From Eledone cirrhosa (taxonomy: Eukaryota): a stretch of DNA of 64,000 nt. The DNA lies in NCBI GenBank assembly GCA_964016885.1, contig OZ024743.1:104656001-104720000 (forward strand), written 5' to 3'. The position numbers were made by a program, and so were the translations under genes. Below, piece after piece: positions 1-64,000 of the stretch. Numbering within the stretch: position 1 is the stretch's first letter; every line of letters starts with the position of its first letter. The notes under the pieces were generated by a model, which saw only the letters and a program-made list of their open reading frames with translations, was not told where the DNA came from and did no database searches.

Positions 1-219
1 CACAAAACAAAAGAAAATAAATTCCAATAACATGTTCCAAAGAGACATTAACAACAACAACAACAACAACAACAACAGCAACAACAGAAATAACAACAAC
101 AACAAAATAACAACAACAGCAATAACAATACAAGAGCAATAACAGCAATAGCAACACTAACAACAGCAACAACACTAACAACAACATGTAGGCAAAGCGT
201 TTTGTAGAAGCCCTCTCTC

Positions 220-289
<70 letters not shown>

Positions 290-519
290 ACTCAGTGTTT
301 GTGTGTGTATGTGTGTGTGTACATGTGTGTGTTTGTGTTTATGTAGATGTTTATATGTGTGTGTGTGTGGGTATGGTCTTGGACACATACATTGTATTAT
401 GTAGAACTTATTAAATGTTGTTTCACGTGATAAAGAATAAATACCACAATTTGAGATTGGTGGTGGGTGACTGGAGAGGGAGAAGAGAGAGATAGAGAGG
501 GCATATAAAAAGAGAAGGG

Positions 520-560
<41 letters not shown>

Positions 561-1587
561 TAGGTATATATATCTCGCTCTCTCTCTTTCTATATATATA
601 TATACGCATATATATATATATATACATATATATATATGCCCCACCCTTTCTCTCTCTCTCTATATATATATAAAGAGAGGGGGTATAGAGATAGGTAGAT
701 AGATACAGAGGCAGGAGAAGAGAGAGGAGAGAAAGCCACAGAGGATATAGGGAGAGACCTTGAGACAAAGACCATAATAACGGAATTGGGGAACTGCCGA
801 GAAGAGAGAGAGATAGAGATAGATAGGCAGATAGATAGACAGATAGATAGATAGATAGAGGAAAGAAAACAGACGGCGAAGACAAAGAAGAAGATAAAGA
901 AAAAGACAAATAAGAAAAGACATAAGAAAACAAGATAGCAGAAGACGAATGACACAAAGAGAAAGATGACGGAAAACATCAACAATTAGGACTAGAAATA
1001 AATGGACGATAGACAGTGCATATATATGTGTGCAATACGTAGCAGGGAAAAATTGACTTTCGTAGATGAGAAGAAATGAAAAAAAAACATGGCCGTCGCT
1101 TACCAGAGGTTCAGGCCAAAGGACCAACTGCACAGCCACGCGGTAAGGGAAGGGAATTAAAGTTATCTGTATTGTGAAGACTATTTTCAAATATTTTCAA
1201 ATTTCACCCCCCCACCCCCCCACCCCCCAAAAAAGAAGGGCTGTTTGGGCTCCCAGTCGTAAGGTATCGGTTCGATTCCAGGTCCAAAGCAGCTTGTTGT
1301 CTCCTTCAGAAAGATACTTCATTTCCTTCATTTTCGGGCCCATCACTGAAGTGTATGTGTGTGTGTGTGGGGGTGGGGTGGGGGGGGGGGGTCTGTGTAT
1401 GAGGGGGTACTGAGGGCGTGTCCTTCTACTTTTCAAAGTTACACCCTCCGATTTAGAAAAACAAATATGGTGATATGCTTATTACGAAACACCTTAGAAT
1501 TATTGTGAATTAGAGTGTCCACCCAGAGTGTTCTGAAGTCCCCAACCTACCCCCATTCGAGATTGCGTAAATGCATATATAGATATA

Positions 1588-1916
1588 CACAAATATTCTT
1601 AGAAAATGTAGAAATCTCAAACGTGTAAAATAGCTGTAATCACAGTCGATTGTTATAAGTAGCTTAGAACATCTGGTAAAATACCCCAATAGAAGAAAAA
1701 AGTGGCCTGCAGCCACTATGAAAGCGCTAAATAATATACCTCTTAAATTACTACCGGAATTTGCGAGGTAGGGAGTTCGGTTCTTCGCAGCGGCTGTTAG
1801 CTACTTTTTTTTTCTTTTTTTTACCCGATTCTTGAAGCTATCGTTTATAGCAACTGATTCTGGTTACAATTATTTTATGCATTTGAGATTTCTATATTTT
1901 CTATGAATTTGTAGTG
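1588..1916. repeat. Degenerate foldback (inverted-repeat) element
   Basis: tagaaaatgtagaaatctcaaacgtgtaaaatagctgtaatc… (from ~1600) is matched in reverse complement by …gttacaattattttatgcatttgagatttctatattttcta (to ~1903); central hairpin tacctc…gaggta. Confidence 0.7.
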
Positions 1917-2213
1917 ACCTACATTCCGCGGGCTCACATACATTCTCTGTGCGTGATTTGGCTCAGCTCAGCCAATCAGCGCCAGTAGAAGAGGATGTAT
2001 CCCTACGCGTCCTGAGGGAGAAATTCCCCGCGAAGATTTGAAGAATCTTCCTCTCGCACCAGGAACTTCGAACCAGCAACACGTACATGTGACGGTGAGA
2101 TTTTGCACCTTGGCCTGCCGGCTTTCCGGCGCAATGGCACATTCCCTTTTGTAACCTCATTTTATGTGTAACTTCAACCATACAAGTTAATCAACATTAT
2201 TTGTGCTACAACA

Positions 2214-2429
2214 GGGCGGTGGATTGGCAGTATCGGTAGAGGGTCGAACGCCATGCTTTTCAGCAAAGAGTTACGGCCCTTTATGATCTGAGTTCAAATC
2301 CCGCCGAGGTTAACTTTGCCTTTCATCCTTACGGGGTTGATAAAATAAAGTACCAGTCACGCACTGGGGTCGATTTAATCGACTTTCCCCTCCCTAAAAA
2401 ATTGCTGGCTTTGTGCCTGTATAAGAAAC
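2214..2429 (+). mobile_element. Full-length tRNA-derived SINE with Meta/MESC-like core
   Basis: A-box-like TGGCAGTATCGG, B-box GTTCAAATCC, core CCTTTCATCCTTACGGGGTTGATAAAATAAAGTACCAG; 19-bp TSD cattatttgtgctacaaca at 2195-2213 and 2430-2448. Confidence 0.9.
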
Positions 2430-3089
2430 CATTATTTGTGCTACAACAAAATAAACATACATTTCATCTCTAATTTCTGCTGTTGACATCATTATTGTGT
2501 TACTCGTGTCTCAATAACATTTATAATCCATGCTGCTAAAAATTTAAACCCGTACAACGCGCCGATAGTTTATTTTCGAAATGTTAAACACATTTGTGTA
2601 TGGCATTGAAAAAAATAAAAATAAAATAAGTAATGAGTATTCTGAATCAATTATTTACTCTTGGTGGAGTCTCATCAGAAGATATGTACATAAAACAATA
2701 AAAAGGTAATATATAACGGGTGGTCATATAAAGCCTTGTAAATATAGTAGTAATCACGGAAGGACGTAGTCATTAAAATATTTACGTACTAATTTACTGC
2801 GTGGTGGGGGTGGTGGTGGTGGCTGATATGGGAGCAGCAACAGCAGTAGTAGTAGTTGTAGGAGTAGTAACACTAGTAGTAGTGGCAATAATAATAGTAG
2901 TAGCAGCAACAGCAGCAACAGCAACAATAGCAGCAGCATTAGTAGCAACAGTAACATCAGTAGTAGTAGAGGTAGTGGTCGTAGTTGTTGGGGTGTTACT
3001 ATTAGGAGCAATACTAGTACTAGTTGTTGTGATGTTGTTGTTGGTGGTGGTGGGAGTAATAATGGTGATAGTCGTGGGGATTCGTTATG

Positions 3090-3146
3090 GGGGTAGTAGT
3101 AGTAGTGGTAGTAGTAGTAGTAGTAGTGGTAGTAGTAGTAGTAGTG

Positions 3147-3177
<31 letters not shown>

Positions 3178-3218
3178 TAGTAGTAATAGTAGTAGTAGTA
3201 GTGGTAGTAGTAGTAGTG

Positions 3219-3267
<49 letters not shown>

Positions 3268-3368
3268 TAGTAGTAGTAGTGGTGGTAGTAATATTAGTAG
3301 CGGTAGTGGTAGTAGTAGTAGTAGTAATATTAGTAGCGGTAGTAGTAGTAGTAGTGGTGGTGGTAGTG

Positions 3369-3399
<31 letters not shown>

Positions 3400-3530
3400 T
3401 AGTAGTAGTAGTAGTAGTGGTAGTAGTAGTAGTGGTAGTAGTAATATTAGTAGTGGTAGTAGTAGTAGTAGTAGTAGTAGTACTAGTAGTGGTAGTAGTA
3501 GTGGTGGTAGTAGTAGTAGTAGTGGTAGTG

Positions 3531-3561
<31 letters not shown>

Positions 3562-3695
3562 TAGTAGTAGTGGTAGTAGTAGTAATATTAGTAGCGGTAG
3601 TAGTAGTAGTAGTAGTAGTAGTAGTAATGGTAGTAGTAGTAGTAGTGGTAGTGGTAGTAGTAGTAGTAGTAGTGGTAGTAGTGGTAGTAGTAGTG

Positions 3696-3726
<31 letters not shown>

Positions 3727-3970
3727 TAGTAGTAGTAGTGGTAATGTTGTGGGGGTTGTTGTCGCGTATTCGTGGTCGTAGTGGTAGTGGATATGGTGGC
3801 ACTAGCTGTGGTGGTAGTAGTAGTAGTGGTAGTAGTAGTAGTGGTAGTAGTAGTAGTAGTTGTAGTGGTAGTAGTAACGTTGGTAGTAGTAGTAGCAGTT
3901 GTAGTGGTGGTAGTAACGTTGGTAGTAGTAGTAGCAGTTGTAGTGGTGGTAGTAACGTTGGTAGTAGTAG
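3090..3970. repeat. Degenerate (AGT)n/(GGT) trinucleotide microsatellite
   Basis: Direct inspection; source of the poly-S, poly-T and poly-V ORFs. Confidence 0.95.
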
Positions 3971-4275
3971 TAGCGCTGGTAGTGTTAGTGGTTGTGAAAT
4001 GGGGAAAACCAACAGCTAGAAAGAATTGCAGTGGCAATAAAGAGGAGACTGGAATGAAACTAAAGCTAAAAATGTCATACGATATGATACTTGAATTGCA
4101 ACGAAGAAGATATTACTAAGGTTTCCTTGAAATATCTTTTACAACTAGTTTCAAGAGAAATGGCCAGAGAATTAGAAAGAGAACGAAAATGAAGGAGTGG
4201 TGGTGGTGGTGGTAGTGGTTGTGTGTGTGGAGGGGCGAGAGCGATGGGTAAGGATATATATAGTATGCACGAAAG

Positions 4276-4330
<55 letters not shown>

Positions 4331-4359
4331 CGTACGTATGTATATACATACATATATAT

Positions 4360-4875
<516 letters not shown>

Positions 4876-5046
4876 CATATATATATATATACATATATAT
4901 ATATATTACATATACAGACACACATATATATATATATGCGTGTATGTGTGTGTATGCATATATGTGTGTATGTGTGTATATATGTATATATATGTGTGTG
5001 TATATATATGCATATATAGTTGTATACACACCCACACACACATATA

Positions 5047-5111
<65 letters not shown>

Positions 5112-5120
5112 ACGCACATG

Positions 5121-5178
<58 letters not shown>

Positions 5179-5337
5179 CACATATGTATACATACATATA
5201 TATATATATATACATATAATATATATACATATATACATATTATAAAGAAAACGAAAAATCAGTGTTGCATCTGGACTTAGTTTATTTCGTGTTACAATAC
5301 CGCCTATGGAAGCACCATAGCTACCACTATACACGAC

Positions 5338-5440
<103 letters not shown>

Positions 5441-5441
5441 G

Positions 5442-5478
<37 letters not shown>

Positions 5479-5549
5479 GGAGTATGTATGAAGAAGAAAG
5501 AGAACCAATGAATGTACCACTGGGAAGGTGAGAAAGGAAGAAGACGAGA

Positions 5550-6886
<1,337 letters not shown>

Positions 6887-6972
6887 GTATGTATATATGT
6901 ATGTATATGTAAGTATGCATACTTACTTGCATGGAAGTATCTATGGCTTCATATCTACACTTATAAATACAC

Positions 6973-7063
<91 letters not shown>

Positions 7064-7779
7064 TATATACTATAATTTGCCTCAATTAGAATGTAAATAA
7101 ATCTAAACTAAACCTATGTTATCCACGAATCTAGGAAAGGCAAATCCTAACTACAATCAAACCTGCACTCCATACACATTCTGCACTAGTCTTAAGTTCA
7201 AGGATGTCTTTCAAAACCATACCACAACTTTCCTGGTAAAACACCAACCAGCTCGCTCTAATTACTGGTATGGAGGCGATGGATGTCATCAGACTGCACC
7301 CGTCGATCACGACGTACGAGTGTCCACCAGCTTTAGCTTAGTCAGTTTGCGGATGTCTATATGCGGCATGCCACTTAAGTCTGTTCCTGTGACTGCGTTA
7401 CTAGATGACCAGACAGCTTCAGCAGGCTGCACATTTTCAGAAGTGAGCAAGCAATGTTTAAGGCCCCTTTCCACGCGCACTCCCCAGATCAGGGAAGGCA
7501 ATGCTATATCAAAGACATGCTTTGTCACAACTGAATGACAAAAGCACCGCAATTGCTCACTGGTTTGTAATAGAATGTTCATTGCGTTTAGGCAAATTAC
7601 ACAACTATAGAGTGCGCAAGCGCTTAGCCAAAGGAAAAAAAATATAAAAAGGAGAGAAATAGTAAATCATAAAAGAATAAGGATTGTTGCCCAACGTCCA
7701 GACAGAGAAGGATACAGAGGCATAGAAAAGGTAAGAAGGGAGAATAGGGGAAAATAGATAGACCAGGGGTTCTGATCTT

Positions 7780-7810
<31 letters not shown>

Positions 7811-7819
<9 letters not shown>

Positions 7820-8242
7820 TAAACGGAATAGAAAATGCTGACAAATTGTTCACAGTTGAAAAATGGTTTAATTAGGAATAAAAGAGTATTAGTGATTGTA
7901 TGGGTTAGTATTCAGTTGTGGTTTTAAGTTTTTAAGTTTTTACCGGTTGCGCATTTCTAAATGCTTTTCAAAAATAATTTTGAGATAGAGTGTCCGTGCT
8001 GTTTGCTCTGATCAGAGCAAACAGCACGGACACTCTATCTCAAAATTATTTTTGAAAAGCATTTAGAAATGCGCAACCGGTAAAAACTTAAAAACTTAAA
8101 ACCACAACTGAATACTAACCCATACAATCACTAATACTCTTTTATTCCTAATTAAACCATTTTTCAACTGTGAACAATTTGTCAGCATTTTCTATTCCGT
8201 TTACCAATATATAATAACTTGTGTGTTACACCTCTATTCTTT

Positions 8243-8246
<4 letters not shown>
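7811..8246 (+). mobile_element. Perfect ~400-bp palindrome (no loop) plus ~35-nt tail; pLTR-like with a decayed hammerhead in each arm
   Basis: 7811-8011 and 8012-8212 read as exact reverse complements centred on CTGA|TCAG; tail 8213-8246; (TA)n on both sides; single-arm sister copy at ~25550-25750. Confidence 0.8.
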
Positions 8247-8282
<36 letters not shown>

Positions 8283-8286
<4 letters not shown>

Positions 8287-8583
8287 TGTATATATAGTGT
8301 ATTTTGCAATACACTGTATGCTTAATTAAAAGCATTTCGAAGACCTTATGCTATTGTTTTAGAGTAGTGACAGACTCACTTACTTTAATTTCAGCAAACA
8401 GGGGGAGATAAAGCTGACCAGACCTTGTTTCTGCATTTATTGATGCTTATCAAAGCCAACTACTCCTCCCGTTTGCTGAAATCATGGATGTTTGGTTCTT
8501 ATAGAATTCTAGTAAATAATCAGGAACTGATTATACAGAGCGGTTGCCGGTCAAGCAGAAATTAAAAATTAGAATTGGTGCTC
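8283..8583 (-). mobile_element. Non-palindromic copy of the 4360 element family, abutted by a truncated SINE
   Basis: tgaatgtatatatagtgtattttgc…gagataaagctgac matches 4397-4534; the copy ends in agaattggtgctc, identical to the tail at 4361-4373. Confidence 0.8.
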
Positions 8584-9084
8584 AAATCCCGCAGAGGATA
8601 ACTTTGCCTTTCATCCTTATGGGGTCGATAAAATAAAGTACCAGTAATACACTGGATAATTGCTGGCCTTGTGCCAAAAGAAGAAACAATTATTAAAGGT
8701 TTATATGATTAATTTTGCAAGAGTAAGATCGCTTCATTAATTCATCATTACTTCATGCAAAGACGTAATACATGCCACGAAAAGACCCCAGGTTGCACAT
8801 TCTTAACATGGATTTAGTTCGGAACGACAATATGACTTGAGAGGGCGTGCAGTATCTTTGCACTGGAGTGGAGGGGGTCTTCCTGAAAAGATAAAATGTC
8901 GATATACCTAGCCGGGCCAGCTAGTATATATATATATATATATGAGAGAGAAAGAGAGAGTGGAAGGTAAAACCCCGGCCTCAAAATAAAAAAAACAACA
9001 TATAATTATAGTCTTCTTAGATTTACCTCACTCTCTCTCTCCTCTCTCATTCCCCCTCATTTTTCTCTCTCTCTCTCTTTCTCT

Positions 9085-9178
<94 letters not shown>

Positions 9179-9182
<4 letters not shown>

Positions 9183-9557
9183 TGAAAGGATAACAAGGAC
9201 GATTGGTTACTCCTTCATTACATTTATTAGTGGGTGACGCGCGTTTCGCCACTGATCAGCTCAAGGTTCGATCTGTATCAATCCTACCCGACTCAATGAT
9301 CGGCAGCTCGACGGACCCTTTAAAATGCTGCTGCCGATCATTGAGTCGGGTAGGATTGATACAGATCGAACCTTGAGCTGATCAGTGGCGAAACGCGCGT
9401 CACCTACCAATAAATGTAATGAAGGGGTAACCAATCGTCCTTGTTATCCTTTCAATATATTACACTCTGTATAGCTCTACACCTCATCACAGAAGTGAAC
9501 CTAAACATCAAGTGCTCTCCCGGGTGAACCTGTAGTAACTCCAAGTTACACCACCTG
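9179..9557 (+). mobile_element. Palindromic pLTR-like element (~128-bp arms, 22-nt spacer) plus ~100-nt tail; decayed hammerhead followed by AATAAA
   Basis: Arms 9179-9307 and 9330-9459; ggtagg…TTGATAC…GAAA cgcgcg TC a cctacc (9349-9408), then aataaa 9409-9414; (TA)n flanks. Confidence 0.75.
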
Positions 9558-9631
9558 GATATATATATATATATGTACTTATAACATAAAGTTCATATGA
9601 AGATATGTCACTATCTTTAAACCAAATATTG

Positions 9632-9692
9632 TATTTTATCTGACGAAAGCGTACTAAAATATTGGTACCCTTGAAATATGTATAATAAAATA
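9632..9692 (+). ncRNA. Type I hammerhead ribozyme (minimal stem III)
   Basis: tattttat CTGACGA aagcgtac-taaaatattg-gtaccctt GAAA tatgta TA ataaaata: 8-bp stem I, paired stem II, near-palindromic stem III. Confidence 0.75.
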
Positions 9693-9874
9693 AATATGGT
9701 TTTATAAAGATATTTTCCATTTATTAATATTATTGATATTAATTATACTAAAAAATATTTTGTTGAGTGCTTCTAATCTGTTATAAATTAACTTTGTTGA
9801 ATAATCAACAAAACAAATAACTCATTGTTTATATATATATATATATATATATATACCCCCGCCACACACACACA

Positions 9875-9984
<110 letters not shown>

Positions 9985-10829
9985 TATATATATATACACA
10001 CTCTTCACAAATGATCCCCTGTAACTATTTGATGTGTTTATTTTACATACATACGTCATCTTACTTTTAATTTGATATAAATGCTCGGATTTACTACCTG
10101 GAATCTTAGAGCTTATTTCCACAGGTGGTATGGCGCATGATTCTGATATTCTCAGACATGACATCCTTAATATAATTTTTGATATATATACTCACACACG
10201 TAGAAGTTAAGATTACCTTAATCAACCATTTATATATTCTGTCTACCTTAGCAGAAATTCACTAAATACTACATTATCTTATAAAATATATTTATCTCAT
10301 ATTATCTGTCTCTACCAATCGTTACGCCTCCCATGTACCTTGAATAAATTTAATTCAGTAAAGAAGCTAAACTTCACAAAAGAAGATGAAACAGGATTGA
10401 GCTGATTGGTGATATGCCATAAGACAAAGGTCCCGTCTACCAGTACAATCACTGTGATCGTAAAAGTAAACACGATGAGGGACCGGAGGCTGCAGTGTTT
10501 GGCAATCGAATTCACCCAGTAATCTCTGTAAAGTGTAGGTGTTTGTGCAGCGATAAAACACACTCAGCAAACACAATAAAACGTGTTTGTACCACGATGA
10601 AATGCACCCAATAAAACCTGTTAAGAGATAGTGCTAATGCCATAATAAGATGTACAGAGTAGAAAAAAGAGCAACCTACCTAAAAACATGTAGAACGCAA
10701 CAGGATAACGAAACACGAAGAAATGGTTGCAGTTTTTCCCTCAATGTAGGGTAGTCTTTTCTCGTTTCTTTGTTCCGCACTGTTGAATATATTATTATTA
10801 CCTATTTATTAATGTGTCCTTATATATGA

Positions 10830-11130
10830 TGGACTCGTAATTACTGATGCAGTCTTAGGGGCATGTATTGGGCATTTTAAACCTGGCATAGCCCACCCTT
10901 GGTTCAGAACTGAACACAGTTGATTTCTTCTAACGAATAAGAAAGGAAGTGGGAATGAGATTTAAAGAGTAATTGACTCTAGTATTAGACTGGTATTTTG
11001 TTTATCGACCTCGAAATAATGAACGGCACTGTTGACCTCCGTGGGTTTTGAACTCAGGGTTGCAAAGAGCCAGAACGAATACCACAAAGTTTCCAACCAA
11101 TGTTTTAATAATTTCACCAATTCGCCACAA
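10830..11130 (-). mobile_element. Diverged Meta-core SINE with an alternative 3' module
   Basis: Reverse-complement SINE core at ~10975-11125, preceded on + by the gggcattttaaacctggc…gaacacagttgatttcttcta module, also seen at 12248, 23570, 46615 and 46950. Confidence 0.6.
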
Positions 11131-12247
11131 TGTACTTTGTATGTATGTATGTATGTATGTATGTATGTATGTATGTATGTATGTATGTATGTATGTATGT
11201 ATGTATGTATGTATGTATGTATGTATGTATGTATGTATGTATGTATGGCCATCCAAAATCACCGGGAGAGATGATCCCTTAGCCTTTGTCAAGGCAGAAT
11301 TCTAGGAAAAGGAAAACTCTGATATAGCACCTGTAACCCTGATGGTATCCAATGATGTTGACTTGTTCTTCTTTTTGGTAAATATCATCTTGGTTAAGAG
11401 AGTGGGACTGGCTTTGTGCAGTGCTTTTGCTGAATATAAAAGCTTCACGACACAGGCATTGCTTTATATCTAGAGATCTCTCTGCACTTGTCATCACAAG
11501 GTACAATGGGCCCAGCACTATGTGTCAGTAATTGTCACAAGTGTAGTGTTTGTACCAGAGTTTTCAAGTCGCTGGCTGGACTAAAAAGTCACACTCGTTC
11601 AGCGCATCGATAGGGGTTCTCCTACATGGATATAAAGTAGTGGCCGTACTCGAAAACGAGTTGGCAGCCACCATGTATACATTTCTGTCAGGTCGCTCGC
11701 GAGTGCTACTGGTAACATGAAACCCAGTACTACCTGTCTCATGGTCGGATCGTCGGCGACTAAACCGGCAAACCCACCAAGTTATCCTGGTGAGGAGGAT
11801 GGTATCTGAACACCATGCGGGATGAAATACAAGACCCAGCAAAGGGCGGAGGAACTCAGCAGAGTCAACGGCAATCCAAATAGTAGTTTTTTTTATTAAA
11901 AAAAAATTTATTTTCACCTGGGAGTGAAAGGCTCCCAGCTGTTGTCATAACACCTTTCTATGAGAGGGAAACTCTGAAAAAACAACCTGCGGCTTCGGAA
12001 GCATCCGATGATGTTGACCAGTTCTCCTTTTCGGGTAGTATTTTCGATGCTCAGAGAGTGAGATTGGTCGAGTGCAATGCCTTTCCCCACTTAAAAAAAA
12101 CGTTAAAAGCTCTGGCATTGCTTGTTCAGGATATGTTACAGGTTCGTGTGGCTGGCAATACTCTTCGCAGAGTTTGCAGCTATCATTTATGGTCCCGTAA
12201 CTCCTGATAGAGCCGTAGAAGCGCTGTATTGACATATAGCGTTTCTT

Positions 12248-12515
12248 CGGCATTTTAGGCCTGGCGGAGTCCATCCCTCTCCAGACCTGAGTACAGTAGA
12301 TCTCTTCTAGAGAAAGATAGAACGTGAGAGAGAGAGGAAATGAGAAAGAGATATAGGGGAAGAACCAACCCCAGTACTAGACTGGTACTTTTTTTTATCG
12401 ACCTCGAAACGATGAAAGGCAAAGTTGACCTCGGTGGAATTTGAACTCAGAGAGCAGAGATTCAGAATGAATACCATAAAGTATTCCATCCGACGTTCTA
12501 ACGATTCTGCCATCA
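12248..12515 (-). mobile_element. Diverged Meta-core SINE with the same alternative 3' module
   Basis: ctggtactt…ttatcgacc…gatgaaaggcaaagttgacctcggtggaatttgaactcag plus ggcattttaggcctggcgg…tcttcta module. Confidence 0.65.
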
Positions 12516-12838
12516 TTTTTGCTCAATATTAAATTCCTACACAGGGTCTTTTTCTTTCTTTCTGTGTTTTTGCTAAGTATTTCGCACTTTTGTACAATCT
12601 TCAACACATTGGGCCCTTGTGGCCAATAAAAGAAATTATTATTTTATTATTTATATATTTGTCTTACTTTTCGCCTTTCTAGTATAGATTCTTGAACCAA
12701 ATCGCATCAACTTGCAAAATCTGAAGTAGCCATTGGAACTGAACGTGCAATTTTATTGACACGACGGATAAAGAATTTCCTGACTGCATTTCTAAAGACG
12801 TTTTTCATGTTTATTCATTTCGTTAGTGTAAGTGTGTG

Positions 12839-12933
<95 letters not shown>

Positions 12934-13152
12934 TTTAAACCATATTTAATGTTAGATAAAAATAAATATAAATATAACTACAGCAAGAAAGAAAACTATA
13001 AGAAAAATTACCAAAAAAAAAAAAAAAAAAAAATCACTCGATGTATTAAAAAAAAAAAAATCATTGGGAGTAAAAATGAAAACTATGAAAATGGAACGAA
13101 ATATATTGGAAAATAATATATAATAGATGTTAGCGAACTATTAAGGTGAGTG

Positions 13153-13247
<95 letters not shown>

Positions 13248-13819
13248 AAATATATATTTATTAAAAAAAAAAATATATATGTATGAATGTATTTCTGTGC
13301 ACGTATATGTATATATGTGTGTGTGTGTGGTTGTATGTATGTGTGGGTATATGTATGTGCGTGTATGTATGTGCTGGTATATGTATGTGCATGTATGTAT
13401 GTGTATGGATGAATGTATGTATGTGTGGGTATATGTATATGCGTGTATGTATATATGGGTATGGATGAATGTATGTATATGTAATTGTATATATATGAGT
13501 GTATTTCTGTGCACGTATATGTATATGTGTGTGTGTATGGTTGTATGTATGTGTAATTGTGTATGTATGTGTGGGTATATGTATGTGTGTGTATGTATAT
13601 GTGTGTATGTATATGTGTGTATGGATGAATGTACGTATAATTATGTATGTTTGAGTACGTGTGTATATATGTTCGTGTGTATGTATGTATGTGTATGTAT
13701 GTATGTACACGCACATATATGTAGATGCACACACAAACACACACATGCACATAAACACATACATATGCATACTCTTGCATACATATATAAGAAACTTTGA
13801 CCAGGTGGTAATAGTATTT

Positions 13820-13863
<44 letters not shown>

Positions 13864-13864
<1 letters not shown>

Positions 13865-14352
13865 TATGAGCATAAGCCAGAGTCGGTGATAGAAAACGAT
13901 CAGGTGAGGGTGCTGTGGGATTTTAGGATACAGACGGACAAGAAACTGGAACACAATAGACCTGACCTGGTAGTTTTGGACAAGGAAAAAAGATCGTGCC
14001 TGATTGTGGATGTGGCCTGCCCATTCGACACGAGAGTGCAAGAGAAGGAGAGGGAGAAAATTAACCGATACCAGGACTTAAAGTGGGAGGTAAAAAGGAT
14101 TTGGAACTGCCATGAAGTCAAAGTGATCCCGATTGTCATAGGCGCACTAGGTACTATCTCAAAAAGTTTCCAAGGATGGTTAAAGAAAATTGGTCCCGCC
14201 CCACCTTTTGGAACACTTCAAAAGGCATGCTTGCTGGGAACAGCAAGAACCCTCCGATACCTCCTGAATATCTGAGGCTGCAGGTAGTGGCTTGATATTC
14301 ATTTCAACAAACTTTCCAATTAACTAACATCAATGACTGAGACTCAAAGAGT
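13864..14352 (+). mobile_element. R4/Dong-clade non-LTR retrotransposon, 5'-truncated copy 1 (RLE domain and 3'UTR)
   Basis: YEHKPESVIEND…LWDFRIQTDKKLEHNRPDLVVLDK…IVDVACPFD…EKINRYQDL…IPIVIGALG; flanked by (AAT)n. Confidence 0.9.
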
Positions 14353-14361
14353 AATAACAAC

Positions 14362-14399
<38 letters not shown>

Positions 14400-14401
14400 A
14401 A

Positions 14402-14655
14402 TGCCATGAAGTCAAAGTGATCCCGATTGTCATAGGCGCACTGGGGACTATCTCCAAAAGTTTCCAGGGATGGTTAAAGAAAATCGGCCCCTTCACGCTT
14501 TTTGGAACGCTTCAAAAGGCATGCTTGCTTGGAACAGCAAGAACCCTCCGATACGTCCTGAATATCTGAGGCTGCAGGTAGTGGCTTGATATTCAATCCA
14601 ACGGACTTTCCAGTTAACCAACATCAATGACTGAGATTCAAGGAATAACAATAAC
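14402..14655 (+). mobile_element. R4/Dong-clade element, 5'-truncated copy 2
   Basis: CHEVKVIPIVIGALGTISKSF…LRYVLNI* plus the same 3'UTR; (AAT)n flanks. Confidence 0.88.
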
Positions 14656-14664
14656 AATAATAAT

Positions 14665-15657
14665 TATCAGCATAGAGGACTGTGTTCAGATGGAGAAAAA
14701 CAACCTACACAAATACGTGACTGATAGAAAGGAGCCAATGCTCAGAATTGTACTGAAGAAGAAGACAATAGACCAGGGGATGTCCAAGGAGGAAATAACA
14801 ACAAGGAGAAAGAGCAGCCTTCATGAAAAATACCTTCATAGTACCTTCTTTGAGAAAACTGAATTCAGAGATCCACAGACATGGAACTGGTTGAAAAGAG
14901 GAGACCTTAAAAAGGCTACAGAAGGAATGCTAATGGCTGCGCAAGAGCAGGCCCTCAAAACGAAGTGGCTGAAACGCCATATTTACAAGGAGGAGGCTAT
15001 CCCACTGTGTAGGATCTGTGGAGAGAGAGAGGAGACTGTGGCTCACATTGTATCCGAGTGTAAACAACTAGCCCAGACTCACTATAAAGGCTGGAGACAT
15101 GATGTGATGGGCAGGGTGATCCACTGGCACCTATGCAAAGTAAACAATTTACCACATTCTGAGAAGTGGTATGAGCATAAGCCAGAGTCGGTGATAGAAA
15201 ACGATCAGGTGAAGATGCTGTGGGATTTTAGGATACAGACGGACAAGAAACTGGAACACAATAGACCTGACCTGGTAGTTTTGGACAAGGAAAAAAGATC
15301 GTGCCTGATTGTGGATGTAGCCTGCCCATTCGACACGAGAGTGCAAGAGAAGGAGATGGAGAAAATTAACCAATACCAGGACTTAAAGTGGGAGGTAAAA
15401 AGGATTTGGAACTGCCATGAAGTCAAAGTGGTCCCGATTGTCATAGGCGCACTAGGTACTATCTCAAAGAGTTTCCAAGGATGGTTAAAGAAAATTGGTC
15501 CCGCCCCACCTTTTGGAACACTTCAAAAGGCATGCTTGCTGGGAACAGCAAGAACCCTCCGATACGTCCTGAATATCAGAGGCTGCAGGTAGTGGCTTGA
15601 TATTCATTTCAACAAACTTTCCAGTTAAATAACATCAATGACTGAGACTCAAAGAAC
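14665..15657 (+). mobile_element. R4/Dong-clade element, 5'-truncated copy 3 (post-RT linker, CCHC knuckle, RLE)
   Basis: AAQEQAL, CRICGEREETVAHIVSEC, RHD, RPD…D…EK..Y motifs; the stop codon is TGA>AGA relative to copies 1 and 2; ends in (AAT)n. Confidence 0.92.
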
Positions 15658-15708
<51 letters not shown>

Positions 15709-15710
<2 letters not shown>

Positions 15711-17560
15711 TTTCATTTATTAGCCACAAGGGCCGACATGTAGGGGACAATACAAAGACAGGGACAGTGGGGGTTTACAATAAGGTCGAGTAAAAGTGCA
15801 CAATGGCATGACTAATTTAACAATGAAGATATAAAAAATATAAAATAAACTATGCATAAATATAACAAAATAAATTCCTCGATAGGGGGTGGACGACCCT
15901 GGGTTGACTCGGGTACCCCACCAACCCTGAACCACCCTGCGCTTCTAGGGCACCCAGGGCACCCAGGAAGAGCACCCCACTCCTCAAGTTAGTAGCCTAT
16001 AGGCGCATGGCCAGAGTAGGCCCATTCACACGGGCCATTCTCGCCACATTCATCCACCTTTTAGCAAATGTACTGGGGAGCAGCACTTCTCTCTCCACCC
16101 TCACCTTCCTTTCCAGGTGAAACTTGAAGAAGTTGATGAGGGATAGGCCGAAGAGAAAAGTGTCTGTCTTCAGTCCATTTAATCTGGTCCACCATATAAC
16201 CTCTTTCGCAACGGCCACCAGACAGAGGAAAATTTCCTGCTCTTCCTGACCTAAGGAAGGCGGCGGGTCGATCTTCACTATGGACTCGGCCGATAGCCGG
16301 ATTCGTTCCACACGCGACAGTAATGCACGGACATTGGACAAGTGCGTGCAGAACGGTTTCGTCGTTCTGTGCGCATCTTGGGCAGGTCCGTCTGACACAC
16401 TTCCGTGCCTGTAGAGTTTATCCCGAACCGGCAGTGCCCCCGGTAGCACTGCCAAGCGAGGGATTTCTGGAAATTTTCCATCGTCCCCGGCTCGAAAGTC
16501 CTCAGGTACAGACTGGTCAGTTCGACTTAGTCGAGGCCCAAAGATTCTCCGAGTGCGTCATCGCACTTGCCCACCACTAATCCTCTATAGAACTCGAGAG
16601 TGGAAGTTACACTGATCGCATTGCCCGCTTGGTAGAGGGCAATGAGTGCCTGGCAACATTCCAGGTGCCAGTCACCCAGTCTCGGTCTCTTCTTGACCCA
16701 GGACTGCAGCTCAGTCAAAGAAACGAGCTGCGGAAAGGCCAGTCTGATAAACGGCGACGACACCTACGCTTCCGTAGTAAAGGCTCCAGAGTCAATACCT
16801 ACAGAAGGCAAGAGAGAGGGCACCCTTGACGGACCGATCGGGAGAGCCGAAATGGTTCCGAGAGGTGGCCATTAACCTTGACCACCGAGCGTGTGCCGAT
16901 GTGCCGATGTGCATTGCAGCGATCCAGCTTCTGAAGACAGGGTCGAAGCCAACCGCTTTGAGGACAAACTCCAGATACCGATGGTCGACCCTATCGAATG
17001 CTTTCGATTGATCTAAATAGATCAGTGCCCCATCGAAGCCAGGTTTACACCCTACCCTCTCTATGATGTATCGCATGAGGTGGAGATTGTCGTGTATGGA
17101 CCTGGCTGGGATTGCGTAAGTTTGCGCCTCCCCAACCATATCCTCGACGACAAGCGCCAGTCTCTTTGCTAACACCTTGGCCAAAATCTTAAACTCTGTG
17201 TTGAGCAGAGTTATGGGCCTGAAGTTGTCTAACGTATCCCTCTTGTTCTCGTCTTTCCTTATCAGCGTCACCACTCCCCTGCTCACAGAACTGGGAATAC
17301 TCCCATTCTGCTGCCAGTTGCAGTAGAGTGCTTTGAGGAGATCGGAGAACAAGTCTGGCATATTTACGTAAAGCTCGTAGAGAAGACCATCCAAACCGGG
17401 TGACTTGCGCCTCATGCAGCCGACAAGGGCGTCCTCAATTTCGGCTGAAGTAATCGGCCTTTCGCAGCGCTCAGTGTCGACCGTTGAGATGCGCGGCAAG
17501 CCGTCAAGGTAAGAACTGAAATCCGCTACTCTCTCTGACTCGCCACTCTCCCCGAACAAC
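15709..17560 (-). mobile_element. L1/Tx1-type LINE ORF2 pseudogene, 5'-truncated and internally deleted
   Basis: KSPGLDG, NFRPITLLNTEFKILAKVLAKRL, LDQSKAFDRVDH, frameshifted SVRQGCPLS; jumps to the C-terminal region without a YADD motif; 3' end cccttgtggctaataaatgaaatc(att)n. Confidence 0.85.
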
Positions 17561-17992
17561 CGAGCAATCATTGTCTCAATATTGTCTCTAACTCCCTCAC
17601 GGTAGAGAAACCACGGAAGTATAGTGACTGCTTTCAAGCAAACACTATATACACTTCCAGTCAACCTTACCACCCCTCTGTAGCCTCTGTATCATATCAA
17701 TATCCCCCTCCGCCATCTGAGATATTTTTCACTGCTACAAGCGATTTAGTCCCCTTTCTTGACCGGTGTATCACGTGATAGAGTCTCCCTCCGCCTTTTG
17801 AGATTTTCTCGCATGCTACGGACGTGTCTAGTTAGGGCTCTTCCCTGAGGTGCTCCCTTGAAAAGCTGGCTTACCTCACAACAATGTTATATATCTATGA
17901 TATAACATTCTTGCATAGTGACCAGCGAAACTGTACAGTCGGGACATAGAAGAAAAGATGGGTATATATTTGTGTCTATTATTTCTTTTAAA

Positions 17993-18673
17993 TGGCGGTG
18001 GATTGGCAGTATCAGTAGAGGGTCGGACGCCATGCTTTCCAGCATAGTTACGCCCCTTTCCGATCTGAGTTCAAATCCCGCCGAGGTTGACTTTGCCTTT
18101 CATCCTTACGGGGTCGTTAAAATAAAGTACCAGTAATGCACTGAGTAATTGCTGGCCTTGTGCCTAAAGTAGAAACAATTATTTCTTTCAAATCCCGCCG
18201 AGGTTAACTTTACCTTTCATCCTTACGGGGTCGATAAAATAAAGTACCAGTAATGCACTGGGTAATTGCTGGCCTTGTGCCAAAAAGTAGAAACAATTAT
18301 TTCTTCTTACTTTATAATATTTTACATAGCTCTGATATTGTGTCAATCTAATTATTTCGATTATCTTGTCTCTCATAATCATAGAGCAACACTGGTTAAG
18401 GTCGACAACACACAATCTCACATACTTGTGAAAAAATATACGTTTATATATACATGTATATGTATGGATGCACATATATCTGTGTACCTCTCTGAATTGG
18501 CAGTATCGGTAGAGGGCTGGACGCCATGTTTTCTAGCATAGTTACGTTCCTTTACGATCTGAGTTCAAATCCCGCCGAGGTTAACTTTGCCTTTCATCCT
18601 TACGGGTTCGATAAAATAAAGTACCAGTAATCTAGTGGGTAATTGCTGGCCTTGTGCCTAAAGTAGAAACAAT

Positions 18674-18677
<4 letters not shown>
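17993..18677 (+). mobile_element. Cluster of Meta-core SINEs (17993-18186, partial 18187-18303, 18494-18677)
   Basis: High similarity to the 2214 SINE. Confidence 0.9.
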
Positions 18678-18700
<23 letters not shown>

Positions 18701-18710
<10 letters not shown>

Positions 18711-19440
18711 TATTTGTATAAATAAGTTCGTATATTTATACACGTTGGGGCAGTTTCGGTTATGCAGATATCACTTTATATACACTTATCTAATATGTAG
18801 GCATGTAAAGAACACATGTATATAATCCAATCAACCCATTGGACATTTGTATTGATGAGTATATATACTTATTCATTCTTAGTATTATTCTAAAATGGAC
18901 GCATAAATTTGCATATATTTAGCGCTTGTGTTGTTAATTAATTAAGATAAGGCTCCGATAAGATCCAAAAATCATTCAACGATGTTTATCATTTTTCAAT
19001 TTACAGGGCAATTTGTATTTTCTGGCATATTTACATGCCTAAAAATTAGATATGTGTATATACCTATACATGATGGTGCAGTCTTGGTTTCACACTCGGG
19101 GTTTATACAGGTATAACTTTATCATACCCTTCGACTGCTAGCGAACTTCTTAATATATATCTTAATTAATTACCAACCCGAGCGCTAATTATATGCAAAT
19201 AAGTATGCCCAATTTAGAATAATACTACGGGCGAATTAGTATATATACCCATCAATTACATATTTCCTTGTCCTTGATTGGAGAATCAACACGTCTTCTG
19301 AGGAGGGACCAGTAAAATCACAAGAAAAGCGTATTTTATGGCATATATACATGCCTCCAAATTAGATGAGTTTATATTTATATACGTTGGGGCAGTCTCG
19401 GTTATACACTCTTTATTTATACAGATATAACTTTATATAT
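18701..19440. mobile_element. Degenerate foldback/MITE-like element with terminal IRs and internal direct repeats
   Basis: Ends tatataaagttatttgtataaataa / ttatttatacagatataactttatata; inner IR ~18850-18950 vs ~19160-19262; ~100-bp direct repeat at 19020 and 19335. Confidence 0.6.
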
Positions 19441-19600
19441 ATTATATTTTGTATATTATATATATTTATATGCATATATATATAAATGTTTGTGACTGTG
19501 TATGTGTGGGTATATATATATATAGATAGCTAGATATATATGTGAGTGTATATATATTCAAATACATATTTATATTATATATCTTTGCACATATATACTC

Positions 19601-19679
19601 GCATATCCGATGAGATGTCGTGTCCCGGTCACTATGATTTTACCCTGATGTGATCGATATTGAAACGATTGTAATATGC
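19601..19679 (+). ncRNA. Type I hammerhead ribozyme, CCGAUGA core variant
   Basis: gcatat CCGATGA gatgtcg…cgatatt GAAA cgattg TA atatgc; AATAAA at 19681. Confidence 0.7.
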
Positions 19680-19722
19680 CAATAAAGTTTATATATATAC
19701 TGCAACATTGACTTTAATCTTG

Positions 19723-19830
<108 letters not shown>

Positions 19831-20064
19831 TATATATAGTTAATAAAGTAAACAAAACAAACGCAGGCATGCAAAAAAACACAGTTATATTAGTTTCGCG
19901 TTGAGTATGTGTATGAATGTGTGTATGTATATATTATATATATGTAATTATATATTATATATATATATATAATATGTGTATAATATATTTATACTATACA
20001 TAATATTTACATATATAATATGTATAATATATATATATATATACGTGATATATATATATAAATA

Positions 20065-20123
<59 letters not shown>

Positions 20124-20764
20124 TTAAATATGATGCCATTTATCATTATTAGTGGTGTTTATAGTAGTAGTAGTTGTAGTAGTAGTATTATTGGTGGTAG
20201 TAGTAGTAGTGCAACGTATTACAATGAAAAGCAGTACTGTAATAGAGGAGTTGTGTACGATGGTGGTGTAAGTACTTAAACTAAATCCTTGATCCTACTT
20301 GTAGATGTTCCTACTTGAACATATCACAGCTATAAATAAATTAATAATAATAACAATAAACTTAAATAAAATGGTAAAAAGTTAGATAAATAAATATAAA
20401 AGGGTAAAAAAAGTTAGATAGATAAAAATAAAATTGTAAGAAATGGAAAAGTAAAACACATCAAGCACCAGAGTTGACAAAAAAAAAAAAAAATGTTTTT
20501 ATTGAATCAGTTATGATCTATGAAAATTCGCAGAAATTAATAACGAAAAAAAAAATGAGAAAAACCAGGAAATGTAAGAAAAATCTAAGAAAACCCACGC
20601 AAGATTTTTCACATTTTACTAAGAGTTTTCAAATATATGTCATTTGAACATCCATTTCTATATCCTTCAGCCTACGAAGGAGTGTTTATGGAGTCGCTCG
20701 ACCTGTTGGAAACTGATGAAAACCTCCCCGAAACCATACACTTAGTTAATGTTAAAATCTGTTA

Positions 20765-21305
20765 CAAGGCCCTGAGGCTCATCACTCTGGTGGTTACCCC
20801 AGTTTCATTGGCGTTAAGGGACTGAAAGCGCGCCAGTCTATCGTAGGGTTAGCTTTCAGCTTCTCCTGGTATTCATTTTCAGCTGAGTCGCTTGGAGCAT
20901 CGTGAAATGAAGAGTTTTTCTGAAGAACACGACGCACCACGAAGTCCAACAACCGAGCAAACGGCACGACGAACAATCTAACCACTAGTTCACACACCTT
21001 CACACTTCAGTCTTTAAAGATATCAAACAGAATTGAATGAAGTAAACCTTCAGCCGATTCGTCAAAGTGTGTTCTAGATGTTCAATTAACGGAGCAGCCT
21101 GCTTATGAAGTTGATTTGTAGGTGACAAAGAATTACACAGACACGTGTACCCTTAATGTAATACTCAGGGACATTCAGCGTGTCGCAGTGTGGAACAAAT
21201 TTGATGGCTTCCAAACAGTTTCCTTCTACTCAGTTTCACTCAGTCATAAGTCGACCGGAAACAGGCCATGGTAAATGACACTTGCTTAAGATGCCTCATG
21301 GTGTG
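20765..21305. mobile_element. Old degraded SINE fragments (other families)
   Basis: Minus-strand tRNA-like head (…ctaaccactag…), CORE-like gacacttgcttaagatgc and cacagacacgtgtacccttaa motifs. Confidence 0.45.
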
Positions 21306-21306
21306 A

Positions 21307-21339
<33 letters not shown>

Positions 21340-23191
21340 AACGAAATGGTAGAGTCGTTAGAAAGTAGGCTTGGATGGTTTGCGGTATCCGTTTCCGGTC
21401 CAAGCCGAGGTCTAATTTGTCTTTCATTCCTGAGGTAGATAAAAAAAAGTACTAGTCTAATACTGGTGTGGATTCATCCTCTATATCTCTTTTTCATTTT
21501 CTCTCTATTACTCCCTCTATCTTTCCTTCAATTTCAATAATCTGTTGTTCTAGTTATTCGCTTTACTTTGAAGTGATGCGATATTATATATATATTAAAC
21601 TTCAATACAATATAATACTTATATATATATATATAAGTTCTATACCACACAAATGTCTGTAAGTACCTCATCAACCCATAAACTTATCTCTTCTCCTAAA
21701 TCCAAGAACATTTCAAAATACTACTACAATGGAACTTTACCTTCCTCTTGCTATAATTATAGTCAGCATGTTTTCTCTTTGTATGTATGTATGTATTTGT
21801 ATGAGTGTGTCTGGATATGTATGTATATGTTTGTGTGCATGTGTGTGTGTATATATGTGTATATATATATATATATATATTACCTCCTTAACCTCTGTAT
21901 TAACTTGCCCATTATTTAGCTTTGTTAGCGTTGTCCTATACATGTATGTTATTGAGGATGGAAAAGATAGACAGATCTCTCATCTAATATAGACCACACA
22001 AATTCTACTACAGTGATAAATATTTCATCGGTCAGATAAAAACTAACTATTACGGCCACCTGACCTACATTGTTTAAAAACACCGGCTTATCTTTACACT
22101 TGATATAATACACCCTACGACAGTCTTTACATGTCAATTTTATACATCTGCTTCATGTCAGCTAGTTTTACACGCTAAAATCATAGATATACTATACCCT
22201 CCACCTAGATTGATGTTGTGATTATTTCAAATATTTTATTGCTAGCATTGTTGATGCTGTTGCTATTGTTCTAACTGAATGCCATTACTACCACATATAG
22301 TAGCCTGTATATTCCTTTCATGTCTGTATATTCTCTTCATTCTCGCAAGCTCCGATGAACTGACTGGTTATAATTTTGTATTGGCGATCGAGTAACGCGA
22401 AAATAAGCGGATAGCGATCTCTAGACCTACCAGTTCAGAGAAACAATTGTCAGCAATGAGATTAAAAACCTTTTTTGTATAGCAAACCGTGTCACTCTTC
22501 TTTCCTGATTTATTATTACGCCAAATGTTTACAATATAGGAATTACAGCGTACTCGCAGCATCACTATGAAAACGCCTTGTTGAGTCAAACTTAGCCAAG
22601 CGTTAATATCATCCAATACCCGAAAAACAATAACTGGACTACACCTAAGTGGACTGCATATAACTATTATTTGTTACCCCGTATATATATATATATATAT
22701 ATATATAACAGGGTTCAATGACCTGCGTGTATATTATTTTATATTTTACGATAACCTCCCCTTCTCATTTGGGGACAGTGTGAGATTTATTTTTTGAAAA
22801 ACTGCAGGACTTTCAAACTTAGCGGTTCTTCTAGCACTGACGGTGACTATCGCTAAATATTAATATTGATGTAGTTTTTTATATTGATATTACTTGGGCA
22901 TTCCACTGAAGAGTTATAGCCCACTTGCACAGGAATCTGTTGATCATATGCAAGCTTCTACATAACTTGGACATTTTTCTCCCACTTTGTAGAAATCTTA
23001 TAATGAAACGATCGTATGGAAAGTGAGATTTATTTAATAGTGCCTCATATAAAATAATACAGCCGACTATCCACACAATACAATATAGTTAGCACCCCAA
23101 ACGTATAACTGGGAATATACTTAGGTATTTCCTAATGTTTGTTGAGTGAGATGGAAGTTGGTCGGAGTATCGCTAATAGCTTTCTCTGTTA

Positions 23192-23249
<58 letters not shown>

Positions 23250-23264
23250 ATATATATATGTATA

Positions 23265-23365
<101 letters not shown>

Positions 23366-24266
23366 CGTTTTAACCATTAGTTACCCACCAAATAATTACC
23401 TCATTTCATGTTGGTTGTTGTCATAGTTACCAACATAATGATGGTGTTGTTGTTGTTGTATATGAATCACTACCTCCCTTCGGACAACTGACGCTTTACA
23501 CCAGGTCCGAATATAGAAGAGCCGAACTCCCACTGTCATCGACTCCATCTCTTTCGCCCTCCCCATCTCTCTGGAAGAAATCGGCCGTGTTCAGACCTGG
23601 AGGGGACGGACACTGCCAGGTTTTAAAATGCCCAAGTCATATCGTATGTCACTACAGCACCGTTACGACTCCATCAAGTGTTATGAGTTCATGCATGTAA
23701 GTATACGTACACACACATAACACATGCACACACACACATACACAAAGCCACCATGAAAAATCGTCAGATATGAGAATTGGCATCAGATTTACATGATGTT
23801 ATAAATACCTACGAAAGTACTGGAAACGAATTATTTCATGTAAAATTGCTTTCTTTTATCAAGAATTACTTAACAACCTTCTAAGTCAACATTGCTACTT
23901 ATTATGCATTATAGGCCATTTCTGCTAAATATCATAGCTTCGATTACCATTAATAAATCACATAGCAATCATTTAACAAAGCCCACGATATTTATGCTGA
24001 AGGCAGTCTTTAGATTAGTGATAATTTTACGACACACTTAGAAGACGAACACGCTATCACCCTAATGCAAATGTCTTGACGAAACAAACTTATAATCAGT
24101 GCAGGATGAAAATATAAGCTTTTAGACAGTTAAACAAAATGGTGGTAAAGGTAAAGATTGCTGTAGTTAATGTTGAATTATATATCAGTTAAATATCTTC
24201 TTTTGAAATAGCTTCCTTTAATTAAAAGTTCCTCTTCTATCTATCTATCTAATCTCTATATATAGG

Positions 24267-24388
<122 letters not shown>

Positions 24389-24639
24389 ATTAAGGACGGT
24401 TTCCCAAGGGGATTGTTAAATAACTGTTGAAGAATGTACTCAATACACTAATACGATTGTAGCGAAGAAGCATATATATTTTATATAGAAATAACTTCTA
24501 CATGACTATGATTCGTATGAAATCTTTAGAGATGATCTCATGATTTCACAGGAAGGAAACAGTCCTAGACATATGGAAGTAATTTCTATTATAAATGAAA
24601 ACATAAATAAACACACACACACACACACAATATATATAT

Positions 24640-24842
24640 ATAACGAAGGAAATGTGGTAAGGAACCAGGTGGACCATAACGCACCAAAGTACTCAATACT
24701 TAGGGTAGTAGAGTGGGTAATAGGAACGATTAGGACCCCGACGGCTGAGCTCAAGCCGTTTCGACGGCTAATTCTGGACTTTTTTTAGTCCAGAATTAGC
24801 CGTCGAAACGGCTTGAGCTCAGCCGTCGGGGTCCTACTCGTT

Positions 24843-24847
<5 letters not shown>
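24640..24847 (-). mobile_element. Short palindrome (~60-bp arms, T6 loop) plus ~80-nt tail, in (TA)n
   Basis: 24720-24780 and 24787-24847 are reverse complements with 1 mismatch; the arm carries cGAAAcgg. Confidence 0.7.
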
Positions 24848-24881
<34 letters not shown>

Positions 24882-25107
24882 CTCCCACCCACATATATAT
24901 ACGCATACACAGACACATACACACACACACATCATACACACATGCACACATATATATATATACATGTGTGTGTGTTCATTCTGCCTTATGGTTAAGCTTC
25001 TACCATTTTGTTAGCAAATGAGAAAAATATAATAGCTACCTTGTGTTCCTTTCTTTATAGAGTATTGAGTTGAATAATGATCTTATTGGTCTCAACCAGT
25101 AATATCT

Positions 25108-25181
<74 letters not shown>

Positions 25182-25203
25182 ACACACGCGCACACACACA
25201 CAC

Positions 25204-25319
<116 letters not shown>

Positions 25320-25508
25320 GTGTGTGTGTATATACATATATATATGTATATGTATATGTATGTGTGTATGTATATATATATATATATACATACACACATA
25401 CATATACATATACATATATATATGTATATATATATACACACACATATATATATGTGCGTGTGTATATATATATATACATATATATATGTATATGTATGTA
25501 TATGTATG

Positions 25509-25547
<39 letters not shown>

Positions 25548-25549
25548 GA

Positions 25550-25750
25550 ATATTAGTAAAAGGAAAAGAAAATGCTTACAAATTTTTCTCAGTGAAAAAT
25601 AGTTTAATTAGGAATAAGTAAAAATTAGTAATAAGTATTGGTTAGTATTCAGTTTTAGTTTTAAGTTTTTACCGGTTGCGCATTTCTAATGCTTTTCAAA
25701 AATAATTTTGAGATAGAGCGCTCGTGATGTTTGCTCTAATCTGATCAGTT
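25550..25750 (-). mobile_element. Single-arm sister copy of the 7811 palindrome family
   Basis: gtttaattaggaataa…taccggttgcgcatttctaatgcttttcaaaaataattttgagatagag…tctgatcag. Confidence 0.8.
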
Positions 25751-25821
25751 TTAGAAATTCTACCTGTTTTATGTGAAAAAAGTGGCTCCAGAGGTATTAA
25801 GATTTGGTTGGTTGATGTGTA

Positions 25822-25883
<62 letters not shown>

Positions 25884-25885
<2 letters not shown>

Positions 25886-26621
25886 GATAATTTAATATAT
25901 CAACTAACATAAGCGCACAGATGCACGCCCATGCCAGCAAATACACAGGTTATGTCATAGTACCTAGGTGGTTCAATGCAGGAGAATGCAGAACAATAAT
26001 ATAAAGGACGTAAAATAAGAAAATATTTTTTTAAAAAAATTTAAAAAAAATTTTTTTCTTACTTAAATTTTCACTCCAACTAATTAGTTTCTGCAATGGG
26101 ATAAAGACAGTTACGTAATCTAACTGTCGAGAATTCATTGCGTCATCAGGAAGTCTATTCTCAGTTAAGTCTCCAGGCAATGCGCGGACACTGGCGGCTC
26201 ATATAAAAATAATAATAATTCGGTAGATCGAACAGCTTGCGAGGACTGGATTCTATGTACCGAAATTCTCACTGCTTCAAGTCAAATGGCCGATTCTAAA
26301 GAATCAATCACGTGACACAGAGGCTAGTTAGAAGGAATGGGATGGTAAGATGACTGACGCCTACTAACACCCCAAAAAAAATTTTTTTAGAAGTGGTTTT
26401 GACAAGTTTGCTCGACAAATCAGTGATTTGGAGATAAATATAGATAATTTAATATATCAACTAACATAAGCGCACAGATGCACGCCCATGCCAGCAAATA
26501 CACAGGTTATGTCATAGTACCTAGGTGGTTCAATGCAGGAGAATGCAGAACAATAATATAAAGGACGTAAAATAAGAAAATATTTTTTTAAAAAAATTTA
26601 AAAAAAATTTTTTTCTTACTT
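25884..26621 (-). mobile_element. Retrozyme-like partial tandem element (557-nt period) carrying a hammerhead
   Basis: Identical ~180-bp direct repeats at 25884-26064 and 26441-26621; HHR between them; (TA)n flanks. Confidence 0.75.
26073..26154 (-). ncRNA. Type I hammerhead ribozyme with extended stem II
   Basis: acttc CTGATGA c gcaatg…gacagtta gattacg taactgtc…cattgc a GAAA ctaattag TT ggagt. Confidence 0.75.
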
Positions 26622-26644
26622 TTTTATATATATATATATATATA

Positions 26645-27197
26645 TAAACGGAAAAAATGAAACGAAATTTCATTTCCCACTCTTAGTACAGCTGTTACTT
26701 AAATATAAGTATGTATACGTACATACATATATGTATACAGACATACAGTAGTATGTATATATATATATATATACATACATGCACACATATATATATGTAC
26801 GTATGGATTCACCAAACATTTATTATAATGCTCGGTGTGTTTGTAAACAAACATCCCGTATTAAGCCGTAGTGTCTAGCAACCACCGTTGCTCGTTTGTT
26901 CAACACTGACAAAGGAACGCTGTACTAGTTTCAAGCTTGTTAGCTATCGTCAGCAACGTATATACGTATAGCTAACAAGCTTGAAACTAGTACAGCGTTC
27001 CTTTGTCAGTGTTGAACAAACGAGCAACGGTGGTTGCTAGAAACTACGGCTTAATACGGGATGTTTGTTTACAAACACACCGAGCATTATAATAATTGTT
27101 TGGTGAATCCATACGTACATATATATATGTGTGTATGTATATATATATATACATACTACTGTACGTCTGTATACAAATATGTATGTACGTATACATA

Positions 27198-27205
<8 letters not shown>
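26645..27205 (-). mobile_element. Palindromic pLTR-like element (~240-bp arms, 20-nt spacer) plus ~55-nt tail
   Basis: Arms 26703-26947 and 26968-27205; the HHR overlaps the left arm and spacer; (TA)n flanks. Confidence 0.8.
26917..26959 (-). ncRNA. Minimal type I hammerhead ribozyme (Penelope-type)
   Basis: acgttg CTGACGA t agct aaca agct t GAAA ctag TA cagcgt; palindromic stem III; GUA site. Confidence 0.78.
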
Positions 27206-27289
<84 letters not shown>

Positions 27290-27403
27290 TGATTCAAACT
27301 TGCAATGATTGGCATTATATATAAATATTATTTGTTTGTTAAATTATAAAATTAAAGTAATTCAACACACATAGGAATATTAGGTTGTTACCAAAGAGCC
27401 AGA

Positions 27404-27865
27404 AGATTGACAAGTCGACCCTAAATATGACTAATAGCTCTAGGAAAGCCATAAACGACACCATGACTTTTTAACTTTGATTTTGAAAGTAGGTTTATAA
27501 TTATTAATTTTCATTATATTTCTGTAGCTGTCTCGGTGGTCTAGCTGGAGGAATCGTAGACGGTAGTGATCCTGGTCTGAAGTTCGATCATGGTCGGGAG
27601 TAGGGTTCCCGGTAAACCTTTTCCGTTTTTTTTCTATTGGTTATAAAATAAAAACTGAAAAATACTGCATGTATCTCTCGACCATGATTGAATCCAATGC
27701 CAGGATCACCAGCGTCCCTAGTACCTACCGCTAGGCCACAGAGACAGCTACGAAAATCTATTGAAAATTCATATTTATCAACCTATTTTAAAAACAAAAT
27801 GATTTGGTGTCGTTCATGTTTTTCTTAATGTTATTGCCCCTACTTAAGGTCGACTTCTAAATCAT
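27404..27865. mobile_element. Degenerate foldback element whose arms contain a tRNA-like segment
   Basis: agctgtctcggtggtctag…gatcctgg…gttcgatcatggtcggg (27526-27598) is mirrored by ctcgaccatgattgaat…ccaggatcac…ctaggccacagagacagct (27677-27749). Confidence 0.65.
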
Positions 27866-28216
27866 TGTTTGTTTCTCATCTATCTAGACTACATTTTAAC
27901 CTGTAATACATGTTTCATTTCTATTACATCTCATTCGCCCTCTCTCTCTTTCTCTGTGATATTTGAATCTACTATGATTTGCTCTTACTTTATTCATATA
28001 TATATGTTTTTGCATGTCACATTCAAACTTACAATGATTGGAATTTTAAATATATATATATATAATTTATTTGTTAAAATAATAAAATAAAATTAATTCA
28101 ACAGGTAAACACAAATACGAATAATAAGGTTGTTACCAAAGATTCCTAAATATGTCCCTAAATATGACTATTAGCTCTAGGAATGACATGAACGACACCA
28201 CAGCTTTTAAAATTTG

Positions 28217-28293
<77 letters not shown>

Positions 28294-28329
28294 TTCACAA
28301 GAATCAAAGCTATGTTCAAAGCATTTATT

Positions 28330-28376
28330 CACTTACAATTGTTTCATACAAACCTAGGCTTGAAGTCTTCGGAGAA
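28330..28376 (-). ncRNA. Hammerhead remnant (CCGAAGA core) at the presumed 3' end of the Penelope-like element
   Basis: ttct CCGAAGA cttcaagc ctag gtttgtat GAAA caattg TA agtg, then AATAAA; stem I is weak. Confidence 0.55.
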
Positions 28377-29852
28377 TTTTTCAATGTTTGTACACATATT
28401 TGACCTACTTTCCAACGCAAGAGACATACAGATACATATATATATATATTGATGTACAGTGGAGTGGCATATATTATACTATACTATTTTTGTACAGCAA
28501 ATCAAATTCAAAATCAGAATCAAAATCAAAATTAAAATACATTCGGCAGATAACACAGATAATGCAAGAGGATAGTTTGATAGTCAGGTCTAGTAGGTAG
28601 CGTATGCGTTAGTTACACGTGGAGCATGTAAGTGTGTCTCTTTTTTATACTATTATTGTGTGGCAGGGTGTTACACGTAATGCAAGCACTTTAAGCGGGT
28701 AAGCAAGATTATTATGGTGGTTGTAGTGGTAAGGTATTTTTTGTATAGAACAAAAAAGTATGTGTGCAGAAAAATAAAAATAAAAAGAAGAAGCAAAAGA
28801 AAGTTATGGTTTTCGTATCCACCATCATTTTCACATTCAGAAAAAGTAAGATATAGTTTCTACATCCATCACATAAGTAACGATGATTCCGTATTGAATG
28901 TTTGATGCATTAAAATAAATTATTTTAGCGTATTGAGGCTCAGTGTTATTTAATCCAAGTTTATAGAATAGGTTGATTCTGCTGCGAGAATTTACAGCGG
29001 TTTATTACCCGGAAGTATGTGTGTAATTAAGGGGAGTTAATGCATAAGGGGAGGTAACTAGTCGAATCTCATAACTAAATTCATTGTTCTAACATACATT
29101 ATAAGGCGCCTCAATTGAGTCCCTTCTATAGACGGTTATACATTTATATCTAGTTTCCAATTTTAAATACAGTCTACTCTATCATGATGTACTAAAGGTA
29201 TCTATATTAAGTTGATTACTCACTATTATATAGTGCTACAATTGAATATTCCATACAAAGTGCCATACCTTTATATCAAAGTTCACTGTAAATGCAGTCT
29301 ACTCTCAGAACATATCAGGGGACCTATTAGAATTTTGTCTACATAACCCCTGGCAAGTTATGGAGCAGCGTATGGCTGTTTGCATGGCAAAACAAAATAC
29401 ATCTCTAGGGCAGACAAATACATCCCCATTTACAATGTCATTAATCTATCCATCAAGTTATACTTGCATATATAATTCATATATAATTCATACATAATTC
29501 ATTGCAGCACCCTACATATAAGTTAGACAGATCTCTTATGTTAATAAATTAATCTTATATATATCCAATGTTATCACTCCATACATTTAATTACAAATGC
29601 ATAAATAATTCATTGCCGTATCTAGTATTTAAAGTTTATATAGACTGTATTGTATCATTATATAATTATAAGTAATTGAAAGTAATTATATTAAAAGTAG
29701 GTGTTTATGGGGATATTTCTAGGGTATAAAGTTATAGATAGATGGAATGATTTGTGTCGAGATAGGGTGGATCAGAGAGTGTGGAGTTGTGGTGTAAGGT
29801 GTGCCCTTGAGGTGTGGAGTTAGAAGTGGTGATGGGTTCAAGTCCGACATTG

Positions 29853-30668
29853 TTATATATTGGGTTTAAAGTTTTGGAAGGAGTGCCGGAAGCGGTGCTG
29901 GCACGACGCAAACACTTCCGATTTTTTATTAAGGAGGTTATGGTTTGAGAAAATTATAGTATGGGTCTCTAGTAGACAGAGGTTACAGAATTTATTAGGT
30001 GGTTTGTACGATGCTGCCTTACCTATCACTTCCCATTGAAGTGTATAAGATATATTTCTAGTTTTTAGATAGTGTATGTAGCTAGATAGTGAAGTGGAGT
30101 TGGCTAGACTGTGTTTTTTGAAAGAATGGAGGTGTGAATTGTATCTGGTTTTGAAGCAGGTCGAAGTAGAGCCTATATAGGTTTCAGAAGAGTTGCTAGT
30201 TCTGACGGTGCATGGGTATATGATGTCCTTGATTAAGTAGTTTTTATCTAAAGGGCAGGTTCTATTAGATCTTCAGTTACAATTATTTTGGATGTTAACC
30301 TGCCGGTTATTATGTTGTGTAGAAGTCTGGTTGCTAGGTATTGCATTATGGCTATGGGGGTAGTCGCTCCTAGCGTTATTGCTTTCACTAGTGCTATTAC
30401 TATTATTACTATTGATATTAGGATTTGCAGGTATTACGTTGTTTTGAAGGTTTACCCCCTGCTGTGTTTTAGTTTGTTGGAAGTAAGTATTAATTTTTCT
30501 TTTATTGCTACTAGCTATGTGGTATGCTATGTTAGGCGTGGTAGAGTAGGAGATTTTAATGGTGTTTTTATTTATAAGACGCTGGTACTTGTGGCCAGAT
30601 GGGAAGTGTTTATCTAGGAGTGAGAAGAAAGTCTTAGGTAGGTTGGTAGAGACGTTTAGATTGTAAGC
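29853..30668 (-). pseudogene. Penelope-like element ORF C-terminus (thumb/linker and GIY-YIG endonuclease), 5'-truncated, with stop and frameshift
   Basis: YNLNVSTNLPKTFFSLLDKHFPSGHKYQRLINKNTIKISYS…CN*RSNRTCPL…DIIYPCTV…ETYIGSTSTCFKTRYNSHLHSF…STSLS…WEVIGKA…CNLCLLE…LNKKSEVFASCQHR. Confidence 0.88.
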
Positions 30669-30685
30669 TTGAATCTAACTGACAT

Positions 30686-30846
<161 letters not shown>

Positions 30847-31031
30847 TTTGCATGTCAGTTAGATTCAAGCTTACAATGATTGGCATTATATATATATGCA
30901 GAGGTTATATTTAATTTTTTGGGATCCAACAAGCTTAAGAATATTTATAAGTGATATAAAGCACTCAACAAATTATTGGAGTAAATATACAATATATTAA
31001 CAAATGGAAACTATATTTATAAAACCATATT

Positions 31032-31098
31032 TATTTTATTATACATATTTTCAAGGGCCACCAAGGCAAATTATGGTGCGCTTTCATCAGATAAAATA
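31032..31098 (-). ncRNA. Type I hammerhead ribozyme, second copy of the 9632 family
   Basis: tattttat CTGATGA aagcgcacc…ggtggccctt GAAA atatgta TA ataaaata; the downstream ~80 nt also match the sequence downstream of the 9632 copy. Confidence 0.72.
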
Positions 31099-31435
31099 CA
31101 ATACAGATTAGTTTTATAAATAAATATTGTGTCTTTTCGTTTAGACAAATCACAGAGGCAATAAACATAAATGAACTCCAACCAAAATTAAATAGAAAGC
31201 ATGAATGGAATAGCAACATCACAACTTACAATTAAGGACAAAATGAAAACACACACACACACATAGAACAAACAACCAACCAGTAATATGTAAATAAACA
31301 AATAAATAAACAAATATAAACACACACAGACACCCGGATGTAACACATGCGCAAACTAAGCACACAACACACACAAAAACAAGATGGCGTAGGACAGAAC
31401 AAAGGAGAGGCACAAAAACAAAGAAAAGAATCCCA

Positions 31436-31478
31436 GTCACTGAAGAGGTCACAGAATGTGTGACGAAAGAACTTTGAC
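31436..31478 (+). ncRNA. Minimal type I hammerhead ribozyme
   Basis: gtca CTGAAGA g gtcaca gaatg tgtgac GAAA gaac TT tgac. Confidence 0.62.
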
Positions 31479-31690
31479 AATATATGAACAATCGTCTGGT
31501 TGTGGAACCAACCAACCAGCCAACGGGAAATTTATAAATTCCTAAATTTATAAATTTAATTTATAATAAATTGAAGTGAAAGCAACTGGTGCGTGTGTTT
31601 CTTATTGGCAACATGACCCTCCCAAAGTATAACAATATCGGTTTCAACACATGTTTTCAGATAAAGAATCTTGCTAAACAAATTCAGAAA

Positions 31691-31744
<54 letters not shown>

Positions 31745-31816
31745 TTGTTTGTGAGTGTGTGTGTGTGTCTATGTATGTATGTTTGCATGCCTGAATGAAT
31801 ACACTAAGATTTAGAT

Positions 31817-32640
31817 TTAGTAGAGTGTACAGCCACTGATTCCAGCTCGTTTGTAACCTCGTGCCGCGTCCTCGTCAGCAGCGTTCTTCAAAACACAATA
31901 GAACCCTCTGTGTTCAGAGAACGTGAGGCCGCCTGTGAGACGTGGGACCGGGTGAGACTTAGCCCAGTAGACGTCCCTCCTCCTTCTCCCCCTGCTGACG
32001 GCAAGTTCCCCCAAAGCACTTGGGATGCCATCCAGCGCAGCCTGGTCTCAAACCCCACAGTGGTGCCTGGCTCCATGCCCTGCCCCCTTCTCCACTAGAA
32101 CGCAGCTAGACAACAATAGCCTGCGCATTGGCGTTTCCTTGAGGCTCGGCCTCCGGATTTGCGAGCCACACCAATGTCACTGTGGATCCACCGTGGACTC
32201 TTTCAGCCTCCACCCGCTTTCCTGTCGCCACAGTGCCGGCCGCCTTCCACGCCATGCTGCCATCAACGAGGTCATAAAGCATGGCTTGGACGCTGCGGGC
32301 TTCCCTTCTCAGCTTGAGCCGGTGGGGCTGGATCGAGGGGACGGCAAAATGTCAGATGGCATAACCATCTTCCCGTTCCGCGGTGGCAAACCCCTCGTCT
32401 GGGACGCTACTTGCACCGACACTTTCTGCAGCCGCACTCTGGTGCAGTCTGCGACTAACCCAGGTTCTGCTGCACGTCGGGCTCAGGAGGCCAAGCACCT
32501 CAAATACCGGTCGCTCTCCGACAGGTTTGCGGTTGTACCCCTGGCAGTAGAGACTTCTGGGGTCCTCGGCCCTAGGGCTACCTCCCTACTCACCACCATA
32601 GGCGCCGAACTGGCCAGCCGCAGGTGTGAACCTCTTTGTC
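31817..32640 (+). mobile_element. CRE-clade RLE non-LTR retrotransposon fragment (C-terminal zinc knuckle and endonuclease)
   Basis: PHSGAWLHALP (shifted frame), LRLGL…CHCG…HPLSC…RH, EPVGL…DG…LVWDATC…AK..KY…PLAVETSG. Confidence 0.82.
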
Positions 32641-32844
32641 TTCAGATATTTTCTTAACGAAAAGCATTGGCCCCTAAAATACTACAGTGGGCCCTGCAAT
32701 GCTAGTAGTAGCCGCTGCAATACTACAGTGGGCTCCCTTGGATCTACTTACCATTAGGCAAGCTGGTAATCTGGCCAGTCTGCCACAGTATACATATTTA
32801 TATACATATATATATATATATATATAATTCTCTGAGTGAAAAGA

Positions 32845-32930
32845 ACCTTCTGAGGAGAGTCATTCTTTTCAATGGAGGCCCGTAAGGACTGTCCATTTAT
32901 TTTTGTGACTCGAAACCGTTCGGTAAAGGT
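32845..32930 (+). ncRNA. Canonical type I hammerhead ribozyme with extended stem II
   Basis: acctt CTGAGGA gagtca…aatgga…tccatt…tgactc GAAA cc gttc gg TA aaggt; G10.1-C11.1 pair; GUA site. Confidence 0.85.
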
Positions 32931-32996
32931 AACCATAGCAGGTAAAGTGAATTTTTTGAAATTTATTTTAAAACTTATTCTTATTTGCTAAACTTG

Positions 32997-33101
<105 letters not shown>

Positions 33102-33403
33102 TCATGTGTGTGCATATATATATATATATGCACACACATGAATCTTCCAACTGTTAGAAAAGAGAATATGAGAAAAGATATTGAAAAAAAATATATATAT
33201 GAGAGTCTAAAATATAGTAATTGATTCTTACGCAAGATACCACCGGGTGTGATGGAAGCCGGGAACTAATAATTGTGAAGCAGACTCCTTAACCATTTGG
33301 CTATGCTGCCTCCAGGAAGTAGCTGTAGCAGTAGAGGTAGTAGTAGAAGTGGATGCGGTGGTAGTAGTAGAGGTTGAAGTTGTGGTAATGGTTGTAGTAG
33401 TAG

Positions 33404-36400
33404 TGGTAATAGTACAGGTAGATATAGTGACAGTAGTGGTATTAGTACAGGTAGATATAGTGACAGTAGTAGTAATAGTATAGGTAGATATAGTGACAGT
33501 AGTAGTAATAGTACAGGTATATATAGTGACAGTAGTAGTAATAGTATAGGTAGATATAGTGATAGTAGTGGTAATAGTATAGGTAGATATAGTGACAGTA
33601 GTAGTAATAGTACAGGTAGATATAGTGACAGTAGTAGTAATAGTATAGGTAGATAGAGTGACAGTAGTAGTAATAGTACAGGTAGATATACTGACAGTAG
33701 TGGTAATAGTATAGGTAGATATAGTGACAGTAGTAGTAATAGTACAGGTAGATATAGTGATAGTAGTGGTAATAGTATAGGTAGATATACTGACAGTAGT
33801 GGTAATAGTATAGGTAGATATAGTGACAGTAGTAGTAATAGTATAGGTAGATATAGTGACAGTAGTAGTAATAGTATAGGTAGATATAGTGATAGTAGTG
33901 GTAATAGTACAGGTAGATATAGTGACAGTAGTAGTAATAGTATAGGTAGATATAGTGACAGTAGTAGTAATAGTATAGGTAGATATAGTGACAGTAGTAG
34001 TAATAGTACAGGTAGATATAGTGACAGTAGTAGTAATAGTACAGGTAGATATAGTGACAGTAGTGGTAATAGTACAGGTAGATATAGTGACAGTATTAGT
34101 AATTATACAGGTAGATATAGTGATAGTAGTGGTAATAGTATAGGTAGATATAGTGACAGTAGTAGTAATAGTATAGGTAGATATAGTGACAGTAGTGGTA
34201 ATAGTATAGGTAGATATAGTGACAGTAGTAGTAATAGTATAGGTAGATATAGTGACAGTAGTAGTAATAGTATAGGTAGATATAGTGACAGTAGTAGTAA
34301 TAGTACAGGTAGATATAGTGACAGTAGTAGTAATAGTACAGGTAGATATAGTGACAGTAGTAGTAATAGTATAGGTAGATATAGTGACAGTAGTAGTAAT
34401 AGTACAGGTAGATAGAGTGACAGTAGTAGTAATAGTACAGGTAGATATAGTGACAGTAGTAGTAATAGTATAGGTAGATATAGTGACAGTAGTGGTAATA
34501 GTACAGGTAGATATAGTGACAGTAGTAGTAATAGTACAGGTAGATATAGTGACAGTAGTGGTAATAGTATAGGTAGATATAGTGACAGTAGTGGTAATAG
34601 TACAGGTAGATATAGTGACAGTAGTAGTAATAGTATAGGTAGATATAGTGACAGTAGTGGTAATAGTATAGGTAGATATAGTGACAGTAGTAGTAATAGT
34701 ATAGGTAGATATAGTGACAGTAGTGGTAATAGTACTGGTAGATATAGTGAGAGTAGTAATAATAGTACAGGTATATATAGTGACAGTAGTGGTAATAGTA
34801 CTGGTAGATATAGTGACAGTAGTGGTAATAGTACAGGTAGATATAGTGACAGTAGTAGTAATAGTACAGGTAGATATAGTGACAGTAGTAGTAATAATAT
34901 AGGTAGATATAGTGACAGTAGTGGTAATAGTACAGGTAGATATAGTGACAGTAGTAGTAATAGTACAGGTAGATATAGTGACAGTAGTAGTAATAATATA
35001 GGTAGATATAGTGACAGTAGTGGTAATAGTACAGGTAGATATAGTGACAGTAGTGGTAATAGTACAGGTAGATATAGTGACAGTAGTAGTAATAGTACAG
35101 GTAGATATAGTGACAGTAGTGGTAATAGTACAGGTAGATATAGTGACAGTAGTGGTAATAGTACAGGTATATATAGTGACAGTAGTAGTAATAGTATAGG
35201 TAGATATAGTGACAGTAGTGGTAATAGTACAGGTAGATATAGTGACAGTAGTAGTAATAATATAGGTAGATATAGTGACAGTAGTGGTAATAGTACAGGT
35301 AGATATAGTGACAGTAGTAGTAATAGTACAGGTAGATATAGTGACAGTAGTGGTAATAGTATAGGTAGATATAGTGACAGTAGTAGTAATAGTACAGGTA
35401 GATATAGTGACAGTAGTGGTAATAGTACAGGTAGATATAGTGACAGTAGTAGTAATAGTACAGGTAGATATAGTGACAGTAGTAGTAATAGTACAGGTAG
35501 ATATAGTGACAGTAGTAGTAATAGTATAGGTAGATATAGTGACAGTAGTGGTAATAGTACAGGTAGATATAGTGACAGTAGTAGTAATAGTACAGGTAGA
35601 TATAGTGACAGTAGTGGTAATAGTACAGGTAGATATAGTGACAGTAGTAGTAATAGTACAGGTAGATATAGTGACAGTAGTGGTAATAGTATAGGTAGAT
35701 ATAGTGACAGTAGTGGTAATATTATAGGTAGATATAGTGACAGTAGTGGTAATAGTACAGGTAGATATAGTGACAGTAGTAGTAATAGTACAGGTAGATA
35801 TAGTGACAGTAGTAGTAATAGTACAGGTAGATATAGTGACAGTAGTGGTAATAGTATAGGTAGATATAGTGACAGTAGTGGTAATAGTACAGGTATATAG
35901 AGTGACAGTAGTGGTAATAGTACAGGTAGATATAGTGACAGTAGTGGTAATAGTACAGGTATATAGAGTGACAGTAGTGGTAATAGTACAGGTAGATATA
36001 GTGACAGTAGTAGTAATAGTACAGGTAGATATAGTGACAGTAGTAGTAATAGTACAGGTAGATATAGTGACAGTAGTAGTAATAGTACAGGTAGATATAG
36101 TGACAGTAGTAGTAATAGTACAGGTAGATATAGTGACAGTAGTAGTAATAGTACAGGTAGATATAGTGACAGTAGTGGTAATAGTACAGGTAGATATAGT
36201 GACAGTAGTAGTAATAGTACACGTAGATATAGTGACAGTAGTGGTAATAGTATAGGTAGATATAGTGACAGTAGTGGTAATAGTACAGGTATATAGAGTG
36301 ACAGTAGTAGTAATAGTACAGGTAGATATAGTGACAGTAGTAGTAATAGTACAGGTAGATATAGTGACAGTAGTAGTAATAGTACAGGTAGATATAGTGA

Positions 36401-39400
36401 TAGTAGTAGTAATAGTATAGGTAGATACAGTGACAGTAGTGGTAATAGTACAGGTATATAGAGTGACAGTAGTGGTAATAGTACAGGTAGATATAGTGAC
36501 AGTAGTAGTAATAGTACAGGTAGATATAGTGATAGTAGTAGTAATAGTATAGGTAGATACAGTGACAGTAGTGGTAATAGTACAGGTATATAGAGTGACA
36601 GTAGTGGTAATAGTACAGGTAGATATAGTGACAGTAGTAGTAATAGTACAGGTAGATATAGTGACAGTAGTAGTAATAGTACAGGTAGATATAGTGACAG
36701 TAGTGGTAATAGTACAGGTATATAGAGTGACAGTAGTGGTAATAGTACAGGTAGATATAGTGACAGTAGTAGTAATAGTACAGATAGATATAGTGACAGT
36801 AGTAGTAATAGTATAGGTAGATATAGTGACAGTAGTAGTAATAGTATAGGTAGATATAGTGACAGTAGTGGTAATAGTATAGGTAGATATAGTGACAGTA
36901 GTGGTAATAGTACAGGTAGATATAGTGACAGTAGTGGTAATAGTACAGGTATATAGAGTGACAGTAGTGGTAATAGTACAGGTAGATATAGTGACAGTAG
37001 TAGTAATAGTATAGGTAGATATAGTGACAGTAGTGGTAATAGTACAGGTAGATATAGTGACAGTAGTAGTAATAGTATAGGTAGATATAGTGACAGTAGT
37101 GGTAATAGTACAGGTAGATATAGTGACAGTAGTAGTAATAGTATAGGTAGATATAGTGACAGTAGTAGTAATAGTATAGGTAGATATAGTGACAGTAGTA
37201 GTAATAGTATAGGTAGATATAGTGACAGTAGTAGTAATAGTACAGGTAGATATAGTGACAGTAGTGGTAATAGTACAGGTAGATATAGTGACAGTAGTAG
37301 TAATAGTATAGGTAGATATAGTGACAGTAGTAGTAATAGTACAGGTAGATATAGTGACAGTAGTGGTAATAGTACAGGTATATAGAGTGACAGTAGTGGT
37401 AATAGTACAGGTAGATATAGTGACAGTAGTAGTAATAGTACAGGTAGATATAGTGACAGTAGTGGTAATTGTACAGGTAGATATAGTGACAGTAGTAGTA
37501 ATAGTATAGGTAGATATAGTGACAGTAGTGGTAATAGTACAGGTAGATATAGTGACAGTAGTAGTAATAGTACAGGTAGATATAGTGACAGTAGTGGTAA
37601 TAGTACAGGTAGATATAGTGACAGTAGTAGTAATAGTACAGGTAGATATAGTGACAGTAGTAGTAATAGTACAGGTAGATATAGTGACAGTAGTAGTAAT
37701 AGTACAGGTAGATATAGTGATAGTAGTAGTAATAGTACAGGTAGATATAGTGACAGTAGTAGTAATAGTACAGGTAGATATAGTGACAGTAGTGGTAATA
37801 GTACAGGTAGATATAGTGACAGTAGTAGTAATAGTACAGGTAGATATAGTGATAGTAGTAGTAATAGTACAGGTAGATATAGTGATAGTAGTAGTAATAG
37901 TACAGGTAGATATAGTGACAGTAGTGGTAATATTACAGGTAGATATAGTGACAGTAGTGGTAATAGTATAGGTAGATATAGTGACAGTAGTAGTAATAGT
38001 ATAGGTAGATACAGTGACAGTAGTGGTAATAGTACAGGTAGATATAGTGACAGTAGTAATAATAGTACAGGTAGATATAGTGACAGTAGTGGTAATAGTA
38101 CAGGTAGATATAGTGACAGTAGTGGTAATAGTACAGGTAGATATAGTGATAGTAGTGGTAATAGTGTAGGTAGATATAGTGACAGTAGGAGTAATAGTAT
38201 AGGTAGATATAGTGACAGTAGGAGTAATAGTACAGGTAGATATAGTGATAGTAGTGGTAATATTACAGGTAGATATAGTGACAGTAGTAGTAATAGTATA
38301 GGTAGATATAGTGACAGTAGTGGTAATAGTATAGGTAGATATAGTGACAGTAGTGGTAATAGTATAGGTAGATATAGTGACAGTAGTGGTAATAGTATAG
38401 GTAGATATAGTGACAGTAGTAGTAATAGTATAGGTAGATATAGTGACAGTAGTGGTAATAGTACAGGTAGATATAGTGACAGTAGTGGTAATAGTACAGG
38501 TAGATATAGTGACAGTAGTAGTAATAGTACAGGTAGATATAGTGACAGTAGTGGTAATAGTACAGGTAGATATAGTGACAGTAGTAGTAATAGTACAGGT
38601 AGATATAGTGACAGTAGTGGTAATAGTACAGGTAGATATAGTGACAGTATTAGTAATTATACAGGTAGATATAGTGACAGTAGTAGTAATAGTACAGGTA
38701 GATATAGTGACAGTAGTGGTAATAGTACAGGTAGATATAGTGACAGTAGTAGTAATAGTATAGGTAGATATAGTGACAGTAGTAGTAATAGTACAGGTAG
38801 ATATAGTGACAGTAGTAGTAATAGTATAGGTAGATATAGTGACAGTAGTAGTAATAGTACAGGTAGATATAGTGACAGTAGTAGTAATAGTATAGGTAGA
38901 TATAGTGACAGTAGTAGTAATAGTACATATGGATATAGTGACAGTAGTGGTAATAGTAGAGGTAGATATAGTGACAGTAGTAGTAATAGTACAGGTAGAT
39001 ATAGTGACAGTAGTAGTAATAGTACAGGTAGATATAGTGACAGTAGTGGTAATAGTACAGGTAGATATAGTGACAGTAGTGGTAATAGTACAGGTAGATA
39101 TAGTGACAGTAGTAGTAATAGTACAGGTAGATATAGTGACAGTAGTAGTAATAGTACAGGTAGATATAGTGACAGTAGTAGTAATAGTACAGGTAGATAT
39201 AGTGACAGTAGTAGTAATAGTACAGGTAGATATAGTGACAGTAGTAGTAATAGTACAGGTAGATATAGTGACAGTAGTAGTAATAGTACAGGTAGATATA
39301 GTGACAGTAGTAGTAATAGTATAGGTAGATATAGTGACAGTAGTGGTAATAGTATAGGTAGATATAGTGACAGTAGTAGTAATAGTATAGGTAGATATAG

Positions 39401-40994
39401 TGACAGTAGTAGTAATTGTACAGGTAGATATAGTGACAGTAGTAGTAATAGTACAGGTAGATATAGTGACAGTAGTAGTAATAGTACAGGTAGATATAGT
39501 GACAGTAGTGGTAATAGTACAGGTAGATATAGTGACAGTAGTAGTAATTGTACAGGTAGATATAGTGACAGTAGTAGTAATAGTACAGGTAGATATAGTG
39601 ACAGTAGTGGTAATAGTACAGGTAGATATAGTGACAGTAGTAGTAATTGTACAGGTAGATATAGTGACAGTAGGAGTAATAGTACAGGTAGATATAGTGA
39701 CAGTAGTGGTAATAGTACAGGTAGATATAGTGACAGTAGTGGTAATAGTACAGGTAGATAGAGTGACAGTAGTAGTAATTGTACAGGTAGATATAGTGAC
39801 AGTAGTAGTAATTGTACAGGTAGATATAGTGACAGTAGTAGTAATAGTACAGGTATATAGAGTGATAGTAGTGGTAATAGTACAGGTAGATATAGTGACA
39901 GTAGTAGTAATTGTACAGGTAGATATAGTGACAGTAGTGGTAATAGTACAGGTAGATATAGTGACAGTAGTAGTAATAGTACAGGTAGATATAGTGACAG
40001 TAGGAGTAATAGTATAGGTAGATAGAGTGACAGTAGTGGTAATAGTACAGGTAGATATAGTGACAGTAGTAGTAATAGTACAGGTAGATATAGTGATAGT
40101 AGTGGTAATAGTAGAGGTAGATATAGTGACAGTAGTAGTAATAGTATAGGTAGATATAGTGACAGTAGTGGTAATTGTACAGGTAGATATAGTGACAGTA
40201 GTGGTAATAGTACAGGTAGATATAGTGACAGTAGTAGTAATAGTACAGGTAGATATAGTGACAGTAGTGGTAATAGTACAGGTAGATAGAGTGACAGTAG
40301 TAGTAATAGTATAGGTAGATATAGTGACAGTAGTGGTAATAGTACAGGTAGATATAGTGACAGTAGTGGTAATAGTACAGGTAGATATAGTGACAGTAGT
40401 AGTAATAGTATAGGTAGATATAGTGACAGTAGTAGTAATAGTACAGGTAGATATAGTGACAGTAGGAGTAATAGTATAGGTAGATATAGTGACAGTAGTG
40501 GTAATAGTACAGGTAGATATAGTGACAGTAGTAGTAATTGTACAGGTAGATATAGTGACAGTAGTAGTAATAGTACAGGTAGATATAGTGACAGTAGTAG
40601 TAATAGTACAGGTAGATATAGTGACAGTAGTGGTAATAGTACAGGTAGATATAGTGACAGTAGTAGTAATAGTACAGGTAGATATAGTGACAGTAGTAGT
40701 AATAGTACAGGTAGATATAGTGACAGTAGTGGTAATAGTATAGGTAGATATAGTGACAGTAGTAGTAATAGTACAGGTAGATATAGTGACAGTAGTGGTA
40801 ATAGTATAGGTAGATATAGTGACAGTAGTAGTAATAGTACAGGTAGATATAGTGACAGTAGTAGTAATAGTACAGGTAGATATAGTGACAGTAGTAGTAA
40901 TAGTACAGGTAGATATAGTGACAGTAGTAGTAATAGTACAGGTAGATATAGTGACAGTAGTGGTAATAGTACAGGTAGATATAGTGACAGTAGT
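33404..40994. repeat. 33-bp tandem satellite, ~230 copies
   Basis: Unit gtaatagta(c/t)aggtagatatagtgacagtagt(a/g); 7.6 kb, frame maintained throughout. Confidence 0.97.
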
Positions 40995-41069
40995 CGATGT
41001 AGTGAATGGGTTTGTAGTGGTATTAGTCGCAGTGGTTGTAGTGGTAGTAGTAGTAAATGTCATAACACT

Positions 41070-41256
41070 AATTGATTCTACTTTTGGCACAAGGCCAGCA
41101 AATCACCAGTACATTACTGGTACTTTATTTTAACGACCCTGTAAGGATGAAAGCAAAGTCAACCTCGGCGGGATATGAACCCAGATCGTAAAGGGTCGTA
41201 ACTACGCTGGAAAGCATGGCGTCCGATCCTCTACCGATACTGCCAACCCACCGCCA
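41070..41256 (-). mobile_element. Meta-core SINE
   Basis: Reverse complement of the 2214/48569 family. Confidence 0.88.
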
Positions 41257-41257
41257 T

Positions 41258-41305
<48 letters not shown>

Positions 41306-41539
41306 GTAGTAGATATAGAGGTAGTAGTTGTGGTAGCAGTAGTAGTGGTATTAGTAGTAGAGATGGATGTAATAGTGGTGTTAGGAGTAATAGTGTTGGT
41401 AGTGCTTGTACTACTAATAGTTGTAGAAAAAATTGGTATTAGTAGTAGATCTAGTGGTAATGGTAGTAGGAGAGGTGAATGTAGTGGCACTAGTGGTGGT
41501 AGTATTAGCAGCCTTTGTCGTAGTTATAGTAGTAATGGT

Positions 41540-41543
41540 TGTG

Positions 41544-41599
<56 letters not shown>

Positions 41600-41747
41600 G
41601 GTGGTAGTAGTTGTAGTAGTAATAGTAGTAGTAGTAGTAGTAGAGGTAGTAGTAGTAGTAGTAGTGGTGGTGGTGGTGGTGGTAGTAGTAGTAGTAGTTG
41701 TAGTAGTAGTAGTAGTAATAGTAGTAGTAGTAGTAGTAGTAGGAGTG

Positions 41748-41779
<32 letters not shown>

Positions 41780-41780
41780 C

Positions 41781-41823
<43 letters not shown>

Positions 41824-41837
41824 TAGTAGTAGTAGTG

Positions 41838-41896
<59 letters not shown>

Positions 41897-41934
41897 AGTA
41901 TTAGTAGTAGTGGTGGTAGTAGTAGTAGTAGTTC

Positions 41935-41966
<32 letters not shown>

Positions 41967-41991
41967 ATAGTAGTAGTGGTAGTAGTAGTAT

Positions 41992-42040
<49 letters not shown>
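41540..42040. repeat. (AGT)n microsatellite
   Basis: Direct inspection. Confidence 0.95.
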
Positions 42041-42041
<1 letters not shown>

Positions 42042-42049
42042 ACCTCCCA

Positions 42050-42372
42050 TAGTTCTACCCTATCCATCGTTAAAAGGGGAATAAATGTAATAAGAATGAC
42101 CTGAGAGAATGGGCCTAGTCTAAGCATGCGTCTGTTGATTGGAAAGGACAGAAGAGAGAGGAGCGCTTGTCTATGGAGCATTTGTCGATTAGGGTTATCT
42201 CAGATCTGTAGGGTTCCCAAATTACTCCTGAGTGGAGAAGTCTGGTGTTATCAAGAAATCTGTTGTTTTATGTTAACTGTTTTCTCTCGTTGCTTAAATG
42301 TTTTTATATGTGAACCCCTGTATATTGTATTATCGCCTATGTTTTCGGCCCGAGAGAGCAATAATGAAATTA
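42050..42372 (+). mobile_element. 3' fragment of an L1/Tx1-type LINE related to the 15709 element
   Basis: KRGINVIRMT*ENGPSLSMRL vs KRWMNVARMARVNGPTLAMRL; similar 3'UTR end (ggccc…caataatgaaatt). Confidence 0.65.
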
Positions 42373-42434
42373 AAGTAAGTCACGAACTGAGGTCGAATTG
42401 TTTTCCTTGTGCCTTAATTAGAAATCATTATTTT

Positions 42435-43045
42435 AGGACGGTGAATTGGCAGTATCGGTAGAGAGTGGGACACCATGCTTTCTAGCATAGTTACGTCCCT
42501 TTACGGTTTGCGTTCAAATCCCGTCGAGGTTAACTTTGCACTTCATCCTTAAAGGGGTCGATAATATAAAGTACCAGTAATGTACTGGGTAATTGCTGGC
42601 CTTGTGCCAAAAGTAGAAACAATTATTTTAGGGTGGTGTTTAGGGTGATGGATTGGCTGAATCGGTAGAGTGTCGGACACCATGATTCGTGGCATAGTTT
42701 CGTTGTGAGTTTAAACCCCAGCGAGTTTAGTTTTGTCTTTCATCCTTACGGGGTCGATAAAATAAAGCACAAGTAATGCACCGGGGTTGATTTAATCGAC
42801 TTTCCCCTCCCCTTGAATTGTTGGCTTTGTGCCTAAATCAGAAATTACTATTACAAGGTGGTGTGGTTAAGTGTCAGAGTTGTTAGAGTGTCGAATAAAT
42901 GTTTAGCAGTATTTCTTCCGGCTCTTTATCTTCTGATTTCAAAAGTTGATAAAATAAAATACCATTTATACACCAGGGTCAATATAATTGACTTTCCCCT
43001 TCCCATAAACTCCTGATCTTGTGCCTAAATTAAAAAGTATTATTA
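42435..43045 (+). mobile_element. Three head-to-tail Meta-core SINEs of differing divergence
   Basis: Repeated heads at ~42440, ~42648 and ~42857. Confidence 0.8.
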
Positions 43046-43114
43046 CACTTCCCATATATATGATGCTCGACTCTTAACGAGAAACTGTGTTCCCCCACAC
43101 CTTATACAACATTC

Positions 43115-43460
43115 AGCAGATCAACTCTTGTCAACAGACGAACTCTTCTCAACATGTCAACTCTTGTCAACAGATCAACTCTTGTTGTCAATAGATCAAC
43201 TCTTGTCAACAGATCAACTCTTCTCAACAGACAACCTCTTCTCAACAGACGATCTCTTCTCAACATACCTCCTTTTGTCAACATATCAACTCTTGTCAAC
43301 AGATCAACTCCTGTCAACAGACCAACTCTTGTCAACAGATCAACTCTTGTCAACAAATCAAACCTTGTCAACAGATCTACTCTTGTCAACAGATCAACTC
43401 TTCTCAACAGACCACCTTTTGTCAATAGACTACCCCTTGTCAATATAGCACCCCTTGCCA
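43115..43460. repeat. 18-bp minisatellite, ~19 copies
   Basis: Unit cagatcaactcttgtcaa. Confidence 0.9.
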
Positions 43461-43654
43461 GCAAACTAACAGTTTTTTTAAAGGTGGGGCGGGGGTGTGG
43501 TTTAGAAAGAAATCAAATGGGCTTGAACAATGAATTTATGAGCCAAATTGCTCAGTTATGCCAAAAGACATTTCTGCAATAGTTTTTTTCTTTTAAATTA
43601 TATTATTTAGTTTCAAATGTTGTTACTACTACTATTTTAACTGAACCAATATTA

Positions 43655-43838
43655 GAATTGGCAGTATCGGTAGAGGGTCGGACATGCTTTCCAGCATAGT
43701 TACCTCCCTTTACGATCTGAGTTCAAATCCCGCCGAGGTTAACTTTGCCTTTCATCCTTACGGGGGTCGATAAAATAAAGTACCAGTAATGTACTGGGGT
43801 AATTGCTGGCCTTGTGCCAAAAGTAGAAACAATTATTA
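43655..43838 (+). mobile_element. Meta-core SINE
   Basis: Match to family consensus. Confidence 0.88.
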
Positions 43839-44049
43839 ATATAACGATACCACCACCAACACCACTACCATCACTGCCACCACCACCACCACCACCACCA
43901 CCACAAATAACACCAACAACAACAAAAATTATATTTCTTTCCAGAAATTTTCTCGATTAGAAAGTAAAGAAAAAAAAATGTAAACTAAACAAAATATATT
44001 CAATAAAAATATTGCTTTTTTTTATTACCTTTTGTGTGTTTGTTTCCCT

Positions 44050-44512
44050 ATTGGTTGTTGTTGATGTTATGATTGTTGTAGTTGTTGTTGTAGTTGTGAT
44101 TGTTGTTGGTGTTGTTGTCGTTGTTGTTGCTGTCGTTGTTGCTGTTGTTGTGTTGTTGTTGTTGTTGTGATCGTTGTGATTGTCGTTCTTGCTGTAGTTG
44201 GTGTTGTAGTTGTGATTGTTGTTGTCGTTGTTGTGATTCTTGTTGTTATTGTTGTTGTTGTTGTTGTTGTTGTTGTCGTTGCTGCTGTTCTCGATTTTGT
44301 TATTGTTTATGCTGCTGACAACGTGTGCTGTCACTGCTGCTGCTGTTGTTGCTGTTGTTGCTGCTGTTGTTGTTACTGTCACCATCGCTGTTGCTGTTGT
44401 TGTTGCTGCTCTTGTTGTTGTTGTTGTTGTTGTTATTGCAGCTGCTGCTGCTCTTGTCGTTGTTGTTCGATATTTTTTTTTGCTACTGTTGTTGCTGCTC
44501 TATTATTGTTGT

Positions 44513-44546
<34 letters not shown>

Positions 44547-44826
44547 GTTGTTTCTTTTATCTTTGTTATGGTTGTTTTCATTGTTGTTCTTACTGACGTC
44601 TTTATTGTTGCCGTTGTTACTGTCGTTGCCATTGTTGTTGTTCTCGCTATTGTTGCTGTTGTTGTCTTCGTTGTTGCCATTGTTGTTATTATTGTTATTG
44701 TTGTTGTTGTTGTCGTTGCCATAGTTGTCGTTGTTGCCAATGTTGTTGTTGCCAATGTTGTTGTTGCCATTGTTGTTATTTTTGTTATTGTTGTTGTTGT
44801 TGTCGTTGCCAATGTTGTTGTTGTTG
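44050..44826. repeat. Degenerate (TTG)n microsatellite
   Basis: Direct inspection. Confidence 0.93.
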
Positions 44827-44917
<91 letters not shown>

Positions 44918-45471
44918 AATATATATATATACACACACTCACATATATATATATACACACACACATACACACACACATATATATATATTCTGAAAGGAAG
45001 ACATTAAAAATAACGGAAATTATCAGAGGGTAAAATGAAAGCAACTTGCTTTAAAAGCAAACAGAACCAGAGAGAAAATATTATGAACATTTTATGAAAA
45101 GAAAATTAAAATTATAAATACAATCTCAAAAACAAACACTTGAAGAAAACACAACAATAATAAAGAAAAATATAAACAAATATAAAACAAATATAAAATA
45201 AACAAACAAATAAATAATAACCAGCGATATAATTAAGATTCAGAATGTTATCTTAAGGCGATTATTACTATTACTATTATAATAATTTAAATAATAATAG
45301 TAATAATAATACTAATAATAATAATGATAATAATAATCCTCATTATAGATATTATTGTTGTTGTTGTTGTTGTTGTTGTTCTTATATCTAGTAGTTGTAT
45401 TATTGTTACTAATATTATAAATGGTAATTATGGTGACGATAAAGAGCTCATATCACCATTACCATTATTGC

Positions 45472-45502
<31 letters not shown>

Positions 45503-45970
45503 TTATTATTATTATTATCATCATCATCATTATGATATTTATGATGATGATTATTGTGTTGTTGGACTTGTTTGTGTTGATGTTTTTTGTATGTTTTTGT
45601 AAGTATTTTTAATTTTTATTTCTGCCAGAATCTGAACTTTTATCTCTTTGTATCCCCTTTGAAGAATTTACCGTCTCGATAATTCAAACGTCTTTTCCTC
45701 CAGGGAACTGGGTTCGAAATTAGTTAATGAAAATATCTTGTTTAAGACAAAAACCAAACAGATGTATAATTTTATCGCCGATTAGTAGGAGTGCTGTTAT
45801 ATTATACTTGGCTAACACATACATACATACATACATACATACATACATACATGTATGCATATATTCATGTATACACACACACACACATACATATATGCAT
45901 ACATACATACAAACATACATACACACATATACATACACATACATACATGCGCACATATATACATATATGC

Positions 45971-46021
<51 letters not shown>

Positions 46022-46685
46022 CATACATGCAAATACACATACATATATACGTATATACGTATATACATAAATGCATATATACATACACACGCACATATAT
46101 AAGCAAGAGTTTGGTTAACTTATGAAGCAAGCATCTTTTGTCATTATTTAGCTGGTTTATTCAACTATTATTTATAGTTATCTACATATATTATTAGTTA
46201 TCTACATTATCTGATTCTGCTGGAATCCGTTAGATGGCGCTGGCCGTCAACCTTTCAATATTCATAGCTGGGCTTTCAAAATGTGTATGTATTAAACATG
46301 CCGTATATATTTAGATATAAGAAATTCTCACACAAAGACACACACACACACGACCCCCCCCCACACGCACACACATGCATATATCTCTCTCTGTGTGTGT
46401 TTGTTTAAAAATGAAGCTGCTTATCTTTCAAGCATGATATATTAAAACACGGCTATTATGGATTCATTATCTATCTAAAATATATGGCAAAACATTCGTG
46501 ATATTAATTATAGAAGTTGTCGGGCTTTATACGTTCAATACTTTTAAACTGCCATATTTTAGTCTATGTATGTATGAACCCGTAACACCTGATGGAATCG
46601 AAAAGCCGCTGTCTTGGGCATTTTTATACCTGGCGGAACCCATCTCCTCTCCAGGTCTGAACACAGCTGATTTCTTCTAGGAGAG

Positions 46686-46733
<48 letters not shown>

Positions 46734-48192
46734 GAGGGAGAGAGAGAGAGCGAGAATATTAATCCTAGTACAGGACTGATATTTCTTTTATCAATCTCGA
46801 AATGATGAAATGCAAAGTTGATCTCGGAACGCAGAGAGTAGGAAGGAATTTTGATTGTTTCTCTATGTCTCTTTCCCATTCGCCCCCCTCTCTCCCTCTC
46901 TTTCCCTCTCCTGCTCTCACTCTCTGTCTCTCTCTTTCTTCTTCTCTGACAGAAATCGATTGTGTTTAGACCTGGAGAGCAGATGGGCTCTGCTATGTTT
47001 AAAATGCCCTCTCCGCCCAGACACGTTGTATGTGACGACGGCACCCGTACAACCCCACCGGAATTTACGGGTTCATATATACATACAATATATAGTGGGG
47101 TTTAATGAAGGTAGATTGTCGGAATTTGTAAAGGGTCGGAAAAATACCACCGAAGTATTTATTCTTGCTCAGTACTTTCTTAGTTAAAATAAAGTACCAA
47201 TCCAGCACTGGGATTGATTTAATCAACATCACTCTTCTCCCAAATTTACCGGCGTTGTGTTTAAATCAGAGATCAATATATAGTTTGGTATTTCATTCGT
47301 ACGACGTTGGTGGTGGTGATGATGGTGTTGCTGGTTATGCTGATGATGGTAGTGCTAGTGCTGGTGGTGGTGGTGGTGGGGATAGTGATGATGATTTATT
47401 TTTGACATATTAGATCACTATAGATGATGGGAAAAGGAAAATACTGTTCTTAAAAATATAAAACTTCAGCTGGATTTGAACGTTCATATGTTTTATATTA
47501 AACAATAAACAATTATTTCTACTCGCGAAAAGGTAACAAGAATTCTATTAAATAGTAGCTGGAGAAAGATGATAAGTCGTGCCATTGATACACCACAAGC
47601 TATTAATGACAGGAAAAAGCAAGAAGTCATTTTGGAAGAGAAATTCAAAGCACGAAAATGTCCGTTCGTCTCCATTTCCGACAAGAAGCCGTCAGCCTTT
47701 AACTGTTGATCACTGATAGGACCTGGTTATGTGTTATTTAGTAGAATAACCTCTACTTCATAATAACAGATGCTGGTTTAATTCCTGCCACGCAAAATGC
47801 AATACTATATTGAATAAATTTTCTCCAGTGAAACATATTTACAGGTTTGGAAAGACGGAAGAAGAAGGGGCACCAAGTAACAATATGAAGTAGTTAGAGG
47901 ATAATCTGGACGTTAGGTTTATATAGTTTGAGGAAAAACTGAAAGTAAGAAGATGGGTGGATCAGAGGCATGAAGTGTTCCAGATTGCAAAGCCGTGTTT
48001 CTGTTACATTCAAGACGTTGCTGGAGAAAAGTCTGTTAGGAACAACAGTGCCCCTTGATCCCTTTTTTCTGTAAAACGTTAATATATATATATATATATA
48101 TATAAAAAAATGACTTCACTTGTAATTCTAAACAATCTAATTTAATTTTATAATATTATAATTTTACAATTTGGTTTTGTAGATCTAGTAAG

Positions 48193-48313
48193 TTCTTTGT
48201 TAACACTTCGGCGGAGAGATTTTTAAAGATTCCTGGTTAACTTTCCCGGAGAACTTTCTCCAGGAAAGTTAACCAGGATTCTTTAAAAATCTCCCCACGA
48301 AGTTAACAAAGAA
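48193..48313. repeat. ~120-bp imperfect palindrome abutting (TA)n
   Basis: ttctttgttaac…tcctggttaactttcc cggagaa ct ttctcc aggaaagttaaccagga…gttaacaaagaa. Confidence 0.8.
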
Positions 48314-48324
48314 TATATATATAA

Positions 48325-48435
<111 letters not shown>

Positions 48436-48568
48436 AGAAGGGAAGTGAGGTTCTATACAAAACAGTGAGTATAGAGAAAAGATGAAGTTTGAAATAGCAC
48501 GGGAGATATATTTAAGGGTCTGTTTTTCTTTTTTGATTCGTCAAAGTGACATTATTGAAAAGATAGTG

Positions 48569-48751
48569 GGTCGGATTGGCAGTATCGGTAGAGGGTCGGA
48601 CGCCATGCTTTCCAGCATAGTTACGTCCCTTTATGATCTGAGTTCAAATCCCGCCGAGGTTAACTTTGCCTTTCATCCTTACGGGGTCGATAAAATAAAG
48701 TACCAGTAATGCACTGGGATAATTGCTGGCCTTGTGCCTAAAGTAGAAACA
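48569..48751 (+). mobile_element. Young Meta-core SINE with 18-bp TSD
   Basis: TSD attattgaaaagatagtg at 48551-48568 and 48752-48769. Confidence 0.92.
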
Positions 48752-48850
48752 ATTATTGAAAAGATAGTGTTATTAAAAGATAGTGTTATTAAAAAAAGAG
48801 GGACAATTCTTTATTGAAAATTTTTTCATGAAGTATATAAAGTGTATGAA

Positions 48851-48894
48851 AAAATTACCGGTTTCGATGTATTAAGATCCATCTTGTCAAATTC
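48851..48894 (-). ncRNA. Decayed hammerhead remnant
   Basis: gaat TTGACAA gatg gatcttaata catc GAAA ccgg TA attt. Confidence 0.45.
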
Positions 48895-49016
48895 AGTGAA
48901 AAAAGTTAATTAAAAAGGGAGTAAAATAAGGGTTTAAAATTAAAATTAAAATTAAAATCAAAAACGAATTTTGAGCAAAATTTCTTCTATAAGAATATAT
49001 ATATATATGTATAAGA

Positions 49017-49061
<45 letters not shown>

Positions 49062-49304
49062 CACACACACGCGCACACACACACATACACATATATATAT
49101 ATATATATATAATATATATTTCTTTATTATATATAATATAATGAGAAATATAGAACTGATCATAGTACATTTGACTGGTACATTATTTATCAACTCTGGA
49201 AGGATCAATTGCAAAGCTGGTCTTGGCAGGATTCGAAATACTGAAAAGCAGACTATTTAATGTTCTAACGAAGGTGAAGTATCCTGATGTTATTAATGTG
49301 ACTG

Positions 49305-50068
49305 AGAGGTGGTGGATTGGCAGAATCGGTAGAGCGTCGGACAGCATGCTTCGTGGCGTTTGTTTCGGCTCTTTAGGTTTAAATACCACCCAAGTCATCT
49401 TTGCCATACATCCTTCCAAGGTCAATAAAATAAAGTACCAGTCAAGTACTGGGGTCAACCTAATCGACTTCGACTCCTCTAAGTTGCTAACCCTGTGCCT
49501 AAGTTAGAGCCTGTTGGATTGGCAGAATCGTTAGGGCGTCGGATAAAACGTATCTTTACGTTCTGAGTTCCAATCACGCCGTGGTCAACTTTACATTTCA
49601 ACCTTCTAAGGTCGATATAATCCATTTTTTCCGCGCCCCCAAATTGCTGACCTTGGACATGAATTAAAGATCTTTACTAATGTGACTAGCTATTATATAT
49701 TAATGTATCGGTAGAGGGTCGGACACCATGCTTTACAGCAGAGTCACGGCCCTTTATGGTCTGAGTTCAAATCTCGCCGAGATCAACTTTGCCTTTCATC
49801 CTTACTGAGTCGATAAAATAAAGCACCAGTAATTCATTGGGGTTATTGCTGGGCTTGGGCCAAAAATAGAAATGATTACGGTGGATTGGCAGTATCGGTA
49901 GAGGGTCGGACGCCATGCTTTCCAGCATAGTTACGTCTCTTTACGATCTGAGTTCAAATCCCGCCGAGGTTGATTTTGCCTTTCATCCTTACGGGGTCGA
50001 TAAAATAAAGTACCAGTAATACACTGGGTAATTGCTGACCTTGTGCCTAAAGTAGAAACAATTATTAT
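49305..50068 (+). mobile_element. Four head-to-tail Meta-core SINEs
   Basis: Heads at ~49310, ~49515, ~49706 and ~49880. Confidence 0.85.
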
Positions 50069-50884
50069 TCATTTGCAATTGTCAATTCGTATGGCTGTAT
50101 TAAAGTCGAGTCTGCTGTCAAAGCGAAACTACAGACTATTTTCACGTTATAATCTGTGAAATATTATAATTAATCCACACACGCACACACACGCACACAC
50201 ACGCACACACACACACACACACACAAACCAATACACACACACAACCACACACGCACACAAAAACACACACACAAAAACACACACACAAACACACCCACAC
50301 AAACACACACACAACCACACAAACACACACACACACACAACCACACACACATACACAACCACACGCACACCCAACCACACACACACACACACACATACAT
50401 ACACACACACAACCACACACAACTACACACACACGCGCACACACAAACACAACCACACACACACACAAAAACGCACACACACACACAACCACACACAAAC
50501 ACACAACCACACACACGCAAACACACACGCACACACACACACCGTCTTGGTAGTTGATAAATGTTTTGATCTGTTATAGTTTGTTCTCTGATTTTCTGTC
50601 AAGAATTCAAAAGACAACAACAAAAACAAAACGAAATACAACAAAATACAACACTACAACAGTAATAACAACAACAGCAATAACAACAACAACAATAACG
50701 ACGACAACAACAATAACAACAACAAAACGAAATACAACAACAATACAACAGCAATATCAACAACAACAACAACAGCAACAACAGCAACAACAATAATAAT
50801 AAACAATAATAAAATATCAGGGCACCTTTATTACTATTTCATCTTGCTTCGACTAATGTAAAATTATTTTTATGACTAATAATA

Positions 50885-51335
50885 ATAATTGTTTCTACTT
50901 TTGGCACAAGGCCAGCAATTAACCCACTGCATTACTGGTACTTTATTTTATCGACTTCGTAAGGATGAAAGGCAAAGTTGACCTCGGCGGGATTTGAACT
51001 CAGATCATAAAGGGCCGTAACTCTTTGCTGCAAAGCATGGCGTCCGATGATAATTGTTTCTACTTTTGGCACAAGGCTAGTAATTTACCAGTTCATTACT
51101 GGTACTTTATTTTATCGACCTGGTAAGGATGAAAGGCAAAGTTAATAATAATAATTGTTTCTACTTTAGGCACAAGGCCATCAAATACCCAGTACATTAC
51201 TGGTACTTTATTTTATCGACCCGGTAAGGATAAAAGGCAAAGTTAACCTCGGCGGGATTTGAACTCAGACTGTAAAGGGACGTAACTATGCTAGAAAGCA
51301 TGGCGTCCGACCCTCTACCGATACTGCCAATCCAC
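50885..51335 (-). mobile_element. Tandem Meta-core SINE copies and partials
   Basis: Repeated aattgtttctactt…ggcacaaggc 3' ends. Confidence 0.85.
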
Positions 51336-51618
51336 AATAATGATAATGATAACAATAATGAATGGAAGGAGCGTATTCTGGAATGTATTCTGGCATTCTG
51401 GTGGTGAGTTTGTTTATTGAGTTGAATGTTGACTGAAATTGCTTGCAGCAGTGATTATGGTCACTTTGAAGTAAACGTTGGTCTGTGTCTCTGTGTCTTG
51501 TCTTGTTACAAACTATGTTCAAACTTCACTGCTAGCGGCTTTTCCTTTCCTCTGTCTGGCTACCTGCCTGCCTGCCTGCCTGTCTTTTACTGCTACTCTC
51601 TCTTTCCCTCTGTCCATC

Positions 51619-51682
<64 letters not shown>

Positions 51683-51757
51683 TAAATAAATAAATATATA
51701 TATATATATAAATAAATAAATAAATAAATAAATATATATATATATATAAATAAAATA

Positions 51758-51832
51758 TATTGGGTCATCAAGTATGAAATTTGTTGAAAAACTCCCCAAA
51801 TTTCTACGAATTTGATACTTGACGACCCAATA
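51758..51832. mobile_element. Tiny Tc1/mariner-type MITE (TA-flanked hairpin); related copy at 57647-57711
   Basis: TAttgggtcatcaagtatgaaatttg…cgaatttgatacttgacgacccaaTA. Confidence 0.6.
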
Positions 51833-51834
51833 TA

Positions 51835-52686
<852 letters not shown>

Positions 52687-52845
52687 CTATGTCATTTATT
52701 TTGTCTGACCAGTTGTTTAGCTTGACTTGTTTTTTGGCTTAAGTAGTTAATGGCTTCTTGACCGCCTTCTCAGTTTGTATGGCCTTTATAACCTATATTT
52801 ATTGCTCTGATCTTTTTAGCCCATGGAGCGCTTGCCAGCACGACT

Positions 52846-53116
52846 CGGAATTTGCGTTACGTTTCGCTTTTTCTACCCGCCGAAATGCGATTCTCGCTGA
52901 ATTTATATTTGTATTAATCTCCCGAGTCTTACAATTAACCTGTTAATAATTCTATTGACAGATTAATTGCATAAGTTTATTTTAAAAACTACCTGGTCGA
53001 GAGCTTAATCGATTTGTGGTATTTATGCAATTTTTTGCATGGATTTACACATACGGAATTTGCGTTACGTTTCGCTTTTTCTAACCGCCGAAATGCGATT
53101 CTCGCTGAATTTATAT
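52846..53116. repeat. ~62-bp direct repeat with 208-nt period next to (TA)n
   Basis: cggaatttgcgttacgtttcgctttttcta(c/a)ccgccgaaatgcgattctcgctgaatttatat at 52846 and 53054. Confidence 0.85.
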
Positions 53117-53122
53117 ATATAT

Positions 53123-53158
<36 letters not shown>

Positions 53159-53159
53159 T

Positions 53160-53230
<71 letters not shown>

Positions 53231-53504
53231 GTGTGTGTGTATGTGTCTTTGTGTATATATAAATATATATATTGTGTGTGGTGTGTCTTTGTCTGTATAT
53301 ATATATGTGTGTTGTTTCTTTGTTTTTGTCTCGCATCTCTCCATCTCTGCTTCTACCTCCTCTTTCCCTATCTCTCTCTTCCCAATCTTTCAGACTCTCT
53401 CTTATACGTATTAGAACTAACAACAGTTTGATGGTATTATTGCATTTACTGTGGCAGTTTAGTTAATATTACAATGTGAATTAGGGTGTTGGATTAGCAG
53501 AATT

Positions 53505-53714
53505 GGTAGATCGTCGGAGAAAATGTCTTTGCGTCATTTAGTTACTGGACTTTACTACTTTCTGAGTTCAAATTTGTCCGAGGTCAACTTTGCCTTTTAT
53601 CCTTCCGAGTTCGATAAATACCAGTTAAATACTGAGGTCAACTGAATCGATTTCCTCTCACCAAGAATTACTTGTCCTAGAAATCAACATTACAATGTGA
53701 ATTGGAAAAGTATA

Positions 53715-53776
<62 letters not shown>

Positions 53777-55380
53777 ACAAAACTACGAAAAACAACATAC
53801 AATTACATTAATACAAATGTCCGATTGTATGAAATTGTATGAAGGACGTACGTCTCTTATAATGGTTTCTTATATAGGCACAAGGCCAGCATTTTTGGAT
53901 TAGGGGAAAGTCGATTAAATCGACCCCAGTATATGACTGGTACTTTATTTTATCCACCCATAATTTAGATATAGGGTCAACAACTTGTGGAAAAGGGGAA
54001 TCCGCACACGCACACACACTCACTCAAATACACACAAAAAACACACGCACAAGTATGCAAAGCAAATATACATTCATGCACACACACCCATGCACATGCA
54101 CCCAAATGCATACATACTCGCGCTCACGCACACACGCACGCACGTAAACACATACAAACACATACAAACACACACGCAAGCAAAATCCTATACATATATA
54201 GATAAAAGTTACACGCACAGACACATACACAAGCACCCATGCACACATGCATGCACAAACCAATAACCAAACACACCAGTACTTAACTTGTATATCGACC
54301 CCAGTACTAAACTGGTATTTTATTTTATCGACCCTGGAAGGATGAAAGGTAAAGTTGACCTTGGCGGGACTTGAACACAGAACGTAAAGGCACCTAACTA
54401 AATGCATTTTGTCCGATGCTCTACCGATACTGCCAATCCACCGCTTTCACCCATCTTTAATATTGATTTCTACTTTAGGCACAAGGCCAGCAATTTTGAG
54501 GCCAGAAATTTGAGGGAGATAGAGAAAGTCGATTAAATCGACCCCCAGTGCATTACTGGTGCTTTATTTTATCGACCCGGTAAGGATGAAAGGAAAATCT
54601 AACCTAGGCGGTATTTGAACTCAGAAAGTAAAGGGCCAGAACTCTGTGCTGCAAAGCATGGTGTCTGACACTCTACTGATACTGCAAATCCACCGCCATA
54701 TAATGTACTAGTCCAGTACTGGTGTCGATTCTTTCTCTATATCTCTTTCTCACATCCTCTCAACCACGCACTCTCTACCGCGAAGCAGGGTATCCGACGC
54801 TCTACCGATACTGCCAACACACCGCCTTCGCCCGTCTTTAATAATGACTTTTGTTTTATTTTGTTCAAGATTACCATCTTGTTGGTGCTAATATAGTTGA
54901 TTCAATTGACATCAGTATATTGCTCGCACATATTTTATCGACATCCGATAATAGATAAAGGCCAAGTCGAATTCAAAGTTTTATGAGAATAATCATTCTT
55001 TCTAACCTAGATCCAATGCCAGTAATTTGGGGGAAGGGAAAAGCCGATTATATCGACCCCAGTATTTAACTGGTACTTTATTTTATCAAATCCGGAAAAA
55101 ATACTGTTAAGTATTTGTTCGAATCTCTAACATGCTACTCTACCAATCTACCGCCCTTCTTATAATGATTTCTAATTTAGGCACAGGGTCAACAATTCGT
55201 AGGGGATGGTTAAGTCAATTATATCGATACCAGTATGTGACTGGTACTTTATTTTAACGACCAGGGAAGGATTAATATCGACTTCTACGGAATTTGAACT
55301 CGGAACATAAAGAGCAGGAACAAATACTGCTAAGCATTTGTCCGATGCGCCAACGACTTTACCAATACACCGCACTTCAT
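53505..55380. mobile_element. Cluster of about 7 diverged Meta-core SINE copies and fragments, mostly minus strand
   Basis: Recurrent atcgaccccagt…ctggtactttattttatc and ctctaccgatactgccaa motifs. Confidence 0.75.
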
Positions 55381-55655
55381 ATGAAAATAATAATAATTAC
55401 TAAAACGTATGCAACATAAGAAGCTAAATTCTGTTTCCAAATATATTTAATGGACTTTCAAGAAACAATATGATGGCGTTGGATGTTTAATTCTTTTATT
55501 CTGAAGTTAGACAGAAGTAACTTTGTACTACACCCCTCTACACCGTCATCAGTACTGTCAAAGCTACCACACATTTACTTCTTAAGTAAACCGCTTTGTT
55601 CATACTTCTAGCTGCAGGCTTTAAATCTTCTAAAACGACTGAATTGGTTGTCAAC

Positions 55656-55729
55656 GGCTCTTTAGTATAATGGTTAGTGTACTCACCTGGCATCTGAGAG
55701 ATGCGGGATTCGTTTCCTCGCAGGAGCCA
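55656..55729 (+). pseudogene. tRNA-like sequence (Asp-type scaffold, GGC anticodon); tRNA pseudogene or SINE head
   Basis: ggctctt tagtataatggttagtgta ctcac ctggcat ctgag agat gcggg attcgtt tcctcgc aggagcc a; acceptor stem pairs, T arm imperfect. Confidence 0.55.
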
Positions 55730-56294
55730 CAGTCCACTTTATTTCCGCCTACAGGGGGCACTATATTCAATTTGCTCAACTATTATTTATCATGACCAGC
55801 TATTATTATGCTTTGGGACTCGCACATTTTAGATATATAAGTGTATAATGTGTGTTTGTAAACGAAGTCCTGTCTCCCATTCCACTGAGTCAGCCGTTAA
55901 TCATCTCGTTGAAATCTTAGTCTCGATGTGAGAAAAATGGAGGAAACAACGCCAAGTTTAGCTTCTTAACACCTTTGCATAAAAGTAAAGAAATTATAGA
56001 TTGATATCTACTGTTACTGGGAGAGAGAGAGAGAGAGAGAGGTGGTGGTGGGGGTGGGGCTTTATGTTGGATAAATTTGATACAATTACTCTGACCATTA
56101 CACTGAACATTTTACGACATTTATATTGCTAGTTAGAGACCAGACATTCTGCAAAAATGTGACAACAACCTCGCCAAATGCAAATATAATTGACTATTTA
56201 ACATATTATGCATATACTCACAGTCATCACTTTCCCTGGCATTCTAGTCTTTACTATTCTCACTTGGCGTTCAGGTCATATAATTATATCACCA

Positions 56295-56335
<41 letters not shown>

Positions 56336-56954
56336 CATACACACACACGCATACACACACATGTATACACAATGTTTGCACATGAATATTTATTGTATAT
56401 ATGCATTTAAATTACTTTACTCATACATACATTTCTTTATTTTATTTTATTTCTATAACGCAATTACACACATCAAATACACATACACTCTCTCTCACAC
56501 GCACACACACAGACACATATATATATATATACATATACATATATATGTACACACATATATACACATATATGCGAGTCTGTGTACTTAAATATACGCATAC
56601 TTAGGTTGCTATAAATGGTTAGTCACTGAAGTAGTTCTAAATTAATAACATATACTTACATATATATGCATGCGTACACAAGCACCGCCTCTCTCCCTTT
56701 CCCTCCCTCTCCTCCTCCTATCCCTCTCCCCCTCTCCACCATCTCCCTCTCTCCTTGTCTCTCCTCTCTTTCTACCCCCTCTCTCTTTAGTCATTGATTC
56801 TCTACCGCATTACTCACACACGCATGTATTATGTACGCTTCTAATCTTTTAGACACATGAAATGAATGGAGATTAACCTCTAGTCGGTATTCAGTTGTAA
56901 TCTTGGTTCTTATTAGACACAGTAAGTCAAGAGAGCGAAGACGCTGTCAGCATT

Positions 56955-57430
56955 ATTAAAGTGTAAGGAAAGCTACCCATCTAATTGTATACTCACCGAG
57001 AAGAAAGTTTACTTTACACAGTTTCTTGTCGGAACTTTGTATTTTTGAAATTATATTAGGGACGTGGAGCGAGCAGAATGTTCCCCAATAGGAACACCTA
57101 TGCTGACAATTAGATAATATATCGGAGTTTCTATTGATAGATATCGCAGTATTTTTATCAGTATCTGGAATCTTCAGACGGGTATAATCTAGTTTACAGT
57201 TACTCAATTAGTTGGGATATAGAGTAACTCTGTCAACAATACTACAAGTTATTGCAGGGCGGTTATATCACAGAGCTTCCAGATCAGTCGGGGGAAAGAA
57301 GTAGAATTTTCCCTGTTCCTAGACTTAAAGGAGTACAGATGTTGGTTGTAATGGCCAATCAGAAGCATATTTACTAGAGACTTGCAGATGGATCTCCAGA
57401 CATAAATAACTATGAAAGACCACAGATGTA
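56955..57430 (-). pseudogene. Highly decayed RT-like relic, possibly Penelope-type
   Basis: Fragmentary motifs CDITAL, GVPIGEHSA and TIRW in RT order, across frameshifts. Confidence 0.25.
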
Positions 57431-57734
57431 CATTATGTGTTTGTGTGTGAAACTATAAGCAATAACATAATGCTGTAGGGAATTGTTGACAGTTTAATTA
57501 TAAATAGAAACGGTATAGAATGTATTGTCAGCTTTTTTCTTTCGTTTGCCCCCCCCCCCCCCCCCCCCCACCCCCCACACACACACACGTACCCCCACAC
57601 CCCCACACCCCCACACACACAAACACACAGATCATACATATATATGTATTGGGTCATCATGTATGAAATTTGTAGAAATTTGTTTTTTTTTCTACAAATT
57701 TCATACTTGACTTCATATAAGTCTGAACAGAAGG

Positions 57735-57765
<31 letters not shown>

Positions 57766-58326
57766 AGGAGTGGGTGGGTGATAGAAAGAAATTGAAAAAG
57801 AGATATTAAGAAAAAAATCGACTTCAGTACTGGTACTTTTTTTTTTTTTTATCGATCTCGAAAAGCTGAGAAGTCAAATTTGACGTTGGTAGGATTTGAA
57901 CTCAGAGTGAAGATATCTGGAGCGAATATGGCCTAGCATTCTACCCAACGTTCTAACGACACACGCACCGATATACAAACGGTTAAAAGAGTGCTTTCAA
58001 ATGTAGACTAATATACGGATTTACTGCACGCTTTGATGTTTCTATGATGAGTACCAGAAAACCTCAAAATATCGCTTATACTTCTCTTATCTAAATTTTA
58101 TCTTTTGCAATTTATTTTTCATTTACCTATAATATATTTTCAATTAATCATATTCTACTGAAAACTCCAGGGATATGAAAACGATAATTAATATCTATAT
58201 ATATTACACATATACACATACACACATACAGCAACACACACGGAAGCACAGACATATATACACACAAATGTGAGGTCAGAGACACACACTGTCACACACA
58301 CACACACACACATACACAAACACACA

Positions 58327-58378
<52 letters not shown>

Positions 58379-58499
58379 CACCCAGATACACGCACGTATA
58401 GATATTTGTTCATACAAAGCCGATTCAAGTGACATTTTTTACGCGTAACTCGGGGGCCCAAACAACATCGTTTCATTAAAGAGCGTATACCACATCATT

Positions 58500-60050
58500 G
58501 TTGACATCGCACCATTCCACACCACCTCGCACCATTCCACACCATACTACATTAGACCACACCCTACACCACCACACCACTTCACATCACACCCTACCCT
58601 ACCACACTATATCACATCAGACCACATTCGCAACACACCACACCACCACACACCACCACACTACACTACACCATACCTCCCATACAACACCACACCACCT
58701 CACACCACACTACACTACATCATACCTACCATACAACACCACACCACCTCACACCACACTACACTACACTACACCATACCTACCATACAACACCACACCA
58801 CCTCACACCACACGACATCACATCACACCGTACCCCAACCGACCCCACTACACACCACCACACTACACTATACTATACCTCCCATACAACACCACACCAC
58901 CTCACACCACACATCACATCACACCGTACCCCAACCGACCCCACTACACCCCACCACAATACACTACACTACACTACACCATACCTCCCATACAACACCA
59001 CACCACCTCACACCACACGACATCACATCACACCGTACCCCAACCGACCCCACTACACACCACCACACTACACTATACTATACCTCCCATACAACACCAC
59101 ACCACCTCACACCACACATCACATCACACCGTACCCCAACCGACCCCACTACACACCACCACACTACACTACACTACACCATACCTACCATACAACACCA
59201 CACCACCTCACACCACACGACATCACATCACATCATACCCCAACCGACCTCACTACACACCACCACACTACACTACACCATACCTCCCATACAACACCAC
59301 ACCACCTCACACCACACATCACATCACACCGTACCCCAACCGACCCCACTACACCCCACCACAATACACTACACCATACCTCCCATACAACACCACACCA
59401 CCTCACACCAGACGACATCACATCACACCGTACCCCAACCGACCCCAATACACACCACCACACTACACTACACTACACTACACTATACCTCCCATACAAC
59501 ACCACACCACCTCACACCACACGACATCACATCACACCGTATCCCAACCGACCCCACTACACACCACCACACTACACTACACTACACTATACCTACCATA
59601 CAACACCACACCACCTCACACCACACGACATCACACCACACCATACCCCAACCGGCCCCACTACACACCACCACACTACACTACACTACACCATACCTAC
59701 CATACAACACCACACCACCTCACACCACACATCACATCACACCATACCCCAACCGACCCCACTACACACCACCACACTACACTACACTACACCATACCTA
59801 CCATACAACACCACACCACCTCACACCACACATCACATCACACCATACCCCAACCGACCCCACTACACTCCACACCACATCACACCACACCGTACCCCAA
59901 CCGACCACACTATACTCCACCACACTACACCATACCTACCATACAACACCACACGATATCACACCACACCGTACCCCAACTAACCACACTACACCCCACC
60001 ACACTACACTACACCATATCTACCTTACCACACCTCGCCACACCTGACTA
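58500..60050. repeat. C/A-rich compound minisatellite with a ~90-100-bp higher-order unit
   Basis: Recurring accccaaccgaccccactacac…catacaacaccacaccacctcacaccacac. Confidence 0.9.
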
Positions 60051-60426
60051 AAAGAGCACAAGACACCACTGGTGATACAAAGAATACACACCACACCACA
60101 TCACACCACACCACACCATAGACCACCCCACTAAACCCCACCACACCACAACACTGTTAACCTGAAGAACACACTACACCATACTACACAACACCTGGCC
60201 ACAACACACCACACTAGCGGTGCAACCATTAATGTACAGCACACCATGGTAACCGCCACCATACATATGTAAAAGATATATATGAGGGTCATATCTAGAT
60301 GTGCAGTCATCTACCCAGGTAACATAGCTTGGTCAAGACTGACCCATGGCTAATCCACGGCTGAACACAAGCAACCCATACGACAACTGACGGTAGTGAC
60401 TACAGTAGAAGTCCAAATACCTTCAA

Positions 60427-60429
<3 letters not shown>

Positions 60430-60494
<65 letters not shown>

Positions 60495-63400
60495 CACCAC
60501 CACCACCACAACCAGCACCACCAACATCACTCATCAGCACCAACACCACCACCACCACAACCACCACCACCAACAACAACAACAACACCAGCACTACCAC
60601 CACCATCACCCTCACCAACACCACCACCCTCACCAACACCACCACCCTCACCAACACCACCACCAATACCACCACCACCACCAGCACCCTCACCAACACC
60701 ACCACCACCACCACCACCACCACCACGACCACCACGACCACCACGACCACCACCACCACCACCACTACCACCACCACCAGCACCATCACCACCACCATCA
60801 CCACTAGCACCACCACCAGCACCAGCACCACCACCATCACCACCACCATCACCACTAGCACCACCACCACCACCATCAGCACCTGCACCAGCACCAGCAC
60901 CACCATCACCACCACCACCACCACCAGCACCACCACCAGCACCACCACCAGCACCACCACCAGCACCACCACCAGCACCACCACGACCACTACCAGCACC
61001 CCCAGCAGCACCAGCACCACCAGTAGCACCACCACCAGCACCAACACCACCACCAGCACCACCAGCACTACCACCATCACCACCACCACCATCACCACCA
61101 CCACCACCATCACCACCATCACCACCATCACCACCATCACCACCACCACCACCACCACCACCACCACCACCACCATCACCACCACCACCATCACCACCAC
61201 CACCACCACCATCACCACCATCACCACCACCACCATCACCACCACCACCATCACCACCACCACCACCATCACCACCATCACCACCACCACCATCACCACC
61301 ACCATCACCACCATCACCACCACCACCACCATCACCACCATCACCACCACCACCACCATCACCACCATCACCACCACTAGCACCACCACCACCACCACCA
61401 CCACCACCACCAGCACCAGCACCACCACCATCACCACCACCACCACCACTAGCACCACCACTAGCACCACCACCACCACCACCACCACCACCACCACCAC
61501 CACCACCAGCACCAGCACCACCACCACCACCACCACCACTAGCACCACCACTAGCACCACCACCACCACCACCACCACCACCACCACCATCACCACCACC
61601 ACCACCACCACCACCACCACCATCACCACCAGCACCACCACCATCACCACCACCACCACCACTAGCACCACCACCACCACCACCACCACCACCACCACCA
61701 CCACCACCATCACCACCATCACCACCATCACCACCACCACCATCACCACCACCACCATCACCACCACCACCACCATCACCACCATCACCACCACCACCAC
61801 CACAACCACCATCACCACCACCACCACCATCACCACCATCACCACCACCACCACCACCACCACCATCACCACCATCACCACCACCACCATCACCACCACC
61901 ACCACCATCACCACCATCACCACCACCACCACCACCACCACCATCACCACCATCACCACCACCACTAGCACCACCACTAGCACCACCACCACCACCACCA
62001 CCACCACCACCACCACCACCATCACCACCATCACCACCACCACCACCATCACCACCATCACCACCAGCACCACCATCACCACTAGCACCACCACTAGCAC
62101 CACCACCACCACCACCACCACCACCAGCACCAGCACCACCACCATCACCACCACCACCACCACTAGCACCACCACTAGCACCACCACCACCACCACCACC
62201 ACCACCACCACCACCACCACCAGCACCAGCACCAGCACCACCAGCACCACCAGCACCACCACCACTAGCACCACCACTAGCACCACCACCACCAGAACCA
62301 CCACCACCACCACCAGCACCACCACCAGCACCACCACCAGCACCACCATCACCACCACCACCACCACCACCACCACCACCATCACCACCACCATCACCAC
62401 CACCACCACCACCACCACCATCACCCCCACCATCACCACTAGCACCACCACTAGCACCACCACCACCACCACCACCACCACCACCACCAGCACCACCACC
62501 AGCACCACCACCAGCACCACCATCACCACCACCACCACCACCACCACCACCACCAGCACCACCACCACCACCAGCACCACCAGCACCACCAGCACTACCA
62601 GCACCACCAGCACCACCACCACCATCACCACCAGCACCACCACCACCACCACCACCAGCACCACCACCACCACCAGCACCACCAGCACCACCAGCACTAC
62701 CAGCACCACCACCACCACCACCACCATCACCAGCACCACCACCACCACCAGCACCACCACCACCACCACCAGCACCACCACCAGCACCACCACCACCACC
62801 ACCACCATCACCACCACCACCAACACCACCAGCACCACCACCACCACCACCAGCACCACCACCAGCACCAGCACCACCACCATTACCACCACCACCATCA
62901 CTACCACCACCATCACCACCACCACCAGCACCACCACCAGCACCACCAGTACCACCAGCACCACCAGCACCACCACCACCACCACCACCAGCATCACCAG
63001 CACCAGCACTACCACCACCACCAGCATCACCAGCACCACCAGCACCACCGCCACCGCCACCACCACCGTCATCACCAGCATCACCAGCACAACTAGCACC
63101 ACCACAACCACCAGTAACGCCAGCAGCAGCAGTACCACCAACACCACCAGCATCAGCAGCAGCACCACCACCACGACCGCCACCACCATCACTCATCATC
63201 ACCACCACTTACACCACCACCACCACCATTACCACTACCACCATTACCACCACCACCATTACCACTACCACCATTGCCACTACCACCGCCTTCACCACCA
63301 CCACCACCTACACCACCACCACCACCTCCATCACCACCATCATTACCACTACCACCACCACCACCACGACCACTCATCAACACCACCACCACCACCACCA

Positions 63401-63595
63401 CACCTCCACCACCACCTCCATCACCACCATCACCACCACCACCATTACCACTACCACCACCATTACCACCACCACCACCACCATCACCATCACTCATCAA
63501 CACCACCCTCATCACCATCACTCATCAATACCACCACCACCACCACCACCACCACCACCATCACAATCACCACCACCACCACTGCCCCCCCCCCC
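60430..63595. repeat. (CAG)n followed by ~3 kb of degenerate (CCA)n
   Basis: Direct inspection; source of the poly-Q, poly-P, poly-G and poly-V ORFs. Confidence 0.95.
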
Positions 63596-63762
63596 ATCGC
63601 CATTCGTGTTATTCATAAACCTATAGGACGCCACTTATATCGATTCTTACAGGAAGTGAAAAGAGTAAAGGACGAAGAAAACGAAAAAAAAGGATGTAAA
63701 ACAAAAAACAATTAGAGACCGATGTGAGTGTATGTGTGTGTGAGAGAGAGAGAAAGAGATAG

Positions 63763-63943
63763 AGAGAAAAGAGAGAGAGAAAGTGGCAGAAGGAGAAGGA
63801 AGAAGAGAGAATGAGTGAGAGAGAAGGAAAGAGAGTAAGGTAGAGAGAGGGAGAGAGAGAGAGAAAAGAGAGAGAGAAAGTGGCAGAAGGAGAAGGAAGA
63901 AGAGAGAATGAGTGAGAGAGAAGGAAAGAGAGTAAGGTAGAGA

Positions 63944-63960
<17 letters not shown>
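63763..63960. repeat. ~97-bp purine-rich tandem duplication
   Basis: gagagaaagtggcagaaggagaaggaagaagagagaatgagtgagag…gtaaggtag present twice. Confidence 0.85.
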
Positions 63961-63987
<27 letters not shown>

Positions 63988-64000
63988 AGAAGAGTGAGGA

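What the first reader, a model, noticed from the sequence alone, without database searches (positions are those of the whole stretch)
25884..26621. Second retrozyme-like partial tandem (557-nt period) with an extended-stem-II hammerhead
Identical ~180-bp repeats imply a recent insertion. The HHR at 26073-26154 has palindromic stem III ACUAAUUAGU, a GUU site and a stem II extended by an 8-bp hairpin. The sequence is unrelated to the 51931 element, yet the monomer size, (TA)n context and layout are nearly the same, suggesting a size-constrained class.
Basis: partly seen in the sequence, partly recalled or inferred. Interest (0 to 1): 0.72.

Follow-up and report, generated by a model that had tools for sequence, protein, structure and literature searches.

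The report
Hammerhead retrozyme copy in TA repeat
This 745-base stretch is one truncated copy of a non-coding repeat found thousands of times in this animal genome; each unit carries a self-cutting (hammerhead) RNA fold that comparison of copies supports but whose cutting is untested, and the shape of the copies suggests they are likely written into TA repeats by the enzymes of Penelope-like jumping genes.

Summary
Observation confirmed. 25877-26621 is 1.34 head-to-tail units of a 557-nt non-coding repeat lying between (TA)n runs. A type I hammerhead (HHR) lies on the minus strand at 26154-26073.

The 188-bp "repeats" are not LTRs. They are the overlap of a 5'-truncated multimer.

The family has at least 2,564 HHR-bearing units genome-wide, with sister families of 543 and 525 nt. 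All visible outer ends (30 of 30 in the first sample) abut (TA)n. Outer ends fall at two fixed sites, each just downstream of a conserved hairpin. Inner ends vary.

Two-armed, head-to-head insertions pair one site-A end with one site-B end: 10 of 10 and 17 of 20 in two samples, 12 of 14 in the sister family. This is the Penelope-like-element footprint.

Rfam misses the HHR. It has a non-canonical C•A where G10.1-C11.1 normally sits and a two-part helix II. Covariation across sister families supports the fold (9 of 20 pairs with double changes).

It is a new member of the known metazoan non-LTR retrozymes. Cleavage, circular RNA and the mobilising element are inferred. One insertion joins a retrozyme arm to a young Hydra-like Penelope arm.

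Earlier notes of this scan report the same kind of element on other DNA of this genome. The "size-constrained class" idea is not supported.

The parts
25817..25876 (.). Left (TA)n microsatellite, the target. The insertion's outer (RNA 3') end merges into it.
   Evidence: All 30 visible outer ends in 19 other arrays plus the window copy abut (TA)n.
25877..26433 (-). Full 557-nt unit (query positions q1-q557). The RNA sense, which is the HHR strand, is the minus strand.
   Evidence: 196 matches at 96-100% identity on many contigs; no ORF longer than 55 codons stop-to-stop. GC 35.7%.
26434..26621 (-). Partial second unit (q1-q188). Window 26621 is the variable inner end, read as a 5' truncation of the copied RNA.
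   Evidence: Inner ends differ from insertion to insertion.
26622..26648 (.). Right side of the target: TTTT followed by (TA)n.
26073..26154 (-). Type I hammerhead fold. Helix I: 26154-26150 with 26077-26073. CUGAUGA: 26149-26143. Unpaired C: 26142. Helix IIa: 26141-26136 with 26098-26093. Internal loop: 26135-26129 and 26105-26099. Helix IIb: 26128-26121 with 26113-26106, loop 26120-26114. Unpaired A: 26092. GAAA: 26091-26088. Helix III: 26088-26079. Predicted cut between 26078 and 26077.
   Evidence: sequence. (covariation over 34 distinct HHRs from sister families). (two compensatory pairs in helix IIb in a contig of another coded organism). No Rfam hit.
25877..25892 (-). Start site B (RNA ...AAUUAUCUAUAU-3'). 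This is the outer end used by this copy.
   Evidence: A second copy lies at 26434-26449, internal to the tandem.
25895..25946 (-). Hairpin B, just upstream (in the RNA) of start site B.
   Evidence: conserved in the 557-, 543- and 525-nt families, with 2 compensatory pairs. Also present in the circular fold.
25999..26011 (-). Start site A (RNA ...ACGUCCUUUAUAU-3'). Not used in this copy. It is the alternative outer end of the family.
   Evidence: many arrays end at q123.
26014..26063 (-). Hairpin A, an A/U-only hairpin just upstream (in the RNA) of start site A.
   Evidence: The self-complementary hits at q137-188 show the same hairpin.
26297..26322 (-). Block conserved between the 557- and 525-nt families. 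It contains CACGTG. Role unknown.
   Evidence: the 30-nt windows here are 80-83% identical against 70% overall. One search gives the sequence.

Best explanation
The stretch 25877-26621 is a one-armed, 1.34-unit insertion into a (TA)n microsatellite of a 557-nt non-coding repeat family whose minus-strand RNA carries a type I hammerhead fold supported by covariation. It was probably made by target-primed reverse transcription by the enzymes of a Penelope-like element (PLE), likely from a circular or multimeric RNA.

Shown here:
- The family is dispersed and numerous.
- Every visible outer end in the first sample sits in (TA)n.
- Outer ends, which are the 3' ends in RNA sense, fall at two fixed sites. 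Site A is q123 (...CCUUUAUAU). Site B is q1-9 (...AUCUAUAU). Each lies a few bases downstream of a conserved hairpin.
- Inner ends vary.
- Two-armed insertions are head-to-head and pair one A end with one B end.
- Units in both arms carry the same insertion-specific variants.

Inferred life cycle:
1. Tandem copies would be transcribed.
2. The HHR would cut between U17 and G1.1 (window 26078|26077).
3. A host RNA ligase would close unit-length RNA into circles.
4. A PLE endonuclease would open a (TA)n tract.
5. The TA-ended DNA 3'-OH groups would anneal to the UAUAU stretch at site A or B and prime cDNA synthesis.
6. Synthesis would run round the template one to eleven times and stop at a variable point.

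The window copy started at site B, ran 1.34 units and was joined to the other side of the break without a second arm. With one HHR it is most likely a dead-end copy rather than a source of RNA circles.
For: Family and spread:
- 196 matches at 96-100% identity on many contigs, from 722 first-look candidates.
- An exact 28-mer of the HHR occurs 2,564 times, against 0 for the reversed control.
- 351 further copies carry another base at the bottom of helix IIb.
- The 525-nt sister family HHR 19-mer occurs 560 times.

Footprint:
- In 19 fetched arrays plus the window copy, all 30 visible outer ends abut (TA)n.
- In that sample, 10 of 10 two-armed insertions with both ends visible pair q123 with q1.
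- In 40 loci taken in coordinate order on contig C1, 20 were called two-armed. 17 of those 20 are A+B. The other 3 each have an end not flanked by (TA)n. None is a clear A+A or B+B.
- In the 525-nt sister family, 12 of 14 two-armed insertions pair q1 with q116-120.
- The HHR strand order is always minus then plus in two-armed loci among the first 100 places (8 of 8 by my reading).

One template per insertion:
- Within-array identity is 97.4-99.9%, while the same units are 86.5-98.5% identical to the window unit.
- Units of opposite arms are as alike as units of one arm, in 6 arrays with 3 or more full units.
- Insertion-specific variants are present in every unit (L039, L045, L046, L047, L050).

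HHR:
- The alignment is a plain MAFFT alignment of 34 distinct HHRs, not fitted to the structure.
- On it, 92.9% of cells pair, against 36-47% when the partners are slid.
- 9 of 20 pairs change on both sides.
- The covariation score is 0.333 against 0.139 in shuffles (0 of 500 reach it).
- One pair shows all four Watson-Crick types.
- A contig from a run of another coded organism carries two compensatory changes in helix IIb.

RNA structure: the circular fold is -133.5 kcal/mol against -108.1 +/- 7.0 for shuffles (z = -3.6), with 62% of bases paired.

PLE link:
- Passages of Craig et al. 2021 (PMC8557442) describe the same traits for PLEs. These are partial tandems, an inverted 5'-truncated copy, an extension at one end only, and (TA)n targeting in Hydra and Naiad.
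- Two young, very numerous PLE families with intact ORFs of 711-715 and 785 aa end in (TA)n in this genome.
- One sampled locus (L142/L174) joins a 5'-truncated arm of the 785-aa PLE head-to-head to a 557-family arm. Only 6 nt and no (TA)n lie between them, and each arm ends at its own normal 3' end in (TA)n.
- 3 of 60 arm inner ends fall at q199-202, the predicted cut, where 0.43 is my own expected figure. One (L124) is exact.
Against: - No hammerhead hit in Rfam, even at E up to 10.
- The pair at 10.1/11.1 is C•A (A•A in some sister families) instead of the usual G-C. I did not find what such a mismatch does to cleavage.
- Cleavage has not been tested.
- No RNA data were available, so transcription, circles and ligation are all inferred.
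- Most arm inner ends are not at the cleavage site (57 of 60).
- Some arrays alternate two unit variants (L035, L038). A single monomer circle does not explain that; a dimer circle or a multimeric transcript would.
- The abundant G-to-A change at the bottom of helix IIb is not compensated.
- Neither PLE family shares sequence with the unit (blastn word size 7).
- The chimeric insertion is a single case.
- The core and helix III were fixed by my search patterns, so their invariance is by construction.
Confidence: 0.8

Rival explanations
1. Same element and same PLE-type insertion, but the template is an uncleaved linear multimeric transcript of an existing array, as for the partial tandems of PLEs themselves. 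On this view the HHR only trims transcripts or is dispensable, and no circle is involved.
For: - Arrays alternate two unit variants (L035: A-B-A-B-A-B; L038).
- Most arms run through many HHR sites without ending there.
- Naiad PLEs spread without an HHR (Craig et al. 2021, passages).
- The HHR has an off-consensus 10.1/11.1.
Against: - Arms of up to 11 units would need up to 11 uncut ribozymes in one RNA.
- The HHR fold is kept by compensatory changes across families that are about 70% identical. That argues that it acts.
- Most arrays are homogeneous, with insertion-specific variants in every unit.
- Known metazoan retrozymes accumulate as circles (PMC7229834, passages).
Confidence: 0.25
2. 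A DNA-level rolling-circle element (Helitron- or Helentron-like) that makes tandem multimers and inserts at A|T sites. The hammerhead would be incidental.
For: - Insertion into TA tracts.
- A hairpin a few bases upstream of each fixed end.
- Tandem multimers with non-integer ends.
That Helitrons have a 3' hairpin and an AT target is recalled, not checked in a call.
Against: - The variable ends lie on the RNA 5' side and the fixed ends on the RNA 3' side, relative to the strand that carries a covarying ribozyme.
- Head-to-head two-armed insertions with an A+B rule are the PLE pattern.
- One arm is joined to a 5'-truncated PLE arm.
- I did not look for a Rep/helicase partner.
Confidence: 0.04
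3. A local duplication, satellite or assembly artefact with a chance hammerhead-like motif.
For: Only 1.34 units and one HHR at this locus. No Rfam hit.
Against: - Thousands of copies on many contigs with the same fixed ends.
- The chance rate of the motif is 0.01 per window.
- Covariation supports the fold.
- Pieces 99-100% identical occur in contigs of independent runs.
Confidence: 0.01

Closest known systems
Metazoan non-LTR retrozymes (Cervera and de la Pena 2020, PMC7229834; abstract and searched passages read)
   Same: - Type I HHR in each unit.
- Short non-coding tandem repeats of low GC, dispersed in thousands of copies.
- No LTR.
- RNA predicted to be highly self-paired.
- Co-existence with PLEs, which the paper proposes as the mobiliser.
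   Different: - The unit of 557 nt (sisters 525 and 543) is longer than the 150-450 bp repeats and the roughly 170-400 nt circles reported.
- The HHR has a mismatch at 10.1/11.1 and a two-part helix II of about 48 nt.
- In my word searches the paper has no occurrence of 'microsatellite', 'target site' or 'inverted'. The (TA)n targeting, the two fixed start sites and the A+B two-armed rule are therefore not in the passages I saw.
- Circles are shown there and not here.
Penelope-like elements, Hydra clade (Craig, Yushenova, Rodriguez and Arkhipova 2021, PMC8557442; searched passages read)
   Same: - Partial tandems.
- An inverted 5'-truncated copy at the 5' side.
- An extension present at one end only.
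- Insertion into (TA)n.
- An HHR.
   Different: - The 557-nt unit encodes nothing and shares no sequence with the two PLE families found here.
- The one-sided extension is 116-122 nt rather than 30-40 bp.
- Calling the two PLE families Hydra-like rests on my reading of their endonuclease motifs against the paper's text, not on a tree.
[quoted passage not shown]
   Same: Argues that non-LTR retrozymes derive from and depend on PLEs.
   Different: - Its evidence is co-distribution and pLTR phylogeny in 31 vertebrates and 4 invertebrates.
- Here the evidence is the insertion footprint, and no pLTR homology was found.
- Its supplements were not seen and may bear on unit lengths.
Plant LTR retrozymes (Cervera, Urbina and de la Pena 2016, PMC4918200; search listing and abstract only)
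   Same: Non-autonomous, HHR-bearing, thought to spread through circular RNA. The size range of 600-1000 nt is nearer to 557.
   Different: Plant elements carry type III HHRs inside true LTRs. Here the HHR is type I and lies outside the 188-bp repeat, which is only tandem overlap.
Newt satellite 2 and avocado sunblotch viroid hammerheads that cut as dimers (review PMC6155905, passages)
   Same: Short helix III capped by a palindromic loop, so that two tandem HHRs could form one long helix III.
   Different: Helix III here has 3 bp plus AAUU. Whether it cuts as a monomer or a dimer is untested.

Membership tests
Hammerhead ribozyme, type I | Core CUGANGA ... GAAA and an NUH cleavage triplet in the right order, with helix I open | tested here: met
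   CUGAUGA, GAAA and GUU present; helix I is open-ended.
Hammerhead ribozyme, type I | Three helices around the core kept by compensatory change | tested here: met
   92.9% of cells paired against 36-47% when slid. 9 of 20 pairs change on both sides (helix I 2, IIa 2, IIb 5). Helix III never varies, but it was fixed by the search pattern.
Hammerhead ribozyme, type I | G10.1-C11.1 pair closing helix II next to the core | tested here: not met
   C and A in the window and in the 557-, 543- and 525-nt families. A and A in other sister families. The U variants sit in arrays whose other units have C, and C is followed by G, so I read them as CpG decay.
Hammerhead ribozyme, type I | Match to the curated covariance models (Rfam hammerhead families) | tested here: not met
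   No hammerhead hit at gathering score or at E up to 10 on 901 and 121 bases.
Hammerhead ribozyme, type I | Site-specific self-cleavage | not testable with these tools
   Only a hint: 3 of 60 arm inner ends at q199-202, one exact.
Metazoan non-LTR retrozyme | [quoted passage not shown] | tested here: met
   GC 35.7%; no ORF over 55 codons. At 557 nt the unit exceeds the 150-450 bp reported.
Metazoan non-LTR retrozyme | Expressed as linear and circular unit-length RNA | not testable with these tools
   No RNA run is on record among the holders. Only contigs could be laid.
Metazoan non-LTR retrozyme | Highly self-paired RNA | tested here: met
   circular MFE -133.5 kcal/mol, z = -3.6, 62% of bases paired.
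PLE-type insertion (mobilised by a Penelope-like element) | Partial tandems, 5' truncation and an adjacent inverted 5'-truncated copy | tested here: met
   at family level. The window copy itself has one arm only.
PLE-type insertion (mobilised by a Penelope-like element) | [quoted passage not shown] | tested here: met
   One arm starts at site B and so carries 116-122 nt that the site-A arm lacks: 10 of 10, 17 of 20 and 12 of 14. The length differs from the 30-40 bp in the paper.
PLE-type insertion (mobilised by a Penelope-like element) | Microsatellite, here (TA)n, target | tested here: met
PLE-type insertion (mobilised by a Penelope-like element) | Shared terminal sequence with, or demonstrated dependence on, an autonomous PLE | tested here: inconclusive
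   No sequence similarity. The 3' ends are alike only in a short ending: CUGUAUAU in the 785-aa PLE against CUUUAUAU and UCUAUAU here. One chimeric two-armed insertion.
Plant-type LTR retrozyme | HHR (type III) inside each of two LTRs | tested here: not met
   The HHR is type I and lies at 26073-26154, outside the repeated 25877-26064 / 26434-26621. PBS and PPT were not looked for.

The most novel reading that the evidence does not exclude
The copies of this family record the mechanism by which retrozymes are written into animal genomes.

A Hydra-like Penelope enzyme would open a (TA)n tract. It would prime from both DNA ends at two hairpin-marked UAUAU sites, about 120 nt apart, on one small circular ribozyme RNA. 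The two reverse transcriptions would run round the circle and meet head to head. A Penelope mRNA can take the place of one arm.

The ribozyme would be a natural hammerhead class with a mismatched 10.1•11.1 position, a conserved AUUCUC/UUUAUCC internal loop and a two-part helix II. Standard models and spacer-limited motif searches overlook this class.
Probability: 0.35. Interest if true: 0.72.

Novelty: new member of a known kind. Interest (0 to 1): 0.52.

Why it matters
How animal retrozymes move is still a proposal in the papers I read: PLEs are named as a "strong candidate" (PMC7229834) or linked by co-distribution (the 2026 preprint). PLE integration itself is called "still undefined" (PMC8557442).

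This family gives countable genomic footprints that bear on both questions:
- two fixed start sites marked by hairpins;
- a strict A+B pairing of arms;
- the same template variant in both arms;
- one retrozyme-Penelope chimera.

It also shows that covarying, probably functional hammerheads can be invisible to Rfam and to motif searches that allow only a short helix II. Censuses of genomic ribozymes may therefore undercount them.

For this particular locus the conclusion is modest. It is an ordinary, probably dead-end copy of that family.

Tried and rejected
- Rfam: no hammerhead at gathering score or at E up to 10.
- RNA evidence:
  - No RNA holder is listed.
  - The neighbouring part could be laid only on contigs, which show no ends, strand or level.
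  - The very high summed word depth in run X1 is no measure of expression. That run's contig total suggests genomic DNA.
- Earlier notes searched by sequence for the 557 unit, the 525 unit and the 711-aa PLE ORF: nothing. Nothing near the window either.
- Homology with the window's other element (51934-52484): none.
- Search for a compensating partner of the common G-to-A change at the base of helix IIb: the partner stays C.
- Sequence similarity between the units and either PLE family (blastn word size 7): only chance 15-25 nt hits.
- Pfam on the 711-aa PLE ORF: no RT or GIY-YIG hit, only a 0.049 chance-level match.
- Other ORFs near arrays are LINE-like RT and endonuclease fragments, unrelated to the insertion pattern.
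- Enrichment of arm inner ends at the cleavage site:
  - Weak: 3 of 60, and 0 of 29 in the first sample.
  - There is a broader cluster at q150-205 (17 of 60).
  - That cluster may reflect stalling in the A/U hairpin or imprecise alignment ends.
- Literature search for 10.1/11.1 mismatches: swamped by DOIs that begin with 10.1. The one useful passage is the U•U mismatch at the base of helix II in axolotl HHR_Amex2.
- A search for 'hammerhead ribozyme' + 'octopus' + 'retrotransposon' found 3 papers (2 listed). Neither listed paper, by title and abstract, is about such elements.
- The isolated 88-nt HHR folds with helices I (part), IIa and IIb. An alternative pairing replaces helix III (z = -2.1). 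I give that little weight, since energy folding does not model the core.
- Structure prediction and complex tools were not used, because the element is non-coding.
Full report
**1. The observation**

The window holds a direct repeat of 188 nt at 25877-26064 and 26434-26621. It is 99% identical with a spacing of 557. (TA)n runs lie on both sides.

Helix I is open, so it is type I. Helix III is the palindrome ACUAAUUAGU, which gives 3 bp and an AAUU loop if it folds on itself. The cleavage triplet is GUU. Helix II is in two parts: 6 bp, a 7x7 internal loop, then 8 bp.

My simple scan for this architecture finds this site and one other in the window, against 0.01 per window in 100 block-shuffled copies.

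Two things count against a textbook hammerhead. Rfam reports none at gathering score or at E up to 10. And the position of the usual G10.1-C11.1 pair is taken by C and A.

**2. It is one copy of a large family**

The window is G000:C4:104656001-104720000 in a 3.0-Gb assembly. The 557-nt unit has 196 reported matches at 96-100% identity on many contigs, from 722 first-look candidates.

- An exact 28-mer of the HHR occurs 2,564 times, and its reversed control 0 times.
- 351 more copies have another base at the bottom of helix IIb. They belong mostly to a subfamily with a period of 541-545 nt.
- Next to one array I found a homologous sister family with a 525-nt unit. It is about 70% identical to the 557-nt unit, and its HHR 19-mer occurs 560 times.
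- A pattern that excludes C after CUGAUGA found 448 further HHRs of the same build in other sister families.

The unit has no ORF over 55 codons and 35.7% GC.

**3. Anatomy of the insertions**

I mapped 19 fetched arrays and the window copy. I count positions on the window's plus strand (q1 = 25877). The HHR RNA runs from high q to low q.

- All 30 visible outer ends abut (TA)n.
- Every outer end is either q123 (RNA ...ACGUCCUUUAUAU, site A) or q1 (RNA ...AAUUAUCUAUAU, site B).
- Inner ends are different every time.
- Twelve insertions are two opposed arms with the variable ends facing each other. In all 10 where both outer ends are visible, one arm ends at A and the other at B.

To avoid picking by score, I then took the first 40 loci in coordinate order on contig C1.

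- 20 were called two-armed. Of these, 17 are A+B. The other 3 each have an end that is not in (TA)n. None is a clear A+A or B+B.
- Five of the loci first called one-armed turned out to have a short second arm (L117, L121, L128, L145, L153).
- These copies are 84.7-99.1% identical to the window unit, so the family has been active for some time.

The 525-nt family repeats the rule with its own sites, q1 and q116-120. This holds in 12 of 14 two-armed insertions. The two exceptions have an end outside (TA)n.

The window copy is one arm. It starts at site B (25877), runs 1.34 units and ends at q188 (26621), joined to TTTT(TA)n. So the 188-bp repeats are tandem overlap, not LTRs.

**4. One template per insertion**

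- Units within an array are 97.4-99.9% identical, while the same units are 86.5-98.5% identical to the window unit.
- Units of opposite arms are as alike as units of one arm. For example, L141 shows 99.9% between arms against 94.6% to the window unit (6 arrays with at least 3 full units).
- Several arrays carry a private variant in every unit.
- Against a simple monomer template, L035 alternates two unit types and L038 does so for six units.

**5. The hairpins at the start sites**

A fold of the three subfamilies (557, 543, 525) keeps two hairpins.

- Hairpin A is an A/U hairpin that ends 3 nt before the site-A stretch.
- Hairpin B ends a few nt before the site-B stretch. It has two compensatory pairs and several wobble-compatible changes.

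Both hairpins appear in the circular fold of the whole unit. That fold is -133.5 kcal/mol against -108.1 +/- 7.0 for shuffles, z = -3.6. With only three sequences, this is modest support. That note was my lead.

**6. The ribozyme**

Between the 557- and 525-nt families, two helix I pairs and one helix IIa pair change on both sides, and helix IIb is replaced by an unrelated hairpin with a UUCG loop.

I then aligned 34 distinct HHRs from the sister families with MAFFT, without fitting to any structure.

- 92.9% of cells pair, against 36-47% when the partners are slid.
- 9 of 20 pairs have double changes.
- One pair shows AU, CG, UA and GC.
- The covariation score is 0.333 against 0.139 in shuffles (0 of 500 reach it).

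Contigs of a run labelled with another coded organism carry G-C to U-A and C-G to U-A in helix IIb, plus loop changes. No change in the core is listed.

The caveat is that my patterns required CUGAUGA, GAAAC and, helix III. Their invariance is therefore by construction.

The position after CUGAUGA is C or A. U appears in single units of arrays whose other units have C followed by G, which I read as CpG decay. The base before GAAA is A in 33 of the 34 aligned HHRs, and a few genomic copies have U there (3 copies). So the mismatch is a kept feature of the class. The internal loop (AUUCUC on one side, UUUAUCC or similar on the other) is conserved while the helices around it change. Its role is unknown.

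A U•U mismatch at the base of helix II is reported for one axolotl retrozyme HHR (PMC7229834, passage).

**7. Who moves it**

Passages of Craig et al. 2021 describe PLE insertions in the same terms. They list 5'-truncated partial tandems, often an inverted 5'-truncated copy, and an extension at one end only. They report a bias for (TA)n in Hydra and Naiad. They also say canonical HHRs are universal in Hydra.

In the flanks of the arrays I found two PLE families.

- The first has an ORF of 711-715 aa. It gave 84,658 first-look candidates and many intact copies at 95-97% identity. It carries its own clear HHR, and the conserved element runs about 1.2 kb past the stop codon to a TA-rich ...AAUAUAUAU ending (one copy followed by (TA)n; two copies read).
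- The second has an ORF of 785 aa. It gave 62,183 candidates with copies 99% identical. Its 3' end is ...ACUGUAUAUA in (TA)n.

Both have no cysteine-pair motif between the GIY and YIG blocks. Both have CxxC and CxH near the conserved E and N, as the paper says of Hydra. That is my reading of the sequences, not a tree. Neither shares sequence with the retrozyme.

One of the 40 sampled loci is a chimera. An arm of the 785-aa PLE, cut off at about codon 64, is joined head to head to a 557-family arm cut off at q535. Six nt and no (TA)n lie between them. The PLE arm ends at its normal 3' end in (TA)n, and the retrozyme arm ends at site A in (TA)n. I read this as one event that used two templates. 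It is a single case.

**8. Mechanism**

Shown:
- fixed 3' ends at two sites in (TA)n;
- variable 5' ends;
- the A+B pairing;
- the same template variant in both arms;
- a covarying HHR.

Inferred:
- transcription of arrays;
- HHR cleavage;
- ligation into circles;
- priming of cDNA by TA-ended DNA on the UAUAU endings;
- copying round the template;
- joining of the two cDNAs, comparable to twin priming of LINE-1 (recalled, not checked).

The only direct hint of cleaved RNA is weak. Three of 60 inner ends lie at q199-202, where about 0.43 is expected, and one (L124) is exact. None of 29 does in the first sample.

I put circles at about 55% and uncleaved multimers at about 25%.

**9. Comparison and novelty**

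The element fits the metazoan non-LTR retrozymes (PMC7229834) in every feature I could test. The exception is unit size: 557 nt against the 150-450 bp reported. It is a new member of that kind. It carries a variant HHR and an unusually legible PLE footprint.

Earlier notes of this scan report the same kind of two-armed, PLE-type retrozyme families of other unit sizes on other DNA of the same genome.

This locus itself has one HHR and is most likely a dead-end copy.

Noticed in passing
window ~32842-32935, + strand: A second hammerhead-like motif with a canonical helix II base (CUGAGGA-G...C-GAAA), helix III ACCG/CGGU and a GUA site. It sits just upstream of the 7.6-kb array of 33-nt repeats at 33399-40994.
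   Followed up: no
window 51934-52630: The other partial tandem (period about 551), also between (TA)n runs, with CUGAUGA on the minus strand near 52262. It shares no sequence with the 557 family. Its helix II did not pass my simple scan. A similar HHR type turned up in L163:443-523.
   Followed up: partly
L105:403-2535 (+) and about 100 similar places: Very abundant young PLE with an intact 711-715 aa ORF that Pfam does not recognise. Its own type I HHR lies about 210 nt upstream of the ATG, with U-A at 10.1/11.1. A long 3' region full of TG/TA repeats is conserved among copies.
   Followed up: partly
L181:1192-3510 (+) and 87 similar places: Second PLE family: 785-aa ORF, copies 99% identical, in tandem (pLTR) arrangement, 3' end ...ACUGUAUAUA in (TA)n. 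Only a weak HHR-like motif at L181:876.
   Followed up: partly
L142:1-2232 with L174:3440-6001: Head-to-head junction of a 5'-truncated 785-aa PLE arm and a 5'-truncated 557-family arm, with 6 nt and no (TA)n between them.
   Followed up: partly
window 26650-27215; L038:1130-1198: The DNA right of the insertion belongs to another repeat with 248-nt inverted arms (26700-26947 / 26968-27215, 87% complementary). The same repeat flanks the array in L038. In L037 the array sits in the (TA)n centre of a palindromic element. Such TA-tailed elements may be recurrent landing sites.
   Followed up: no
runs X4, X5, X6 laid on window 26068-26433: Contigs from runs labelled with three other coded organisms hold pieces 99-100% identical to the unit, besides more divergent ones. 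This could be close relatives, mislabelling or transfer; I cannot tell which.
   Followed up: no
window 18070-18305, 49705-50058, 51050-51246: Tandem or inverted copies of a short repeat with a tRNA-like 'TTCAAATCCCGCCGAG' stretch, probably a SINE.
   Followed up: no
G000:C28:8783135-8803158: A run of at least 37 units of the 541-545-nt subfamily in one orientation, far longer than typical insertions. It may be an array expanded after insertion.
   Followed up: no
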